Of a DNA stretch of 64,000 nucleotides, positions 1-64,000 are shown piece after piece (within the stretch, counting starts at the first letter, position 1; each line of letters opens with the position of its first letter). The stretch lies in contig JBGAHS010000003.1 of NCBI GenBank assembly GCA_044226015.1, positions 64,001 to 128,000 on the forward strand. Direction: 5' to 3'. Origin of the DNA: Candidatus Obscuribacteraceae bacterium (GTDB taxonomy: Bacteria > Cyanobacteriota > Vampirovibrionia > Obscuribacterales > Obscuribacteraceae). The notes beneath the pieces were generated by a model. It was not told the DNA's origin, did no database searches, and worked only from the letters and a program-made list of their open reading frames with translations. The position numbers were made by a program, and so were the translations under genes.

Positions 1-777
1 AGCGTCAGGCACGGCACGACACTCCTGTAGCTCCGCGTCACACAGATTGCTCATCGGATTCTGCACGGCTTCCGAATACTCTTGCGGGTTTGGCCATTTG
101 GCATATGCTCTGGGTTCTCCATTAGCCGAAAATTCTCTCCACCACATTTTCGGCTCTTGTCCACTTGTAGAATGCTTTGGCACAGGCGCCGCAGGGTCCT
201 TAACGATATGGAACCCCCTGCTTTGATATTCTTTTGCGACTCGATAAATCATGTAATCAAGGATTTTGTGATCGCAACTGGTCTTGTCAGTGAACGCATG
301 AATTGGACCGATCCACTCATAAGTCAACTCGGTTCCAGTCGCTCTGACGAGCTTCTTCTCTTTCACATGAATCAGTAGAGTCGCCGACGAAGTCTTCACT
401 GTCACCGAGATTCCATTCTTGCTGGGCGACGAAACTCGATAGTACAGTTTCATGCGAATTTCGCCAGTTCCAGCAGCATAGTTCAGCGACTTGGCAAAAG
501 ATCCCCAAACGGCAACCGGTGCGCCTCGGACCAACGCAGTCTCGCTGTGGGGAAACCAGGACTCAATAATTTGCATCGCCATACGCGCTTCAGGCACAGA
601 AAAGAGTTCAGTTTGCGCGATTTTCCGAACCTCGGACTCTTGTCCAGCCAGCCAGTCAAGCAGCGGCGGAAGCTTTTTTCCAACTAAAAGCATTTTCCCA
701 AGCGGATAAGCAATCAAAGCAATAACCGCTGCGACCAGCATTACTACAGTGAAAAGAGAATCAGGCGAAGAATCCAT
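1..777 (-). CDS. Membrane-anchored protein running off the left edge; the visible C-terminal part begins a probable protein-kinase-like domain (3' partial)
   Basis: Not in the ORF track because it has no stop in the window. Hand translation from ATG 777: MDSSPDSLFTVVMLVAAVIALIAYPLGK (TM) ... KWPNPQEYSEAVQNPMSNLCDAELQECRAVPDA, resembling the WPxPQ(D/E)YxEA(I/V)QNP lead-in of a bacterial Ser/Thr kinase-like family. Confidence 0.6.
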   Translation of the reverse strand, partial: MDSSPDSLFTVVMLVAAVIALIAYPLGKMLLVGKKLPPLLDWLAGQESEVRKIAQTELFSVPEARMAMQIIESWFPHSETALVRGAPVAVWGSFAKSLNYAAGTGEIRMKLYYRVSSPSKNGISVTVKTSSATLLIHVKEKKLVRATGTELTYEWIGPIHAFTDKTSCDHKILDYMIYRVAKEYQSRGFHIVKDPAAPVPKHSTSGQEPKMWWREFSANGEPRAYAKWPNPQEYSEAVQNPMSNLCDAELQECRAVPDA

Positions 778-788
778 TGACGCAAAGA

Positions 789-2225
789 TTATTTCGGTCG
801 ATCAGGACTTACATGCGATTCGCTCTTTGCGTAGTCAGTTCCCGGAGGCTCCGGAGATAAAGTGTTTTTGCCTAGCTTGCCATTACCATCTTCTCCAGAC
901 GCAGTGGGATCACCGGAGTCAGACTCCATCTGCGATCCCTTGGTATTCAAACGACTTGGAGGCTCTGCGCTTGTATCTGTTGCAGTACTAGTGCTAGTAC
1001 TAGCAGGCGAATCTACCTCGTCCAAAAGATCATCGATATCATTTAGAACTGGTTTCTTCTCGTGGTTTGGAACTGATTGATAAATCCTTTGGTAGACCGA
1101 TGCCGGCAAAATCATTTTCATTGTGGGCTCACAAACTTCGTATCCACCCAACACGAAGAACCAAACGATGAAGGCTCCCAGCACAACCTGTGCCACTAGA
1201 AAAACAATGGTTTGCTTGCTGATCGCATTATTTGCACAATCGTTGACCGTAAGCTGATAGCCACCACTGAATTCTCTGGCTACAGCATTAGCAGCTGAAA
1301 GAGCCAGCTCATGCGCTCGGTCCAGATCAAGTTGGGCTTTTTCTGGATCTGCAATTTCCTCAGTAATTGACTTGACTGCTTCAGCTGCAACACGCTTAGC
1401 CTCTTCCTGGCAGTATTCTGCGCGTTTGTCTTCTTCTATTTTCGCGGACTCTTCTTGCATCCGTTCACGCGCAAGCCGCGCGGCTCTCCTTTGAACTTCC
1501 GCCAGAATCAGCCGTGAAATTTCCTGCCTCGAGAGATCAGCAGCCGTGCTCCGCGCTTCAGCTAATGCATGCTCTCTAGCCACTGCGTCAGTGGCTTGGG
1601 CAGCGACTTTTTCGATAGCCCGTTCAGCAGAAGCCTGTGCATCTCGGCGAATTTGAGCAAATATTCCCTGAATGATCGTCAGGGTAGCAGCCTTATTCGC
1701 ATCGCCCGCCAGGTACTCATCGATGTGTTGCTGCCGCTCTTCAACGCTAAGCTGCGGATTTATCGACAGTTGACTTTGAATGACTGCTCGAACTCCCGCT
1801 AAAATAGCCGTACTCAGATTGGTCAGACTTGTGTCTTTCATGTACCGAAAATATACTTCCGTCGAGGCAGCCTCAGCTTCGGGCATTGCCTTTTCTTCAC
1901 TCCAGGTCCTGATGGCATCAAGCGCAGCTTTATGCGCCACCGGTTTCGTTGCAGTGACTACAGATTCAAGAACAAACGAATGCTGACTAGGGTCTTTCAG
2001 CATTTCAGTTACGATCTCAACTGCAATAGGAACAGATTCTTCTGAAATAACAGTCGCTACATTTCGTCCAGCTACAGTTACAGCGTCATGATAAACCGCT
2101 TTGGCTGTGGATCTGCCTTCCTCTTTGGCTAAGCTTTCAAACAATTTTGCGCAAAGTTCACTCAAGCACTCGCGTGCTCGCTCTTTCTCAGCTTCTGTTA
2201 TGAGTTCGTCCGAAGCAGTTTCCAC
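789..2225 (-). CDS. Hypothetical protein: Ala/Glu-rich coiled coil, one TM helix, disordered C-terminus
   Basis: 478-aa ORF; TM IVFLVAQVVLGAFIVWFFVLGG; co-oriented downstream of purK. Confidence 0.75.
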   Translation of the reverse strand: METASDELITEAEKERARECLSELCAKLFESLAKEEGRSTAKAVYHDAVTVAGRNVATVISEESVPIAVEIVTEMLKDPSQHSFVLESVVTATKPVAHKAALDAIRTWSEEKAMPEAEAASTEVYFRYMKDTSLTNLSTAILAGVRAVIQSQLSINPQLSVEERQQHIDEYLAGDANKAATLTIIQGIFAQIRRDAQASAERAIEKVAAQATDAVAREHALAEARSTAADLSRQEISRLILAEVQRRAARLARERMQEESAKIEEDKRAEYCQEEAKRVAAEAVKSITEEIADPEKAQLDLDRAHELALSAANAVAREFSGGYQLTVNDCANNAISKQTIVFLVAQVVLGAFIVWFFVLGGYEVCEPTMKMILPASVYQRIYQSVPNHEKKPVLNDIDDLLDEVDSPASTSTSTATDTSAEPPSRLNTKGSQMESDSGDPTASGEDGNGKLGKNTLSPEPPGTDYAKSESHVSPDRPK

Positions 2226-2304
2226 TTCTAGATGCCTTACCCCCCGAAGGTAGAGCTAGTCTTACTGATCTGTGCCCCCTGTGCAGATTTATAAGCGTCT
2301 TTTA

Positions 2305-3453
2305 TCAGCCTATTCGTGCGGCTGTCAGCCTATCCCTTGCTTTGAGGACCAATTCCTGGGATTCTTCAGTCCAACGAGCGCACGCTGTCAAGTGCCCCAT
2401 CTTCCTTCCCTTTCTAGCCTTCGTCTTGCCATACAGATGCAAATGCACGTCTGGCACCTCAAGAGTATACGACCATTCTGGCTGACCGCCATCCCAGAGG
2501 TCGCCAAGCAGATTTGCCATTGCAGCTGCCGAATGCGGCTCGGTCTTGCCCAGCGGCATGCCAGTTATGGCTCGAATATGCTGCTCAAACTGACTGGTCG
2601 GGCACGCTTCAATCGTATAGTGACCGGAATTATGCGGACGCGGCGCTATCTCATTAATTAGCAGGCGATCATGATCAGCAATAAAGAATTCGACACAAAG
2701 CAAGCCGTTGATATCTAGAGATTCAGCAACACCTATCGCCATTTCAATTGCCTCATTTGCAAGGCGCCAGTTGATGCGTGCCGGGACAGACGACAGGTCG
2801 AGTATGTGATTGCGATGAACGTTTTCGATGGGTCCGTAAGCCTTAACTTCCCCATATGCGCCACGAGCTACGATCACTGAAATTTCTTTGTCATATCGAA
2901 TGAATTTTTCAAAAATACAATCAGATTTGCCAAACGCGAGTTCAAAACTCTGCTTTGCCATCTCAGCAGAATCGACAAAGCTCTGACCCTTTCCGTCATA
3001 TCCCCATCCCGACGTTTTCAGAACGGCTGGCAATCCAATGCGACTTATTGCAGTTTCAAGCGAAGCAACAGAATCAACGTGATGGAATGGGACCACAGGA
3101 AATCCATGGTCAGACAAATAGGTTTTCTCACGCAAACGATTCTGCGAAATATACAGAGCCTCGGGTGATGGCGCTATCTTCGTGACTCTGCCAACTTCTT
3201 CGTAAGATTCACGAGGAATATTTTCGAATTCAAGTGTCACCACACGGGCTTCTTGTGCGAAAAGCCTGATAGCATCGTGGTCCTCAAAAGGAGCGACAAT
3301 GGTTTTTGCGCACACTTGAGAAAGAGGTGAATCTTCATCGGGAGTAAATCCAATGACTCGATATCCCATCTGCTGGGCTGACACGGCAAGCATTCTGCCA
3401 AGTTGCCCGCCTCCCAAAATTCCGATTGTTGCTCCAGGAAGAATTGTTTTCAT
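2305..3453 (-). CDS. purK: N5-carboxyaminoimidazole ribonucleotide synthase
   Basis: GILGGGQLGRML, GYDGKGQ, NEIAPRPHNSGH, HLYGK..RKGRKMGH motifs; 1-nt overlap with the purE stop. Confidence 0.97.
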   Translation of the reverse strand: MKTILPGATIGILGGGQLGRMLAVSAQQMGYRVIGFTPDEDSPLSQVCAKTIVAPFEDHDAIRLFAQEARVVTLEFENIPRESYEEVGRVTKIAPSPEALYISQNRLREKTYLSDHGFPVVPFHHVDSVASLETAISRIGLPAVLKTSGWGYDGKGQSFVDSAEMAKQSFELAFGKSDCIFEKFIRYDKEISVIVARGAYGEVKAYGPIENVHRNHILDLSSVPARINWRLANEAIEMAIGVAESLDINGLLCVEFFIADHDRLLINEIAPRPHNSGHYTIEACPTSQFEQHIRAITGMPLGKTEPHSAAAMANLLGDLWDGGQPEWSYTLEVPDVHLHLYGKTKARKGRKMGHLTACARWTEESQELVLKARDRLTAARIG

Positions 3454-3959
3454 TAGTCTAGTGTCTCCATTAACACCTTGTGCTCTTGTTTCGAGCGGAA
3501 GTCTTTAAGTTTGTGCCTATAAGTTTCATCGTCATTTCCGAGAATGCTCACCGCAAGCAACGCCGCGTTTATAGCGCCGGCACGACCGATAGCCAGCGTT
3601 CCAGTCGGGATACCAGCAGGCATCTGCACTATTGAGAGAAGCGAATCTATGCCTTTGAGAGTCTTACTCTCAACTGGAACGCCCAAAACAGGAACCACTG
3701 TCTGCGCAGCGACCATCCCGGGCAAGTGGGCTGCCCCACCGGCTCCAGCGATAATAACTTTTAGCCCGCGCGACTCAGCCTGATTAGCGTACTTGCGCAT
3801 TAGCTCAGGAGTCCGGTGCGCTGAAACGACTCGAGCCTCGAAGGGAACAGCAAAGTCTTTCAACGTATCAGCAGCATGCTTCATGGTTTCCCAGTCAGAT
3901 TTACTACCCATGATAATTCCGACGAGAATTGGCTCATCGTCTTCCTCCTCATGCTCCAT
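3453..3959 (-). CDS. purE: N5-CAIR mutase
   Basis: [37 protein letters not shown] motifs; start placed at ATG 3959 (AAGGAG upstream), overlapping the sua5 stop, instead of GTG 4010. Confidence 0.97.
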
Positions 3960-5721
3960 TGCCATTCTCCTTTTCGCTGCCCGTAGTTTTTTTGGTTTCA
4001 GAGGCCGCACGCCTGATCCTGTCCCAGATTCCCGTCCAATCGCTAGTCAGGGGCGGCTCCTCGATGATAATAATATCGGCATTTGCAGCATCCAATTTGC
4101 GCAGGTTTCGATAAAGCGTATGCGCATAATGCGAAGGGAAAGACTTTGCTGTGATCCAGTGCCTGTGCAACATGGCTGGCGGTTTGAACGATAGAACTGC
4201 AGTTGCATACCCTTGTGCTTCAACCTCGTCGATGAACTTGTTGATATCAGCTGAATTTACCAACTTCACCTTTGTGCGAGGAGCATAGTGACTTTCCAGG
4301 CTCCCCGGAACTCTGGGTGTGGAATCAGAGACAGCCGCTTCACGCGGCGAACCATCCTTCTGTGTTTCCGGGTTGTTGCAAGCGTCATCTGGCTGGAAGC
4401 TAGCTGCCTGCGCGGAAGCGCTCTGTAGCGGGGAACTTCCTGGCGCCGCGGAGTTAGGCTGCTGTGCGGAGCCTACCGACGCAGCGGGATCAGCCGGCGA
4501 TGCGGAACCAGTCACTTGCGCGGAACCTCCTGGCGTTGCAAAATCAGCCGGCGAGACGGAACCAGGCTGTCGCGCGGAATCTCCTGGCGTCGCGGGATCA
4601 GCCGCTGATGCCGGACCAGGCTGTTGTGCGGAGCCTAGTGGCGCTGCGGGACCAGCCGCTGATGCCGGACCAGACTGTTGTGCGGAGCCTACTGACGTTG
4701 CGGGATCAGCCGCTGATGCCGGACCAGAATGTTGTGCGGAGCCTACTGACGTTGCGGGATCAGCCGCTGATGCCGGACCAGACTGTAGTGCGGAACCTAC
4801 TGACGTTGCGGGATCAGCCGCTGATGCCGGACCAGACTGTTGTGCGGAGCCTACTGACGTTGCGGGATCAGCCGCTGATGCCGGACCAGACTGTCGTGCG
4901 GGTCCTACTGGCGCTGCAGAGACAACCGCAATGCCTACTGGCGGGGGAGTGCCCGACAGCGCAGATGCGATGTGACGCGCGGCACCATCTGAGCAGCTTG
5001 TTGTCTCAGTTTTCGGATCGGGTGAAGATGAGACACTTCTTTCCGGAACTGCTCCGACTCTCTCCAGAGCTGTATCGAGCGCGACCAGAATACTCTCCTC
5101 AAGAATCATCCCTGGTCGCAAAATTCGAGGGATCGGGGAAGTGAGATCAACAATCGTTGACTCAATACCGATCTCACATGGACCGCCATCTAACACGAAA
5201 GCAAACTCATCTGGGAAATCTTCGAGCACATCGGCTGCAGTTGTGGGGCTCAGCCGACCGAATTTGTTCGCTGACGGAGCAACGACTCCAGATCCGAACT
5301 CTTTCAGGAGTGCATGTGCAACAGGGTGAGATGGAATTCGCACAGCAACTGTGTCTTGCCCTCCAGTCACCTCTGGTAACACGTGAACGGCTTTCTTCAA
5401 AACAAGAGTTAAAGGACCCGGCCAAAAGAGTTCTGCTAGCAACTCTGCTGATGGTGGAAGTTCACGACACCACTCCGCTAGCTGCCCGAACTCGGCGAGA
5501 TGAACAATTACTGGATGATCTGCTGGACGCCCCTTCGCCTCAAATACCTTACGCACAGCTTCAGGATTTTTGGCATCAGCACCCAGCCCGTAAACAGTCT
5601 CCGTCGGAAATACGACGAGTTCTCCGCGCCTAAGCGCGTCAGCGGCGTTCCTGATTAGCACCATTGTGTCGTCGTCTAACAAATCGATAACCGGCGGCAT
5701 TTTAAGACAGAGTTCGAGCAA
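3949..5721 (-). CDS. tsaC: Sua5-type threonylcarbamoyl-AMP synthase (YrdC + SUA5 domains) with a large repeat insertion in the linker
   Basis: [43 protein letters not shown]; linker motif [13 protein letters not shown]5 C-terminus [13 protein letters not shown]; real start probably ATG 5700. Confidence 0.93.
4455..4915. repeat. In-frame 54-bp tandem repeat, ~8 copies (18 aa [18 protein letters not shown]) inside tsaC
   Basis: gcgggatcagccgctgatgccggaccag recurs at 4592, 4700, 4754, 4808, 4862, with a variant at ~4646. Confidence 0.95.
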
Positions 5722-6401
5722 AGGCTCATTGTGTCATGTCTTCCGAATTGGATGAGGCACTTTGAAGTTTGATGAGGCTAAGTGTTCTTAAAGCCTGACC
5801 ACCCCAGAAAATACCCCAAAAAAGTTCTCCAACAGCGAACAAATTCTTGCAAATTTGGCAATCAACTGTCGGCATCTCCATTAGCGCGAAGGGCTGAGTA
5901 AAGCGACTTTTCAGAAATTTCAGCAACGGCGAATTACGAGTTAGCGAAACATTTAGCGTAGCTCGTGTGCATGCTGCTCGGCTCGAACAAAGACTATTAG
6001 TCCTAAATTTCTTGCAATGCAAGAGTTTCAAAGCCCCAAAGCTACCCCAAAAATCGATGCCAGAAAAGCCCCCCCTCGCAGTAATAACCGCACACATTCA
6101 TGGTGCGCGACACGGCATCCCCCTTGACTCTGCGCCCTGCCACATTGTTACGGTGGGGTACATCTTCGTTCCCTGTAACTCACCAAGGAAATTCACTCAA
6201 AAGCCATTGCCTAAAGCCTAGTTCAGCGTTTTCAGTGCTCTGCTTTTGAGTTCAGGTTACAAGATGCCTTCTTCGGTTTGCGCCGAAAAGCTCGCAGCGC
6301 TAGCGAAGCAGCCTTAACCATCAGGCGGTCGCTAGCTGTTTCTGTCTCCATTCAACCCGTTCGGCAGAAACCGAACACTTCAAGAAAGTGAGGGTAATCG
6401 T

Positions 6402-7550
6402 ATGACTTACCTGTTGAACAACCTGGGCGTGATCACCATCGCGCTCACGCTTCTCTCCATCGCCGGAACTGCTGCCTATCTCATGTGGGAGCATTTCTAC
6501 GGCTCGACCCAGCTCGACTCCTGCCACAAGGGCAAGGCTCACTCGCACAGCACGGATGAAGCGGGCAATCGCTTCGCCTGCAAGTTCGATGCCGAGGAGG
6601 TTCGTCGCACCGCCAATCAGAAGCGGCCTCGCGTCGAACCGTCTTCCACCCCCGTGGACTCGAAGGTCACCGCTCTCCTGGCTGCCATCCAGCAGCCCGA
6701 CATCGAGAAGGCTCTTCGCGAACTCTCGGGCGAAGTCCCTGTCAGCATCAACGGCAAAACCGTGACGCTGAAGACCCGCAACAGCTACCATGGCAACATC
6801 GAACTGGCGATGCAGTATCTCGAGCAGTTCTATGCCAGCATCGGGCTCAAGTCGACCCGTCACGAGTACAAGGTGCGCGGCCGCAAGATGTACAACCTCA
6901 TCGTCGAGTTCACCGGCACGGTGGAACCGAAGAAGGTTCTGTATCTGGGCGCTCACCTGGATTCGACCGCGGGCTGGCCGTGGCAGTCGGAAGATGCAGC
7001 TCCGGGAGCTGATGATGACGGCACTGGCACGGTCGGCATGATGGAAATCGCCAAGGCGCTCCTGAAGACGAAGCCGGACTGCACCATCCGCCTCTGCCAT
7101 TTCACCGGCGAAGAGCAGGGGCTCTATGGCAGCTACGCCTACTCGGACTACGTCTCGCGCATCAAGGACGAGACGGTGATCGGCATGATCGAGATGGACA
7201 TGATCGGCTACTGCGGTCGCCCTGGCAACCGCGTGGACGTGCACGACGACGTGGACAAGAACGGTTCGCACAAGCTGGTGGTGCTGCTCACGCAGAACGC
7301 CGCGAAGTACGGACTGAACTTGAACGTCTTCGACACGCACAACCACGCTGTGCAGGACCGCAGCGACCACGCCGGCTTCTCGGACCACGGCTACATGGCT
7401 GTTCTGGTCTCCGAGGAGTTCACGGACGAAGGCTTCAACCCGAACTACCACACCACTGGTGACCGGGTTGCCTCGATCAACTTCCCGTACATGGTCGATG
7501 TCATCCGCATGGTGCTCGCCGGCACCTGCGAATTGGCTGGCGTGAAGTAA
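6402..7550 (+). CDS. M28 family metallo-aminopeptidase, N-terminally membrane-anchored
   Basis: LGAHLDS, APGADDDGTG, FTGEEQGLYGS, EMDMIGY, RSDHAGF, NPNYHTTGD motifs; N-terminal hydrophobic helix. Confidence 0.92.
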   Translation: MTYLLNNLGVITIALTLLSIAGTAAYLMWEHFYGSTQLDSCHKGKAHSHSTDEAGNRFACKFDAEEVRRTANQKRPRVEPSSTPVDSKVTALLAAIQQPDIEKALRELSGEVPVSINGKTVTLKTRNSYHGNIELAMQYLEQFYASIGLKSTRHEYKVRGRKMYNLIVEFTGTVEPKKVLYLGAHLDSTAGWPWQSEDAAPGADDDGTGTVGMMEIAKALLKTKPDCTIRLCHFTGEEQGLYGSYAYSDYVSRIKDETVIGMIEMDMIGYCGRPGNRVDVHDDVDKNGSHKLVVLLTQNAAKYGLNLNVFDTHNHAVQDRSDHAGFSDHGYMAVLVSEEFTDEGFNPNYHTTGDRVASINFPYMVDVIRMVLAGTCELAGVK

Positions 7551-7559
7551 GCGGCAAAA

Positions 7560-7704
7560 GAGGTGCCAGTTGTTTGAGAGCGATCTCAGCAGCTGGCACC
7601 TCCACCGCCACGCTTGTCAACCTGAACACACGTGTACACACCTGGCGCTAGCCGCTCGGCTCGGAACGAAGCAAGAAAAATTCTTCTTGCTTCGTTTCAT
7701 TTTT
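7560..7704 (+). terminator. Two hairpins downstream of the M28 gene; the second is followed by a T-rich tract
   Basis: gaggtgccagttg...cagctggcacctc (7560-7602) and aacgaagcaagaa/ttcttgcttcgtt (7665-7696) followed by tcattttt. Confidence 0.6.
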
Positions 7705-7945
7705 GCACTCTTCTACTACTACTTATCATATATCAAACGTAGATGGTGTACGGTGTACCCAACTCGACTCGAGAAGTCAATTGAAGCACAGGGCACCACA
7801 TACGGTGCCGCGAGATCAAGTAATACTTTTGAGAATCTATAGCATGTCAACAGAAGTTCAAAAAAAGATAGAAAGAATTTTCCAATTTTTTTGAACTTTT
7901 TTACTCGTCATTACGTTTTAAAAGTGTGAACAAAATTTTTGTGAG

Positions 7946-8962
7946 GTGGTTCGTATGGCTAAGGAACCCAGCCAGCTGGCGCTTATGTTTCCAACATTTG
8001 TAGAAACCTTTCCTGATGATGAAAGTTGTGCGCGATTTCTACTCGACAATGGCTGGAAAAGGGGCCGAAGTTGCACCTATTGCGGCGAAAACGAATTCGA
8101 AGATACATTAGATTACCGTGTGTTTAAGTGCATAACTTGCGGAAAACTAAATCGCATTTTTGCTGGGACTATTTTATTCCGCGTTCAAAGACTGCGCGCT
8201 TGGTTTGCGGGACTATGGTTTCTATCTTCTGGAGTGTTGTACTCCAGAAAGGAATTTTCAAATCTATTCGGCATCGCTCTCGATACAGCACAACGTATTT
8301 CCGACACTATTTCGATCCACTTAACCGAAAAGATGTCTCAACTTCCATCAGTTCCATCGGCGGCTTTCAAAGAAATTTTTGGTAGAAGAAGTATTGAAAC
8401 GCCAGCACGCAGGCCTCCGATGGCAGAGCAAATAGAAATGGAGAAAAACGCAAAAGAAAACACGCCCGCATACAACGAAGCAGAGGCTTGTGAAGAACTT
8501 ACAGTTGTTCACAATCGAGATCTAAATGCAGCTGAAAAGACGATTTTGAGCAAGCTCAACTCGGAGCAATTTTCGAGTCTCGATAGCCTTCTAGATTCCT
8601 GCGGCTTGGAATTTTCAGAGCTCATCACGACACTTGGAATGCTTCAACTCAAAGGACTGGTTGAATCAAGCCCAGGACAACTATTCAAGCTTCCCAAAAG
8701 AGAACCTTCAATTCAGTTAGCTCTTTCCGAAACTTGCAAGCTTACAATCGAGGACTTTATTAACAAAGCCAAAACTGTTTGGCATCGCATAACGAGAAAA
8801 AACGTTCAGCTTCATCTAGCACTTTATTGGAGTACAGTCCAAACAGATATTTGGAAAAATACAGATTTGTTTTTCGAAATTTTAGATCAAGAACCTCTTT
8901 CCAGAGGACAAATCAGAGGCTACATTTCACCGCTTTCGGTCCACATCCCCATGGCTGGATAA
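7946..8962 (+). CDS. IS1595-transposase-derived protein: Zn ribbon + HTH, DprA-like winged helix, IS1595-like C-terminus; no recognisable DDE core
   Basis: FPDDESCARFL..GW...CTYCG...FKCITCGK...FAGTIL; LNAAEKTILSKL...LDSLLDSCGLEFSELITTLGMLQLKGLVESSPGQLF; IEDFINKAKTVWHRITRKNVQLHLALYW. Confidence 0.7.
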   Translation: MVRMAKEPSQLALMFPTFVETFPDDESCARFLLDNGWKRGRSCTYCGENEFEDTLDYRVFKCITCGKLNRIFAGTILFRVQRLRAWFAGLWFLSSGVLYSRKEFSNLFGIALDTAQRISDTISIHLTEKMSQLPSVPSAAFKEIFGRRSIETPARRPPMAEQIEMEKNAKENTPAYNEAEACEELTVVHNRDLNAAEKTILSKLNSEQFSSLDSLLDSCGLEFSELITTLGMLQLKGLVESSPGQLFKLPKREPSIQLALSETCKLTIEDFINKAKTVWHRITRKNVQLHLALYWSTVQTDIWKNTDLFFEILDQEPLSRGQIRGYISPLSVHIPMAG

Positions 8963-9191
8963 CGGACCACACGGCAGTTATGCCAGCTTATTTCACGGTG
9001 AGAGCTCCTGACATAGGCTAATTATCTCTACTCACTTTCATAAAACAGCAGGACGAATTGCTTTTGCATAAGGATCGCCTGCCCTATTTTCCTGCTCTAC
9101 TCCGATTACGCCAGAGCTGGAATTTTTTTTGTTTGGATGATTATTTTTCGCTGCTAGCAGAATTGCCAACATAATTTTTGCCCTAGACTTT

Positions 9192-9284
9192 TGACAATTT
9201 TGATCGGTACCGATCTCAATCAACGCTTTTGATCGGTACCGATCTCAAAACTCGACTCCAGATCGGTACCGATCAAAATTGTCA
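9192..9284. repeat. Three copies of the palindrome GATCGGTACCGATC within a 24-bp perfect terminal inverted repeat
   Basis: Copies at 9202-9215, 9231-9244, 9261-9274; tgacaattttgatcggtaccgatc / gatcggtaccgatcaaaattgtca. Confidence 0.9.
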
Positions 9285-9725
9285 TTCGTTGGAGGTATTA
9301 AGAGTAGCGCAGAGAACCTCATTGCATCTCTACACATTATGCTGAAAGCGAGCGCGCATTTAGTGCCCACAAAATAGACGAAAACGATCGAAAGTCATTG
9401 AGTGTAGCCCCTCATGACATTCCCAAAATGTTAATCAAGCTACGCCACTACATGCAACACCATTAAACAGAAAAAAAGAAAAAAACATAACGCCGCACCA
9501 AGATTGCCACCACAGGTAGCACTACCGTCACCTCATCCCCAAGAGACACATTACACGTGACACATCCACGCAATACGATACCGTATTTGAAACCATAACC
9601 TACATGTCCAGCTCTCTTACAAAGACTAAAAGCAAGGAGAGATTGAAGGTTCATGTAAAGAATTTCGGAGCCTGCAATCATGGAAGCAAGATCCAGATCG
9701 AGGATTGCCTTTAGAAACCAATGTG

Positions 9726-9776
9726 TCAAACAGGGAGGGAGACGATTGCTGCACAATCGTCTCCCTCCCTGTTTGA
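9726..9776. other. Perfect 23-bp-stem hairpin with a 5-nt loop
   Basis: tcaaacagggagggagacgattg-ctgca-caatcgtctccctccctgtttga. Confidence 0.85.
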
Positions 9777-9941
9777 TGAAAAATTGAAAACTTCTGCGGA
9801 ACATACTAAGACAATGGCAGAGAGCACTTTCAAAAAGCCAGACTCAAGCCGCGTCTTTTTCGCAAGCGAGTCCGTTACACTATGCGGCTCTCTTTGCTGA
9901 CAGAAAAGGAACATCCACCAATCAAATAAATTTCCATAACG

Positions 9942-10060
9942 AAAAAAAGGAGGACCCCGTCTAGCGGGGTCCTTTAGGTTCGGAATTTTACTCCCGTTGC
10001 CTACTGCCCATGGTGCTTTGGGCGTTTCGAAGTGCTCTCTGCACCCTTGGGTTTCTCACT
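9942..10060 (-). ncRNA. Candidate small RNA (~120 nt) with its own promoter and intrinsic terminator
   Basis: -10 TATTAT (10072-10067), weak -35 TCGCCA, three short hairpins, then aggaccccg-ctaga-cggggtcct followed by 7 T; no ORF with an RBS inside. Confidence 0.5.
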
Positions 10061-10263
10061 AATTTGATAATAGCTCCAAACCTCGTAAATGGCGAAAAAC
10101 GAAATCTGAAATTTTCGCATCGCACAATCGACAATTCAGGAGGACACCTTTAGAGACTGTTCTCTCAATCGCCTTCGAAATACAGTCTTTTGCTAGTTCA
10201 AGAAAAAAGCCGAAATCTAGAGAACCAATTACTAATGCTTAAAACACTCGTCTGCTGATTCAG

Positions 10264-12579
10264 CTACTCATGCTTGAACACTTGTCGATTTTCCAACTCG
10301 TTAAAGATGGAATTGGCTCGCACTCTTTTGCTTCTTTCCATAAATTGCTGAGTCATGCTTCCACCATCAAGTAATTTCAATTCCTTACCTGGTGTCGGAT
10401 TTGGAGTCACAGTCTCTACGCTCGGCGCCGGTTTCTCAACAACCTTAGGTAAACCGCTAGGCTTGGTCAAATAATCATGCGCGTAGTCATAAACATAACT
10501 ACCGCCAATTTCCGAACCCTCACCCAGCAGTTTATCAAATACAGTTGTAGTCGCAATCCCACCAGCGAGTTGCAAGCCAAAGCGAGCTGGCGCATATGGC
10601 ACCCAGCTAGTAGCCTTCTGTATGATTCCTCTTCCAATTTCAAAACTCAGATAATCACCAGCCACACGAGTGAGCTTACCTACACCGTAGGAGTTTCCTT
10701 GCTTGAAGGCAGAAGGCAAATCATTTATGTAAGCAAACGCTCCTAGTGCAGCTAGCCCTGTTCCTGCCCGCAAAGTTATGCCGCCAAGGCGAGTTTCACT
10801 CAGCTGAAGTGCTTTTGCAGCACCAGGAAGTCCCCATTCACTTAGATATCCTAACCCACCACGGACTGCCCAAGGAGCAGTCGCACTCAAACCAAAGCCC
10901 AATCCTTTTGCAGACAATGCCGTGTACGTAGGCTTGATTGTGTCCTTCCATGCCAATCCATCAAGGGCGTGCTTTGCTTTATCCTTGAAAAAATCCAGTC
11001 CGGGCATTTGACTCATTGCGCTCCATATCTCACTCACCGGCAATTTTGAGCGTTGCCCTGGAAGTCCCGTAAAATCATTAGAGGATCCCCATTGATTATC
11101 TACGCTTACCTCTTGCTTTTCAGGATCATAATCCGTGATCGTTACCACATGAGGACCAAAGCCCTTTCCATCCCCAAAGGGCTTTTTAGCAGCATCCACT
11201 GAAATGATCACAGGAAAAGCATTCTGCTGCTTCAACTCAAGCAAGCGCTCTTTAAAGCCGCCAAGTGTCATCAATTTTGTGATGCCTTCACTTTCGGAAG
11301 GGTAAACCCATCTTTCAACTCCAAAATTCTTTGAGGGGCGCCCAGTAATCTGTTGATTAATTTCAGAGACTCCACGCACATCCAACCATGGATGATCGGC
11401 ATCCACAGTGGCAAAACTTTGCTTCTGGGGCGGATTCACCGAAGTATCGAGCAAGAACTCACCATGTTCATCCTGAGCATATTGAATTTTTCCCTTACCG
11501 GGAGTTTTGCCTCCCGGCAGCGTCTCACGCCTATTCCAATATATGTTGATCGCTGTCAGCTGAAAAATCTGACTTGCATAGTTTCTTGAACCATCCCAAT
11601 TCGGATACGTTTTCGCCTCACCGTCAGGATCAAGATTCAGGGGTTTCACAACTGTTCCGTCTGCACTTACAAATTGCCCCCCGACAGCTACATCAGCTAC
11701 AACCTTGGATGCTAACCCAGGCTCTTGTGCAAACAAACGCACCTGCATCGTTGTCACATTGCAAGTATTGTGCCCACCCTGATCAATGCTGGTTGGGACA
11801 GCGACGTTTGCAAGCAGGGAGTGGGCCAAAACGGCTCTATGACCATGTTCAAGCTTCAACGAAGGATCCAAAACGCGCCCTAGCTGCAGATAAGTGTTAA
11901 TTGCTTCAGAATCAGAAAGTCCTTTGCTACGCTCGTCGAACTTTGTCAATTTTTCAGCGAAGTCTTTGCGTCGCCCTGGATCGGTAATAGCCATATCAGC
12001 ATGACTCAATATGCGCTGCCGAAGCTCAGCCTTTAACTGCGCAAACTCCTCCGGTCGATCGCCTTTGATTTCCTTGAGCAAATCTGATGTCGAACTTCCA
12101 GCAGTAATTTCTCTTATTCCACTATCAAAAAGAGCGTCACCTAATTTTGGCTTGAGGAACGATTGAATTTCAGCCTGCTTGATTGAACGTTCGTTATCTG
12201 CGGTAGCTACTGAAAGCTCCATGCGAAGCGTGTTAACAGTTGTTCTATCAGCAGGAGAAAGTTGAGAGAGTACACGGTTTTTCTCTCCACTCCGAACGAC
12301 CTCAGGTTTTGTATCCTCAGTCTTTGGCGGCGCAATTTCCTTTTCTGCAATCTTTGTGGCAGCCTTTGCATTTCTCTCTTCCACCACTCCTTGCAGTGGC
12401 GAAGGAGGGGTCCAATCTTTTGTGAGTTCTTGCCCGCGTTTGAGCAAAGCTTCAGGAAGTTTTGATTCCATCTGCAGACTACGCGGAATACCAATCGCAT
12501 CTTGAATCAGCTCTGATGAGCTCGAATCACCGGCACTGCTTTTTTCCTTCGATGAATCAGCAGCTCTAAAATCGGGCAT
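10264..12579 (-). CDS. Large protein with a papain-like cysteine peptidase domain and a Gly-rich hydrophobic C-terminal region
   Basis: IDQGGHNTCNVTT (Gln/Cys) and GPHVVTITDYD...VDNQWG (His/Asn); start set at ATG 12579 (GGGGAG RBS); no signal peptide. Confidence 0.7.
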   Translation of the reverse strand: MPDFRAADSSKEKSSAGDSSSSELIQDAIGIPRSLQMESKLPEALLKRGQELTKDWTPPSPLQGVVEERNAKAATKIAEKEIAPPKTEDTKPEVVRSGEKNRVLSQLSPADRTTVNTLRMELSVATADNERSIKQAEIQSFLKPKLGDALFDSGIREITAGSSTSDLLKEIKGDRPEEFAQLKAELRQRILSHADMAITDPGRRKDFAEKLTKFDERSKGLSDSEAINTYLQLGRVLDPSLKLEHGHRAVLAHSLLANVAVPTSIDQGGHNTCNVTTMQVRLFAQEPGLASKVVADVAVGGQFVSADGTVVKPLNLDPDGEAKTYPNWDGSRNYASQIFQLTAINIYWNRRETLPGGKTPGKGKIQYAQDEHGEFLLDTSVNPPQKQSFATVDADHPWLDVRGVSEINQQITGRPSKNFGVERWVYPSESEGITKLMTLGGFKERLLELKQQNAFPVIISVDAAKKPFGDGKGFGPHVVTITDYDPEKQEVSVDNQWGSSNDFTGLPGQRSKLPVSEIWSAMSQMPGLDFFKDKAKHALDGLAWKDTIKPTYTALSAKGLGFGLSATAPWAVRGGLGYLSEWGLPGAAKALQLSETRLGGITLRAGTGLAALGAFAYINDLPSAFKQGNSYGVGKLTRVAGDYLSFEIGRGIIQKATSWVPYAPARFGLQLAGGIATTTVFDKLLGEGSEIGGSYVYDYAHDYLTKPSGLPKVVEKPAPSVETVTPNPTPGKELKLLDGGSMTQQFMERSKRVRANSIFNELENRQVFKHE

Positions 12580-12981
12580 TGTGATCTCTCCCCAGTTAAT
12601 ACCGGCCCACGACAGTGATCCTATGTGAATCACCCCAACTGCGACTGCATGATTATGTAGATCTCTAAAAGTAATCTACGTAGTTCCCCGCCCCTAGCGG
12701 CTGGAAACGCAGCCTTTCTTAATCCGCACTTAGAAAAAGCTGTAAATATCGCAAATTTCGGTATTTCGAGCACAAGCATCCACTAAACTTTTCGAGGAAA
12801 TCGAAAAGTTGCAAATGAGAAACCGTCCCCAATTCTGAATAATTTTTCAAGCACGCTCCGTTTGAGTCGGACAGAATGACAAAAGTCCATAGAAGCCCTT
12901 GAAACCGAACTCGAGAACGAATTTAGACGCTAGCGACGTTCAACCTCAGATGAAAAATTCACCGAGCCTGCATCATCCATG

Positions 12982-13150
12982 CAAAGCCTCTATCGCCACC
13001 AAAGCCTTTAATCACTGCCAAAGCCTTAATCGCAGGCCTTCAATCACCAGCCTTCAATCACCACCAAAGCCTTTAATCACTGCCAAAGCCTTAATCGCAA
13101 GCCTTCAATCACCAGCCTTCAATCACAACAAAGCCTTAGTCACCAGCTCA
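12982..13150. repeat. 65-bp duplication built from degenerate aagcc(t)t(c)aatcac subunits
   Basis: ccaccaaagcctttaatcactgccaaagccttaatcgca at 12996 and 13061. Confidence 0.8.
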
Positions 13151-13258
13151 AGATTTCCACCATTCAGTCCTCAGCCTCATTGATCAACGCAAAACCCCAA
13201 ACGCCCAACATCTACAGCGACTTTGTTAATAGGCTCAACCATAAGCATCGTCAAGCTC

Positions 13259-13797
13259 AAAGTAAGAACTGAGTCGCTCCCCTCATCACTAAAGCAAACT
13301 TCAATCCTAAAGTAAGAACTCAGTCGCTCCCCCCTATCACTAAAGCAAACCTCAATCCTAAAGTAAGAACTCAGTCGCTCCCCCCTATCACTAAAGCAAA
13401 CCTCAATCCTAAATTAAGAACTCAGTCGCTCCCCCTATCACTAGAGCAAGCATCAATCCTAAATTAAGAACTCAGTCGCTCCCCCTATCACTAGAGCAAG
13501 CATCAATCCTAAAGTAAGAACTCAGTCGCTCCCCCTATCACTAGAGCAAGCATCAATTCTAAGGTAAGAACTCAGTCGCTCCCCCTATCACTAGAGCAAG
13601 CATCAATCCTAAAGTAATAACTCATCGCTCCCCTCGTCACTAAAGCAAACCTCAACCTAAAAAGAACTAAGTCGCTCCCTATCACTAGAGCAAGCATACG
13701 AAGTTAGCAGCATGGTCATTCATGCGCAGTCACTGCCAACAAATAAAGAAAACAATCCTAAATTAAGAACTCAATTGATACACTAGAGCAAACATCA
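13259..13797. repeat. Intergenic 50/51-bp tandem repeat, ~9 copies plus a partial copy
   Basis: Unit aatcctaaagtaagaactcagtcgctccccctatcactagagcaagcatc; the agtaagaact anchor (or a variant) is at 13261, 13311, 13362, 13413, 13463, 13513, 13563, 13613; length varies in the C-run. Confidence 0.95.
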
Positions 13798-13811
13798 GTA
13801 GAGCATCAACT

Positions 13812-14408
13812 ATGAACCACCAAGAGAAGACTTCATTCAGTAAATCCACCGGACTGAAACTGCTGCTGGCAATCTTATTGCTGAGCTCGCAGATTCTCTT
13901 GGAAGCTCAGTCAAAAGGAAAGCATGAGCCCACATGGGAAGAAATGACAATCAAAGGAAACGAATATCGAGAACGCAATAAATTCTTTGAAGCAAGACGA
14001 AATTATGAAGTCGCCTTAAAAATTGAGGACAAACTAGACATTCACGACCTGCGACGAGCGATCATTTTGCATGATATCGCCGAGTCTTATCGCGGAGAAA
14101 CCAACTTTTATCGCGCCAAAATGACTGAAGTAGAATCGCACGCCATCTATAAAGAAGAAATCAAAAATAAACAACTCGGCTACGAATACACCTCGAAAAA
14201 ACCAATCCAAATGCACTCAGGCTCTCTTCGCCCTGCCTGTTATCTTTGTCATGAAAACTGGAAAGTCGTTCCAATTTTATACGGGGAGAGCACCGGTTAT
14301 GATGGCGAAATCCCCGAAGAGTCTTCGTCTGACTTTACTCATAAACACGGTGGCAAAGAACCGGCTGACCAGCGTTGGTATTGCAGAGAATGCCGCCAAA
14401 GCTTCTGA
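13812..14408 (+). CDS. Exported protein with TPR-like helices and a C-terminal CxxC...CxxC zinc ribbon
   Basis: Signal-like LKLLLAILLLSSQILLEA; GNEYRERNKFFEARRNYEVALKI; CYLC...VVPILYG...WYCRECRQSF. Confidence 0.7.
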   Translation: MNHQEKTSFSKSTGLKLLLAILLLSSQILLEAQSKGKHEPTWEEMTIKGNEYRERNKFFEARRNYEVALKIEDKLDIHDLRRAIILHDIAESYRGETNFYRAKMTEVESHAIYKEEIKNKQLGYEYTSKKPIQMHSGSLRPACYLCHENWKVVPILYGESTGYDGEIPEESSSDFTHKHGGKEPADQRWYCRECRQSF

Positions 14409-14850
14409 GCCTGATACATTGAATAATCACTGTGGCATCTTTCATGATCACAGCAAAGCTTCTGCGCTTGATACACTGAACAATCACGAGTGGCATCTCT
14501 CTTGATCACAGCAAAGCTTCTGCGCTTGATACACTGAACAATCACGAGTGGCATCTTTCATGATCACAGCAAAGCTTCTGCGCTTGATACATTGAATAAT
14601 CACTGTGGCATCTTTCTGATCACAGCAAAGCTTCTGCGCTCGATACATTGAATAATCACGGTGGCACCCCTCATAATCCCAGCAAAGCTTCTGCGCTTGA
14701 TACACTGAACAATCACGGTGGCCCCCCTCTTAATCCCAGCAAAGCTTCTGCGCTCGATACATTGAATAATCACGGTGGCACCCCTCATAATCCCAGCAAA
14801 GCTTCTGCGCTCGATACATTGAACAATCACGAGTGGCATCTCTCATGATG
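14396..14850. repeat. Intergenic 56-58-bp tandem repeat, 8 copies, starting in the last codons of the upstream gene
   Basis: aaagcttctg at 14398, 14455, 14513, 14571, 14627, 14684, 14741, 14798. Confidence 0.95.
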
Positions 14851-15093
14851 CCACCATAAATATAAACCGCAGCTCATCTGGCGACTGAAGAGTGGCTCAC
14901 AGCCTTTAATAAGCGCTCATAAAAATTGGTCCCAGTGGGACAACCCGCATCCCTTCGCTTGGATAATATCGCAAGGTATATATACTTGACATGGGGTATC
15001 GGGGATGAGGCTGGTGTTCATATTTGTAGTCAACCACAGGTTGACTGAGCCAACTCATCTGGCGCAAACCGCCATTAGATAAGGAACACAAGT

Positions 15094-17010
15094 ATGGGCG
15101 TAACGCAAGAAATCGATCACAGGGCCAGCAAGGACAGTGGTGCCGAAAAGCTCACTGGCAATTCCGATGCTAATGGAATTGCTCTAGACGCTGGAAAAAT
15201 TTGGATGACTCTGGCTGCCGCGCACGACCATGGTCAAAAATCGCCTCGAATACCTGGCTTACCCGATCTTGATGTTCACAGCAAGGCCGAATCAAATCCC
15301 GACAACAAGGGTCACCACACCGTCGCAGAGGAGATGCTGGACGACCTGAACACTCTTATGCAAACCAATGGCAAGGTTGATGTTCTGAATCAGCAAGCAG
15401 CCAAATCGCTCGACGGAACTCACAAAAACGGAGACCTACCAGTAATACAAACCGATAAGTTGCCGCCCGGCAAAATCGGAATCATCATGACTAAAAACCC
15501 TGATGGTCACACGTACTACACACCATTCATTTCTGCTGGCGGCGACGCACAAGCACGACCAGACTCATCAATAAAAATCAACGACTCAGCTGCACGAGAG
15601 CTAAAAATTGATGAGGCACTGAAGAAAGGTCAAAATCCCAAGCTTGATATTTTTGCTTTCAATTTAGAAGATGACGAAAGGCACGGCATTATCATGCCGC
15701 GCACGAAGGACGACTTGCATGAGTTAGTGCTGGAGAAGCTCCATAATCTTGCCGAGGATGAAAGAGAGAGAATTGCTCTTGAGCGAGTTAAGGAACAACA
15801 AACACGTCCTGAAGCACCAAAGCCAGATCCTGAATTTGGATATCGCAGAACCGAAAGAAGCCCAGAAGAACTGCGCAAAATATCCGAAGACTTCGCAAAA
15901 CAAGCACGGGCATTCATGGATGCAGCTGAACCAGCTGGCATTCAAGAGCGAATGAAAGCCGCAGAACAACAAGCACAAAAGGAAATCACACAGTATCAAG
16001 GCGAACTGAACAAAAAGGCAGCGGAGGAAACTCGCGCAGTTAGAGAAGCCTCACGCCTTGAAAAACAGGCTCAACAAATACTAAATCCTGAAAGCGACAA
16101 GGCCAAGAAGCTGGCGCCACGGGTTTCAGCAGCTCAGGAAAAAGCTGAGGCTGCCACCACTGCCAAACAACTCGCGGATTACAATTTATCGTATGCACAG
16201 CAGGAATTGAGAATTTCCAAAGACGAAGCTCTATTCACCAGACACATGCAAGCCAAGGCAAGTGCAGCGGCGATCATGTCATTGAACCCCGATATGGAAG
16301 GGGCGCTCAAAGGTCACAGATTCGTGTTGAACGCCGGCCACTATCCAGAAGATCCGAAATTTCCGGGATTCGAATATGACGGCACAGCAGAATGGAAGCT
16401 CAACCACGAATCAGAAGATGTGGCCGGCGCTATGGTCAAAATGGCCGGTGGAGCAGTTAAGTTAGTCAACCAAGCAGATCTCAAAGACCGCACCATGACT
16501 GGACTTGCCAATGCAATCAAAGCTGCGAAGCCAGAGGTAGCAGTGGGAATTCACCACGATGATGGCGAAAATAGAGAAGCCGACATCATGAAAGGCACAC
16601 TCACACTTGAGTGCGGTAAAACTACAGGAGCATGGAGCACAGACTTTGCCAACGCAGCGCACATGGCAAAACTGAACTATGCAGGTCTGCCGGAAAAGGT
16701 CAACAAGAACGGCGTTCCTGTTGGAATTCGTGAGCAATGCGGCAGAGGCGTACAAGGCAGAAATGTTGGCGCTCCATTCATTCTCGATGAACAGCTTTCA
16801 ACACAGAAGGACATGTGGAAGCTGGCTCGCGATCCGAAAGCAAATGCACAAATTCAATTTGCAAGAGTGGTGGCATTCTACGAATACGTAAACAAAATGC
16901 CCAGATACAAAACGACTCCTGACACTGCACAAGAATACAAAGACAAGATCTGGAGCAAAACCACAGTAGACGATGTCTTCAAGCGTCACCCCAAAGTTGG
17001 TGACTGGTAA
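15094..17010 (+). CDS. Coiled-coil protein with a C-terminal N-acetylmuramoyl-L-alanine amidase (Amidase_3-like) domain
   Basis: FVLNAGH, AEWKLN, VAVGIHHD, PFILDE give the H/E/H/E pattern; no signal peptide. Confidence 0.7.
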   Translation: MGVTQEIDHRASKDSGAEKLTGNSDANGIALDAGKIWMTLAAAHDHGQKSPRIPGLPDLDVHSKAESNPDNKGHHTVAEEMLDDLNTLMQTNGKVDVLNQQAAKSLDGTHKNGDLPVIQTDKLPPGKIGIIMTKNPDGHTYYTPFISAGGDAQARPDSSIKINDSAARELKIDEALKKGQNPKLDIFAFNLEDDERHGIIMPRTKDDLHELVLEKLHNLAEDERERIALERVKEQQTRPEAPKPDPEFGYRRTERSPEELRKISEDFAKQARAFMDAAEPAGIQERMKAAEQQAQKEITQYQGELNKKAAEETRAVREASRLEKQAQQILNPESDKAKKLAPRVSAAQEKAEAATTAKQLADYNLSYAQQELRISKDEALFTRHMQAKASAAAIMSLNPDMEGALKGHRFVLNAGHYPEDPKFPGFEYDGTAEWKLNHESEDVAGAMVKMAGGAVKLVNQADLKDRTMTGLANAIKAAKPEVAVGIHHDDGENREADIMKGTLTLECGKTTGAWSTDFANAAHMAKLNYAGLPEKVNKNGVPVGIREQCGRGVQGRNVGAPFILDEQLSTQKDMWKLARDPKANAQIQFARVVAFYEYVNKMPRYKTTPDTAQEYKDKIWSKTTVDDVFKRHPKVGDW

Positions 17011-17088
17011 GTCTAGGGTTAACCCCAGTCCACTTGAGCGCAAATCCCATAACGCATTCGCTCTGGCATGCCAGAATGGAAGTGAGCC

Positions 17089-19722
17089 TTGGCGTGCTCA
17101 CGACCCGCAATTCTGGCGAGAACAATGGAATACATTCGCGCGCCTGAACCGTTGGTTCAGTTGATTATGCTGTCAATTTTCATGTTTCTGTCCGGCTACC
17201 AATTCGGTAAGCGGGCGCTACCGACAGGCAATTCAAACCACACAATAGCACAACAGACTCCGAAACAAAGACGACCACCACGCAAACATCTTAACAGCTG
17301 GCTCTTACCAAACATCAAGCTCCTCAGAGTTGAACCGAGTCCAGCACAGTCCAAACATGAGAACATTGACCAACGGCGGGAAAGATACATAGGCGAATTC
17401 CAACAGATTGAAAATGAGCGCCGACGAATTGCAAAGGAACTGCACGACGAAATACTTCCCCAACTATCAAGGTTAAAACGAAAACTTGAGAAAGCGGAAG
17501 CAAGCGAAACGCAGCAACTAAGCATTTCAACCCTGCACATATGCATAGACGCTTTCAGAGATCTTCTCGGCGAATTACATCCGGTAGATCTGGAAGAGTT
17601 TGGATTGGTCTCAGCCATCAGCAACATTTGCAGCCGACATGCTCGCCTCACAGGACTTCTAATCAACTGCATCGAACGCATTGAAGACTTCAATCTGTCA
17701 GATCAACAGGCGCTTTATCTGTACAGAGCATTTCAGATAGTAATGCAACTCTTCTCTTCATCTGGCAACGACATGCTTTTAGTCACTTGTGAGCGCACAG
17801 GCTCCTCGCAAAACCAAAACCAGATAACGCTTAGATCCATAGACCGCAGAGTTGAAAGCGCAGACTGGCTCGGCGAAGGTATGCCAGGCTTCCTAGAATT
17901 CGAAATGCTGTGTGAAATAGCAGGAGCAAAAGTAGAGTTTAACCAAAAACGCAAAGACGGCTACCCCATCGACATTGTTTTAACATTCAGTGCTGCCAAT
18001 GAAAGCTCCGGCAAAGGGCTTGGAAAAACAACAGCTCACGAAGCTCTTCCGGATCTCATAGCGCTAACAGACTCCAGAGCTCTTAGAGAATCCGCAGCCC
18101 TAACAGACGACTCCGTAGCTCTAACAGATCACGCAACCCAAACAGACGACTCCGTAGCTCTCACAGAGTCCGCAGCCCTAACGGATCCCATAGCTCTTCC
18201 AGACTCCGCAGCTCTTACAGAGTCCGCAGCCCTAACGGATCCCATAGCTCTTCCAGACTCCGCAGCTCTTACAGAGTCCGCAGCCCTAGCGGATCCCGCA
18301 GCCCTAACGGATCCCGTAGCTCTTCCAGACTCCGCAGCTCTTACAGAGTCCGCAGCTCTTACAGAGTCCGCAGCCCTAGCGGATCCCGCAGCCCTAACAG
18401 ACGACTCCGTAGCTCTAACAGACGACTCCGTAGCTCTAACAGATCCCGCAACCCTAACAGACGACTCCGTAGCTCTAACAGATCCCGCAACCCTAACAGA
18501 CGACTCCGTAGCTCTCACAGAGTCCGCAGCCCTAACAGACTCCAGAGCTCCTAGAGAATCCGCAGCCCTAACGGATCCCGTAGCTCTTCCAGACTCCGCA
18601 GCCCTAACAGACTCCACCGCTCTTAGAGAATCCGCAGCTCTTACAGAGTCCGCAGCCCTAGCGGATCCCATAGCCCTAACGGATCCCGTAGCTCTTCCAG
18701 ACTCCACAGCTCTTACAGAGTCCGCAGCCCTAGCGGATCACGTAACTCTTCCAGACTCCACAGCTCTTACAGAGTCCGCAGCCCTAGCGGATCACGTAGC
18801 TCTTCCAGAGTCCAAAACTATTTGGTTGAACTGCAAAAAGGGATACACACAAGTAACACGCTACGCAAAAGTAATCGGCTCTCCTCAAGAAACAAAAGCC
18901 ACAGAAGCTGCACGAATTGCGAATAGCGGTTCCACCACATCAAACGGATCAGCACAAGCAAACGGATCAGCACAAGCAAACGGATCAGCACAAGCAAACG
19001 GATCAACACGACCGCAGGCAACCGAGTCAACAGGTATAAACGCATCAAGCAAAAAAACAAGAACAAGCGGATTAACCGAACCTGCAGAACTCTCCTTGGA
19101 AGAAGAGCGAAATAGAATAACAAGGCTGATCAAGATCATGACCCTCCCGCAAATCGAAAGACTGTCACTCTGCGCCAGACAAAGTGAATCCGCTAAAGAC
19201 AATTCAATCAGCAGTTTTGTACAATCGATCCACTCCAGACTAGAAAATATTATCGCAAACCACCACCCGGCAGCTTTGTTCGACAAGACCATATCCTCGG
19301 CTATAAAAACACTGTTAGTGAATTTTCACCAGGCAACATGCACCTCATTCATAATGATTACGAGCCCAGCATTCCACGGCTTACAAGTCGACGTAGCTAC
19401 AACACTCGCTATCTATCGCATCACACAAGAAGCACTAAACAACATCGAAAAGCACTCTGATGCAAACTGTGTCCGCGTAACTGCCGTCGAACACGACGAG
19501 ATAATTGAATTCAATATTGAAGACGATGGTCGTGGCATCAGTCTCAAACCAGATCAAGAACACCGCGGACTGCGCATCATGAAGGAACGAGCAAGCGACA
19601 TAGGTGCAGAATTCAAAATTAGCACAGCATATAGTTTTGCACAGGGAACCCTGATTTCAATTTCGCTACCAAAGACGAAACTGCAGTCGAAGCTTAGGGA
19701 GAACCCCAAATCGTTCTTGTAG
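17089..19722 (+). CDS. NarX/HisKA_3-type histidine kinase with two tandem, complementarily degenerate kinase modules joined by a repeat linker
   Basis: One N-terminal TM; ERRRIAKELHDEILPQL (His codon 17443); C-terminal YRITQEALNNIEKHS, IEDDGRGI, GLRIMKERA; likely start ATG 17125. Confidence 0.85.
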   Translation: MACSRPAILARTMEYIRAPEPLVQLIMLSIFMFLSGYQFGKRALPTGNSNHTIAQQTPKQRRPPRKHLNSWLLPNIKLLRVEPSPAQSKHENIDQRRERYIGEFQQIENERRRIAKELHDEILPQLSRLKRKLEKAEASETQQLSISTLHICIDAFRDLLGELHPVDLEEFGLVSAISNICSRHARLTGLLINCIERIEDFNLSDQQALYLYRAFQIVMQLFSSSGNDMLLVTCERTGSSQNQNQITLRSIDRRVESADWLGEGMPGFLEFEMLCEIAGAKVEFNQKRKDGYPIDIVLTFSAANESSGKGLGKTTAHEALPDLIALTDSRALRESAALTDDSVALTDHATQTDDSVALTESAALTDPIALPDSAALTESAALTDPIALPDSAALTESAALADPAALTDPVALPDSAALTESAALTESAALADPAALTDDSVALTDDSVALTDPATLTDDSVALTDPATLTDDSVALTESAALTDSRAPRESAALTDPVALPDSAALTDSTALRESAALTESAALADPIALTDPVALPDSTALTESAALADHVTLPDSTALTESAALADHVALPESKTIWLNCKKGYTQVTRYAKVIGSPQETKATEAARIANSGSTTSNGSAQANGSAQANGSAQANGSTRPQATESTGINASSKKTRTSGLTEPAELSLEEERNRITRLIKIMTLPQIERLSLCARQSESAKDNSISSFVQSIHSRLENIIANHHPAALFDKTISSAIKTLLVNFHQATCTSFIMITSPAFHGLQVDVATTLAIYRITQEALNNIEKHSDANCVRVTAVEHDEIIEFNIEDDGRGISLKPDQEHRGLRIMKERASDIGAEFKISTAYSFAQGTLISISLPKTKLQSKLRENPKSFL
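18060..18810. repeat. In-frame 18/21-bp degenerate tandem repeat, ~40 units (ALTESA/ALTDPV/ALPDSA/ALTDDSV) inside the kinase
   Basis: gctcttacagagtccgca / gccctaacggatcccgta variants repeated. Confidence 0.95.
18943..19005. repeat. In-frame 18-bp repeat, 3.5 copies (NGSAQA)
   Basis: aacggatcagcacaagca at 18943, 18961, 18979, partial at 18997. Confidence 0.9.
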
Positions 19723-19813
19723 GGCTCCTCAGTAACAAGTCCAATCCAAATTGAAATAATCCAAATAGACCACTGGCGCAGACGACTCATAAGCGCCTGG
19801 CAAAGAGGATCCC

Positions 19814-20392
19814 ATGGCGCTGCTAAATATTCACACGAGAGAAATCGCTTGCAAGATTGTCTACTATGGCACCGGACTCGGTGGCAAAACAACCAACCTC
19901 AAATACATTTACAGTCAATTATCTCCTGTTACACGAACTGAAATGATAAGCCTCGCTACAGAAACTGAACGAACCCTATTCTTTGATTACATGGGGCTCG
20001 ACCTGGGTCAAGTTCAGGGATTCAAAACCAAATTTTCTCTTTATACTGTGCCGGGTCAGGTTGAGTATAACTCAAGTAGAAAACTACTCTTGAATGGCGT
20101 TGATGGAATTATATTTGTTGCAGACTCAGAACGAATACGCCAAAGAGAAAACATCGATTCTATCAAAAACATGAAAGAAAACATGCTCTCAGTCGGCATT
20201 ATGCCCGAATCAATTCCTATTGTCTTGCAATACAACAAGCGTGACCTTGCTCAAGTCATGAGCCTCGACGAACTGGAAAATGACCTGAATCCAAACAATG
20301 CCCCTAGTTTTGAAGCTGTAGCTTCCGATGGACTCGGCGTTTTCGCAACCCTACGACAAATAAGCAAATTAGTCTTGAACAGGTTACAATGA
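19814..20392 (+). CDS. mglA: MglA-family small Ras-like GTPase
   Basis: KIVYYGTGLGGKTTNL, TETERTLFFD, LYTVPGQV, GVDGIIFVADS, QYNKRDL, FEAVA. Confidence 0.92.
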   Translation: MALLNIHTREIACKIVYYGTGLGGKTTNLKYIYSQLSPVTRTEMISLATETERTLFFDYMGLDLGQVQGFKTKFSLYTVPGQVEYNSSRKLLLNGVDGIIFVADSERIRQRENIDSIKNMKENMLSVGIMPESIPIVLQYNKRDLAQVMSLDELENDLNPNNAPSFEAVASDGLGVFATLRQISKLVLNRLQ

Positions 20393-20447
20393 TTGTTGTC
20401 GTCAATAAAATTGCATCACTAGCGCCTGAGATTAAGGAGTAATCGCA

Positions 20448-21143
20448 GTGGGAATAGTTATTGCCGACGACCAGGACAGAGAGCGTATCTGGCTCAAGAA
20501 CTTACTCAGCAAACACCTCTCGCATATGGCTCCAATTTACGAAGCACAAGATGGAAGAGAAGCTATCGAACTTGTGCTTCAACACAAACCTCCAGTCGTT
20601 TTTCTAGATATCGAGATGCCAGTATTGTCCGGTATAAAAAGTGCCGAACAAATACTTCAAGCCCTTCCTCTCACCGGAATCATCATTTTGTCGCACCACT
20701 CGGACGAAGTCTTCGTGCGCAAGCTATGGAAACTGGTGCCAGCAGATGGCGCATTTGGCTACGTTTTGAAAGATTCTTCCGACCAACAAGTCATCGATGC
20801 AGCCAAAGCAGTCCTCGGTGGAGACTGCTGGATACATCCTCGAATCCAAAGAATCATCAGGCGGGCAGAAAGTGGCGCCACGGGTCTAACTGACGCAGAG
20901 TTCGAAGTCCTCGTCTACATAGCACTGGGCTTCACCGATAAAGCAATCGCTAAACGCCTTTACATTACAGAAAAGGCTGTGCAGGCTCGGCTGAAATGCC
21001 TCTATACAAAGTTCGGAATCCCAATGAAGGGTGTTTCCGAAGAAGACGAATACAACCATCGCTGCAGAGCGCTAAACATCTCATTCCGACGCGGTCTGAT
21101 CAATCGCGCAGAACTCGCAGACTGGGAAGACCAGATTGCTTGA
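20448..21143 (+). CDS. NarL/LuxR-family response regulator
   Basis: IADD, FLDIEMP, GYVLKD receiver motifs; LTDAEFEVLVYIALGFTDKAIAKRLYITEKAV HTH; AAGGAG RBS before GTG. Confidence 0.93.
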   Translation: MGIVIADDQDRERIWLKNLLSKHLSHMAPIYEAQDGREAIELVLQHKPPVVFLDIEMPVLSGIKSAEQILQALPLTGIIILSHHSDEVFVRKLWKLVPADGAFGYVLKDSSDQQVIDAAKAVLGGDCWIHPRIQRIIRRAESGATGLTDAEFEVLVYIALGFTDKAIAKRLYITEKAVQARLKCLYTKFGIPMKGVSEEDEYNHRCRALNISFRRGLINRAELADWEDQIA

Positions 21144-21188
21144 AGCGCAGCAACAGCTGCTGGACTTTCTGATTCTGAAATGACACAG

Positions 21189-22595
21189 CTAAGAATTTGA
21201 TGGCATAAACGCAATCAAATGCCTGCTGGAACTTTGCTCCTGAGCACATGGCAAAGTCGCCCGCCAATTGTTCAACTGCTGATTCCTCACAGCTGCATTG
21301 CCTGTTCCGATTCCCAAGGAACGGAAGAAGTTTCGCGCAGTTGCAACCTCACACTCCAGGTCACAAACATCTTTTCCATCGAACCGGAAGTAAAAACTCA
21401 TTTGCGCGGCAATCGGTGTCAATAAAGCATTGTCACCATGCTTCTTAATCGTCTTTGAAAGCTTCAGTTTGGAAATCGGATCACTGGCAACCCAGGGAGA
21501 AATAAAAATGGATGCGTGAGCACTCGGAATATCAGAAAGCGCTGCAGATAGCCAGGAAAAGCTTCTCGTTGCCGGCAGCTGATCCACATTGATAGTGATC
21601 GCCCTGCGCTCATTTATTTGCATGCACCGCTCTGTAGAACGCAATACCTTATCGCGGAAAGATGGTTCCCAACCAAGAACTCCCACACTTCTCCAGTCTT
21701 TGTTCAGCTGAGAGCGATTGCCACACTTTCCAAACTCTTCTGAAATCAGCTGACGAACTTCACGCGCATTCAGAATTTTGGGCGTGACACCCAGCGTGAT
21801 CAGACGCTCTATAACTCCGTCAAGCACGCGTTTTACTTGAATCAAAGGGGGCAATTCATCTTTGTCCACAGAATTGTCTGTATTCAACTTTGTGACGACG
21901 ATATAGAGTTCAGACCGCTGCTGCCCAGAATCCGCTTCTGGAAAAATCAGTTGAAACCTGGCTTTTTCAAATCTTGCCAAATCCGCAAAGAGCATTTCCA
22001 ATAAAAGCGCTTGTGCATTTGTAGAAATACGGTGCGGAAGAGTGCACTTCAGAATGCGCTGCAGCTCGCCACCTCGTGCATGAATAATGCCATCTAAGTT
22101 GTCTTGCGGATCCTTTCCGCCAACATAGTCGAGTCGCAATCCAGCAATTTCGCTTGCGTTCTTCGGTGCAGCCATTAGCTCTCGTCGAGGAAATAAGCGC
22201 GAGAAAAGCAGCGGCGGCTGACGCCGAAAGAGTCGAGCCAGAAGGATGCTGTATGTGAAAAGAGATGACCCAAGAACGAGCCCTGCGGCCCAACTGTGCA
22301 ATAGCTGAGCACTCAAAAGCCCAAACGGTACACTCAGGGCAACAGCAAAACTGCCCAAAGCAAAAGAATCCATCTGGGGCTGACGGAGTGTTTTCTTCTC
22401 AGCCTGTTTTAGAATAAGCATCAAACGATTCCCTGCAACCGAGATCCTAGCAACAAAAGTTGCCCACCATATACGCCTATCTCGAAGGTACTTTGTATAT
22501 AGAAAATGTCGATACGGGTTTTTCCCCCAAATAGAAACGAGCCAATATCCACAGTCCTTTGCGGACTTAACACTTGTCACATCTTCCGACGACAC
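21189..22595 (-). CDS. Membrane protein resembling PrgI/TraC-like plus VirB4 N-terminal domains, without a P-loop ATPase
   Basis: Two TM helices; DGIIHARGGELQRILK...ELYIVV...VIERLITLGVTPKILNAREVRQLI; MQINERRAITINVDQLP...WLSAAL...ASIFISP; QQLNNWRATLP; start uncertain. Confidence 0.45.
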   Translation of the reverse strand: MSSEDVTSVKSAKDCGYWLVSIWGKNPYRHFLYTKYLRDRRIWWATFVARISVAGNRLMLILKQAEKKTLRQPQMDSFALGSFAVALSVPFGLLSAQLLHSWAAGLVLGSSLFTYSILLARLFRRQPPLLFSRLFPRRELMAAPKNASEIAGLRLDYVGGKDPQDNLDGIIHARGGELQRILKCTLPHRISTNAQALLLEMLFADLARFEKARFQLIFPEADSGQQRSELYIVVTKLNTDNSVDKDELPPLIQVKRVLDGVIERLITLGVTPKILNAREVRQLISEEFGKCGNRSQLNKDWRSVGVLGWEPSFRDKVLRSTERCMQINERRAITINVDQLPATRSFSWLSAALSDIPSAHASIFISPWVASDPISKLKLSKTIKKHGDNALLTPIAAQMSFYFRFDGKDVCDLECEVATARNFFRSLGIGTGNAAVRNQQLNNWRATLPCAQEQSSSRHLIAFMPSNS

Positions 22596-22955
22596 AGGTC
22601 AGCCAAAAGTGCCTCAAGGTTACGCGAAGTTACGAAGCGTCCACAGCCGCGAAGTCTGGATGGAACTCTTGGGTCTTACATTTTCAGCTTGATTTGATCG
22701 TAGACACCCACTAAATGTCGTAAGTAAACCATCTTGCAAAACCAAAAAATAGTGATAAAAAACAATCACAGACAAGTTTTGGGCAGAAACCAGTGGGGCA
22801 ACAGCGAGACTGCAATGCACCACATCCAGTACCACCTAATTTCAGGCAGAAAGACTTGATTCCCCGTACAAACAATACTGATCACTTCACCTAAAAACAA
22901 TATCACCCTAAAACCGGCTTCCACTCGCCATGCTACGTGATTTCACCCCACAAAA

Positions 22956-22971
22956 ATCACGCTAAACTCAC
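22956..22971 (+). promoter_or_regulatory. Shared upstream motif, copy 1 (ATCACGCTAAACTCAC)
   Basis: Near-identical to 23750-23765 and 26891-26907. Confidence 0.5.
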
Positions 22972-23032
22972 GCAAAAAAAAATAGTTTCGACTCATCAAG
23001 AAAGGTCCCAATTCTTCTACAGGAGCCATCCG

Positions 23033-23617
23033 ATGTCGGACAACATAACAAGACCAGCAAGATTCGATGAAGAGCAAAAAATGAACAAAGCACAAGACAC
23101 CTTCATTTACGAAGCCATCACGTACATGAAGTCTGGCTATCCCATGGAAAAAGGTCAGGGAGTAGTAAGCCTAAACAGTACTGGCGACCTTGAGATAAAA
23201 GGACTAAACGCCGACAAAAGCATAATAGATTGGGACGTGAAACTATCAGGCACCATTAAAGGCACATGGCCCGAGTTTGAACTAGTTACAAACTCGAACG
23301 TTGCCAAAAACTATTCCATCGTTCACAAAGAAAACGTCAACTACAAAACTGGCACAAGCCAGGAAGAATATTTTTTCACAGGAAGAAAAGACAAAGGAGA
23401 AATGAGCGGCTCGTGTCAATCGCTTGACGATGGCAGCAAAGTCTGTGACCTCAAATTTACCGGCGGAACAGCACACGTCGAGCAGTCCGCGGCGAAGAAT
23501 GGTACAGTCGAATCCACAATAGGCGTCAAAACAAAAGAAGGCGAGCAGTCAATCAATTTGACTTACACAACATCAAAGGACATCGCGACCTATTCATACG
23601 AAAAGTCCAAAAAGTAG
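23033..23617 (+). CDS. Hypothetical beta-rich protein
   Basis: ORF with AGGAG RBS before ATG 23033, followed by a terminator. Confidence 0.7.
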   Translation: MSDNITRPARFDEEQKMNKAQDTFIYEAITYMKSGYPMEKGQGVVSLNSTGDLEIKGLNADKSIIDWDVKLSGTIKGTWPEFELVTNSNVAKNYSIVHKENVNYKTGTSQEEYFFTGRKDKGEMSGSCQSLDDGSKVCDLKFTGGTAHVEQSAAKNGTVESTIGVKTKEGEQSINLTYTTSKDIATYSYEKSKK

Positions 23618-23640
23618 TCATCCAAATCGAAACTAGATCA

Positions 23641-23677
23641 AGAAATAGGGAGGGAGACCCCCCTATTTCTTTTTTTT
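23641..23677 (+). terminator. Intrinsic terminator
   Basis: agaaataggg...ccctatttct followed by a T-run. Confidence 0.8.
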
Positions 23678-23749
23678 CGGTCCGACAGAGCACCAAGCGC
23701 CTCAATACATTAACGAGATCCAATCTTTACGCTTTTGCACAGTAAGCTC

Positions 23750-23765
23750 ATCACGCTAAATTCAC
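23750..23765 (+). promoter_or_regulatory. Shared upstream motif, copy 2 (ATCACGCTAAATTCAC)
   Basis: One mismatch to copy 1. Confidence 0.5.
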
Positions 23766-23876
23766 TCGCCCTGCATAAAAAATGTGACAAACACACATTC
23801 AAGAAGAGTGTTTCTTTCAGCACAAGGCTCGCAATTGCAAACCACAGGCGAGCACACCTCAATGGAGAACTTCTAT

Positions 23877-26861
23877 ATGGCAGGCGGACTAGACAAGGCA
23901 GAGCAGAGACGCGGCACCGACCATGAGGCAAGCGCTCAGGAAGCAAGGACTACCCTACAAGCAGAAAGCATGGAGAGCCGCTCGGGCAGCCGAGTCGGAA
24001 GCGATCAGGAAGCTGTAGTGCCATTAGATAAATTTGACATCAAGGTAACCCCAGCAGCGGACGGCACCGGCGTTTTAGACCTGAAACACACCAGCGGAAA
24101 AAATGCGTCACTAGTGGAAAAAATGAGTGTCGCCGGACAGTTGCTACAGGGAGCCGAGTACGCCGACCTCAAAGCAATTGTCGTACCCTATCGCACCGAT
24201 GCACTCGTCGTAGATAGGTCAAGCAACCCAACAGAACAAATAAGTCAGTTCAAAGGAATTGAACAGCGTCGCGAACAGCTCAAACCCGAAAAACAAATAG
24301 GAAAAGCTGATCAAATGAACATTCGACTCGAAAATGGAGTCGCAGAAATTAGCTATACAGGAAGTAAACCGGAAGCCGCTCTGAGATTTGCATTACGCGA
24401 ACCAAACGCAGTTAGATTGAATGTAAACGGCGTTGATATGGGATTGGTAGAACCGCTGGAAAAACGACTTGGACATAAACCGTCCAAACAAGAATTAAAG
24501 GAAGCTCTAGCGCAGCTCACCTCCGCAAAGAATGAGAGACCCGAGAGTGCTCCCGCAGCAGAGAAAGCCGCAGCTCCAGACATCGCTCCCGCACCAGAGA
24601 AAGACGCAGCTCCAGACATCGCTGCAGCACCAGAGAAAGCTGCAGCACCAGACATCGCTCCCGCACCAGAGAAAGCTGTAGCTCCAGACATCGCTCCCGC
24701 ACCAGATAAAGCCGCAGCTCCAGACATCGCTCCCGCACCAGATAAAGCTGCAGCACCAGACATCGCTCCCGCACCCGATAAAGCTGCAGCACCAGAAAGT
24801 GCTCCGGCAAAAGACAAAGCCGAAGAGAAAGCTCCACGTGCAAAGAGAGCAGACAAGGCTTCTGCCGCAAAGGAATCCACAAGCGAAACAACAGCGGACG
24901 CTGAAAAACCACCAGCTAGAAAAGCTAGGGCAGCAGAAAAATCGAAGCAAGCGGAGAAACCTGGCACCGGTGAAGAAGCACCAACAGAAGAGACCACTGT
25001 AAGAAAACGAAGCAGGCAGGGTCGCGGAAAGTCAGCTGAATCCACTTCAGGAAATGACGAGACCGCAAAAGAATCCAAGGCAGCACGTCAACGAGCACCA
25101 GAGAATGCGATCGCATCCGGCAAGACCGCGCCACCTCTTGCAATTGATGGCGCCGAACCTAAAGCAAGTAGACGCCGAACAAGAGCAGCTGCGCCAGCAA
25201 CCGAAGCAGCACCGACACCTTCACCTGCAGCGGAATCACCAAGTTTAGCGCTTGCTGGAGCGCCAGAAGCACCGCTTCCTCCAGAAGCAAAAACAACAGA
25301 CACACCGCTTCCAACCAACACCGCAGCAAATGGACCAGAAAGCAAAGCCACCACCGGCGAAACTCCTGCCCAACTTTCAATTGATGGTGCCGACAGTGGC
25401 AAAGCCGTAACTGGAATCATTTTAGGAGCCGAACCAACGCCAAGCGAATTGTTGGAATACTATGAGAAACGAGGAATCGCCCCACCGGAAGTGAAACTTG
25501 TCACCATAGATAGGGCTAGTGCCCCCCCAGAGCCGCACGAGGTAGAACTTTACAGTGAACTTCTCCTCTGGAACGCACCAGATGACCACTTGAAAGAGTC
25601 CGAGAAACAGCCTGAGCAAAAGCCACTAGGTTCGGCAAGCGAGGCACTACCCTCAGTGCTAATAGAGGATCCTTCACACCCCAACGAGCATGACACAGAG
25701 TTAGCAGCGCAAAATCCTCTCCGCTCACAAGACTCTCCTGCACAAGCAGAACCAGCAACCGACAGCAAATCTCAAACGGAAGGAAGCCAGCTAGTTGAAA
25801 CAAATGAACGATCAAGCACAGGAGACAGCATGCCAAATCAGAATAGAGAAAAGAATGCAGCCATCACCGATCGACCAATGACCACTTTCGCTGTGCGAAA
25901 CGAAAAAGTAGTTTTCGCTGACGGCACGGAAGTTCCTGCACGAATAGTCAATATCGAAGGACATGATGGCGAACGACGCTCACACCTTTTCATTGAGGAG
26001 TTTCCCGAGCAGAAGCAAGCAGCGAGTGGCGCTGAGCAACCGGCAGCTGACGCCGTTCAAGCACAAGAGCAATCCGCCAAAGGAGACGCAAAAACACAAG
26101 AAAGCAATGTGGAAAAATCAAGTCCGCAAGCCGAATCATTCCGCCAGGCACTGGGTTATACTCCAGTACAAAATGCAGATGGAACTGTAACGATGAAATT
26201 CGGTGGTGAGTCTGAAATACGTCCACTGGATCGAAAAGGACTGGTTGAGCGTGCCGGAGCAATTGAGGCGGAACTTTGGAGACGCCCAGTTAATGCTGAG
26301 TTCGAAGGTGCGACACCGGGGCAAATGCACAAGTACACCTTCAACCCACCACAAGAGCAAGCCGGTCCAAGATTTACATTAGGTGGAGTTCCAGTTGAGA
26401 TAATCACTCCGCCATTAGCGAGACCAGGTGTTTCCGATGAAACAGCGGCGATTCAACAAAGAGAATTCGTAGAACAGGTGATGAATCATCGAACACAAGA
26501 AGGTACAAACGAACCGGGGCAAGAAGTGCCTGCAATTAAAGAGGTTCCAGAATCAGCACAGCCACGCGAACGAAAAGCAGTCGCACCAAGCATTGTTACT
26601 CTAATGCGTGGCACTCCAGTTGAGTACCTGGCTCCCGAGATACAGGGACCATACGCTGACTCTGCAATTGCTCGTCCGAAAAATGCAGCAGAAATCGAAA
26701 GCAATATTGCAATGTACAGTGTGCACGAAACAGCACCTAGAGGATACGCCGAGCTGAAAGCTGAAGGCAAGAGAGCAATCTCAGCTGCAAAGGATAGAAT
26801 ATCAGCGCTCATGCTAGCCGCGTTCACGGCGATCGCGAAAAGCACTCAATACTCGCCTTAA
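23877..26861 (+). CDS. Large, mostly disordered Ala/Pro/Glu-rich hypothetical protein
   Basis: ORF open from 23784; GGAG RBS precedes ATG 23877; no signal peptide. Confidence 0.75.
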   Translation: MAGGLDKAEQRRGTDHEASAQEARTTLQAESMESRSGSRVGSDQEAVVPLDKFDIKVTPAADGTGVLDLKHTSGKNASLVEKMSVAGQLLQGAEYADLKAIVVPYRTDALVVDRSSNPTEQISQFKGIEQRREQLKPEKQIGKADQMNIRLENGVAEISYTGSKPEAALRFALREPNAVRLNVNGVDMGLVEPLEKRLGHKPSKQELKEALAQLTSAKNERPESAPAAEKAAAPDIAPAPEKDAAPDIAAAPEKAAAPDIAPAPEKAVAPDIAPAPDKAAAPDIAPAPDKAAAPDIAPAPDKAAAPESAPAKDKAEEKAPRAKRADKASAAKESTSETTADAEKPPARKARAAEKSKQAEKPGTGEEAPTEETTVRKRSRQGRGKSAESTSGNDETAKESKAARQRAPENAIASGKTAPPLAIDGAEPKASRRRTRAAAPATEAAPTPSPAAESPSLALAGAPEAPLPPEAKTTDTPLPTNTAANGPESKATTGETPAQLSIDGADSGKAVTGIILGAEPTPSELLEYYEKRGIAPPEVKLVTIDRASAPPEPHEVELYSELLLWNAPDDHLKESEKQPEQKPLGSASEALPSVLIEDPSHPNEHDTELAAQNPLRSQDSPAQAEPATDSKSQTEGSQLVETNERSSTGDSMPNQNREKNAAITDRPMTTFAVRNEKVVFADGTEVPARIVNIEGHDGERRSHLFIEEFPEQKQAASGAEQPAADAVQAQEQSAKGDAKTQESNVEKSSPQAESFRQALGYTPVQNADGTVTMKFGGESEIRPLDRKGLVERAGAIEAELWRRPVNAEFEGATPGQMHKYTFNPPQEQAGPRFTLGGVPVEIITPPLARPGVSDETAAIQQREFVEQVMNHRTQEGTNEPGQEVPAIKEVPESAQPRERKAVAPSIVTLMRGTPVEYLAPEIQGPYADSAIARPKNAAEIESNIAMYSVHETAPRGYAELKAEGKRAISAAKDRISALMLAAFTAIAKSTQYSP
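24549..24815. repeat. In-frame 36-bp tandem repeat, ~7 copies (APAPEKAAAPDI)
   Basis: gctcccgcaccagataaagccgcagctccagacatc variants. Confidence 0.92.
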
Positions 26862-26890
26862 TCTCCACTTTGCACAATTAGACAGTCTTT

Positions 26891-26907
26891 ATCTACGCTG
26901 AATTCAC
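26891..26907 (+). promoter_or_regulatory. Shared upstream motif, copy 3 (ATCTACGCTGAATTCAC)
   Basis: Core ACGCTRAAYTCAC is shared with copies 1 and 2. Confidence 0.45.
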
Positions 26908-26956
26908 AGCCAATGCTTCACTATGAACCCATTGACTGTGATATCAGGACAAGGTT

Positions 26957-29900
26957 ATGGCAGAAAGTCACGACGGTGAAGAGTCTAGAAATCGCTTAAA
27001 GGAAACCTCAAAGCACGATGCTTCCGCAGCACTGCTAGAAGACACATTGCGCACCGATGGAGAGAAGAAAGAACAAAAGGAGAACTCTTCCGATCCTGCT
27101 CCAACCAAGTTGCCCGACGTCGAATTTAGTGACACAGAGAAGCAACTGATTGCAAAACACTACCAAAATGAAATACTTGCGCATTACGAGCAAATCTCCG
27201 ATTGGGAAAAGCAAAAAAGTTCAAGCGGTCCTCGAGAGCAATCCATTTCGCCACGTGCAGATCTGCAAAAAGAACTCGATAACAACACCTGGGGTGTCGC
27301 AAGCGAAAATGCACTAGCCGAATTCGTCGAATGGTTGAGAAAAGACGCTCTGCCCCAAAACTCACGCGAGCTCAAGGCCGCTGGACTCAAAGCTCAAGAC
27401 CAGAACCTCAACGCATTTACCAGTGATTTGAACTTCACAGGTGAGCCGCGAATTCCCAACAAAGCAGAAGTATTCAAAATTGAAACGCTCATTGATATTG
27501 GCAACCGGGCTACTGAGCAGATTCAACAAAATGTACAAGAGCAATCTTACCAGCGCGACCTGAAAAGAATTGGTGCAGGAATTCCAGCGAGCTGGAGTTT
27601 GACAGACGGACAAGACCCAGCAGATTACCGCATTGCACTGCGCCACGGTATTGCCTTCCATGACCGAGTATACTCAGCCGCGCTGATGGCTTATTCTCTC
27701 AACAAACTTGGTGAACATTTCGAACTTCCAGCTGGTGTCGAAGTAACTGAGCAGCAAGGCAAGCTCGATGTAAAAATTGATCTACCTGAGAGATTGAACC
27801 AGCTTAGCTTCGACTCCCGCGTTTCAGGATATAACGCTTGGGTCGATTCTATTAGCAATCGATTGAAAAAGGATGACGCAGCGTTGCGTGCAGCAGGCAG
27901 CAACCCGTTCTTAAACCTCAGCATCAGCAACACAACAATTTCAAAAGAAGTGAATGAAGATGGACAATTTCTATCGAAGCAAGTTCTCCTCGATGATGAT
28001 GGAAAGCTAATTCGTTTCGCCAGCTCAACAGAATCCACCAGGACAGTACAAACCAGTGCAGACATGAGCGCTCATAGATTTAGCGCCTGGCGCACTGAAG
28101 GGTCAAATCCTAACAGTGATGTCATTGCAGAAATTACTGTCCAAGCACAAGAAAGTCGCCCCGGCTATGATCTTCTAAACAAGGACATTGGAGATCCATT
28201 CAAACTAGTTCAAACGCTTAAGGCAGACGACCCTGTTGTGTACAACGGCAAGCTAATAAATGCCAGAGAGCTGCCAGAACTGGAACTGAAAGACAAAGCC
28301 TCGATGGCTGCACAAAAAGCGACGGACATAGGCTGGGATCTCTCAATGTTTGCCAGTGGACTCGGAACACTTGGAAAAATCAGAACCGGAGCCAGCTTCA
28401 TTGCCGAACAAACGGGGAAAGAGCTTGTTTCTGAGTTAGCTACGAAATCTACAGCGAATGGTCTTTCCGGCATGAACCTCGCAGCTGTACACGCAGCCAC
28501 CGAGACGCTGATGGGAGCAGGTGGATTTCTTGCGTCAAATACATGGGGTGAACAAAATGCAAACTGGATAAATTCAATTAGAGGAACATACTTCACAGCC
28601 AACATCTTTGGCTCTGCTGTGTCATCTCGCTTCAACCGCATACTGCACGGCACAGAGGAATTTCAGGCTTCGATTAACAAGACCGCACCAACCTGGTTGA
28701 AGCAAGCCAGCGACTTTTCCGCTATCTCCATGCAGGTATTGACACCACTTTCGGTGGCGCCAATGTTGTACGAAGCAGCAAAGCGCTACCAGGAAAATAA
28801 CAAAGAGCAGAAAGAGAAACACCAACTCAATCCTCTCATTATTGAAAGCAACGCCGCCGCAGGTTTGGATACAGCTGTTTCTCAAAATAGATCAAAAGCT
28901 CAAGTTGGCGAAATGAGCCTTGTCCAACAAAGTGCAATTCTCCAAGAAACACTGAATCATACAGAGCACCAATCAGACATAATGAATGCTCTATCCAACG
29001 CAGGGCGCCACACACCGCTGCGCTTGCTAGATAATTTGTATCAAGAGAAAATCAAATTAGAACAAGCACAAGAAAATGCAAACACAAACATATGGAACGA
29101 AAAAGCTAACTATTTTGGAAATAGCTATGACGACGTTCTAAAATCAATTGCTAAGTTCACTAAAGAGAATTCCGATGCCCAAGCAAAATCCGCATCAGCC
29201 CTGACGTATTTTTTCGCAAAGCAACTAGAAAACTCAACCGACAAAGCTCTCAGCTTCAACGCACAACTTGCACAGATCGACAACTTCAGATCAAAAATTG
29301 ACGAGCACAAAAATGACGCTGAAACAATTGAATTCAAACTGAATCTTGACCGCCTGGAGAATGAATCGCTAACTGAATTAGTGAAATACGAGTCAAAGAG
29401 ACACAACACGGCTCAGCAACTCAATCAAAACTTGCAAGCCATCCGCTCAGATGCTGTGCTCGCCGGAAAAACTGCAGAAAGCGTTTTAACTAATGCACTC
29501 GAAACACCAATTAACGATAGCGACAAAGACGACAGCATCTCAACCAGAGTCAACGCTGCCGAAACACTGCTCTTGCTAGGTAACAATGACACGGAATTGA
29601 GAGAAAGAGTAAGCAAAGCTCTTTCAGACTCAGTCAAGCTTGCAACAGCAGAACAGCTAATCCGAATAATTGATGTTACCAAAGCTGAGAACCTATCAGA
29701 TTTCACCGCAAACACTGATACTCAAACAAACATCTTAAACAGATTCCCATCCGCTGATGAAGCATCGAACTCCCCTCGAGCGCAAGCGCTCACAATAGAA
29801 ATTGCCAACCTGTACCCAAAATTCACAAACGAGCTCAAGGGTGAATTGCAATCACGGTTGATTAGCATCCTGGAGCACCAGTCATACAGCATAGGTTTAT

Positions 29901-31039
29901 CCAAGCTACAAAACCACGTTGCTGAAATAGCAGCTCAAGAGAAAATGACCATGCTGATTCCATCACTTGAAAAACTATCCGCGAACGACACTATTCCCCC
30001 ACAAACACGCGAAGCAGCAAGAAATAGCTTGCAAATTCTCAAAGAAATTACGCCCCAGACCATCGATACCAACAGCAGCGAAACTACGTTCAGCAGCCAG
30101 CTCGCCGAACAAAACAACGCAGAAACATCAAACAAAAATGAAACCATAACAGAAGGCTCGAAGCAACTAGCGCAAATCGAAGAGATTTTTCCACGACTGA
30201 AAACATTTAAGAATGAAGAAAGAGATGAGTTTCTAAAATCAAACGACCTTTCACTACTCATCCATGACGAATTCATAAAAGAAGCTCAACGCCGCGTGCA
30301 AAGCCGCTGGGGCAAGAAGAGCATGTTGGGCTTCGAAGCCAAAGAAGATCCACAAGTCACAATGCGGGCTCTACAAACAGAAAGAGAGTTTCAGTTTAAG
30401 CGCCTTGTTGACCGTGTAAAAAGCGCACCACTAGTCTCGGACGAATCTACAAAAACCCAAGTGGAATGCGCGAAACTGACCCTAGCCGAGATAGCAACAA
30501 ATGCGGGGCGACCAATCGAATCAGAACGAAAAGAATACATTCTCGCGGTGAATCATGATGCGGGTCAAATCGCAACATATTATTTCAATGAGTCAGCACT
30601 GGGTGAGCGAAATTGGCACAATGAAGCCGCTGAAGCACTAGCACAGTCAGCAGCAGCCATGCCACAACAGTTCAGCTTTGACGCCCACATATTGCATTCG
30701 CTTCTTTCTTCGAAAACCAATCTGAACGCAAACTCAATGTCCTCCATCTATACAGCATGGAACAAGATCTCCGGAAAAGGCGACGCTTACGGCGCAAGGT
30801 CAATTGACAAAGCACTAGTCAGAACAACCCTGCAAAATGCACTGGAATCCATCGATTCCTCCGCGTCAAAACTGCAAGCAGACCTGAGCAATGACGAGGA
30901 AGCGACAGCACACGCGCAAAGCATTTATTCCAGGATAGAACTGGCTGAAAGACGCCAACAGCAACATAGAGAACTCGAAGCTTTCAACAAGTTGCAAGCG
31001 CAAATCGTCGCCGCCCTTGCTTCACAGGAAAACCGATAG
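26957..31039 (+). CDS. Very large hypothetical protein: central Gly/Ala-rich hydrophobic helices and HEAT-like helical repeats
   Basis: 1360-aa ORF; DIGWDLSMFASGLGTLG...; STRVNAAETLLLLG; LIPSLEKLSANDTIPPQTREAARNSL. Confidence 0.75.
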   Translation: MAESHDGEESRNRLKETSKHDASAALLEDTLRTDGEKKEQKENSSDPAPTKLPDVEFSDTEKQLIAKHYQNEILAHYEQISDWEKQKSSSGPREQSISPRADLQKELDNNTWGVASENALAEFVEWLRKDALPQNSRELKAAGLKAQDQNLNAFTSDLNFTGEPRIPNKAEVFKIETLIDIGNRATEQIQQNVQEQSYQRDLKRIGAGIPASWSLTDGQDPADYRIALRHGIAFHDRVYSAALMAYSLNKLGEHFELPAGVEVTEQQGKLDVKIDLPERLNQLSFDSRVSGYNAWVDSISNRLKKDDAALRAAGSNPFLNLSISNTTISKEVNEDGQFLSKQVLLDDDGKLIRFASSTESTRTVQTSADMSAHRFSAWRTEGSNPNSDVIAEITVQAQESRPGYDLLNKDIGDPFKLVQTLKADDPVVYNGKLINARELPELELKDKASMAAQKATDIGWDLSMFASGLGTLGKIRTGASFIAEQTGKELVSELATKSTANGLSGMNLAAVHAATETLMGAGGFLASNTWGEQNANWINSIRGTYFTANIFGSAVSSRFNRILHGTEEFQASINKTAPTWLKQASDFSAISMQVLTPLSVAPMLYEAAKRYQENNKEQKEKHQLNPLIIESNAAAGLDTAVSQNRSKAQVGEMSLVQQSAILQETLNHTEHQSDIMNALSNAGRHTPLRLLDNLYQEKIKLEQAQENANTNIWNEKANYFGNSYDDVLKSIAKFTKENSDAQAKSASALTYFFAKQLENSTDKALSFNAQLAQIDNFRSKIDEHKNDAETIEFKLNLDRLENESLTELVKYESKRHNTAQQLNQNLQAIRSDAVLAGKTAESVLTNALETPINDSDKDDSISTRVNAAETLLLLGNNDTELRERVSKALSDSVKLATAEQLIRIIDVTKAENLSDFTANTDTQTNILNRFPSADEASNSPRAQALTIEIANLYPKFTNELKGELQSRLISILEHQSYSIGLSKLQNHVAEIAAQEKMTMLIPSLEKLSANDTIPPQTREAARNSLQILKEITPQTIDTNSSETTFSSQLAEQNNAETSNKNETITEGSKQLAQIEEIFPRLKTFKNEERDEFLKSNDLSLLIHDEFIKEAQRRVQSRWGKKSMLGFEAKEDPQVTMRALQTEREFQFKRLVDRVKSAPLVSDESTKTQVECAKLTLAEIATNAGRPIESERKEYILAVNHDAGQIATYYFNESALGERNWHNEAAEALAQSAAAMPQQFSFDAHILHSLLSSKTNLNANSMSSIYTAWNKISGKGDAYGARSIDKALVRTTLQNALESIDSSASKLQADLSNDEEATAHAQSIYSRIELAERRQQQHRELEAFNKLQAQIVAALASQENR

Positions 31040-31104
31040 CGCAAGTTGAATCTGCACAAAGCGCAAGATGATATCATGTGAGCTCCCTAACCAGGTGGTA
31101 AAAC

Positions 31105-32949
31105 ATGAAATCCTTTCTTCCCATAGCTTTGTCTCTTGGAATATTGGCTTCTTCAACAATGGCAATTTCGAAGGAATCAGTTTCTAACAAGGAGCCCAAG
31201 CAGAAGACAAGACTTGCTGCAAATGAAAGTCATCATTCGCTGGTTAATTGGGAAACCTGGACAGATGATCTGTTTCAGCGCGCAAAGAAAGAAAAGAAAT
31301 TGGTTGTGCTTGACCTCGAAGCTGTGTGGTGTCACTGGTGTCACGTGATGGACCAGAAAACATACTCAGACCCCGCTGTGGCAAAAGTAATGAAAGACCA
31401 CTTCATTGCAGTAAAAGTTGACCAGGACTCAAGACCTGATTTATCCAATCGATATGAAGACTACGGCTGGCCCGCAACAATATTTTTTGACTCAAATGGC
31501 AAAGAACTAGCCAAACGTGCCGGCTACATTGAAAAAGACGAGATGCTCACGCTTCTCGAATCACTTGTGAAAAATCCTGTTCCAGAAGAAAAGGAAGAAC
31601 AAAAAGCTGAAATCAAGTTTTCCACTGATGCAGCATTGAGTAAAGCAATTCGCAGCGAACTTCTGAGCAATCACAAGAAGTATTACGATAACAAGGAAGG
31701 TGGCTGGCAAACCAACCATAAATTCCTCGACGCCGACAGCATCGAACTCGCTTTAACGTTGGCAAAAGCCGGCGACAAAACAGAAGCACAGATGGCAAAA
31801 CAAACACTAACGCAACAGTTGAATCTGATTGATCCCATCTGGGGCGGCGTTTACCAGTACTCCACCAACAGCGACTGGAAGCATCAGCACTTCGAAAAAA
31901 TCATGACAGTCCAAAACGATAACTTGCGAATCTACTCGCTTGCCTATCTATACTTCAAGGACCCGCGCTTTCTAAAAGCCGCGGAAGATGTGGCCAAATA
32001 TCTGCATAACTTCATGCAAAGCCCAGACGGAACGTTCTACACAAGCCAGGACGCCGATGTTAAACAAGGAGAGCACAGCGGAGAGTATTTCAAGCTCAAC
32101 GATGCAGCACGCCGAAAAATCGGAATTCCCCGCATTGATAAGAACATCTACTCTCGTGAGAATGGCTGGGCCATAGCCGGTCTTACCGCACTCTACATGG
32201 CTAGCGGTTCACAAAAGTATCTTGATGACGCAATCAAAGCAACCGATTGGATAACAAAAAATCGCTCGCTGCCCGGTGGCGGATTCATGCACGGTCCCTC
32301 GGATAAATCAGGACCATACCTGGGCGACACGCTGCGCATGGGCGAAGCTTACATGAGCCTCTATCAAGCAACAGCCAATAGAGAGTGGCTCAAGAAAGCA
32401 GAAGATGCAGCCAACTTCATCAATTCTCACTTTAAAGACGATAAGAGCAAAGCAGGTTTTCTTACAGCAGATCCCTCGCACTCTCCGATGCACCGCCCAG
32501 CAGCCTTGCTTGACGAGAACGTGGCCATGGTCAAATTCACTAACATGTTATTTCACTACTCGGCGAAAAAAGAGTATAAGGAAATGGCAGAACGAAGCAT
32601 GCGCTACCTAGCAACACCAGAAATTGCACATGAGAGAAAAATGCTTGTAGGTGGCGTTCTGCTAGCCGACCGCGAGCTAGCCAGCCCGCCGGCTCATATA
32701 ACGATTGTAGGTAGCAAGAAAGACCCCGCTGCAAAAGCGCTCTTCCAGGGAGCAAACAAATATCCCGTAGCGTACAAAAGAGTCGAATGGTTCGACCCTA
32801 AAGAAGGCAAGATGCCAAACCCAGATACAGACTACCCTGAAATGCCAAAGGCAGCCGCTTTTGCTTGCGCAAATCAGCGTTGCTCTCTGCCCGTCTACAC
32901 GCCAGATGCAATTGCTGCACAAGTAGATAAAACAATGAACACAAAATGA
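31105..32949 (+). CDS. YyaL/DUF255 family thioredoxin-domain protein with a signal peptide
   Basis: VNWETW, WCHWCHVM, VKVDQDSRPDL, GWPATIF, HFEKIM, FYTSQDAD, C-terminal CANQRCSLP. Confidence 0.88.
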   Translation: MKSFLPIALSLGILASSTMAISKESVSNKEPKQKTRLAANESHHSLVNWETWTDDLFQRAKKEKKLVVLDLEAVWCHWCHVMDQKTYSDPAVAKVMKDHFIAVKVDQDSRPDLSNRYEDYGWPATIFFDSNGKELAKRAGYIEKDEMLTLLESLVKNPVPEEKEEQKAEIKFSTDAALSKAIRSELLSNHKKYYDNKEGGWQTNHKFLDADSIELALTLAKAGDKTEAQMAKQTLTQQLNLIDPIWGGVYQYSTNSDWKHQHFEKIMTVQNDNLRIYSLAYLYFKDPRFLKAAEDVAKYLHNFMQSPDGTFYTSQDADVKQGEHSGEYFKLNDAARRKIGIPRIDKNIYSRENGWAIAGLTALYMASGSQKYLDDAIKATDWITKNRSLPGGGFMHGPSDKSGPYLGDTLRMGEAYMSLYQATANREWLKKAEDAANFINSHFKDDKSKAGFLTADPSHSPMHRPAALLDENVAMVKFTNMLFHYSAKKEYKEMAERSMRYLATPEIAHERKMLVGGVLLADRELASPPAHITIVGSKKDPAAKALFQGANKYPVAYKRVEWFDPKEGKMPNPDTDYPEMPKAAAFACANQRCSLPVYTPDAIAAQVDKTMNTK

Positions 32950-32964
32950 GGAAGAAGAATTAAA

Positions 32965-33204
32965 ATGACAGAACCAGTAATTGCAGATCGCAAGCCTTGC
33001 ATTCTGGACCTGAAAGCAGGAACATACTGGTGGTGCAAATGTGGAAGATCCGCTTCGCAACCGTGGTGCGATGGTTCACATGAAGGCACAGAGTTCGAAC
33101 CAGTAAAGGTTGAACTGATAAAGGATTCCCGTTTAGCTCTCTGCTTGTGCAAATATACTAAGCATGAACCTAACTGCGATGGACAACACTCAAAACTTCC
33201 TTAA
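32965..33204 (+). CDS. CDGSH iron-sulfur protein with two CDGSH motifs (MiNT-like)
   Basis: WCKCGRSASQPWCDGSH and LCLCKYTKHEPNCDGQH. Confidence 0.93.
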   Translation: MTEPVIADRKPCILDLKAGTYWWCKCGRSASQPWCDGSHEGTEFEPVKVELIKDSRLALCLCKYTKHEPNCDGQHSKLP

Positions 33205-34054
33205 AAGCCTGTTTCTAGGAACAAGCCTGGCACTTCTGTCCATAACTTTTCTGGCGCCAGACAGCCTTGCCTTCGACCAGAAACACACTCTATTTACTTC
33301 TCAGCTACAAAAATTCGTTAAAGCAAACGGCGACATCGATTACGCAAAATGGAAAAAAGACAGAGCAGGACTGGACAAATACCTTCAGGAACTATCCGAG
33401 CTTCCCGAAGCAGAATACAAAACTTTCTCCAAGAAAGAGAAGCGCTCTCTCTGGCTAAATGCTTACAACGCTCTTGCCATCAAATTGGTTCTAGACCATT
33501 ACCCAATTCATGGCAGCATCAAAAACTACCCCAGCAACAGCATTCGCCAGATTCCCAACACCTGGGATGCTGTTAAATATAGGATCGTCGGGCGAGAAGC
33601 GTCGCTCTACACCATAGAACATGAGTATCTCCGTAAAGCAAAAGATTGCCGCATCCACTTTGCTGTCACTCCAGCATCTCATGGCGGCGCGCCCCTGCCA
33701 AGAAAAGCCTTTAATGCTCGCTCTGTAGACGACGAACTTGCGAAATTAACTCAACAGTTCATGGCGAAACCAGAAAATCTAAGTTGCGATATTGAGAAAG
33801 GCACAATCACCGTCTCTCAAATCTTTAAGTGGTTCCCCCTCGATTTCATCGATGGCACTGGACCCCTGCCGATGCCTCCGCCACCCGATGATGATGTTGT
33901 AAAAACCTATGTGATGAACTTCCTTCCCCCTCGCTCGCGCAAACAGCTGGAAGGAAAAGATGTACACATAATCTATGCACCGTATGACTGGTCTTTGAAC
34001 GATACAAACAAGTCCGCCGAAAGCCCCAGAGAATCAGCCCCGGACTATCTGTAA
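33164..34054 (+). CDS. DUF547 domain exported protein
   Basis: WLNAYNALAI, IEHEYLR, RIHFA, VSQIFKWF..DF, YDWSLN; start may be ATG 33179. Confidence 0.88.
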   Translation: MNLTAMDNTQNFLKSLFLGTSLALLSITFLAPDSLAFDQKHTLFTSQLQKFVKANGDIDYAKWKKDRAGLDKYLQELSELPEAEYKTFSKKEKRSLWLNAYNALAIKLVLDHYPIHGSIKNYPSNSIRQIPNTWDAVKYRIVGREASLYTIEHEYLRKAKDCRIHFAVTPASHGGAPLPRKAFNARSVDDELAKLTQQFMAKPENLSCDIEKGTITVSQIFKWFPLDFIDGTGPLPMPPPPDDDVVKTYVMNFLPPRSRKQLEGKDVHIIYAPYDWSLNDTNKSAESPRESAPDYL

Positions 34055-34100
34055 ATTCAACTTAGTGTGAATCAAACAAATCGAAGCGGAACAACTCAGC

Positions 34101-35255
34101 TCACTCTTGCGGCGGCTCTTGATTGGCAGCATCAGCCTTCCTCGTAAGCGCTTCAATGATGAAATTAGTGGCAAGCACTTGTCTCAAACTTATGCCCCCT
34201 CCCGGCGTTGGGTCAGGCAGCATCTGCGGCTTGAAGGAATTTGAACAGTTGTCGAAATGCCCAACAAGATGCAACACTTTGCCGCGCCCAAAGGAGAATT
34301 CGACAGCCAGCGCTCCAGCTAACATGGGGTCAGGCAAGACTCGCAATTGCGGATCTTGCCGCGACAGATGAGCGCTTCGCGCAATTAAATGCACCTTGTC
34401 TTGCCGCAGAATTCGCACACACTGGCTCAGCTTGTCCAACTTCCAGGTGAACATTCGTCCGTTTAATCCACGCAATAATCCAGAGTCAGGCTCAACGATG
34501 AAAGCATCAGTTATTACCCCCTCAGTGTTATCACGGTTCCACTGCACATAGCCTGGAAAACACTGTTCCAAAACATTTTGCAGCCCCCAATCAGTGGTAA
34601 GTAAATAGCCACCTCTGGCTACAAAATCACGAACTTTTTGAAAGCTAGTTCTAGGTATTTCGCCAGCACAATCGATGATCAACACTTTCGCTTTGTCAAA
34701 AGGAAATTCGCTCATTTCCTTCGTCTTAATAGCTTTGTACTTGAGCCCTAACGAATGCAACGGCTTGTCGGAATCATCCCATTGCCCATGTATCAGGAGA
34801 ATGGAATCGGAATTATTCTCTGCAGATAACAAAAAACCAGGATTATTTGTCTCAACGAAAGCCTTAAATACAGCTGGCTGCACAATCTGATTGACCACAG
34901 CCTTTTGCAGAAAGAACCGCGCATCAGCCTCAAGCCGCTGCACCTCCATACTTCTTGCAGCAGTCGCCGCCGCAAGCGAAGACGAAGTCTGCGCTGGTCG
35001 AGTATGAACAGCTGTCGCACTTCCCTGCAAGATTGGACGGCTCGCGCCCTGCCCGCCATCTTCTTTAGGCATGATGATATGGTCTGCCTGTGAATCATCC
35101 AGAATAACAGTGTTTTGCCCGTGACCTGGAACTGCTTTGGGCGCAGGTTTGTCTTCTTCCCAATCTGAAGCCACACCGCTCGTAAATGGCACAAGAGCCA
35201 AAAGCAATGAAACAAGAACTGTGTTTCTCTTTAGCACACTCACCAGAGACGCCAT
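34101..35255 (-). CDS. Exported hypothetical protein with a class-I glutamine-amidotransferase-like fold
   Basis: Signal peptide; KVLIIDCAG, VRDFVARGGYLLTTDWGL, FGRGKVLHLVGHF. Confidence 0.6.
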   Translation of the reverse strand: MASLVSVLKRNTVLVSLLLALVPFTSGVASDWEEDKPAPKAVPGHGQNTVILDDSQADHIIMPKEDGGQGASRPILQGSATAVHTRPAQTSSSLAAATAARSMEVQRLEADARFFLQKAVVNQIVQPAVFKAFVETNNPGFLLSAENNSDSILLIHGQWDDSDKPLHSLGLKYKAIKTKEMSEFPFDKAKVLIIDCAGEIPRTSFQKVRDFVARGGYLLTTDWGLQNVLEQCFPGYVQWNRDNTEGVITDAFIVEPDSGLLRGLNGRMFTWKLDKLSQCVRILRQDKVHLIARSAHLSRQDPQLRVLPDPMLAGALAVEFSFGRGKVLHLVGHFDNCSNSFKPQMLPDPTPGGGISLRQVLATNFIIEALTRKADAANQEPPQE

Positions 35256-35273
35256 AGACTTCGATCTGTTCCA

Positions 35274-36635
35274 TTATATGGCAACGAGATCAACTCTCGG
35301 AAAACGGGGTTGCTCGACATAAGTCGGCGAATTGCCGGCACTATTCTGAACAGTGCTAAAGAACTGCCTGGCTAAATTCAGGTCGCTTGGTTTCTCTGAA
35401 AATACATGCGCTAATGCCAATCTTCCTGGAACCAGGAAAATGGAACTGAACCTCGATGCTCTTCCTTTTTCAGGGTCACCCTGAGTCATGAATGTTCGTC
35501 TCCAAATTTTTCCTGTCGTATCCTCATCCACGAACGTGCCAATATTGGCTTGCAATTCGTCGAGCTCTAGCACAGCTTCAGCAACAGGCATGATATTGCC
35601 TGCACTGTCACCATAGGTAGGATACGTGGTGAACCAGATCATCATGTCTTCGCCAGCAAACTGCCAGGTATGATTTCTGGTCTGAGGGTCGAACTGCGCT
35701 GTCTCGGAGAAATTACCGGGCACGAGAGCAGACCAGCCCTGGTCCATGAAAGCACGAACTTCACGTCTTCTATAACCAATCGGCTCACTGGCTGCGGTGC
35801 TGCTTGCCTTCTCGAAAACCATATTCCGCAACTCGTCATCAGCATTCGAAAACGCAATAATTTCAGCCCATTCCCGCCACGGATAATTGAGCTTAGGGTC
35901 CAATTTGTAAGAAGCCGAAAGTAGCTGCATTACTGTGTTAAGCAGCGATGCGTCACCATCACCCATCGGCGGACACCAGCGGACATCAGTCCACATGTAA
36001 GAAAGCGCTTTGTTCAGGAGAAACTCCGGACCAACTCCTGCGTTCAGCCAGGGGAACACGTCCGCACCTGCCCCAGGGTTTTTAATTACTTCAGCGATCC
36101 AGCTTGCACTTCGTGGACCCATAGGGGTGATAAGCGGAGCATCCGCAAAAAACTGATAAGACGGAGACATCGAAAGTGAATAGGACCCAGGCGTCTGTCC
36201 CGACATCATTGCTGCACTCGATGCCATCGATTGCAACCAAGAAAACATTTCATAGTAAGTTTGCTCAGGGTCTCCCGAGTAGAAAGTCGGGTTGGTGTGC
36301 CCATCGTCCACCTCAGGGTCCCAAGCAATGCCAAACTTACCAGCGAGCTTCCAGAGATAGTCACAAAGAAAGAGATGGTAGCCAGGACCCGCACTAACAG
36401 TGTCAGCACCAACGCCAACTGAATTGCTTTCAAAAAACCAAATTTTTAGTGGGTCTGCCGCAGGGTGAAACCGCAAGAGGACTCTTGGAAATTCATCACT
36501 TGGACTCTGCCCAAGAACTGCCCCAATTGCCATACCCGGGAACTGCTGTGAAGTCCACTCCCAGACATCATTGAACCATGATTCCAGTTCAGCTGCAGCC
36601 GCAAGCTTGCCAGTGAGATTCAGTCCAACGCCCAT
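35274..36635 (-). CDS. Hypothetical protein
   Basis: 453-aa ORF with GGAGGAG RBS. Confidence 0.75.
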   Translation of the reverse strand: MGVGLNLTGKLAAAAELESWFNDVWEWTSQQFPGMAIGAVLGQSPSDEFPRVLLRFHPAADPLKIWFFESNSVGVGADTVSAGPGYHLFLCDYLWKLAGKFGIAWDPEVDDGHTNPTFYSGDPEQTYYEMFSWLQSMASSAAMMSGQTPGSYSLSMSPSYQFFADAPLITPMGPRSASWIAEVIKNPGAGADVFPWLNAGVGPEFLLNKALSYMWTDVRWCPPMGDGDASLLNTVMQLLSASYKLDPKLNYPWREWAEIIAFSNADDELRNMVFEKASSTAASEPIGYRRREVRAFMDQGWSALVPGNFSETAQFDPQTRNHTWQFAGEDMMIWFTTYPTYGDSAGNIMPVAEAVLELDELQANIGTFVDEDTTGKIWRRTFMTQGDPEKGRASRFSSIFLVPGRLALAHVFSEKPSDLNLARQFFSTVQNSAGNSPTYVEQPRFPRVDLVAI

Positions 36636-36706
36636 GAGTGATCTCCTCCCGTGCCGGGCAGATCATACCTCAATCTGAGCGCTGATTTCTATTTGTCGCC
36701 AAGAGT

Positions 36707-36949
36707 TCAGGAAATTTTGCGCTTCTTGTTTCTTGCGTCCACTGGCTCTGTAGCATTAATCGCCCTTTTCAAGGCTGTAAGCGCATGAAGGTTCGGCCAG
36801 ATTACATCCTTCATTTCATCAAGCTCATAGCGACCTATCTCCGAACGTTCATATCGGCGGCAACAATCTTCCCAGAGTTCAAACAACTTTTTGGGATCAG
36901 CTAATTCTCGAGCTCGTTGCTGAAACTCTATCAGGTCAAAGGCTTCCAT
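36707..36949 (-). CDS. Small hypothetical helical protein
   Basis: 80-aa ORF with a strong GGGGAGG RBS. Confidence 0.7.
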   Translation of the reverse strand: MEAFDLIEFQQRARELADPKKLFELWEDCCRRYERSEIGRYELDEMKDVIWPNLHALTALKRAINATEPVDARNKKRKIS

Positions 36950-37399
36950 CGCCGGTCCTCCCTTTGCGCATCATCTTTAAGAATGGGGTTTTACTTTTAT
37001 CTTGTCAAATCCCTAAACCGATTCAGCACGTATTCAAAGGATGTAGACCTAACGTAGTGAAGAATAAAGCCGAGTTGTCTAAGTTTATTCGTCACCCATA
37101 TCTCCATGTTAACCAAAACTGAAATAGCGTCAATAGATCCTGACGCATCCAGGCATCTACCCAAAGCCTGAAAACACCTACAATACCTTGACTTCCGGAC
37201 GCAACAGGTCCGCAAAACTATTTTTTTGGGCCCCATGAAAAACACCGGATGTGGAGGCACTAGCTTTGGCGCAATGCAACCATAGGTGGTGAAACCATTT
37301 TATCCGCACTGCAGAAAGAGGGTCACAAATGAAACCACCAATCTTGCTCTAGGGCAATTTAATCGGATAGTCTTTCCGCTCTTGAGGAGCAACAAGATA

Positions 37400-38080
37400 A
37401 TGCCTGACGCAATTCGGATCAGAAAAGCCACCGCTACCGATGTTCCTGGCATTGTTGAAGTTTTCAGACTTTCAAGAGAGCTTTTGGACTTTCTGCCACC
37501 CCTACATTCCGAAGAGGAGGACAGAAGTTTTTTCACTTCGCAAACAGCAGAACATCAAGTATTTCTGGCAGATAGTCCCAAAAGTCTTTTAGTCGGCTTC
37601 ATCGTGTTCGACGAGGAATGGGTGCATCATTTGTATGTGTTGCCAGCTTGCCACAAACAGGGCGTAGGTAATCACACGAGATTCTTCAATCGCACCCTGA
37701 GGCAGTCACACAGGGGATCTGCCAAGCCGCGTGCCGCAGGCATTTCAAAGCGCGAGAGAAAGATGGGATTTATTTCACAAACGATCGTGTCAAATACAAG
37801 AATCGATCGGATAGTTACCTTAGGAAAGTTTGGAAGGGCAATCAAACTACCGAGGGGTGAAGGTATGAACGCAGTTGTAAGCCAGGCAAAAAGCATTTTG
37901 GGACGCTTGTCAAAACGACACAGCATCGCCACCCCAGCAAAGCAAACACACAATCAATATGCTTGCGTCGACTCGAATTCGAAATTCAACAAGTACTATT
38001 TGGAAAAGATTGCCATGCTCTCCGAGACCTCAAACAAGCCTAAACTGGAGACTATGATCAGTTTCAGCGCCCACGACTAA
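37400..38080 (+). pseudogene. Truncated GNAT acetyltransferase fused in frame to unrelated sequence
   Basis: GAGGAG RBS, IRKATATDVPGI...VGFIVFDEEWVHHLYVLPACHKQGVG, then the GNAT pattern stops at ~37669; possible separate gene from ATG 37865. Confidence 0.55.
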
Positions 38081-38101
38081 GTTTATCTGAATGGCTCAAA
38101 G

Positions 38102-38135
38102 AAAGCGTCACCGGCAACGGTGACGTTTTCTTTTT
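38102..38135. terminator. Terminator between convergent genes
   Basis: aaagcgtcaccg-gcaa-cggtgacgtttt followed by cttttt. Confidence 0.7.
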
Positions 38136-38140
38136 AAACA

Positions 38141-39922
38141 CTAGAAGGTAATGTTCATGCGCGCACCGGCTACGAAAATTCCCGGCTGCGGTCGAACACC
38201 GCCTGGCGACCAGATGTACTGAAAGTCAGGAGAGAAAGACACATTCTTGTTCATTTGCATCTTGTAGTAAACTTCGAGAGTCTTCTCGCCAGTCGCAGCG
38301 TTACCTGGCAACATTTTTGCCAGATTACTGTTCACCTGACTGAGCGTGGTTGCTGGAACTCCGTTGAGTCCCAAGAAAGCAGGGGTAGCAGGCGTGACCA
38401 AGCCGTCCCTGCGATAAGAAGCGATGCTTCCGAACGCAATGCCCAAAGTGTCATTGGGTCGCTTTTTGATGATGGACTTCATAGGAATTTCAGCACCAAT
38501 AGACCAGGCTTGGCGGGACGAAAGTAAACCGCCAAGGAAAACTTCTCCGAACTGCTGGTCATTTATGCCATAGCGACCAAAGATTCCAATGTCTTTCCAA
38601 ATTTTCTGGTCAAAATTTAGATACATTCCGGTTGGCTTGCCTCCGTATCCAGTACCGCCTGGAAGAATAGACAAGAGCCCGGCGGGGTTGATGTCCGTCG
38701 GAGTGGCAAAGGGTTGAGTAGAGCCAGAGCGAAAATTAAATTGCCAGAACCCGGCTCTAAAATTCCCCTCTCTCTTGAAGAAGCTATGCCCAAACTGCAA
38801 TTCATGGTTGGTACCATAGCCGCCGAAAAAGTCTCTGTCAGCCAAACTTATAAGCCCGCTTGTAGCTCTAACAAAAGCTCGCTCTCTAAATAAAGACTTC
38901 TGAACTTGAAAGATGGCCGAGGGTCCAATGAAGTTTGGACGCCACGAAATGTTATTGACGAACTGAGTATTCAAAAACTGCAGGGTTTCATTATTAGCTA
39001 TTGTGTTTTGATCAAATACGTTAGCGAAGTTGTTTAGACCCACCTGATAATTTCCAGTCACAGTCTTTCCGAGACGCAAATCTTGGGAGTACCAGGCTTG
39101 CTCCATCGACACAGTAGGGCGAGTACTGTTGCTGTTATTGTTGTTGATCTGCAGATTATTGATTTGAACCTCATCAATACCCGAGTTGAATGGGCTAGCA
39201 ACTGAGTCTGTCAGTGCGTTATTCGGGCTCAGAAGATATTTGTTTCGAGGAAAGAAACGGCCTGAAGCAGCAGTTAAGCGCAAGAACAATTTTGCGTCTC
39301 CAAGAGCGGAGTCTTTCTGAGCCTCTGCAACCTTTGTCTGGAAGTTGATTCGTCCACGCATAGCCGTACCGAGCGTATCAACAATTCCACGCCCACTATC
39401 GGTTTGGGGCAAGAAGGTGAAGTCTCCATTGATTTGCGTTTTTTCGAGAACAGTGAGTCGTTCGTTAAATTCGCGCCCACGTTCCTCACTTATGGCACCA
39501 GGAATGACCGTAGGCATGTCGTTTTTCGCCACTACCATTGTCATTTTGCCTTTTACTTCTTGAACGACTTCTTCAAAGTCTGCGGTCAAGCGGCCAATTT
39601 CAACATAGTCTTGCGAGTTAATCTGATCCTTATCCTGCTTGGCCAATGCAGTCACCAGGCGCCAGAAATAGGTACCAAGTTGTTGCCTGGTAGACCCCTC
39701 TGCAGGTGGTGGAAGTTTGTGACGAGCTGAGAGACTCTCAAGATCTCGACGAACAAAATTAATATCGCGCAAGGCTATAGGAGCGGTATCAGAACCGGTG
39801 GCAGCGAGCGGCTGCTGAGTACCTTGTGCGAGAAACTGAGACATGTCGGCAGCCTTACATGAAGACGCATTCAAGCCAATCCAAGCGCATACAATGATGG
39901 CTAGAAGGGTTGAGCGGCTCAT
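38141..39922 (-). CDS. Cyanobacterial-type (SomA-like/OprB family) outer-membrane porin
   Basis: Signal peptide; TRQQLG...INSQDYVEIGRLTADFEE coiled coil; FDQNTIANNETLQFLN; LEVYYKMQMNKNVSFSPDFQYI; C-terminal Phe. Confidence 0.8.
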   Translation of the reverse strand: MSRSTLLAIIVCAWIGLNASSCKAADMSQFLAQGTQQPLAATGSDTAPIALRDINFVRRDLESLSARHKLPPPAEGSTRQQLGTYFWRLVTALAKQDKDQINSQDYVEIGRLTADFEEVVQEVKGKMTMVVAKNDMPTVIPGAISEERGREFNERLTVLEKTQINGDFTFLPQTDSGRGIVDTLGTAMRGRINFQTKVAEAQKDSALGDAKLFLRLTAASGRFFPRNKYLLSPNNALTDSVASPFNSGIDEVQINNLQINNNNSNSTRPTVSMEQAWYSQDLRLGKTVTGNYQVGLNNFANVFDQNTIANNETLQFLNTQFVNNISWRPNFIGPSAIFQVQKSLFRERAFVRATSGLISLADRDFFGGYGTNHELQFGHSFFKREGNFRAGFWQFNFRSGSTQPFATPTDINPAGLLSILPGGTGYGGKPTGMYLNFDQKIWKDIGIFGRYGINDQQFGEVFLGGLLSSRQAWSIGAEIPMKSIIKKRPNDTLGIAFGSIASYRRDGLVTPATPAFLGLNGVPATTLSQVNSNLAKMLPGNAATGEKTLEVYYKMQMNKNVSFSPDFQYIWSPGGVRPQPGIFVAGARMNITF

Positions 39923-40233
39923 AAAATTGTCTCCATACTTAAGCCACTTTTCAGGATACCGCCTTTAGTGGCATTCGTACAGTTTTTTTATCAAGACATA
40001 CATTATCTGACGCATCACATCTGGTGGCATCCTTCGCCCCAAATTGCCAAGAGCAGTTTGTGAACTTTACTCCTTGAGCACATTGCGCTAGAAACTGACA
40101 TGAGCAAAACCATTTAAGTCGCAAATAATGGGACACTCCATCCATCACAATCAATCAAAGATTGATAGACCATCGCAAACAAAAGCCTCGCAGAAGGCTG
40201 CGAGGCCGTGTGTGAGTTGAAAACCCAACGAAA

Positions 40234-40569
40234 TTAGACCGCTGCGCTACGATCATAGGAGGAGGCGGACGAAGCAGCCGCGACCGCCAAATTTCCCGCT
40301 TCCGATTGCTGAAGCTCCTGTGCTGGAACCTTAACGTTAGCAAGCAAATCTGCAAGACTCATGCTCAAACCTCGTGCAAGAAACCAGGCCGCGCCGAGTG
40401 TTAGATTACGAATACCGCGCTCAACATCACTAATGTAGGTTCGGTGAAGTCCTGAGCGCGTCGCCAATTCTTCTTGAGATAACCCAAGTTCATTACGCTT
40501 TTGCTTAATAAACTTACCGAATGCAGTTAACAACGGCTTGATTTCATGGTCCCAATTTGTGTTTTGCAT
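40234..40569 (-). CDS. XRE-family HTH regulator (controller-protein-like)
   Basis: FGKFIKQKRNELGLSQEELATRSGLHRTYISDVERGIRNLTL. Confidence 0.9.
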   Translation of the reverse strand: MQNTNWDHEIKPLLTAFGKFIKQKRNELGLSQEELATRSGLHRTYISDVERGIRNLTLGAAWFLARGLSMSLADLLANVKVPAQELQQSEAGNLAVAAASSASSYDRSAAV

Positions 40570-41018
40570 GACCCACCTCTTCCTCTTAGCGTCTTTTCAG
40601 TATAGCAGGACTTAATTCATCAGACAAAGAAATACTGTCAGGCATGTCAAGCCCGAAGCGATATCTGTGGCTTACTTGTACGCCAGTTTTTCCCATAATG
40701 AACATAATCAATTTTATCGTATAGAATTGACTCTCGTCACTATTAGTCCAAGGACCGATCTGAAGAACGTAGTACTTTGTTTATCATTTGAATTAACTTA
40801 GCACAAAACCGTATGAATAGCCAACATTTCTTCTTGAAACTTTTGGCGCAAATTAAATTATCTCAATCGCCATCTCAAAACTACGTCAGCACAAGTATTT
40901 ACAGGCAAACACTGTTTTGCTCTCTTCCGACGAAAGAAAACAAAACAAACTCAATGAAATTACAGCTCTTAGACCCCAATTATTGAGGCATGAGCAAAAA
41001 TCACAATTTCCACATCAA

Positions 41019-42176
41019 TTATTTCAATCGAACGCGCAATAACTCAGTAAGCGAGAGTTTTTCTAGTGCGTAAAGTCCAGCACCAACAGCCTCTTTGACT
41101 CCCGCCGAATAGGAATAGGATATTTTACATTGGGAGAGCAATTCGGATTGAGCATAACGACTTAAGCCCTCCACAAAAGGACCTTTGAACATCTCTCCGC
41201 AAACTAAGTATGGAGCTGATACAACTATTGAGTCAGGCGCCATAAGGTTTATGCTTGGTGCTACAGCAAATGCTAGAGACTGAGCGCATTTCGCAAGCAA
41301 TGTAGTGAAACGAGGATCGCATAGATGATCACCAAACGCACTATCATCTGCAATTTCCAATCCATCTCTTTTGCACATACTTAGAAAGTTATTCACCGCA
41401 GCAATGCCATCAACGCATCCTGTCTTGCCGCATGAGCACAACCATGTCTCACCTGGAATAATCGTATGCCCGACTTCTCCTGCTAATTGATTTTTACCTT
41501 CAAGCAAATTGCGTTCCAACAAAATTGCTGAGCGAACTGCATGCCCAACACGAACATAAATCACTGTTTGAGAGTGCCGCGCTTCGCCGATGAGACCTTC
41601 AGCAAGTGCCGCCATACTCACCATTGACTTAAGTTGAACTGGAACTGAAAGCTTACGCGCAAGAGATTCTCTCAACGCAAAATAGCTCTCATTCTTCAAC
41701 CTTGGTGAATCATCTTTGATTGGCCCAGGAGCAGCCACACCAACAGATGCCAGCGAAGCCAGACCGATGCTTGATTGCTTACAAGCGGTTTTCAAAACCT
41801 GAATAATGAAATCGGAAACTTCTATCATGTCCAGAGTCTGCGCATCGTGCTCGAATGTTTCTCCAACGGCATTTGCGTTCATATCAATCAAGGAAAGCAA
41901 GACCTTGCTACCGTCCACCCTTACCCCCGCAGAAACGAGAGATTTGGAGTTAAATATCAAACCTATTGGACGACGTCCCATCCCGCTTGATCGAGCGCCC
42001 GACTCCATCAAGAACCCGGCTTGTATTAGTTCGTCCACAATACTCGAAACAGTAGCGGGCGAAAGTTCTGTTAGACGCGCCAGATCCGCGCGACTGATCT
42101 CAGGAGACAAGCGAACAGCCTGCAAAACGGTCTCTGCGTTTCGCAATCTCATTAGACTGAAGCTCTGGTTGCCCAT
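41019..42176 (-). CDS. ROK-family transcriptional regulator
   Basis: ISRADLARLTELSPATVSSIVDEL HTH, GRRP, AGEVGH, CSCGKTGC. Confidence 0.92.
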   Translation of the reverse strand: MGNQSFSLMRLRNAETVLQAVRLSPEISRADLARLTELSPATVSSIVDELIQAGFLMESGARSSGMGRRPIGLIFNSKSLVSAGVRVDGSKVLLSLIDMNANAVGETFEHDAQTLDMIEVSDFIIQVLKTACKQSSIGLASLASVGVAAPGPIKDDSPRLKNESYFALRESLARKLSVPVQLKSMVSMAALAEGLIGEARHSQTVIYVRVGHAVRSAILLERNLLEGKNQLAGEVGHTIIPGETWLCSCGKTGCVDGIAAVNNFLSMCKRDGLEIADDSAFGDHLCDPRFTTLLAKCAQSLAFAVAPSINLMAPDSIVVSAPYLVCGEMFKGPFVEGLSRYAQSELLSQCKISYSYSAGVKEAVGAGLYALEKLSLTELLRVRLK

Positions 42177-42282
42177 GCGGCAATTCTTACCGGTAATCTA
42201 ACCCACTAACGATAACCGATGGAAGCCCGCAAACAACTGTAGCCACACAAAAGTTGCATATCTTTTAACGAACAACCTGCCT

Positions 42283-42882
42283 TTAAGTGGCAGAGCGACT
42301 CAAAGCTGTTGCCAAAGTTTGGGTACTTGCCGCACTATTGAACAACTCAAGAGACTGCAGCCCTGGCTCGCTTTGCAGTGCAGCCAATTGCTTTTTTGTA
42401 GCCTCTTCAATGGCTGCTGCGGCTGCTCTGGCAAACTCATTCAGCATCTCTAGAACATTGCTAACTATTTCAGAAAAAGCTTTGAGCAGAAAACTCAATA
42501 AGGACGACAGAAATCCCAGAGGAGATGTGAAAGCCTGATTGAGCACCTCACCCATGCTCGAAACCATGTCTTGTACGGCTTTACCAATATCAGTGGGAGC
42601 AGCTTGCTCGCCAAGTTTTAACTCGGGAATCTCAAGCTTTTCAGCTCCACCAGCCATTGTTGCATCAGGAGCAGCCCCTGTTCTTGCAGCTGCATAGGCA
42701 TCAGCTGCAGCTTTGGCCGAAGCCGCTTCCTCAGCATGAGTGGGAAGAAACCCAGGTTGTGTGTCGCAAACGGCCGATTTTATTTCGCCAAACAGCGCAA
42801 GCGCGCCCTTTCCGCCAGCCTCGCTGACGCCAGCACCACCGCCGCCCAAACTGCTAGATTGTCTGTAAAACGGGGAAGGCAT
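42283..42882 (-). CDS. Hypothetical Ala-rich helical protein
   Basis: 199-aa ORF with GAGG RBS. Confidence 0.6.
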   Translation of the reverse strand: MPSPFYRQSSSLGGGGAGVSEAGGKGALALFGEIKSAVCDTQPGFLPTHAEEAASAKAAADAYAAARTGAAPDATMAGGAEKLEIPELKLGEQAAPTDIGKAVQDMVSSMGEVLNQAFTSPLGFLSSLLSFLLKAFSEIVSNVLEMLNEFARAAAAAIEEATKKQLAALQSEPGLQSLELFNSAASTQTLATALSRSAT

Positions 42883-43004
42883 CGAGAAAACCTCTATTTT
42901 GCATCGCCATGCATATAGATATATACAATTGTCAGAAAAATACCACTGCGAAAATGCGCTAACGGTGGGAAGATCACCACAGATCTAGCATGAAATTGTG
43001 TAAA

Positions 43005-44240
43005 TCAGAGATTGCTTTCATCTTCTGCGGACTCGGACATAAGCTTTTCTGCACGGGCAATTAGAGCTTCTTTACAGTCAGGATATTTGTCCGTCAAAAA
43101 CTTTTCTAGTGCCACCAGTGGCTGCAGAACTGACTTTTCAGTTATCTCAGGATGGCGACGCGGCCGTTCATTTGCAACGAATTGCGGCTTCAATCTCAGT
43201 GAAAGAACGTGACTAAGCCGCTTTCGTACATGTTCCTCACTGAGTTCTCCAGTGCGGTTTTGTGAGATTTTATAACGTACGCGAACAACAGCACCATCCA
43301 AAATCTTTGCCGAACAATGCTCTAGCAAGTCAGCAGTGAGGTCACTGGAGTCGGTCAAGTCACAGTCAACAGTTATGAAGCAACGCGGACTAATAGAATG
43401 AAAGCGCCAATTTACATTGCCACGTTCGATGTCTATCTCTAAAAATCCTTTGTCCTCAAACTCTTCACCAAAATCAACCCGCTCAATACTTCCGGCATAT
43501 GCCACCAGAGGACGCTCAGCATGCAAAATCTGATGACCATGCACATGCCCTAACGCCACATAATCTAATTTTGAATTCAGCCAGAAGCTAAGCGGAAAAC
43601 TAGTTGAGTAGCCAATCATCAACTCTTGTTCAGCACCAGCTCTAGCCGAATCAATCATCATATGAGCTGTTGCAACTGCGGGAACCGTCTCATCAAGCTG
43701 ATCGTAGAGATCTTCCAATATTGCGCCAACAAGTTTAACTAGCAATTTGTCGATTTCAACCGGCGAACAGTTGGCATATTTTTCTTGTGTCAAAAGCAAA
43801 TGTTTTGTCACATGCGGCATACCGATTATCTGCAAAGGACCCTTCGCCGTGTCAATTTTGATAAGCCTGGGCTCTTGAATAACAATGACTCCGGGAATCT
43901 CCAACGAATGGAAGACGGACATCGAATGGCTAGCACCACCCCGCAAAATCTGGTCATGATTTCCCACCAACAGAATGGTCGGGATTTCTGCTTTAGATAA
44001 GCGGTTCAACTGCTCTGCAAAAGCCTGCTGATGAATAGGCTCTGGAGCCGCAGTTTTATATGCATCGCCCGAAAAAAGAAAAACATCAGCGCCACTTTCG
44101 ATTGCAAAGTCCACCGCTTTCCGGAGGGCAAGCACAAAATCTTCGAACCTTATATTCAGCCCTGTCAAAGGGTTTAGACGCCCATGACTCTCCCCCGAGC
44201 CAAAATGAATATCTGAAACATGGATTAGTTTTATCGCCAC
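43005..44240 (-). CDS. sbcD: Exonuclease SbcCD subunit D
   Basis: HVSDIHFG, FSGDAY, LVGNHD, YVALGHVH, YAGSIERVDFGE; cyanobacterial-like SHGRLNPLTGLNIRFEDF. Confidence 0.93.
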   Translation of the reverse strand: MAIKLIHVSDIHFGSGESHGRLNPLTGLNIRFEDFVLALRKAVDFAIESGADVFLFSGDAYKTAAPEPIHQQAFAEQLNRLSKAEIPTILLVGNHDQILRGGASHSMSVFHSLEIPGVIVIQEPRLIKIDTAKGPLQIIGMPHVTKHLLLTQEKYANCSPVEIDKLLVKLVGAILEDLYDQLDETVPAVATAHMMIDSARAGAEQELMIGYSTSFPLSFWLNSKLDYVALGHVHGHQILHAERPLVAYAGSIERVDFGEEFEDKGFLEIDIERGNVNWRFHSISPRCFITVDCDLTDSSDLTADLLEHCSAKILDGAVVRVRYKISQNRTGELSEEHVRKRLSHVLSLRLKPQFVANERPRRHPEITEKSVLQPLVALEKFLTDKYPDCKEALIARAEKLMSESAEDESNL

Positions 44241-44249
44241 GTTTTCACC

Positions 44250-45128
44250 TTGAACAGCAGAAATTCACTGAAAAGAGCGCAGCAAAACTGCACATTGCTT
44301 CAAGATAACCATAACACATGCGCTACAATGTATGTGATGTTTATATTTCTCCGAAAATCTTCGTTCTTGAGCTGCGCTGCTGCAATTCTTTTATGCAGTA
44401 TTGCCTGCCATGCAAGAAATACTTACACCAGCAACATCAGCGCAAGCAGCATTAAGTCTGCTGTTGAAAGCCTGGATTTTCTGGCAAAGGAATCAAAGCA
44501 GCAAATCTATACTTCTTATTCAAACGGAATTGCATCAGTTTCTCTGTTTAGACATCCCGAGGCGACAAAAGCAGACTGCAAAATCGATACAGTTTTACTT
44601 GCCCGTCGCGTAATAGCTCTGGCACCCAAAGAAGTAAAGCTTATTCGCTGCGTTTTTTATGATATGGATCGCCAGAATGAGTTTTGGGAAGTGGAAATCC
44701 GAGCGCAGTTGGTTGCAGCATTTGGCAACGGAGAGATTGGCGAGCATGACCTAATCAACAGTATTCTGCTTACAGAAGACAGGCAAAAAAATCCACTGAG
44801 TGAAAAGTACGCAGCACTGTCATACAGCGGCATACTGGGGTTTAACGGAGTTGTCCCCGGGGCTTATGAAGCCAAACGACTTGCGATTCACCTGCGCCTG
44901 GAAGAGCTGGAAAAGCAAAAAGTAGAGATAGGTCGCTTTCGCGAGGATTTCTTGCGCATCGAAGATGCAGCAAGACGCGGACATGACAAAGACCTCGCTA
45001 ATCAAGTCAATTCTTTAAACAAAAACTTGGACCAGTATGTGGACCAGATGATCAGCTCTGGCATGATGCAAAAACCAGAGTTGAAACGCGCAAAAAACTC
45101 AGTCCTAGAACAAACACCTAAAATCTAG
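44250..45128 (+). CDS. Hypothetical exported protein
   Basis: Signal-like segment FLSCAAAILLCSIACHA; real start probably a downstream ATG (~44328-44337). Confidence 0.65.
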   Translation: MNSRNSLKRAQQNCTLLQDNHNTCATMYVMFIFLRKSSFLSCAAAILLCSIACHARNTYTSNISASSIKSAVESLDFLAKESKQQIYTSYSNGIASVSLFRHPEATKADCKIDTVLLARRVIALAPKEVKLIRCVFYDMDRQNEFWEVEIRAQLVAAFGNGEIGEHDLINSILLTEDRQKNPLSEKYAALSYSGILGFNGVVPGAYEAKRLAIHLRLEELEKQKVEIGRFREDFLRIEDAARRGHDKDLANQVNSLNKNLDQYVDQMISSGMMQKPELKRAKNSVLEQTPKI

Positions 45129-45140
45129 TGGGAGCCAAAA

Positions 45141-46595
45141 GTGAGCAAAAGTACTCACAGTTTACGCAAGAATCAAAAGCTGAAACTGAAAATTGAATCG
45201 ATGTCAGCTAGCGGACAGGGCGTCGCGAAGCACGACGGAGTAGCGATTTTCGTCGATCAAAGCATAAGCGGAGATGTGGTCGAGGCAGAACTCTACGATG
45301 TCAGAAAAGACTTTGCACTAGCCAAGATATTGAGCATAAAACAAGCTTCGTATATGCGAAGAGAGCCGCCTTGCAAAATCGCTAGAATCTGCGGTGGCTG
45401 CCAATGGCAGCACATAAAGTATGATGGACAGTGCGAAGCGAAGACTGACATAGTCAAACAAGCAATTAAAAGAATCGCGGGACTGTCACCAGATATAGTG
45501 CTAGACACCCTGCCAGCGCCCGACGAACTAAACTATAGAAACAAAGTCCAGTTTCCCGTGGCTTCACCGCATAAGTCTGAGCGCATTCTGGCAGGCTATT
45601 ACAAACAAGGCTCTCACGAACTGGTGAACATAAAACATTGCCCAGTGCAACCAGAGATTTTGGACGATGTTCTTGAAGAGGCAAAAATAGCCGCAGAGGA
45701 AGCAGGCTATTCGGCATATCGAGAAGAGTCGCACAGCGGGCTAATCAGGCATATGATTGCGCGACACAGTTATTCAGAGAATGAAGTGCTTTTCACAGTG
45801 GTACTAAATATGCCACCAGAATCATTTTCGAACTATAAGGAAAGCATGGCGAACTTTGCGAGCAATTTGATGCGTCGAGTTCCAAATGTGAAAGGTTTCT
45901 GCGTAAACTTCAACCCCGCAAAAGGCAATCGTATTCTAGGAAATCAGACTCTTCTGGTAAATGGCAGAGACTACATCATCGAAAAGCTCTCGAGCAATCA
46001 CGTCAAGGCTAGCGCCCGACTGAAGGCAGGTTTGAAGTTCCAACTTTCGCCAGCAAGCTTCTTCCAAGTAAATTCGATGCAAGCGGTTCAGCTAATGGAC
46101 CTGGTTTTAGAAGCAATTTTGCAATATACCGAACACAAAAACATCAGCAAAGTTCCTCTGATTATCGACGCTTTCGCCGGCGTTGCTAGCATAGCTTTGT
46201 GGGTCTCAGACCTGGCCGATAAAGTCATCGCTGTAGAAGAAGTCGCGGACGCGGTCAAAGATGCTGAGAGAATCAAACTATTGAACGGTATAGACAATCT
46301 GGAGCCGTTGCTCGGAAGAGTTGAAGATGTTTTTCCAAACTTGCTTGAGCAAAAAATTCAGGCACCAATACTGATACTAGACCCACCACGAAAGGGCGTC
46401 GACCCGACAGCACTTGAGGCGGTTTCAAAACTGGGGCCAGAGCGAGTTATCTATGTAAGTTGCAACCCAGCAACTCTTGCAAGAGACCTCAAAATTCTGG
46501 AGGGATTTGGATACACAACGAAGTATGTCCAACCTTTGGATCTTTTCCCTCAAACATTTCACGTGGAAAGCGTCAGCGTGCTTGATCGCTTCTAA
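45141..46595 (+). CDS. rlmD: 23S rRNA (uracil-1939-C5)-methyltransferase
   Basis: TRAM domain, C..CGGCQWQH, YRNK, SFFQVN, LDPPRKG, YVSCNPATLARD, DLFPQTFHVE. Confidence 0.95.
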   Translation: MSKSTHSLRKNQKLKLKIESMSASGQGVAKHDGVAIFVDQSISGDVVEAELYDVRKDFALAKILSIKQASYMRREPPCKIARICGGCQWQHIKYDGQCEAKTDIVKQAIKRIAGLSPDIVLDTLPAPDELNYRNKVQFPVASPHKSERILAGYYKQGSHELVNIKHCPVQPEILDDVLEEAKIAAEEAGYSAYREESHSGLIRHMIARHSYSENEVLFTVVLNMPPESFSNYKESMANFASNLMRRVPNVKGFCVNFNPAKGNRILGNQTLLVNGRDYIIEKLSSNHVKASARLKAGLKFQLSPASFFQVNSMQAVQLMDLVLEAILQYTEHKNISKVPLIIDAFAGVASIALWVSDLADKVIAVEEVADAVKDAERIKLLNGIDNLEPLLGRVEDVFPNLLEQKIQAPILILDPPRKGVDPTALEAVSKLGPERVIYVSCNPATLARDLKILEGFGYTTKYVQPLDLFPQTFHVESVSVLDRF

Positions 46596-46607
46596 GTGCC
46601 CGCGACT

Positions 46608-46871
46608 GCATCATCGGATCTGCAACAGCTTCATCGAGTTCCGCAACAGCTTCATCGGGATCCGTAACTGCCTCATCGGGATCCGCAACAGCTTCATCGG
46701 GATCCGCAACAGCTTCATCGGGATCTGCAACAGCATCATCGGGATCTGCGACAGCCTCATCGGGATCCGTAACTGCCTCATCGGGATCCGCAACAGCTTC
46801 ATCGGGATCCGCTACAGCTTCATCGGGATCCGCTACAGCATCATCGGGATCCGTTACAGCATCATCGGGAT
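46608..46871. repeat. Intergenic 21-bp tandem repeat, 12 copies plus a partial copy
   Basis: catcgggatccgcaacagctt variants, starting just after the rlmD stop. Confidence 0.95.
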
Positions 46872-47022
46872 TGAACTCTATTAAATGATTGGAGAGTAGC
46901 TCCTATATCAGCCAGGCTACTGACATCAAGAGGGATCACATTCAATCAAGTTCCAGAGAATTCACCCTAATTTTTCCTGCCTCCTGGTTTACACACATGT
47001 GCAGCGAAGGGGGTGTCAAGAA

Positions 47023-47196
47023 ATGTCCGGTTCAAAGTTCAATCGCAAAACGTTTTCAAAGTTCAACAACGGAAACAGCAATCGTGATTCCAAAAAAGAA
47101 AACCAATGCAAGCTTTTCGGACACAGCCCCAGCAAAATCAAAGCAGGACAGAACCTGTTTTGCGCTTATTGCGGCAAACGATATTGCGCTAACTGA
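47023..47196 (+). CDS. Small basic protein with a putative C/H zinc-binding motif
   Basis: AAGGGGG RBS; MSGSKFNRK...CKLFGH...CAYCGKRYC. Confidence 0.5.
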   Translation: MSGSKFNRKTFSKFNNGNSNRDSKKENQCKLFGHSPSKIKAGQNLFCAYCGKRYCAN

Positions 47197-47402
47197 ATCG
47201 TCTATCGTCCAGACTGAGTGGTAGCACTGCGAAAGTTTTTTGAGCCAGAGCCTGAGCGTCTGGCTCTTTATTTGTGAATCCGCCGGAGCAAACAGGCTCT
47301 CATCTACTCGCCAAAGCAAAATGCCAAATTATTACAATCGGCATCCCAGGCAGCTTGATCTAGCATTCGTGTCCACGGTATATTAGGATATTCTCACAAG
47401 GC

Positions 47403-47879
47403 ATGTTGCGTGAGGGCAAAGTGGTCTTATCAGGAATTTGGAAGCGGTCAGAAGGCAAGGAAGATCCCCTCAAAGGATTGGTAGTCAACCATGACAAGGG
47501 TATTCCGCCCCTTCAGGTACAAGATCTCTGTGCTTCTGTGGGCTGGAGCCGGCGCGACCCGGTTCTTATTGCGAAGGCGCTGAATTTCAGCCTTGCGGTC
47601 GTTAGCGTCTGGGACAAAGAAACAATGGTTGGCTTTGCCCGTGCAACCGGTGACCAGGTATTCAACGCAACCATTTGGGATGTTGCTGTAAGACCGTCCT
47701 ACCAGAAACGAGGAGTTGGACGACTTCTCATGATCGAGCTCTTGAAAGACCTCGACACTTATGGAATTCCTCTCATCACCCTTTACGCTGACCCCGGAAC
47801 GGACGGGTTCTACAAGAGATTTGGCTTTTCCACAGATCCATCTGGCGTAAGAGGCATGTTTAGAGACTCCGAACTCTAA
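47403..47879 (+). CDS. GNAT acetyltransferase, Ycf52-like
   Basis: LCASVGWSRR, GFARATGDQVFNATIWDVAV, ITLYADP, FYKRFGF..DPSGVRGMF. Confidence 0.88.
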   Translation: MLREGKVVLSGIWKRSEGKEDPLKGLVVNHDKGIPPLQVQDLCASVGWSRRDPVLIAKALNFSLAVVSVWDKETMVGFARATGDQVFNATIWDVAVRPSYQKRGVGRLLMIELLKDLDTYGIPLITLYADPGTDGFYKRFGFSTDPSGVRGMFRDSEL

Positions 47880-48066
47880 TAGAGATATTTTTTAACTGCC
47901 ATTTGATCCCGAATGTTAAAGCAAGCTCAAAGCTGGCGGGTTCCTATGTCTATTCATGGTAGATTAACTATCCTGATTCCGTCTTGCCCCTAAAATGAGC
48001 AAGACCAAGCCTGAGTCCCGTTCGGTTAGCAGGCAATTTATCTTCGCTAGGAAAGCTGGAGTTCTT

Positions 48067-48612
48067 ATGAAAGTCATTCTGCAGAAAAACGTACAATCGC
48101 TTGGCAAGCTTGGCGATGTTGTAGAAGCCAAGCCAGGTTATTACCGCAATTATCTTCAGCCAAGAGGATTTGCAGTTGTCGCCACAACTGGCGCACTCAA
48201 AAAGAGAGAAGAAGATCTTGAAGCGTTGAAAGCTAAAGCTGAAAAACTCCATCAAGAAGCTGTCGAACTTGGTCAAAAGATTACCGCTTTGGGTAGTGTC
48301 AACATCGATCAAAAGGCTGGAGATGGTGGCAAGCTTTACGGAAAAGTCACCCACAAAGATATCGCCGATGCTATCAGCAAGGCCTTAGAAGGTCCAATCG
48401 ACAAGAAAGGCATCAAGACAATCGAGGAAATTTCCACGATTGGTACATACAAAGTCTACGTCAAAGTCGCTACTGACGTTCAAGCTGAAATCTACGTTGT
48501 GGTTTATGACTCCACAACAGGTGAAGCACCAAAGCCAAAACTTCCGAGTGCGAAAGTTGAAGAAGCTCCAGCTACAGAAGAAGCTGCAAGCGAAGAAGCT
48601 GGCGAAGAATAA
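48067..48612 (+). CDS. rplI: 50S ribosomal protein L9 with an acidic C-terminal tail
   Basis: MKVILQKNVQSLGKLGDVVEAKPGYYRNYLQPRG; GKLYGKVTHKDIA. Confidence 0.96.
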   Translation: MKVILQKNVQSLGKLGDVVEAKPGYYRNYLQPRGFAVVATTGALKKREEDLEALKAKAEKLHQEAVELGQKITALGSVNIDQKAGDGGKLYGKVTHKDIADAISKALEGPIDKKGIKTIEEISTIGTYKVYVKVATDVQAEIYVVVYDSTTGEAPKPKLPSAKVEEAPATEEAASEEAGEE

Positions 48613-48635
48613 ATCAAAAAACGAACGAGTTTTAG

Positions 48636-48667
48636 AAGAGAGCAACCCACAAGGTTGCTCTCTTTTT
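48636..48667 (+). terminator. Intrinsic terminator after rplI
   Basis: aagagagcaacc-cacaa-ggttgctctctt followed by ttt. Confidence 0.85.
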
Positions 48668-48854
48668 ATCTGGGTGTTGAAGGCTGGCGTGTGAGTCGCA
48701 ATCGTCGACAGAGCCTCAGTTCCCGACAGAGAGCCCAATCGGCTCTGAAGCTAGTTGATTGCTCCGTCAAAATACTGAATTGACAACTGGTAATTCGTCC
48801 GATAGGCGAATAGAGCAATAGACAGTAAAGTGAGATCAACTGGGGGGGTACTGT

Positions 48855-49178
48855 ATGAGCTCATCCACTCTGTCACCAAGGGACTTCAGGGATAACAACA
48901 TGCCAGATTTTGAAACCTGGAATTTACTAATTCATGCGGCACGGGCGAGCGAAGCAAAAGACCCCGCATTTTCCGAAAACTGCTTGAGAAAAGCACTTCG
49001 ATTTAGCGAAGATCTGTACGGAAAAGAGAGCCCAGAGACCGGACTTTGCCTCATAGAGCTGTCCGATTTTCTAGAGAGAAAAGGCAATGACTCAGAAGCA
49101 GAAATGCTGAGCAAACGCTATCACGACATACTATGTAAGTATGCTAGAGAACTGGGAATTCAAAAACAGATCAGCTAG
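48855..49178 (+). CDS. Small TPR-like protein
   Basis: LRKALRFSEDLYGKESPETGLCLIELSDFLERKG..EAE. Confidence 0.7.
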   Translation: MSSSTLSPRDFRDNNMPDFETWNLLIHAARASEAKDPAFSENCLRKALRFSEDLYGKESPETGLCLIELSDFLERKGNDSEAEMLSKRYHDILCKYARELGIQKQIS

Positions 49179-49188
49179 CTTTGGCGCA

Positions 49189-49596
49189 TCAAGAGATTTG
49201 CAAACTGTCTTCGTTGAACGCTTCTGTTGAAAGAGAACCGTCAACGGCTCGCTTTAATATCTCAATTTTCTTTTCGGCGTTTTTCAATATTCCTTCGCAG
49301 GACTTAGACAGCTTCATTCCTCGATCAAACAGCTGAAGCGCTTCCTCGAGTTTTACTTCACCTTCGAGTTGTGATACCACCTTTTCCAACTCAAGAAGAG
49401 CTTCCTCAAAATCTCTTCCAGTGTCGACCTCGGACACGGCACCGCCTGCACTTGAAGCAACTGCGCTTGGTGTTGCACTTGTTACTGATGATTCTACTGC
49501 CATCTCTTTAGCCTCTTCTGTTTGAGTTATAGGAAGACTCAACTGAGTCATTTCGAGTTTGATTTCTGTCTTTACTGACTTTTTCTTTTCATTCAT
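49189..49596 (-). CDS. xseB: Exodeoxyribonuclease VII small subunit with an N-terminal extension
   Basis: FEEALLELEKVVSQLE..VKLEEALQLFDRGMKLSKSC..ILKNAEKKI; ATGA overlap with xseA. Confidence 0.93.
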   Translation of the reverse strand: MNEKKKSVKTEIKLEMTQLSLPITQTEEAKEMAVESSVTSATPSAVASSAGGAVSEVDTGRDFEEALLELEKVVSQLEGEVKLEEALQLFDRGMKLSKSCEGILKNAEKKIEILKRAVDGSLSTEAFNEDSLQIS

Positions 49597-50822
49597 TCCT
49601 CTATTGCCTCCACCTTCAAAGTCAATTTGCCGGAGGACAATGTTGCAATTAGAGTTTCATTCAATTGCACATCACTTGAGCTGCGAACAATACTTCCATC
49701 AGATTTTTGCAGAATAGAGAATCCCCTCTTCAACACATTCAGGGCACTAAGCGCTAAAAGTTTTTCCTCTGCGCGCTTGAGCCGGTGATGAACGTTGTTG
49801 AGCTTAAATTCCATCGCCTTGTGCAGCCTGGAGCGCTTGCTTTCAACTTGCAAAACAAAGCGATGCAATTTTTCAGCATGACGATGTAAGGCATGACGTG
49901 GGTCGAGCCTTTGCAAAGCCAGCCTGGCTCTCGCGACTCTTTGTTCAACAGAATGAGTTAGGCGACGATTTAAGTTCGTCCAACGCTCAACAAGTTCAAA
50001 TCGACGTTTTGCAACGAGTTCAGCCGCAGCAGTCGGAGTTGGTGCACGCAAATCTGCAACAAGATCGCAAATGGTAGTATCAGTCTCGTGCCCTATTCCA
50101 CTAATAATAGGTATTCGCGATGAACACACTGCTCGAGCCACTATTTCAGTATTGAAAGACCACAAGTCCTCGATAGAGCCGCCTCCACGAGCCACGATAA
50201 TCACATCGATATCATTGAACGATTGCAGATCATTTATTGCAGCAACGACTTCCTGCGCACTACCATCACCCTGCACACGACACGGAGCTATGAGCACCTG
50301 AGCATCAGGATTTCGTCGCTGCAGTGCGGTAAGAATGTCACGAAGCGCAGCAGCTGCTGGACTCGTAACGATGCCGATTCGGCGGGGCAAAAGTGGAATC
50401 GGGCGTTTTCGCTCAGGAGCCAGAAGCCCCTCCGCCTCCAGTTTAACTTTTAGCTGATCAAAAGCCAGCTGCCATTGCCCAATGCCCAGAGGTTGCAGCG
50501 TGTTGACTATCATCTGGTAGCCACCCTTAGGAGCATAAACAGACAATTTACCGCGAGCCACCACTTGCATTCCGTCTTGCAAATCAAAGGGAATGTACTG
50601 GGCAGCGCTTCTCCAACAAACACACGGCAAGACAGAATCTTTGTCTTTCAACGAAAAATACAAGTGCCCTGAAGGATGCAGGCGAGCATTGCTTACCTCG
50701 CCTGAAACGGAAAAATATGAGAATTTGTCTTCTAAAGTGCTCTGAATTTGCGCAGTCAACTCAGAGACGGTCAGGACCTGCTGTTTTGATGACCTGGCGC
50801 GAAATGTCGGTTGCTTTATCAT
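49593..50822 (-). CDS. xseA: Exodeoxyribonuclease VII large subunit
   Basis: LTVSEL, GEVSN, SGHLYFSLKD, RGGGSIEDLWSFN, GIGHETD, APTPTAAAE; start ATG 50822 with GGAGG RBS. Confidence 0.96.
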   Translation of the reverse strand: MIKQPTFRARSSKQQVLTVSELTAQIQSTLEDKFSYFSVSGEVSNARLHPSGHLYFSLKDKDSVLPCVCWRSAAQYIPFDLQDGMQVVARGKLSVYAPKGGYQMIVNTLQPLGIGQWQLAFDQLKVKLEAEGLLAPERKRPIPLLPRRIGIVTSPAAAALRDILTALQRRNPDAQVLIAPCRVQGDGSAQEVVAAINDLQSFNDIDVIIVARGGGSIEDLWSFNTEIVARAVCSSRIPIISGIGHETDTTICDLVADLRAPTPTAAAELVAKRRFELVERWTNLNRRLTHSVEQRVARARLALQRLDPRHALHRHAEKLHRFVLQVESKRSRLHKAMEFKLNNVHHRLKRAEEKLLALSALNVLKRGFSILQKSDGSIVRSSSDVQLNETLIATLSSGKLTLKVEAIEE

Positions 50823-51297
50823 TTTCGCCCTCCTGCAGACAGATCGTAAGCCACTATTGATGCGAAACGCATCGAAAACGACGAGCAACTTTATCGGCTC
50901 GCGTTATTTTATCGCCCCTTCTATTGAAGACGTTCGCTAAATCCAAAAAGTTCAACGAAAAAAACGGAATTTAAGGATTTAATCGAGACGAAGAAAAACC
51001 GCACAGATAGCCGTCGAATATACGGCAGGGATCGCGGGAATATCTCGCCGCTCCTCCAAGAGGCACTGATCATCAGGAAGGAGCTCCAAAAGCTATACAA
51101 ACACCCACCAGGAGATATCCCCAAAACCTTGATGTCAAGCCGGTTTCGAAGGTTCTAGCAGGGGAACAATATAGTCAGAAAAGGGTCATAGATGAGTAGA
51201 AGAGAACGAATTTAAATTGACGTAGTTGCCTGTCATGCCGTATATTAGTATGACATACAAAAGTTTGGTATCACAAGAAGCACGGGGGGGACGGATA

Positions 51298-52104
51298 ATG
51301 GACCGCACCTTATTTACGCCTGCCATGATTGAAACCTTTAGAGTCTGCAGACGTGCATACGAACTGGCTTTTCTCAAAACGAGAGAAGGCGGCACGATGA
51401 AATTGAGCACGATCTGCAAGCGATTCCTATTAAAAGCAATCGCGGAAGTTAATCGCGGCCGAATTAAAAACCCAAACGAAGCCCAACGATATATAGGACA
51501 GCAGTGGAATTCACTAAAAATTGAAAGCAATGCTCCTGAAGATCTGCAAAACAAGAGCGTGCAAGCTTTCCGTTTTTCATACCGCGCCCTGCTGAGCTAC
51601 GTTTCCCATCCATATAGACCAGCAGAAACCGAAATAGTCGCAGTAAATACAACAATGAGAGCTAGAGTCCCTCATGCAGGTGTTTATCTGGAAGACGTTT
51701 TTGACCTTATCCTCTGGCACCCACAAGACAAGACGCTGGAGATAGTGGACTACCATCTTAATCCTTTGAAATCATTTGACCCAGCATGGCCTGCGCCATC
51801 TATTCTCATCAAGCAATTTCTTTGCGAAAAGCTCAGGAGTAGACTTCCATTCGAACGAATCAAACTGACTTTCGTTCACATTCAATCGCAAGGTCAAGGA
51901 ATTCATAGCATCGAACTCGATGAGTCTGTATATCGACTGCACTGGCCTAGCATCGTTGATACCCTCGGCGAGATGAAAAGCGCAAAGGAATTTCCACCGC
52001 ACGTCAGCGAAGTTTGCAAGCGCTGCGAACTTCTTTCACCATGCCAGAGCATGGGCACATTCACTGGTGAGCCCCGCAATGACGTGGTTTATCGCAGCGC
52101 CTGA
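51298..52104 (+). CDS. RecB-family PD-(D/E)XK nuclease-like protein, probably catalytically degenerate, with four Cys
   Basis: TPAMIETFRVCRRAY, LEDVFDLI, LEIVDYH (usually DYK), CKRCELLSPC. Confidence 0.7.
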   Translation: MDRTLFTPAMIETFRVCRRAYELAFLKTREGGTMKLSTICKRFLLKAIAEVNRGRIKNPNEAQRYIGQQWNSLKIESNAPEDLQNKSVQAFRFSYRALLSYVSHPYRPAETEIVAVNTTMRARVPHAGVYLEDVFDLILWHPQDKTLEIVDYHLNPLKSFDPAWPAPSILIKQFLCEKLRSRLPFERIKLTFVHIQSQGQGIHSIELDESVYRLHWPSIVDTLGEMKSAKEFPPHVSEVCKRCELLSPCQSMGTFTGEPRNDVVYRSA

Positions 52105-52137
52105 GTCAAACTAATTTTTAGACGGAATGGTAAGAGG

Positions 52138-52171
52138 ACGCCGCACTTTCTTTCAGAGAGTGCGGCGTTTG
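52138..52171 (+). terminator. Hairpin terminator
   Basis: acgccgcactttc...gagagtgcggcgt followed by ttg. Confidence 0.65.
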
Positions 52172-52423
52172 TGTATGAGATTGCCAAATTGAAAATCACT
52201 AGCAACAAGAAAGAATCGAGCTGCAATGCCCATTCCACTTGTCATGCCGAAAATGCGAAGCCGTGAAAATTCGAGCATTGTATTGGTATATAATCAGTTT
52301 CCTTCAACTGGCTTTAAGCCAGAAGCCAGGCTGAGTCAGCCTGGAGTCGTATTTAGAAGATTTTTTGAGTCGCTAAAAGAGACTTGATGACGAGTATTCG
52401 CCTTTACAGGAGAGACAAGCGAA

Positions 52424-52861
52424 ATGGACAAGCAAAAAGTATTGGAAGCCCTCAATTTGGACCTGGAGCATGAAATGTCGGCGATTGTCCGATACTTGCA
52501 CCATTCATTCATCGTTACCGGACCAACCAGAGGACCACTCGTTGGTATGTTTAGAGCTCAAGCCAACGACTCAATGCAGCACGCAATCATGCTCGGCGAA
52601 AAAATCGTTGCTCTGGGCGGGCACCCATCAGTAAAAATCCAGGAAGTGTACGAGCCAGGCGAACAAACAATTGAACAAATGCTTGAAGAAGACCTGGAGA
52701 TGGAAAAGCACCACGTCGGCATGTACGAAAAGCAACTTCAACTCGTTCAAGACAATACAGCACTAAAACTGATGATTGAACAAATTATTGTTGAAGAAAC
52801 AACGCACGTTGAACAGCTCGAAATGTACCTCGGACCTAGAAGAGCAATGGCCAAAGTATAG
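52424..52861 (+). CDS. Bacterioferritin-like/ferritin-like protein
   Basis: LNLDLEHEMSAIVRY, DSMQHA..LGEKIVALGGHP, EDLEME, EETTH. Confidence 0.85.
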   Translation: MDKQKVLEALNLDLEHEMSAIVRYLHHSFIVTGPTRGPLVGMFRAQANDSMQHAIMLGEKIVALGGHPSVKIQEVYEPGEQTIEQMLEEDLEMEKHHVGMYEKQLQLVQDNTALKLMIEQIIVEETTHVEQLEMYLGPRRAMAKV

Positions 52862-52924
52862 TTGATTTGAAAACATCTGGTGTTGAGGTGAATTTCGATT
52901 TGCCTCAACACTTTATTTTAGGAG

Positions 52925-54250
52925 ATGGACAGAATGAGCGCTAAAGCAAGAACTAAAGTGGATTTGATCGTGCATCCAATTGCTGAGATGGTTACTGCAA
53001 TTGCGTCCGACGAGCCACTGCACGGCGCCGAAATGTCCAATCTCACACGCATAAAAAATGCTGCAATTGCAGTAAACAACGGGGTATTTGTTCACTGCGG
53101 TGAAGCAGATGAGGTACTACAGGCGGTAGAACTAAAAGATGGTGGCAGAAAAATTGACGCTTCCGACAAAGTGGTTTTGCCAGGGTTTGTAGATCCACAC
53201 ACTCACCTCGTATTTGCAGGAAACCGCGCAAACGAGTTTTTGATGCGCTGCCAGGGCAGAAGCTATCAAGAAATAGCTAAAGCTGGTGGTGGCATCGTTG
53301 CAAGCATGAATGCTACTCGCACAGCCACCGTCGAGCAACTTATTGAAAGCGGAAAGAAAAGGCTGCAAAAAATGTTGGCTCATGGCACCACAACTTGCGA
53401 AGTAAAAACGGGCTATGGCTTAAGTTCAGATAGCGAACTAAATATGATGCGTGCCATCTTCAAGCTTTCAAAAGCACAGCCACTAGAGTTGGTGCCAACC
53501 TTCATGCCGGCGCATGCGTTTCCACCAGACCATGAGCGCGGTGAGTATCTGCGCTCTATAAAGCAAGATATGCTACCGGCGCTCTCAAAGATGGTGAAGG
53601 AAGAGAATATATCCGATACCGTTTATCAGGATGCATTTTGTGATGAAGGTTATTTCACACTTGCTGAAACGCGCGACATATTGCAAGAAGGATTGAAGTA
53701 TGGCTTCCACCCCAAGGTGCATGCTGATGAGTTTGTAAATCTTGGCGCTTCGTCCATGGCGGTCGAGCTAAAAGCCGCTAGCGCAGACCACCTTTTGAAT
53801 ATTTCTGCCTCTGAAATCGCACTTATGGCTGCCTCAGATACGGTGGCAGTCCTTTTGCCGGGCACGTCCTTTTTCCTCAACCTGAAAGAGCATGCAGCAG
53901 CAAGAGCTATGGTCGATGCAGGGGTCGCCGTAGCTATTGGAACGGACTACAATCCAGGCTCATGCCACATCTATTCCATGCCATTCATTATCGGACTGGC
54001 ATGCCTTCACCTCAAACTCACACTTGCCGAAGCAATATGCGCGGCGACAGTAAACTCGGCCTTCGCTCTCGGAAGAGGAAAAACGATCGGACAGCTGAAA
54101 TCTCAATACCAGGCTGACTTCCTGGTGCTCGACATCTCTAGCGTCGAAGAGCTTCCTTACAACATGACTGCAAATCCAGTGTCCATGGTCTTCAAAAAAG
54201 GAGAACTCGTGGCACCATATTTGGGGCGCACCACCGCTGATGCCATTTAA
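52925..54250 (+). CDS. hutI: Imidazolonepropionase
   Basis: PGFVDPHTHLVFAGNRANEF, GTTTCEVKTGYGL, KVHADE, SADHL, LLPGT, GTDYNPGS. Confidence 0.95.
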   Translation: MDRMSAKARTKVDLIVHPIAEMVTAIASDEPLHGAEMSNLTRIKNAAIAVNNGVFVHCGEADEVLQAVELKDGGRKIDASDKVVLPGFVDPHTHLVFAGNRANEFLMRCQGRSYQEIAKAGGGIVASMNATRTATVEQLIESGKKRLQKMLAHGTTTCEVKTGYGLSSDSELNMMRAIFKLSKAQPLELVPTFMPAHAFPPDHERGEYLRSIKQDMLPALSKMVKEENISDTVYQDAFCDEGYFTLAETRDILQEGLKYGFHPKVHADEFVNLGASSMAVELKAASADHLLNISASEIALMAASDTVAVLLPGTSFFLNLKEHAAARAMVDAGVAVAIGTDYNPGSCHIYSMPFIIGLACLHLKLTLAEAICAATVNSAFALGRGKTIGQLKSQYQADFLVLDISSVEELPYNMTANPVSMVFKKGELVAPYLGRTTADAI

Positions 54251-54498
54251 GTTCTAATCTTTTTCCCAAAAGACGCTTTACTATCCTTATCAGACATAGC
54301 TATATATGTATTAAGGCCCGTTGCGAGATCTAACAGTTCTCACATTCGCACTTTAAAGAATCGATGCAATCTTTTTTCGATTTACCGTTTACTATTTTCC
54401 GCCATTAGATATAATTTTTAGCAACGCCACCACTGGCGGGGACCATTTCGTTTTAGCAACACGAACTCCACTCATCTAATCCATGAGGATTTTCCTTC

Positions 54499-54921
54499 AT
54501 GCCCGAAGCAAATCGCAAACAGAACCAACCTCAAAGCTCTGATCTCGAAATGAGCGGATTCGAAACTTTATTTCAGAATCCTGAAACAGAGCAAAAGAGT
54601 TCAGAAGAAGGTGCCACTGCCACCGGTGATTCATATCTCAACGGACAACTGGCAAAACTCATCGAGACAATGAGCCAACTTCTCACTTTCAATGTAGACC
54701 AGCGTGTCGAAACAGCACGTATTTCTAGTCAATTGATTGAAAACCAACGCCAACTAGTAGCTACGCAACAGATATTGATCAGATTGATGGAACGCTCCAT
54801 TGAACTGACAAGACACATCACCGCAATCGAAGAAAAATTGCCTGCGGTATTCGAATTGCCTGCGATGGTTGAGCAACTCAGAGAGAAAATGGCTTACGTC
54901 GAAAACGTAGAAATAGACTAA
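54499..54921 (+). CDS. Hypothetical coiled-coil protein
   Basis: 140-aa ORF with GAGG RBS. Confidence 0.7.
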   Translation: MPEANRKQNQPQSSDLEMSGFETLFQNPETEQKSSEEGATATGDSYLNGQLAKLIETMSQLLTFNVDQRVETARISSQLIENQRQLVATQQILIRLMERSIELTRHITAIEEKLPAVFELPAMVEQLREKMAYVENVEID

Positions 54922-55016
54922 TTTCTGAATAACTTACTAATGCATAGCTGGATGACAACATCCGGCTATTTGCATTTGCAACCCACGGTTAAATCGACGA
55001 AAAAGCCAGGCTAGAT

Positions 55017-55916
55017 GTGGGAATCCTCCCACCACCTTTATTGCTAATCACACGACTATGGATATATCCTAGTGATGTCGAGAGCATCCTCGCGGCCGGA
55101 GCCAATCCAGAAATGAGTCACTACGACCCACAAAAGTCTCAAAAGCTATACCAGCAAGCACCTGTCAAGAATGAGGGTCCAATTTTCTCCCTGAACGCCA
55201 AGAAAAATGGCAATAAATTCATGTCGCATTTATTGGGACTGGACCACGAAGAACAGAACTCTAAGGTAGCTCCTCAAAACGTTTTCAAGGGAATCAAGAT
55301 TTCTGACCTCTTCCAGGGAATCAAAATCACCCCGAATTTTCTTTTCCTCTGCCTCTTCATGGGACTCTTCTTCTGGTTATTCGTCATTTATTGGGTCCGC
55401 CATCACGAGCCACTTGCCAACCAGGTGCTTGGAACCCCCAAGGTAGACCCACAAAGAGCAGCCATCGACATGAAGCTTGTCGCTGGAGTTAAGCAGGCGT
55501 TCCCAGTTCAGACTTCTTCCACTACCGGTGAGATATACGTCCCCGGAAGCCCCGTAGCCGCTTACCAAAGTCAAGAAAAGAATAGCGCCCCTCCAGCCCA
55601 GACCGCTGCAGGGCAAAATACATCGCCGCAATCACCTGATGGCACTCAATTTGCGGCAACAACACCGAACACTCCGGCTGTGCTTGCCCAGGCACAGGCT
55701 CAATCGGCCTACGTTGCAGCGCCGGCTCAAACTGGATATCCGGCAGGAACAATGTCCTCGTCTGCATTGAACCCACAAATGCAGTATTCCCATTATGGTG
55801 CGATGCAACAGAATTACGCAGCCATGAGCAGTATGCCAGGCCGCCACGGCTCGTACATAATCGGAATTCAAACAGAGACGGGCAATACGAGAGCTCGGAC
55901 AGTAGTCTCTCGTTAA
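55017..55916 (+). CDS. Hypothetical single-pass membrane protein
   Basis: TM FLFLCLFMGLFFWLFVIYWV; start uncertain (probably ATG 55113). Confidence 0.65.
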   Translation: MGILPPPLLLITRLWIYPSDVESILAAGANPEMSHYDPQKSQKLYQQAPVKNEGPIFSLNAKKNGNKFMSHLLGLDHEEQNSKVAPQNVFKGIKISDLFQGIKITPNFLFLCLFMGLFFWLFVIYWVRHHEPLANQVLGTPKVDPQRAAIDMKLVAGVKQAFPVQTSSTTGEIYVPGSPVAAYQSQEKNSAPPAQTAAGQNTSPQSPDGTQFAATTPNTPAVLAQAQAQSAYVAAPAQTGYPAGTMSSSALNPQMQYSHYGAMQQNYAAMSSMPGRHGSYIIGIQTETGNTRARTVVSR

Positions 55917-56183
55917 AACTGGAAAGCCCTACCTCTATTAAGCATTTTTGCAAGCAATTGATCTCGATTTGCTGACATGCAGTCGCAGCTTTACATCTGC
56001 GTCAGGTCCCAGAAGCCTTGCAGCCACGTGGTTCCAATAACTGTAGCCATTGCAAGTCTACTAAGAAGCTATACGATGGATGTCTAAGGCTTTCTTACAG
56101 CATAAATTCTGGGCTAACCCTGAGTTAAAATGTGCTCTGGCAATTTAGAAATTAGTAGTAGGCCGGAATCTAAGAGTTATCAA

Positions 56184-57170
56184 ATGGACGTATTCGACAT
56201 AACAATTATTGGCGCAGGACCGACAGGACAATTCGGAAGTTTCTATGCTGGCTTGAGAGGACTCAAGACCAAAGTAGTAGATGTTCTGTCAGAAATGGGC
56301 GGGCAGCTCACAGCTCTCTACCCAGAGAAGTTTGTATACGATGTGGCTGGACACCCCAAAATTTTGGCGAAAGACCTAGCTAAGAATCTTTCGACCCAAG
56401 CCCAGCTATTCAAACAATCCATTTGCCTCGGTGAGAAAGTTACCCAAATGGAAAGAATGGAAGATGGCGTCTGGAAAATATCCACAGACGTTAAGGCAGA
56501 GCACTATACCAAGACAGTTCTTCTGGCTTTGGGTGCAGGCGCTTGCGTTCCAAAGAAACTGGATGTTGACTATCCGACCGAATTTGAAAACAAGAGCATT
56601 TTTTACGCTGTGAAGAACAAAGAACAGTTCCGCGGCAAGAATGTACTCATCATCGGTGGTGGCGACTCCGCTGTTGACTGGGCAAACGAATTCTCGCAAT
56701 TCGCAAAAGTCACCTTGATTCACCGCAGAGATGGTTTCCGCGCTGTGCAAACATCTGTTGAAGAAATGAAGCGCAGTAACGTTGACATCAAAGTCTTCTA
56801 TGAACTCAAGCAAGTAATGGGCAAGGACAAAGTCGAAGGCGCTGTGATTTTCGATAACCGCAGTGGCAAAGAGGAAACACTCCAAATAGATGCAATCCTC
56901 ATCAACATCGGCTTCGTTATCAATCTCGATTTCTTGAAATCGTGGGGACTGAATATGGAAGGCAATGCAATTGCTGTAAACGAAAAAATGGAAACAAATC
57001 TCCCTGGCGTTTACGCTGCTGGCGATATTTGCACCCATCCAGCTAAGCTCAAATTGATCGCAACCGGCGCTTCAGAAGCGGCTACAGCTGTCAACTTTGC
57101 AGCAACGTTCATCAACCCAACAGCAAAAGCGTTCCCGGGACACAGCTCAAACCTCAATCTCAGCATTTAG
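56184..57170 (+). CDS. Ferredoxin-NADP reductase, thioredoxin-reductase-like (YumC type)
   Basis: DITIIGAGPTG, GGQLTALYPEKFVYDVAG, GGGDSAVDWA, HRR, GDI, KLIATG, PGHSS; no CxxC. Confidence 0.92.
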   Translation: MDVFDITIIGAGPTGQFGSFYAGLRGLKTKVVDVLSEMGGQLTALYPEKFVYDVAGHPKILAKDLAKNLSTQAQLFKQSICLGEKVTQMERMEDGVWKISTDVKAEHYTKTVLLALGAGACVPKKLDVDYPTEFENKSIFYAVKNKEQFRGKNVLIIGGGDSAVDWANEFSQFAKVTLIHRRDGFRAVQTSVEEMKRSNVDIKVFYELKQVMGKDKVEGAVIFDNRSGKEETLQIDAILINIGFVINLDFLKSWGLNMEGNAIAVNEKMETNLPGVYAAGDICTHPAKLKLIATGASEAATAVNFAATFINPTAKAFPGHSSNLNLSI

Positions 57171-57190
57171 TTGAGACATAAACTCATCTG

Positions 57191-57224
57191 GCCAGACTAA
57201 GTATTTGTGCTTAGTCTGGCTTTT
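57191..57224 (+). terminator. Intrinsic terminator
   Basis: gccagactaag...cttagtctggc followed by tttt. Confidence 0.8.
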
Positions 57225-57321
57225 CATGCGCCGGAGATGAGAGAAATCCACTGGGTTTCTTTCGCAGTTCAAGATATAACGTAGCAAGGAGCCTTCGTGC
57301 CCATGCTACTCGGAGAAGATT

Positions 57322-57888
57322 ATGTCTATTCTTGTTGATCACGAAATTAAAGCAGAAATCGAATCAGGCAAATTGGTCATCGAACCTTACGAAGAGAGTT
57401 TGATTCAACCAAACTCCTACGATGTTCGGCTTGAAGATCGCTTCGGTTGGCACGAACGCTCAGAAGAAGTGATTGACCCTTACAAATGCGAAACCGTCCT
57501 TGCCAACGTGGTTCATGTACAAGGCGAGAGCATCCTCATTCATCCAAACCAATTTATTTTGGGAGCAACTCTGGAGAAATTCACTCTCCCTCGAGACATC
57601 GTAGGGCAGCTTACAGGGAAGTCGTCACTGGCAAGATTGGGCGTGATGGTGCATGTCACTGCAGGATTCATCGACGCAGGTTTCAGCCATCCACCGGCAC
57701 AAATCACCCTCGAAATAGTAAATGTAGGAAATAGACCTGTCAGATTACATGCTGGAATGCCAATCGGGCAGATGGTCTTCACTCGCACCGCAGAATGCAA
57801 AGTTGCCTATAATGAAAAACCGGGTTCAAAATACAACGGACAGCCAGCCGCAGCGCACAGCCGTTATTACATGAACTCCCGCGGCTAG
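57322..57888 (+). CDS. dcd: dCTP deaminase
   Basis: IQPNSYDVRL, GKSSLARLG..VHVTAGFIDAGF, ITLEI, KYNGQ. Confidence 0.95.
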   Translation: MSILVDHEIKAEIESGKLVIEPYEESLIQPNSYDVRLEDRFGWHERSEEVIDPYKCETVLANVVHVQGESILIHPNQFILGATLEKFTLPRDIVGQLTGKSSLARLGVMVHVTAGFIDAGFSHPPAQITLEIVNVGNRPVRLHAGMPIGQMVFTRTAECKVAYNEKPGSKYNGQPAAAHSRYYMNSRG

Positions 57889-58002
57889 AGCCTTCGAAGT
57901 AAACGACGATCAGTATATTAAGTCGACCGCAATCTAAAAGAGCCCCCGATCTTCCTGTATCATCAGCATGTCTGGGGCTTACTCTTTAATACAGGTGAAC
58001 TT

Positions 58003-58974
58003 ATGACTGAAGATCAAACGAATGCTGACTCCAAATCAACATCTGATTCAAATCAATCACTCAGACAAAATGAAGAAGCCGCCAAAGAAAGCACCAGGGT
58101 CGAGCCTCAGAAGAAAAACAAAAGCGCAAAAAGCATCGTCATCAGGGAATTTACCAAACTTGGCATTTATGTAGCCATCTTCTACGTGCTTTGTGGACTG
58201 CTTATTAAATTCAGCCCTGCCGTGGAATTCATTTTGCTCAGACCACAAGGAAAGAATGCATTCTACGAAGCAAAAATCGACAAGCAAGAGGTCAGTTTCG
58301 ACAACGGACACGGGGACAAACTCAACGGCTGGCTGTTCAAAGTTCCTGAATCGAAATTTGTAGTCCTGGTAAATCATGGAAATGCAGGAAACCTGATCAA
58401 CAGATTGCTAATCGCGCGAGATATAAAGCAACTTGGCTTTTCTGTTTTCCTGTATGACTACAGAGGCTATGGTGCAAGCACCGGCAAACCAACACCGAAT
58501 GGTCTCTATGAAGATGGGCTGGCTGCCTACGATTACGTCAATAAAGAGCTGGGATACAAGCCAGAACAAATCGTCATTTATGGCGAATCAATAGGCACTG
58601 GTGTTACATGCAGGGTAGCAAAAGAACGCCCTTACGCAGGTTTGATCTTGCAATCTGCACTGAGCTCATTGCCCGACGTTGCAAGAGATGGCATAGTGTG
58701 GTTTCGCGCTTACCCTGATTTTGTATTTCCAGAACCGCACTATTCATCAATATCAATTATCAAAGAACTCAAAGGACCAATCTTGTTTATTCATGGCGAA
58801 AACGACAAGATGGTACCCGCAGCGCATTCGAAAAAGATGTTTGAGTTAGCACAAGAACCCAAACAGATCGTGCTTCTGCCTCACGCTGGTCACAACGATG
58901 TTCAAGACCAGGACGAAGGTCTTTTTTATGCAGGTCTGAAAAGCTTCTTGACGAGCACAAAAGCTGGTTCCTAG
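58003..58974 (+). CDS. Membrane-anchored alpha/beta hydrolase
   Basis: HGNAGN, DYRGYG, YGESIG, IHGENDKMVP, AGHND. Confidence 0.92.
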   Translation: MTEDQTNADSKSTSDSNQSLRQNEEAAKESTRVEPQKKNKSAKSIVIREFTKLGIYVAIFYVLCGLLIKFSPAVEFILLRPQGKNAFYEAKIDKQEVSFDNGHGDKLNGWLFKVPESKFVVLVNHGNAGNLINRLLIARDIKQLGFSVFLYDYRGYGASTGKPTPNGLYEDGLAAYDYVNKELGYKPEQIVIYGESIGTGVTCRVAKERPYAGLILQSALSSLPDVARDGIVWFRAYPDFVFPEPHYSSISIIKELKGPILFIHGENDKMVPAAHSKKMFELAQEPKQIVLLPHAGHNDVQDQDEGLFYAGLKSFLTSTKAGS

Positions 58975-59232
58975 AAAAAAGGAAAAAAAATCCAGCGAAC
59001 TTCGCAGAAGCCAAAAACGAAGCAGACACCACATACGGTGCAGCTACCTGCTAACACAAGTTACAAAGCACCACGCAGATAGATTGCGAATAATCATTTC
59101 CAACAATGCAAGCGCGGGCGTCCTGGCCACCATCAAGAACCGCTCGCTACGATTACCAAGCCATACAGGTACTCGAAACGAGCGCAGCATTGCGCCACCA
59201 AAAACGATACCACTCAAAACCATCATCGAAAC

Positions 59233-59278
59233 TGAAAACCGTTACCAAAACAGGTATCTGAAATGAAAACGATTGCCA
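59233..59278 (+). promoter_or_regulatory. Two Fur/Zur-like 7-1-7 boxes
   Basis: TGAAAACCGTTACCA (59233) and TGAAAACGATTGCCA (59264), each 10/14 to TGATAATnATTATCA. Confidence 0.45.
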
Positions 59279-59440
59279 TCCCTTCACAAAACTTTTTCAC
59301 GATACAACCAGCAGTGCTTATGGAATCGGCTTTTACGGAAGCCATTAAACAAAGTCAGTTCATGCAAATTGACTTTCAGCACTATTAAAAGTAAAACAGT
59401 GAATATCCTATTTGAACCCCCTCTGCAGGAGTCACATGCA

Positions 59441-59785
59441 ATGAGCTGTACATCACACGGTGACCATACCCATAAACATGGAGCTGGTTGTGGACACAAA
59501 GCAATAAACCACGAAGGTCACGTTGATTACCTTCACGACGACCACATGCATCACGTTCATGGCGATCACGTTGACTGCCACAAAATTTCAGATTCAGAAG
59601 CTAATAAGAGCGCCTGCACTCCCGAGCACAAATGCCAGGGACATGATAACGAGCATAAGCATGGTGCCGGATGCGGACACGAGTCAGTTCCACACGGCGA
59701 CCACACATGCTATATCGTGGAAGGCCACTTGCACAGACCCTGCGGAACGCACTGCGATCACCACGGCGAAGTCTCGCTCGCATAG
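59441..59785 (+). CDS. His/Cys-rich metal-binding protein with an internal duplication
   Basis: 114 aa, 26 His, 9 Cys; HKHGAGCGH twice; AGGAG RBS. Confidence 0.85.
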   Translation: MSCTSHGDHTHKHGAGCGHKAINHEGHVDYLHDDHMHHVHGDHVDCHKISDSEANKSACTPEHKCQGHDNEHKHGAGCGHESVPHGDHTCYIVEGHLHRPCGTHCDHHGEVSLA

Positions 59786-59799
59786 ACTAAAAAAAATAT

Positions 59800-59844
59800 A
59801 GAACAAAAAAAAACGCCCCGACTCTCGGAGCGTTTTTTTGTTCT
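59800..59844. terminator. Bidirectional terminator between convergent genes
   Basis: A-run, cgccccg...cggagcg, T-run. Confidence 0.75.
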
Positions 59845-61580
59845 TAAGTTCTTCGCGAAAAATGTGGCAGCCTAAATGGCTTATGCTTTTCCTGCTGTTG
59901 TTCGAAACGACGAGGCTGCTCGAATGGGTTTGTTCTCCTCATGCCTTGAGCAGCGCCTCCACCATCAGGAGCAGTGATTACAGTCTTCGGCATTGATTTT
60001 TGCAGCCAGGCAACCTTGTCTGGAGTCAGCTTTGTGTCTTCAAGGTTTAGCACTAATAGTTGCTTTGCCTTAGCAAGATCAGCGACAGCATCATCTGTAA
60101 TTGAAGTGCCTTTAAGAGAAACAGAGCGAAGATTTGGCATGTCTTTTAGTGCCTTGATTCCCTCGTTTCCAATTCCGCTGTAATCGAAATTCACGACCTG
60201 AAGCGCCTTCATAGCCTTCAGATGATTCATACATTCATCGGTGATGACAGTGTCGGAAAGATTCAAGTTCGAAATCGGGAAAGTCCTGATATGACCAACT
60301 CCCTCATCTCCAACACGAGTGCTGTGAAGGTTCAACTCTTGAAGATTTCTAAGTCCCTGAGCTCCGAGAATTTTCATACTGTTGTTATCAACATCGCAAT
60401 CATTCAACATCAGTTTATTCAGATTTGGAGCCGCGTTCAGCAATCCCAGCCCTGCATCGGTGATTGATGTAGCATTGACATCGAGTTCTGAAAGTTGAGT
60501 TCCGCGAGCCTTTAGATAACCTTCGAGTCGCTGATCAGACGTCAAATTCTTCTGCTCTGGAATTTCGTAAAGTTGCCCGCTTCGTTCTTTTACAGTGAGT
60601 GTGTCCGGAAAAATACGCTCGCCGATTGGGGGCTCATCATAAGAAGGAAACTCAGCAACTGGCTCTTGAGTGTCAACTGTTTCTGGTGGATCATCCGCTC
60701 CATCTGGCACAGAAACCAATTTATAACCAAGCGGAATTCCTCTATTACCTCGTTCCATACTTGACGTATCAATAGATGGTAGCGAAGGCAAATCTTCTCG
60801 CCTTTGAGGCATTATGCTCGGAATTGGTGGCTCAGCTTCAGGCATCGGAAGCGGAATATCACGATTTGATGGTGCTGGCGACGACACTGTAGTTCTCTTC
60901 TTTTCAATTTCAATTGGTGCAGGTGTCGGTTGAGGAGAATTCTCAGGACGAACTAAGACGGAGTGTTCGCCAGGGGTGGCTGGCAAATCCGAAGCAGACT
61001 GGAAGCCTGCGCTCCCAGACGGTCCCGCATCTGGTTTCACTAATACGGAATGCTCTGCTGGAGTCGGTTCCGATTCGGGGGCAATTACTGAATGCTCCGC
61101 CCGCGTCGGCTCAGGCTTTACTGGTTTCACTAGAATCGAATGCTCTGCTGGAGTCGGTTCCGTTTCGGGGGCAATTACTGAATGCTCCGCCTGCGTCGGC
61201 TCAGGCTTTACTGGTTTCACTAGAATCGAATGCTCTGCCGGAGTTGGCTGAGGTCGCTCGTTGCGTGCATCTTGCCTGGGCTGCTTACGATTATCAGCTA
61301 TATTTGTTTGAGGTCCATCTATATCCGGAATGTAATTCGGATTCGTCCTGCTACGGTCAGAAACGTTTGTTCTTCTATTCGGGTGCTCGAAATTGTCACT
61401 AATAGAAATGCCATGCTTAGCCAATTCTCGTTCGTGCCGAGCCTGAATACGACGTTCTCTGTTACTGCGAACCGTATCGATAACGCTTCCAATTAAATCT
61501 CGTACCGGGCGAAATTCTTGCTGTACATAACCTGACGGGACAGCATTGTCGTCTGCCCTGTACGAATCTCTGAATGGCAT
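59844..61580 (-). CDS. Protein with a disordered Pro-rich N-terminus and C-terminal leucine-rich repeats
   Basis: LSELDVNATSITDAGL, LQELNLHSTRVGDEGV, LRSVSLKGTSITDDAV. Confidence 0.85.
   Translation of the reverse strand: MPFRDSYRADDNAVPSGYVQQEFRPVRDLIGSVIDTVRSNRERRIQARHERELAKHGISISDNFEHPNRRTNVSDRSRTNPNYIPDIDGPQTNIADNRKQPRQDARNERPQPTPAEHSILVKPVKPEPTQAEHSVIAPETEPTPAEHSILVKPVKPEPTRAEHSVIAPESEPTPAEHSVLVKPDAGPSGSAGFQSASDLPATPGEHSVLVRPENSPQPTPAPIEIEKKRTTVSSPAPSNRDIPLPMPEAEPPIPSIMPQRREDLPSLPSIDTSSMERGNRGIPLGYKLVSVPDGADDPPETVDTQEPVAEFPSYDEPPIGERIFPDTLTVKERSGQLYEIPEQKNLTSDQRLEGYLKARGTQLSELDVNATSITDAGLGLLNAAPNLNKLMLNDCDVDNNSMKILGAQGLRNLQELNLHSTRVGDEGVGHIRTFPISNLNLSDTVITDECMNHLKAMKALQVVNFDYSGIGNEGIKALKDMPNLRSVSLKGTSITDDAVADLAKAKQLLVLNLEDTKLTPDKVAWLQKSMPKTVITAPDGGGAAQGMRRTNPFEQPRRFEQQQEKHKPFRLPHFSRRT
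61030..61255. repeat. In-frame 90-bp repeat, ~2.5 copies (16+14-aa PTxAEHS subunits)
   Basis: gcaattactgaatgctccgc at 61081 and 61171. Confidence 0.9.
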
Positions 61581-61759
61581 GAATAATAGACCTCAAATGA
61601 AACCGCCTTTGAAGCCTGAGCAACCCAATATGATAAGTTAACTAATCGCTTGTGGAATTCTTGTGACCGACCACTGGGGAGATCACCATATATGAAATGG
61701 CATTTCGTGCAAGTTAGCATAGAGCTTCGCTAGCCTGGGTCTTTACAGAGCCTAAAAGA

Positions 61760-61791
61760 GGAATACGACGCACATTCATGCGTCGTATTCC
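61760..61791. other. 13-bp-stem hairpin, possible terminator of the upstream minus-strand gene
   Basis: ggaatacgacgca...tgcgtcgtattcc. Confidence 0.55.
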
Positions 61792-61956
61792 AGAACATCG
61801 AATAAAAGTCCTTAACCTGGCGCTATTCTCCTTCAGTTAAGGCAAGCAGCGGAAATAGCGAAAACGATGCTCCTTCCATTCGTGCAACTTGTATGAGTAG
61901 ATTCAGTTGCTAGAAAAAAGTTCCCAACACAAAAACGTTGGCTACGATGTGGTCGC

Positions 61957-64000
61957 CTAGCTAGACGAATTTTCTGCCACGCGCACTTTGAGAGACAGAG
62001 CGGCAAATACAAAAGCCACAAGATAAAAGACAATACCCACCACAAAAGCTACGGAAATTCCAAATATCAAAGACAGCAGCACAGCAAGAACTGAGGCGCA
62101 GACAGATGCTGCACCATTGATACCCCAAAACCAGGGCGTCAAATCCGAATCTTCTGTAGCCATAAACATGCCTGCCGGAAATGCCATTCCCATGAACACT
62201 CCCATTGGTGCCGTTATCAGAACAGCGATAATTACTCGGAAGGCTGTCTCTTGGGCTTGAAAGATTTTGATCAACTCGGGTCCAGCAAAACCAGATAGAG
62301 CAAGAATTACAATAAGCAAGCAAAGTCTTATTTGGATAGCTCTGGCATCAGTTTTCATGACTGTTACGAGGTAACTTCCCAGCGCGCCAGAAAGCAAAAG
62401 AGAAAACAAAATAACCGTAAGACCAAATGAGGGATGTCCAAGAAACATCGAAAGCCTTTGCATTTGCGATATTTCAATAAACATAAACCCCATTCCAATA
62501 GAAAAGAAATAGCCGAGTGTAAACAAAGCGTTTTTTCTCTTGCTCAAATTGAGCGTTGAAGCGGCTCTGACAAACGGCAAGGCAATACAGACTAGGGTCA
62601 TCGTTCCAACAATAAATAGCAACCAGCACAAACTGATTATTGCGTTGCTGGCAATCTGAATTGAATGCCAATTAGTAAGAACCTCACCGAGTTTTCTTAA
62701 AGGCATCTTTTGAAAAAAGAATGGTGAGTCATCAGTTGGAGCACTTGCATTAACATCGAGCGTAGGCACAACAGAATCAGGATTTCGCGCCAGATTTGCA
62801 AGTATGGAAGAATCAGATTTGCCCGGACAGAGAATCAGCTCAAAGCCCAATTTCTCGCAGCGCTCACTCAATATCTCAAGATCCCTCTTAGAAAATGGGT
62901 CACGGCAAACAAGCACAGTCGCTACAGGGGGCAAGGTTTCGTCAATTCTCCCCCCTTTAATAACAGCAATATGGCTTGCCGGGTCCGCAATTCCCTCGGC
63001 TCGAAGAGTGTTGTTCGCCAATACAATCAATCGATAGATCTCAAACGAACTAGCATCGTACCAGCGCGAGAAAGAGATGATTCCACCGGAGTTCAAATGT
63101 TCAAAAAGAGTTTTCCAGGACTCAAGCGTATATAAGGAATTCTCTGAGAGCGAAAGACCGCCCGCTAGACTCGCCGCCCAAGTATCAATTAAAGAGACTT
63201 GAATGATGTCGTAATGCTCTTTGCTCCTTGTGACATAGCTTCGTCCCTCATCATTCACAATTTTCACAGCAGGATGTCTATCAAGCTGACCAGTGAACAT
63301 GCCGAACTTGTTAATCACTGCATCAATGATGTCCTGGTTTAATTCAACACCTGTAACCGCCTTTTGAGAAAAAGCAAGCGCTGAAAGAATATCGCGTCCA
63401 CCACCAACGCCCATCACTAGCACATTCGCGTTTTGCCTCAAGTTATGCGCAATGTTGGTCACGTCAAACTTAAGATGCCTGACTTCGTCCAGATTTCCAT
63501 CAAAATGAGTAAGAACAGTCGCAGCTTCCCCATCTATATGTAGGTAAAGCTGCCGCACTTTAAATGATGGGTCGAACTTCGGACTCAAGCCCCAACCAAT
63601 AGGCTTAGTCCAGACACCAGGCTCACCAAAGACAATAATTCGCGAGAAGCTGTTCCATTTTTGATAGACAGGCTGCGGGTCAATCTTGCCCTTCACATAA
63701 TGAAGCGTGAGGAATGGCTTGTTTTGCTTAGCCATCACAAGCTGAGCACAGGCAAAAGCAAGCAAAAGCAAAGACGTGATGAATGCGGCTTGAGCGCAAT
63801 TTTGCTGCCACCAGCTTTTCGGCGTTTCGGCTTCGAGTTCCAGTTCTGGCTCTTTTTCCGCCTCATTGCGCTCACCCCCCGCCCCGAAGTAACTCGCCGC
63901 AAAACTAGCCCCAGCAGCAACCAACAAAATCGAAGACATGCAATCTGAAAGTGAAAGCAAAGGCGAAAGCATTAGACACCCCGCTGCGGCACCGGCAAGG
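61957..64000 (-). CDS. Polytopic membrane protein with a spermidine-synthase-like SAM-binding domain (5' partial)
   Basis: WNSFSRI, IDGEAAT, VLVMGVGGGRDI, DEGRSYV, DTWAA, ENSLYT, PTDDSPFFF, WGINGAASV; frame stays open to the window edge (LAGAAAGCL). Confidence 0.85.
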   Translation of the reverse strand, partial: LAGAAAGCLMLSPLLSLSDCMSSILLVAAGASFAASYFGAGGERNEAEKEPELELEAETPKSWWQQNCAQAAFITSLLLLAFACAQLVMAKQNKPFLTLHYVKGKIDPQPVYQKWNSFSRIIVFGEPGVWTKPIGWGLSPKFDPSFKVRQLYLHIDGEAATVLTHFDGNLDEVRHLKFDVTNIAHNLRQNANVLVMGVGGGRDILSALAFSQKAVTGVELNQDIIDAVINKFGMFTGQLDRHPAVKIVNDEGRSYVTRSKEHYDIIQVSLIDTWAASLAGGLSLSENSLYTLESWKTLFEHLNSGGIISFSRWYDASSFEIYRLIVLANNTLRAEGIADPASHIAVIKGGRIDETLPPVATVLVCRDPFSKRDLEILSERCEKLGFELILCPGKSDSSILANLARNPDSVVPTLDVNASAPTDDSPFFFQKMPLRKLGEVLTNWHSIQIASNAIISLCWLLFIVGTMTLVCIALPFVRAASTLNLSKRKNALFTLGYFFSIGMGFMFIEISQMQRLSMFLGHPSFGLTVILFSLLLSGALGSYLVTVMKTDARAIQIRLCLLIVILALSGFAGPELIKIFQAQETAFRVIIAVLITAPMGVFMGMAFPAGMFMATEDSDLTPWFWGINGAASVCASVLAVLLSLIFGISVAFVVGIVFYLVAFVFAALSLKVRVAENSSS

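Follow-up and report, generated by a model that had tools for sequence, protein, structure and literature searches.

HisKA_3 kinases such as DesK are generally described as phosphorylating in trans, and ChpT/Spo0B-type phosphotransferases act as stand-alone homodimers that obtain phosphate from a receiver Asp. EL346 (4r3a), which acts as a single chain without a second protomer, is a HisKA_2-type kinase with one core, and a tandem EnvZ with a duplicated DHp has reportedly been engineered as an artificial single-chain kinase. Histidine kinases are homodimers whose symmetry breaks on activation, one site working at a time, as in DesK (PMC5231405). The roles of the two kinase halves are hard to separate because the subunits of a homodimer are identical. 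The closest systems already known are streptococcal FasB/FasC, split CheA3/CheA4 and the actinobacterial conservons. In group A Streptococcus, FasC H246 is needed and the FasC kinase domain is dispensable, two-hybrid assays give heterodimers and no homodimers, and there is one regulator (PMC12675982), a genetic precedent for dividing the His and the kinase activity between two subunits. In Rhodobacter sphaeroides CheA3/CheA4 (PMC3591291) and Synechocystis Hik36/Hik43 (PMC7656254) place the His and ATP functions on separate, mutually dependent polypeptides. Conservons join a histidine kinase and an MglA-family GTPase in one operon, comprising, in this order, kinase, MglB roadblock, CvnC and a Group 2 GTPase without an Arg finger, and no response regulator, and their sensor-less kinases take input from an accessory protein (PMC13343842, PMC4316618).

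Here we describe a kinase gene from a 64,000-nucleotide stretch of a Candidatus Obscuribacteraceae genome (the whole stretch analysed is called the window) and the family to which it belongs. The family resembles HisKA_3 kinases of the NarX/DesK/UhpB type in its DHp and HATPase_c domains, ERxRIAxELHD H-box, ExLNNxxKH N box and NarL-type partner, with VraS and DesK as best folds and EL346 also among the top fold matches. It differs in that a single chain (or a pair of genes) carries two cores, neither of them complete, and a His and an active CA do not lie in the same unit as they do in the symmetric HisKA_3 homodimer. FasB/FasC and the two-gene loci L032 and L033 of our family share two co-encoded complementary kinase-like subunits and one regulator; FasB/FasC, however, are kinases of another class, with six TM helices and a ComE-like regulator, and are two genes with no fusion reported in PMC12675982 and no GTPase, and FasB still has candidate histidines. 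Split CheA proteins are class II, carry an HPt domain and lack whole domains, whereas the halves described here retain both domains, lose complementary residues and mostly lie in one chain. Module 1 is like ChpT/Spo0B in combining a His hairpin with a predicted HATPase fold without ATP motifs, but at complete loci it occurs only fused to or adjoining a live-CA partner. Unlike conservons, the window-type loci consist of kinase, mglA and regulator, with a Myxococcus-like GTPase that keeps Arg53. In a literature search covering mainly the main texts of open-access articles, neither this family nor any natural single-chain kinase with reciprocal halves was found described.

Two complementary modules in one kinase gene

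The kinase gene occupies positions 17089..19722 of the window on the + strand and encodes 877 aa from a TTG codon, the true start lying among six in-frame start codons in the first 32 codons. Residues 22-36 (17152..17196, +) form a hydrophobic stretch that could be a weak membrane anchor, with a 15-residue Kyte-Doolittle mean of 2.15 and a 19-residue mean of 1.57, under the membrane-helix cut-off of 1.8 that we applied to the 19-residue mean. Promoter and terminator scans returned chance-level counts only (4 vs 4.1 and 4 vs 5.5).

As claimed by the first-pass annotation, which was made from the sequence alone, module 1 retains the phosphoacceptor and has lost the ATP boxes. Its HisKA_3 hairpin (DHp1, residues about 101-167; 17389..17589, +) carries His119 (codon 17443-17445) within KELHDE, and the following pseudo-CA1 (residues about 168-302; 17590..17994, +), predicted to adopt a HATPase fold, is devoid of the N-box Glu/Asn, DxGxG and the G2 motif. 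Its N-box region reads YRAFQIVMQLF (212-222), with Leu221 aligned to Asn785 of module 2, and its G1 region reads LRSIDRRV (248-255). The alignment of relatives shows that pseudo-CA1 bears conserved motifs specific to the family. The annotation was also right that module 2 shows the reverse pattern: the His-less hairpin DHp2 (residues about 667-730; 19087..19278, +) carries Lys682 (19132-19134) where the phosphoacceptor would lie, and CA2, a HATPase_c domain (residues about 731-863; 19279..19677, +), keeps the N box (Glu781 and Asn785 in QEALNNIEKH, 780-789), G1 (Asp812-x-Gly-x-Gly in IEDDGRG, 810-816) and G2 (GLRIMKERA, 827-835) intact. The claim of two HisKA_3 plus HATPase copies stood by alignment and predicted fold, but Pfam detected one of each, namely HisKA_3 (PF07730) in module 1 (110-167, E 6e-06, 27.2 bits vs a cut-off of 24) and HATPase_c (PF02518) in module 2 (773-863, E 1.6e-07, 32.2 bits vs a cut-off of 26.4). 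All NCBIfam profiles scored far under their cut-offs on the window kinase.

Between the modules lies a low-complexity linker of 364 residues (303-666; 17995..19086, +), rich in Ala, Thr, Leu, Ser and Asp and built on an 18-bp tandem repeat array (18060-18813), with a second array at 18941-19009. This linker and the hydrophobic residues 22-36 were absent from the first-pass annotation. Linkers in the other 46 fused relatives span 13-59 residues, against 364 as assembled in the window, where no listed Logan contig piece crosses the repeat array.

The reciprocal loss is shared by relatives, which were 124 fused proteins reduced to 75 non-redundant at 90%; those that carry a name are mostly Ca. 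Obscuribacterales/Melainabacteria. The H-box was present in 75/75 copies of module 1 and 0/75 of module 2, DxGxG in 0/75 of CA1 and 75/75 of CA2, and the CA2 N box in 74/75; no module of the 75 combined H-box and DxGxG, whereas ordinary HisKA_3 paralogs kept both the His and the ATP motifs (22/22). Column counts in a second alignment set of 47 fused forms agreed, with all CA2 catalytic residues invariant (47/47) and two exceptions, a single module 2 whose H-box position is His and a single CA1 whose N-box position is Asn. Conservation was similar in dead CA1 and live CA2 (mean top-residue frequency 0.60 vs 0.63), and helix 1 of DHp1 was much more conserved than that of DHp2 (0.81 vs 0.54). At His+5, where HisKA_3 kinases have the phosphatase Gln (HDxxxQ; PMC5231405, PMC6798134), all 75 module-1 copies have Pro. 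Some ordinary paralogs of the same lineage also have Pro at this position.

These comparisons bear on whether the gene is a decaying tandem duplication or an assembly artefact with no special function. The gene is patchy (24/72 other genomes of the family), the listed Logan pieces do not cross the repeat linker, and one Logan joint skips 501 bases. Against this, 75 relatives of roughly 30-60% identity have the same reciprocal pattern, gene order is conserved, and the frame survives both the 501-base skip and a deletion of 18 bases. Strain differences (32 listed) were mostly synonymous in both modules (15 synonymous vs 4 non-synonymous in total) and mostly non-synonymous in the linker (1 vs 11). 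We therefore regard the gene's being a functionless duplicate or artefact as extremely improbable. Recent decay and a frameshift artefact in particular were rejected on the conserved motifs and the mostly synonymous module differences. Read from these alignments, the reciprocal motif loss is conserved and not recent decay; orthologs with both modules intact, which would have told against the first-pass reading, were not seen among the 75.

Predicted folds and two-gene relatives

AlphaFold2 modelled module 1 of the window alone with a pLDDT of 90.2 and a pTM of 0.86, and the model matched VraS 4gt8 (Z 13.6, rmsd 3.0, 127 aligned) and DesK 3ehg (Z 12.0, rmsd 2.9, 120 aligned). Dead CA1 is thus predicted to retain the HATPase fold, and the matches to the ATP-binding domains of VraS and DesK favour the earlier suggestion that the C-terminal part of module 1 has this fold. 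The same model matched 4qpj (Z 10.2, rmsd 5.5, 183 aligned) and 4fpp (Z 9.5, rmsd 5.9, 181 aligned), which we take to be ChpT phosphotransferase structures. The second model covered the whole of relative P0006, with a 20-residue linker, in place of the whole 877-aa window protein; both modules as one chain gave a compact unit (pLDDT 85.7, pTM 0.80), and the two modules are accordingly predicted to pack compactly. In some structural alignments of P0006, a single kinase protomer covers DHp1 together with CA2 (for 6dk8_E, Z 13.9 and rmsd 5.4 with 180 aligned over model 18-420). The four-helix bundle is a prediction read from pTM and the aligned ranges of this model. AlphaFold is inclined to copy the common DHp dimer.

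Natural versions of the halves as separate genes also occur. At loci L032 (the same as L064) and L033, they are overlapping genes A and B, followed by mglA and then the regulator; A has the His and a dead CA, B has no His and a live CA, and each has N-terminal hydrophobic helices. We found stand-alone proteins for 8 A and 9 full-length B, and A and B occurred together at every complete locus. The membrane-helix cut-off was passed by 7/8 A, 8/9 B and 2/72 fused proteins, most fused copies being soluble single chains of about 430 residues. The N-terminus of A aligns to that of B (25% over 119, E 3e-04), and the helix preceding each hairpin in A and B is, by sequence reading, retained in many fused forms. 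Pfam detected no HAMP in the split forms, whose juxtamembrane helices we presumptively call HAMP-like from their sequence pattern.

Separate overlapping membrane genes at two loci suggest an obligate heterodimer whose halves became joined afterwards, and these natural two-gene membrane-helix versions of the halves are new. In this scenario the ancestor would have comprised tandem membrane kinases A and B, which would have fused more than once with loss of their membrane parts. The all-module tree, built by a quick method, has no firm root and fits either fusion or fission. A single clade of split forms was rejected only moderately (p-AU 0.025, LG+G4), in a tree where 3/5 split pairs had been matched solely by the equal length of their longest contigs.

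Because one half retains only the His and the other only the ATP motifs, the two probably fold together as a kinase of permanent asymmetry. It is probable, in our judgement, that DHp1 and DHp2 pair in one four-helix bundle in which the lone ATP domain phosphorylates the lone His and, from there, the NarL-type regulator. CA2 would reach His119 with the geometry of trans-autophosphorylation, although the cis/trans rule may fail for NarX and NarQ (PMC8199190). Dead CA1 would be retained for a structural or binding role; it might dock on the His-less hairpin at helix 1, leaving one regulator site, like the fixed CA of the asymmetric DesK phosphotransfer state, which has one CA docked on helix 1 of the other protomer, one CA free and one regulator site (PMC5231405). 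The intramolecular pseudo-dimer proposed at first pass gains support, at the level of models and gene arrangement, from the natural two-gene versions and the compact short-linker single-chain model (pTM 0.80).

The halves might instead form two homodimeric bundles, module 1 being a ChpT-like phosphotransferase and module 2 a CheA P3-P4-like His-less kinase whose CA2 phosphorylates His119 across bundles, as split CheA3/CheA4 operates (PMC3591291). The confident fold of module 1 alone with its ChpT-type matches, the far greater conservation of DHp1 than DHp2, and the window's 364-residue linker, which would permit independent modules, all fit this arrangement. We judge it improbable, however, given linkers of only 13-29 residues in 19/47 fused forms, the modelling of a short-linker chain as one rigid unit, and the equivalent membrane and juxtamembrane parts on both halves of the two-gene forms, as side-by-side subunits would have. 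The higher conservation of DHp1 also fits a DHp1 homodimer. Within the favoured single bundle, coupling between the modules may be looser in the window copy than in its relatives, because its module 2 has the longest branch of the tree (1.83) and its linker is extreme.

The adjoining GTPase and response regulator

Downstream of the kinase lie an MglA-type small GTPase gene (19814..20392, +; 192 aa) and a NarL/LuxR-type response regulator gene (20448..21143, +) encoding a receiver with Asp54 and a GerE-type HTH. An mglA gene adjoined the kinase at 39/39 loci with enough flank, and a NarL-type regulator followed mglA at 37/37 loci long enough to show it; the gap between the module-2 match and mglA was <280 bp in 37/39 loci, while two loci had longer gaps of 395 and 732 bp. 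The acidic pair, Asp and Lys motifs of the regulator were kept in 34/34 full-length copies, and this adjacent regulator is, on sequence grounds, the likely cognate phosphoacceptor.

The genome encodes six other HisKA_3-like kinases, two of which adjoin regulator paralogs of 58-61% identity, as might suit a relay in which module 1 is fed by another kinase or receiver and module 2 acts as a pseudokinase-like nucleotide-binding switch or scaffold that gates module 1, perhaps via MglA, and does not phosphorylate His119. The invariance of the catalytic CA2 residues and the co-occurrence of A and B argue against such a relay, and a screen of the locus genes with window-derived references only showed neither a hybrid kinase nor an additional receiver; we consider it quite improbable.

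The neighbouring mglA is an extra copy, with a second mglA elsewhere in the genome. Its product matched MglA structures (E 7.8e-66) and is Myxococcus-like; R53, Q82, GGKT (P-loop) and NKRD were invariant in 25/25 copies, Arg53 presumably serving as the intrinsic Arg finger. These features would place the GTPase in MglA Group 1 by sequence and motifs. Roadblock matches in the genome lay on other contigs, with none between kinase and regulator, and kinase Pfam families occurred in none of the best 120 of 7758 longer MglA relatives searched for an MglA-kinase fusion. A complex prediction that combined the fused kinase and MglA of one relative with GTP and Mg scored 0.18 for a mark of 0.32 and counts neither for nor against an interaction. 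The GTPase is a candidate input partner for the sensor-less kinase; in membrane-less forms it would be the most likely input or modulator, with a little short of an even chance of a direct role. More tentatively, and on balance doubtful as a whole, a Ras-like GTPase might switch the single-chain one-His/one-ATP pseudo-dimer through its conserved dead ATPase domain, replace the lost membrane sensor and feed a transcription regulator, which would constitute a G-protein-gated two-component system of Obscuribacterales in which the two-gene stage and both fused stages, membrane-anchored and soluble, are extant.

The fused family fixes kinase asymmetry in sequence and, mostly, in one soluble chain. 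Its halves can be mutated separately, which opens cis vs trans phosphorylation, half-site activity and the role of a docked ATP domain to direct tests. The fixed link of an MglA GTPase and a response regulator to the kinase suggests a G-protein/two-component connection unlike that of conservons, and the natural gradation between paired membrane genes and a soluble fused protein illustrates how a kinase can lose its sensor.

A kinase of two reciprocally degenerate modules

The open reading frame at 17089-19722 (+) encodes 877 residues, and every motif quoted in the first-pass annotation was found at its position in the translation. Aligning the modules placed Lys682 of module 2 opposite His119 of module 1, and Ile217 and Leu221 of the module 1 ATP-binding domain (CA1) opposite the N-box residues Glu781 and Asn785 of the module 2 domain (CA2). 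CA1 lacks both DxGxG and G2 motifs, and the reciprocal loss between the two modules was confirmed. The annotated pairs of HisKA_3 and HATPase_c copies were borne out by alignment and predicted fold, but not by Pfam, which returned a single HisKA_3 (110-167) and a single HATPase_c (773-863) about 600 residues apart. In the predicted model of module 1 (pLDDT 90.2, pTM 0.86), the structural elements follow one another as in a DHp-CA unit. Its best Foldseek match is DesK (E 7.7e-06), and it also resembles the ATP-binding domains of kinases (VraS: Z 13.6, rmsd 3.0, 127 aligned), which supports the HATPase fold claimed for its C-terminal part.

Relatives were gathered from related genomes, protein searches, species genomes and metagenomes; most sources were named as Ca. 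Obscuribacterales or Melainabacteria, and others were unclassified or under other bin names. A class-wide search gave matches at E < 1e-60 in 24 of the 72 further genomes that belong to the window's family, and at 1e-30 in none of 178 genomes from ten other families. Twelve rows truncated at the end of a locus or contig were left out of the count. The 47 non-redundant fused proteins that remained all keep the phosphoacceptor His of module 1 and, in CA2, the N-box Glu and Asn, the G1 Asp and both Gly, and the G2 Gly and Arg. The CA1 N-box Asn and a His at the module 2 H-box position each occur in one of the 47; ordinary HisKA_3 paralogs keep His and ATP motifs throughout (22/22). A larger set of 75 fused relatives gave the same pattern. 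The module 2 H-box position varies freely (N, D, E, S and others) and hence offers no alternative acceptor. One protein (L067:410-1945), apparently the sole such case of the 47, has His at this H-box followed by Thr instead of Asp. Dead CA1 is about as conserved as live CA2 (0.60 vs 0.63) and has near-fixed residues of its own, indicating that it is kept for something.

An 18-bp array underlies the 364 low-complexity residues that separate the modules. Both modules and parts of the array are found in public contigs, none of the listed pieces bridging the whole array; the two length variants seen (501 and 18 bases) preserve the reading frame. Strain differences were synonymous in 15 of 19 cases in the modules and non-synonymous in 11 of 12 in the linker. 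Decay is a very improbable explanation: recent decay was ruled out by the reciprocal pattern across relatives together with the mostly synonymous module differences. A second protein (23784-26861) also has a long repeat insert, of AAPDIAPAP(E/D)K-type units, which suggests that repeats often expand in frame in this genome.

Two-gene forms and the proposed pseudo-dimer

At two loci, L032 (identical to L064) and L033, each half has a gene of its own, and the two genes overlap. In the product of gene A, hydrophobic helices and a juxtamembrane helical region precede the His hairpin and dead domain; that of gene B is organised alike at its N-terminus and continues with the His-less hairpin and live domain. 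The two N-termini resemble each other in sequence. The total came to eight stand-alone A proteins and nine B proteins of full length; in three further pairs the longest contigs are equal in length, which suggests that A and B are adjacent. N-terminal membrane helices occur in 2 of 72 fused forms (P0080, P0093) and are absent from 70; many fused forms retain the helix preceding each hairpin in A and B. Modules 1 and 2 each formed one well-supported group in the tree, with split forms scattered among fused ones, and a single split clade was moderately rejected (p-AU 0.025). The order of stages is read from domain content, not from the tree; in the simplest history, a membrane kinase would have duplicated, the copies lost complementary functions, and several fusions followed.

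The intramolecular pseudo-dimer proposed in the first-pass annotation is supported by these two-gene forms, by conservation and by the compact predicted model of P0006, a fused relative of 442 aa with a 20-residue linker (pLDDT 85.7, pTM 0.80). Element order is equal in its two modules and, pTM being 0.80 over two equal modules, their relative position appears confident. In some alignments to solved kinases, its DHp1 and CA2 paired as if one protomer. The compact prediction may echo the common DHp dimer. Two homodimeric bundles, one per module, are unlikely, and so is a relay fed from outside the protein. We consider it probable that DHp1 and DHp2 pair into a single bundle, in which CA2 would phosphorylate His119 in trans geometry and the phosphate would pass to Asp54 of the neighbouring NarL-type regulator. 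For NarX and NarQ, the rule that sets cis or trans phosphorylation may not apply (PMC8199190). In the DesK phosphotransfer state, one CA docks on helix 1 of the other protomer, the other CA is free and a single regulator is bound (PMC5231405); a dead CA1 anchored on the His-less hairpin could make a similar asymmetric state permanent. The phosphatase Gln, five residues after the phosphoacceptor (PMC6798134, PMC5231405), is Pro in 75/75 module 1 copies, and dephosphorylation may therefore work differently.

The GTPase-regulator operon

We examined 47 loci, some duplicated between collections and with kin not independent, of which 39 reach at least 500 bases beyond module 2. In all 39 the next gene is mglA (in the window 19814-20392, +), followed in 37 by the NarL-type regulator gene (in the window 20448-21143, +); the other two end within mglA. 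Ordinary kinase paralogs adjoin related regulators directly, without mglA (L028-L030, L061). Catalytic residues are kept in all 34 full-length regulator copies. The locus GTPase, which carries Arg53 and Gln82, resembles that of Myxococcus and is an extra copy, the genome having a second mglA with 72% identity (G000:C1:246924-247499, locus L085). No roadblock gene was found near the latter among ORFs of at least 100 aa within 1.5 kb; upstream of it lies a DNA repeat whose translation consists of repeated peptide units. Of 103 other family genomes, 99 have at least one mglA, with as many as six matches in a single genome. Roadblock genes of the window's genome sit on contigs other than that of the kinase: roadblock/LC7 domains at G000:C7:2157-2417 (826-residue open frame) and C11:564287-565669 (905-residue; two copies), and a stand-alone 130-aa gene on C11.

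Upstream, the same strand encodes a 638-aa protein that matches Amidase_3 weakly (15094-17010; E 0.0035) and a TPR-like protein of 198 aa (13812-14408); just 2 of 47 loci (L031, L042) have both genes upstream. By gene order, MglA is the best input candidate; it may instead modulate the kinase or act downstream, since the membrane-bound two-gene forms carry mglA too.

Comparison with known systems

The two-module kinase departs from the canonical HisKA_3 plan, in which the His and the live CA belong to the same unit. Rv0600c and Rv0601c of M. tuberculosis are said to be complementary to each other. Rv0600c/Rv0601c/TcrA comprises two kinases and one regulator (PMC3544749), and FasB/FasC (PMC12675982) and split CheA pairs (PMC3591291, PMC7656254) can be likened to the two-module kinase in mode of working. 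Conservons also join kinase and GTPase, but they have MglB and lack a regulator (PMC13343842, PMC4316618); the window's system is not a conservon.

Tandem HisKA_3 cores are not unique, since unrelated cluster representatives have two intact cores or one His with two DxGxG motifs. Five of these (P0163, P0166, P0172, P0187, P0208), mostly with PAS or GAF domains, have two HisKA_3 + HATPase_c cores, each with His and G1 motif, so such tandems recur in other lineages. Five others (P0173, P0190, P0178, P0185, P0199) have a single H-box, AECARWARE(L/I)HD in four of them, and two DxGxG motifs, and may represent an intermediate form of this asymmetry that arose independently.

A search of the open-access literature found no description of the family. 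Relatives with short linkers lend themselves better to study than the copy in the window, and what is particular to this family is its strict reciprocal loss, its living split and fused stages, and its GTPase-regulator operon.

Follow-up and report, generated by a model that had tools for sequence, protein, structure and literature searches.

LiaFSR and VraTSR are three-component HisKA_3/NarL systems; DesK/DesR combines trans-autophosphorylation with paired strong and weak operator sites; and in the Rv0600c/Rv0601c-TcrA system of Mycobacterium tuberculosis, the ATP site and the histidine are located on different proteins. In NreABC, the regulator NreC binds a GC-rich palindrome and the small protein NreA inhibits the kinase NreB (PMC8139620, PMC5694512). 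In bacteria, Ras-like GTPases have been described as switches of polarity (MglA/MglB) and as members of conservons, the latter without a response regulator. The survey by Wuichet & Sogaard-Andersen (PMC4316618) counts 59 orphans among 449 MglA proteins, describes the neighborhoods of Group 1 MglA as variable except for PATAN genes, and posits the conservon GTPase as an output; according to a further source, the route from conservon-type signals to transcription is poorly understood (PMC13343842).

The locus analyzed here lies in a stretch of 64,000 nucleotides (the window) from a Candidatus Obscuribacteraceae bacterium and consists of three genes that, as originally predicted, are all co-oriented, with gaps of 91 bp between the kinase gene and mglA and 55 bp between mglA and the regulator gene (Table 1). 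The open reading frames encode proteins of 877, 192, and 231 amino acids which, in gene order, contain the Pfam domains HisKA_3 and HATPase_c, small GTPase, and Response_reg and GerE. An ATG at 17125 is a possible alternative start of the kinase.

Table 1. Coordinates of the cassette genes, kinase regions, and promoter elements in the window
Feature	Position	Strand	Basis
P1 box, inverted repeat TAGGG-N4-CCCYA before the kinase gene; likely regulator site	17014..17027	+	PWM
Split-function tandem HisKA_3 (DesK/NarX-type) histidine kinase	17089..19722	+	Pfam, NCBIfam, alignments
Core 1: DHp with phospho-acceptor His119 (LHDEILP) and degenerate ATPase domain	17416..18000, approximate	+	Alignments
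Tandem repeat, in-frame 18-bp unit (ALTD/ALPD-type linker), this genome only	18060..18813	+	TRF, 39 copies
Core 2: His-less DHp-like hairpin and intact ATP-binding domain	19095..19680, approximate	+	Alignments
P2 box 1, TAGGG-N4-CCCCA, overlapping the kinase gene end; probable site of activation of mglA and the regulator gene	19695..19708	+	Consensus
P2 box 2, weaker second copy, about 22 bp downstream	19716..19733	+	Column consensus
Extended -10-like element TG-n-AATAAT, at a fixed distance from box 1	19751..19760	+	Conservation
Group 1 MglA small GTPase, cassette-specific paralogue	19814..20392	+	Motifs, clade
NarL/LuxR-type response regulator, LuxR-type HTH	20448..21143	+	Pfam, NCBIfam

The cassette of kinase, mglA, and NarL-type regulator is conserved in relatives. 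It is present in 36 of the 104 genomes of the family (Obscuribacterales, uncultured), about one third, contiguous in 32 and interrupted by contig ends in the other four, a distribution that places the arrangement far beyond chance. In all 36, mglA adjoins the kinase or the regulator gene, and there are no kinases without a neighboring mglA. In one genome (L080), a regulator of the cassette clade stands without kinase or mglA; the regulator of G389 was rejected as another regulator without a cassette because it clusters with the paralogues. Pairwise distances correlate strongly between kinase and regulator (r=0.93) and less between MglA and either partner (0.68, 0.63), which is weak support because the kin are not independent. 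No fusion of MglA to a kinase or regulator was recognizable among five matches examined in a representative-protein search with the MglA alignment, which were generic MglA proteins. The system had been put forward as a candidate for an undescribed one, and we found no paper on the trio and no prior description of the kinase or the box, in a literature search that had subscription journals outside its coverage and in which the term HisKA_3 may match poorly.

Among PDB sequences, the GTPase is matched best by MglA chains (E 8e-66), and both residues singled out in the original prediction, the intrinsic arginine (R53, in ERTLFFD) and the catalytic glutamine (Q82, in TVPGQ), are in register with these chains. 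The protein has the hallmarks of Group 1, namely, R53/T54, the G3 motif TVPGQ, the G1 motif GxxxxGK[T/S], the G4 motif NKxD, and a length within the range of 150-240 residues, and not those of Group 2 (no Arg finger, GTPGQ, NxFD), having NKRD at the G4 position. All 34 cassette copies compared keep G1, R53, T54, Q82, and NKxD without change; the copies of two genomes, G370 and G371, fell outside the MglA tree and the mglA-box count through a motif filter. The cassette copies form one clade (SH-aLRT 98, quick IQ-TREE), and the cassette MglA is a duplicate of the recG-linked protein that has diverged from it. The second MglA of this genome adjoins recG and is 72% identical to the cassette protein. 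Mean identity is 71% among cassette copies vs 93% for the recG-linked copy, and the cassette MglA of this genome sits on a long branch. The dN/dS values of 0.007-0.04 in the six of 12 pairs with measurable dS (it is saturated in the other six) indicate that cassette mglA is under strong purifying selection. The clade-specific changes cluster at residues 3-7, 61, 66, 71, and 182-187, close to the allosteric pocket of MglA as located in a structural study (PMC6785124).

The window had been reported to lack a roadblock/MglB gene, and the whole contig (C6) has no Robl_LC7 match; in the genome at large, there is none near mglA, that is, within four genes, as would mark an MglA/MglB module, but four matches are present elsewhere, on contigs C7 and C11. 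Likewise, in five of five relatives tested, the Robl_LC7 matches are on contigs other than that of the cassette; a BLAST comparison of the cassette loci with three roadblocks from this genome, an insensitive test, recovered none. The absence of MglB does not mark out this copy as special: the recG-linked MglA, too, is an orphan without an adjacent roadblock gene, and we rejected the notion on that ground. The MglB-contact residues, given in that study as F56, F57, F59, L64, I67, K181, and K185 (PMC6785124), have mostly persisted in the cassette proteins: F56, F57, and L64 in 34/34, F or Y at 59 (Y in 17/34), K or R at 181 (R in 10/34) and at 185, and V at 67, with changes at neighboring pocket positions. 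Because these residues are largely kept and stand-alone roadblock proteins are encoded elsewhere in the genomes, a shared GAP is possible.

The kinase is asymmetric, as originally predicted, in a specific manner: an H-box histidine and intact N, G1, and G2 boxes are all there, with the histidine and the ATP pocket on separate cores. In core 1, the phospho-acceptor histidine is found in 100 of 100 aligned kinases, and the ATPase domain is without the N-box asparagine and the G1 glycines, the N-box positions being occupied by R/K and M/L. By features, this degenerate domain still groups with HATPase_c (0.92-0.94, ESM Atlas), and its invariant residues R139, A140, and Q142 suggest that it has a binding job. 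Conversely, the acceptor position of core 2 is a histidine in only 3/100, and the N-box glutamate (100/100), the second asparagine (99/100), and the G1 aspartate and two glycines (100/100 each) are maintained; in the kinase of the window, QEALNN is at residue 780, EDDGRG at 811, and the G2 box at 825. An AlphaFold model of the kinase of a relative (L045; pLDDT 84.6, pTM 0.65) consists of two cores, each a helical hairpin with an ATPase-like domain, for which the best Foldseek matches are DesK and VraS. The repeat of about 250 residues is found in none of the 32 other fused kinases aligned. In all 100 kinases, proline replaces the glutamine of DxxxQ, which we take to be the phosphatase motif; paralogous kinases without MglA are likewise without this glutamine.

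The description of the kinase as sensor-less holds for the fused forms, which have no clear transmembrane segment, and not for two genomes (L042, L267) in which the cores are separate, membrane-anchored genes, with mglA still there. The split-function kinase forms one clade, and in a FastTree tree the separate halves nest among the fused kinases, so that the two-gene form is not upheld as ancestral. For the same genomes, MglA was rejected as a simple replacement for a lost sensor, given that the membrane-anchored forms carry mglA too. Both halves of the kinase resemble former membrane-anchored kinases.

The regulator is the most conserved cassette member, with orthologues 71-84% identical to the protein of the window; its key residues are D7/D8, D54, S82, and K108, and the acidic pocket and phospho-Asp are invariant. 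Paralogous regulators are 59-61% identical to it and have similar HTH regions.

New in the present analysis is a TAGGG-N4-CCCYA box before mglA and the kinase gene. Upstream of mglA, the box is within 4 mismatches of the consensus in 33 of 34 loci and has 5 in the 34th. Before the kinase, a PWM trained on mglA-upstream sites only, and thus providing an independent test, scores at least 14 in all 34 cassette genomes with the region assembled. The column consensus of box 2 over 45 promoters is the sequence of box 1. The key columns of the extended -10 element are 79-97% conserved across 34 loci, and it is the sole sigma70-like site with TG in the region, where the total number of such sites equals the chance expectation. 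A promoter model comprising the box, the weaker box, and the -10 element, trained without this genome, has the mglA promoter as its sole match in 8.2 Mb, with a score of 46 vs shuffled maxima of 18.7 and 22.5; P1 is missed in this genome because its second copy and -10 element are off-register. Around the recG-linked and other MglA genes, there were 0 matches to the box in 443 kb. In this genome, the box scores in 5 of 4849 upstream regions, and strict sites number only 5; it also stands before a paralogous kinase-regulator operon (C11:30286) and, in relatives, before related HisKA_3 kinases, and therefore fits a site read by the regulator family. Among 65 box loci in 15 relatives, the largest recurring neighbor groups are the kinase family (10), mglA (8), and VIT-domain genes (6). 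Of the targets with a box in virtually all cassette genomes, only mglA lies outside the two-component genes. Compared with a reversed control, the genome is not enriched in the exact 14-mer, so many other matches may be due to chance; a large regulon was not supported, with exact matches at background and a single site from the combined model.

The conserved boxes before mglA and the kinase gene favor a path from kinase via regulator to mglA transcription. The original prediction had MglA gating the kinase or the dead kinase module serving as a GAP/GEF scaffold; neither found direct support, and the box points in the opposite direction, to regulator-driven mglA transcription. We put at about even the chances that the two-core kinase acts through the NarL-type regulator on the repeated box as a self-amplifying switch, with MglA as its likely main output. 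Core 1 carries the phospho-histidine and core 2 the ATP pocket; the two would associate as a fixed heterodimer in which core 2 phosphorylates core 1 in trans, and the phosphate would be handed, as family knowledge suggests, to Asp54 of the regulator. As footprinting indicates, the phosphorylated regulator would then activate P1 (kinase) and P2 (mglA and regulator), closing a positive feedback that paralogous membrane or CHASE2 kinase-regulator pairs with a common box could start. The induced MglA, predicted to be a working GTPase with a remodeled allosteric pocket, would act on effectors, possibly with GAP activity supplied by a stand-alone roadblock protein. The regulator, presumably the protein that reads the box rather than another LuxR-type protein, thus likely activates its own genes together with mglA, which would tie two-component to G-protein signaling.

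The position of mglA between the kinase and regulator genes, which a target gene need not have, fits an accessory-regulator role of MglA equally well, as does the origin that the MglA duplicate shares with the split kinase. An alternative that we hold at appreciably less than an even chance is, in refinement of the original prediction, a GTPase-gated three-component system in which the loop-induced MglA feeds back on the kinase or regulator as a gate or timer, perhaps via the dead ATPase domain, in a role like that of NreA for NreB/NreC. The constant adjacency of mglA in the 36 genomes speaks for it, as do the single clades of MglA duplicate and split kinase, the changes near the allosteric pocket, and the precedent for kinase-GTPase coupling that conservons provide (PMC4316618, PMC13343842). 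The fused kinases, having no clear transmembrane segments, need another input; nevertheless, the membrane-anchored split forms retain mglA. Similarly, the proline in DxxxQ implies that kinase shut-off may need a helper, but paralogous kinases without MglA have lost the glutamine as well. Moreover, mglA has its promoter in common with the regulator gene and not with the kinase gene, and kinase distances correlate less with MglA than with the regulator. A complex prediction for the kinase and regulator of a relative with GTP and MglA, run without controls, scored 0.29 vs a mark of 0.32 and was given no weight for or against. More tentatively still, and on balance unlikely, the GTP/GDP state of MglA docked on the dead ATPase domain might set kinase output while the regulator induces mglA, a transcriptional latch that, if true, would put a classical pathway from kinase to DNA-binding regulator directly under a Group 1 small GTPase.

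It is improbable that the cassette is a downstream tier, its box being read mainly by a paralogous (C11/C13 type) or other LuxR-type regulator, with the cassette regulator controlling other genes via a separate site and MglA merely co-induced. The box does precede related kinases and VIT-domain genes in genomes without the cassette, the paralogous regulators are alike in their HTH regions, and a GAF-LuxR gene adjoins one strict box site in this genome; yet both boxes are retained in essentially every cassette genome, the regulator is the best conserved member, and the box was not found before the C13 operon in this genome. Chance insertion of mglA without a functional link, to which its faster evolution, the long branch, and the solitary L080 regulator might point, is very improbable and largely refuted by purifying selection, invariant catalytic motifs, a conserved promoter of its own, and the retention of mglA throughout the 36 genomes.

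Returning to the regulator-driven switch, the box is a first candidate for the regulatory motif of this regulator family, whose lineage is uncultured. Because the unit is small and mostly soluble and its box is defined, action of the regulator on the GTPase and of the GTPase on the kinase are both testable in a reporter and with the three proteins in purified form. The kinase itself is a natural experiment in asymmetry, apparently a fixed heterodimer of a His-core and an ATP-core that is either fused or encoded by two membrane-anchored genes.

Among known systems, DesK has the fold closest to the cassette kinase core; unlike the cassette kinase, it forms a homodimer, has a membrane sensor, and comes without a GTPase. 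The split cassette form resembles Rv0600c/Rv0601c-TcrA in having two kinase genes and one regulator; in contrast to that system, the cassette halves belong to the HisKA_3 class, each being a full DHp and ATPase-fold core with losses complementary to those of the other; most are fused, and a GTPase accompanies them. Like the cassette, NreABC combines a kinase and a NarL-type regulator with a third, small protein, which is a Ras-like GTPase in the cassette and a GAF or membrane protein in NreABC and LiaFSR/VraTSR. In Arg53, TVPGQ, and NKxD, the cassette MglA is like the Group 1 proteins of Myxococcus and Thermus and the orphans SofG and Bdellovibrio MglA (PMC4316618); unlike the MglA/MglB module, the cassette has no coupled mglB, and it is a fixed kinase-regulator cassette with a predicted activator-type promoter. 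The actinobacterial conservons/AGPS (CvnA-D, Mfp) likewise cluster the gene of a histidine kinase with that of an MglA-family GTPase. Conservons, with the gene order cvnA-B-C-D, contain the roadblock protein CvnB, CvnC, and a GTPase of Group 2 but lack a response regulator, whereas the cassette has a split HisKA_3 kinase and no roadblock or fourth conserved gene. With an MglA of Group 1, a histidine kinase, and a NarL-type DNA-binding regulator, it is compact, mostly soluble, and equipped with a defined promoter box.

The three co-oriented reading frames, separated by gaps of 91 and 55 bp as the original prediction had it, match HisKA_3 (residues 110-167) and HATPase_c (773-863), small-GTPase families, and Response_reg with GerE, respectively, in Pfam. 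The best PDB sequence matches of the GTPase are MglA chains (E 8e-66), with which the anticipated intrinsic arginine and catalytic glutamine (R53 and Q82) align in register, and, under the criteria in the covered part of PMC4316618, its sequence classes it as a Group 1 MglA. The kinase is divided in function between two cores. Core 1 carries the H-box His in 100 of 100 aligned sequences and is missing the N-box Asn and the G1 glycines; in core 2, only 3 of the 100 have a His where core 1 has that of its H-box, and all 100 keep the N-box E, the G1 D and the two G1 glycines. The dead ATPase domain of core 1 is placed with HATPase_c by Atlas, and a kinase from a relative, modelled with AlphaFold (pLDDT 84.6, pTM 0.65), has the same helix-strand order twice over. 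The best Foldseek matches are DesK and VraS. DesK-type kinases phosphorylate in trans; here, the cores would pair as a fixed heterodimer, with core 2 phosphorylating core 1.

In two family genomes (G025, G386), the cores are encoded by two neighboring genes, each with predicted transmembrane segments, and ten half-length homologues have hydrophobic N-termini similar to those of the split halves. No transmembrane segment was detected in fused kinases at the threshold used, bar one borderline case; the N-terminal hydrophobic peak of the window kinase, at 1.57, is below that threshold. The long repeat linker of this kinase is found in the window's genome alone and looks like a habit of that genome, not a feature of the system, because in-frame short tandem repeats, including AAP-rich and QGS-rich tracts, are frequent within its genes. 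In the same genome, ordinary one-core kinases, membrane or CHASE2-type, adjoin paralogous regulators (59-61% identity) without mglA, and such pairs are the likely source of the cassette.

Coordinates of the cassette and other features discussed (C, contigs of the window's genome, G000; other G numbers, family genomes; L, fetched loci)
Feature	Location	Remarks
Kinase gene, 877 aa	window 17089-19722 (+)	
mglA, 192 aa	window 19814-20392 (+)	
NarL-type regulator gene, 231 aa	window 20448-21143 (+)	
638-aa protein	window 15094-17010	weak Amidase_3 match; upstream of cassette; also in G006, G007
468-aa gene	window 21189-22595	opposite strand; no Pfam match; also downstream of cassette in G007
In-frame repeats	window 18060-19009, 23784-26861; G000:C11:926999-929152	
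recG-linked MglA (L006)	G000:C1:246921-247499	
Stand-alone roadblock, 130 aa	G000:C11:931437-931829	near mutS
Two long Pro/Ala-rich roadblock-domain proteins	G000:C7:660-2483, C11:563024-565741	one has two domains and a hydrophobic N-terminus
Strict box	G000:C1:138101-138114	between 214-aa gene (HExxH-like motif) and divergent 455-aa gene
Reverse transcriptase, 390 aa	L361:1646-2815	weak C-terminal WYL match; 145 bp from box; cassette-less genome

Among the 104 genomes of the family, the first half of the kinase was matched in 34 (E<1e-40) and the regulator in 35 (E<1e-108). The three genes are contiguous in 32 of the 34 fetched loci; one of these 32, G370, has its regulator truncated at a contig end, and two further cassettes (G371, G412) have the kinase cut by a contig start. 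Contig ends split the cassettes of G007 and G409; the 468-aa gene of the window also follows the cassette in G007, which supports a single locus for its two pieces. The trio, the conservation of which in relatives was made one test of the original prediction, is accordingly present in 36 of the 104 genomes, among which no kinase without an adjoining mglA was found. The genes flanking the cassette differ between genomes. The regulator of G389 clusters with paralogues, and L080 is a lone regulator of the cassette clade with an altered C-terminus. In a phylum sample of 301 genomes, a related regulator occurs in only 4 besides the window's genome (38-42% identity), and the 3 of these 4 loci that were opened contain no related kinase or MglA nearby. 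A protein search recovered 105 close kinase homologues followed by a steep fall-off, and the few with informative organism names bear Obscuribacterales, Melainabacteria or cyanobacterial labels. A record titled as a Flavobacterium bin (L078) holds an Obscuribacterales-type cassette and is probably mislabelled or a mixed bin.

The layout of boxes and promoters is a feature beyond the original prediction. TAGGG-N4-CCCYA lies upstream of mglA in 33 of 34 loci (<=4 mismatches to consensus), with a weaker second box ~22 bp downstream and then TG-n-AATAAT at a fixed distance. A matrix trained on the mglA-upstream sites alone also scores before the kinase in all 34 genomes with that region assembled and yields 0 matches across 443 kb surrounding recG-linked and other MglA genes; background matches in the window's genome number 5 among 4849 upstream regions. 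A three-block promoter model trained on 45 promoters, all from other genomes, has the mglA promoter as its sole match in the 8.2-Mb genome (scoring 46, where shuffled sequences reach at most 18.7 and 22.5) and misses the kinase promoter, the downstream elements of which are off-register. The five strict sites of this genome comprise two in the cassette, one before a paralogous kinase-regulator operon, and two elsewhere; at the tabulated one, judged by eye, the 455-aa gene looks like a GAF-LuxR regulator, and the box lies upstream of an operon resembling 2-oxoacid:ferredoxin oxidoreductase. In a subset of the listed matches (65 box loci from 15 relatives), the neighbors that recur in the largest groups are kinases of this family, mglA and VIT-domain genes; six further groups have two members each. 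The box precedes VIT-domain genes (L302, L305, L307, L311, L313, L355, L360), one encoding a clear VIT/vWA protein, in cassette-less genomes too; these are possibly an older regulon of this regulator family. Exact matches do not exceed a reversed-pattern control, which counts against a wide regulon. Inverted repeats are binding sites of LuxR-family regulators (PMC5715377, in part), NreC binds a GC-rich palindrome (PMC8139620 and PMC5694512, in part), and the cassette regulator, judging from sequence, would read the box.

The 34 cassette MglA copies placed in the tree form a single clade (SH-aLRT 98, quick IQ-TREE) branching from among the recG-linked copies (L006, L009-L035, L064-L075), with mean identities of 71% and 93%, respectively. 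The recG-linked MglA of the window's genome, 72% identical to that of the cassette, lies between hslO and recG, and this is an order-wide orphan without a roadblock neighbor. Members of a third MglA clade (L055, L056, L058, L059, L061) directly follow a ~540-aa gene, in which the DUF4388/PATAN domain was confirmed at L056; more than one duplication of MglA in this family has led into a signalling context. The cassette copies retain all catalytic motifs, have dN/dS values of 0.007-0.04 in those 6 of the 12 pairs for which dS was measurable, and differ at residues 3-7, 33, 44, 61, 66, 71, 96 and 182-187, among others. Several of these changes are near the allosteric pocket, formed by the beta2-beta3 loop and helix alpha5, described in the covered part of PMC6785124, and the MglB-contact residues named there are mostly retained. 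The apparent lack of mglB in the window holds up: the four Robl_LC7 matches in the genome, one stand-alone protein and three domains within two long ones, are all on other contigs and represent candidate MglA GAPs. In all 5 of the cassette genomes tested, roadblock domains likewise lie on other contigs, with similar frame sizes in relatives, so that a shared GAP is possible.

The best-supported reading, to which we give an even chance, is that the kinase and regulator drive a positive-feedback loop through the promoters of both the kinase and mglA, with MglA as the likely output, given that mglA is the only constant box target outside two-component genes. The regulator would act on both promoters, closing the loop, which could be set going by paralogous sensor pairs that have the box as well. 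The direction originally proposed, in which MglA gates the kinase, fits the strict mglA-kinase linkage, the shared origin, the conservation of the dead ATPase domain and the remodelled MglA pocket; however, it is not required by the dedicated mglA promoter, by the occurrence of mglA also beside membrane-anchored kinase forms, or by the distance correlation, which is weak evidence (0.68 for MglA-kinase vs 0.93 for kinase-regulator), and we hold it only tentatively. Output and gating are compatible, and both can be true.

According to the covered part of PMC4316618, 59 of 449 MglA proteins are orphans, Group 1 neighborhoods are variable and conservons lack a response regulator; the kinase-MglA-NarL trio is absent from the main-text parts covered. 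Compared with the MglA/MglB module, the cassette has a Group 1 MglA but is not coupled to mglB, and it differs from conservons in the tests applied. Searches of open-access literature gave no prior description of the trio. In Rv0600c/Rv0601c, the ATP site is on one protein and the His on the other. Together with TcrA, this pair is the case nearest to the split kinase (PMC3544749, in part). Each part of the cassette is of a known kind, and it is their combination that appears undescribed.
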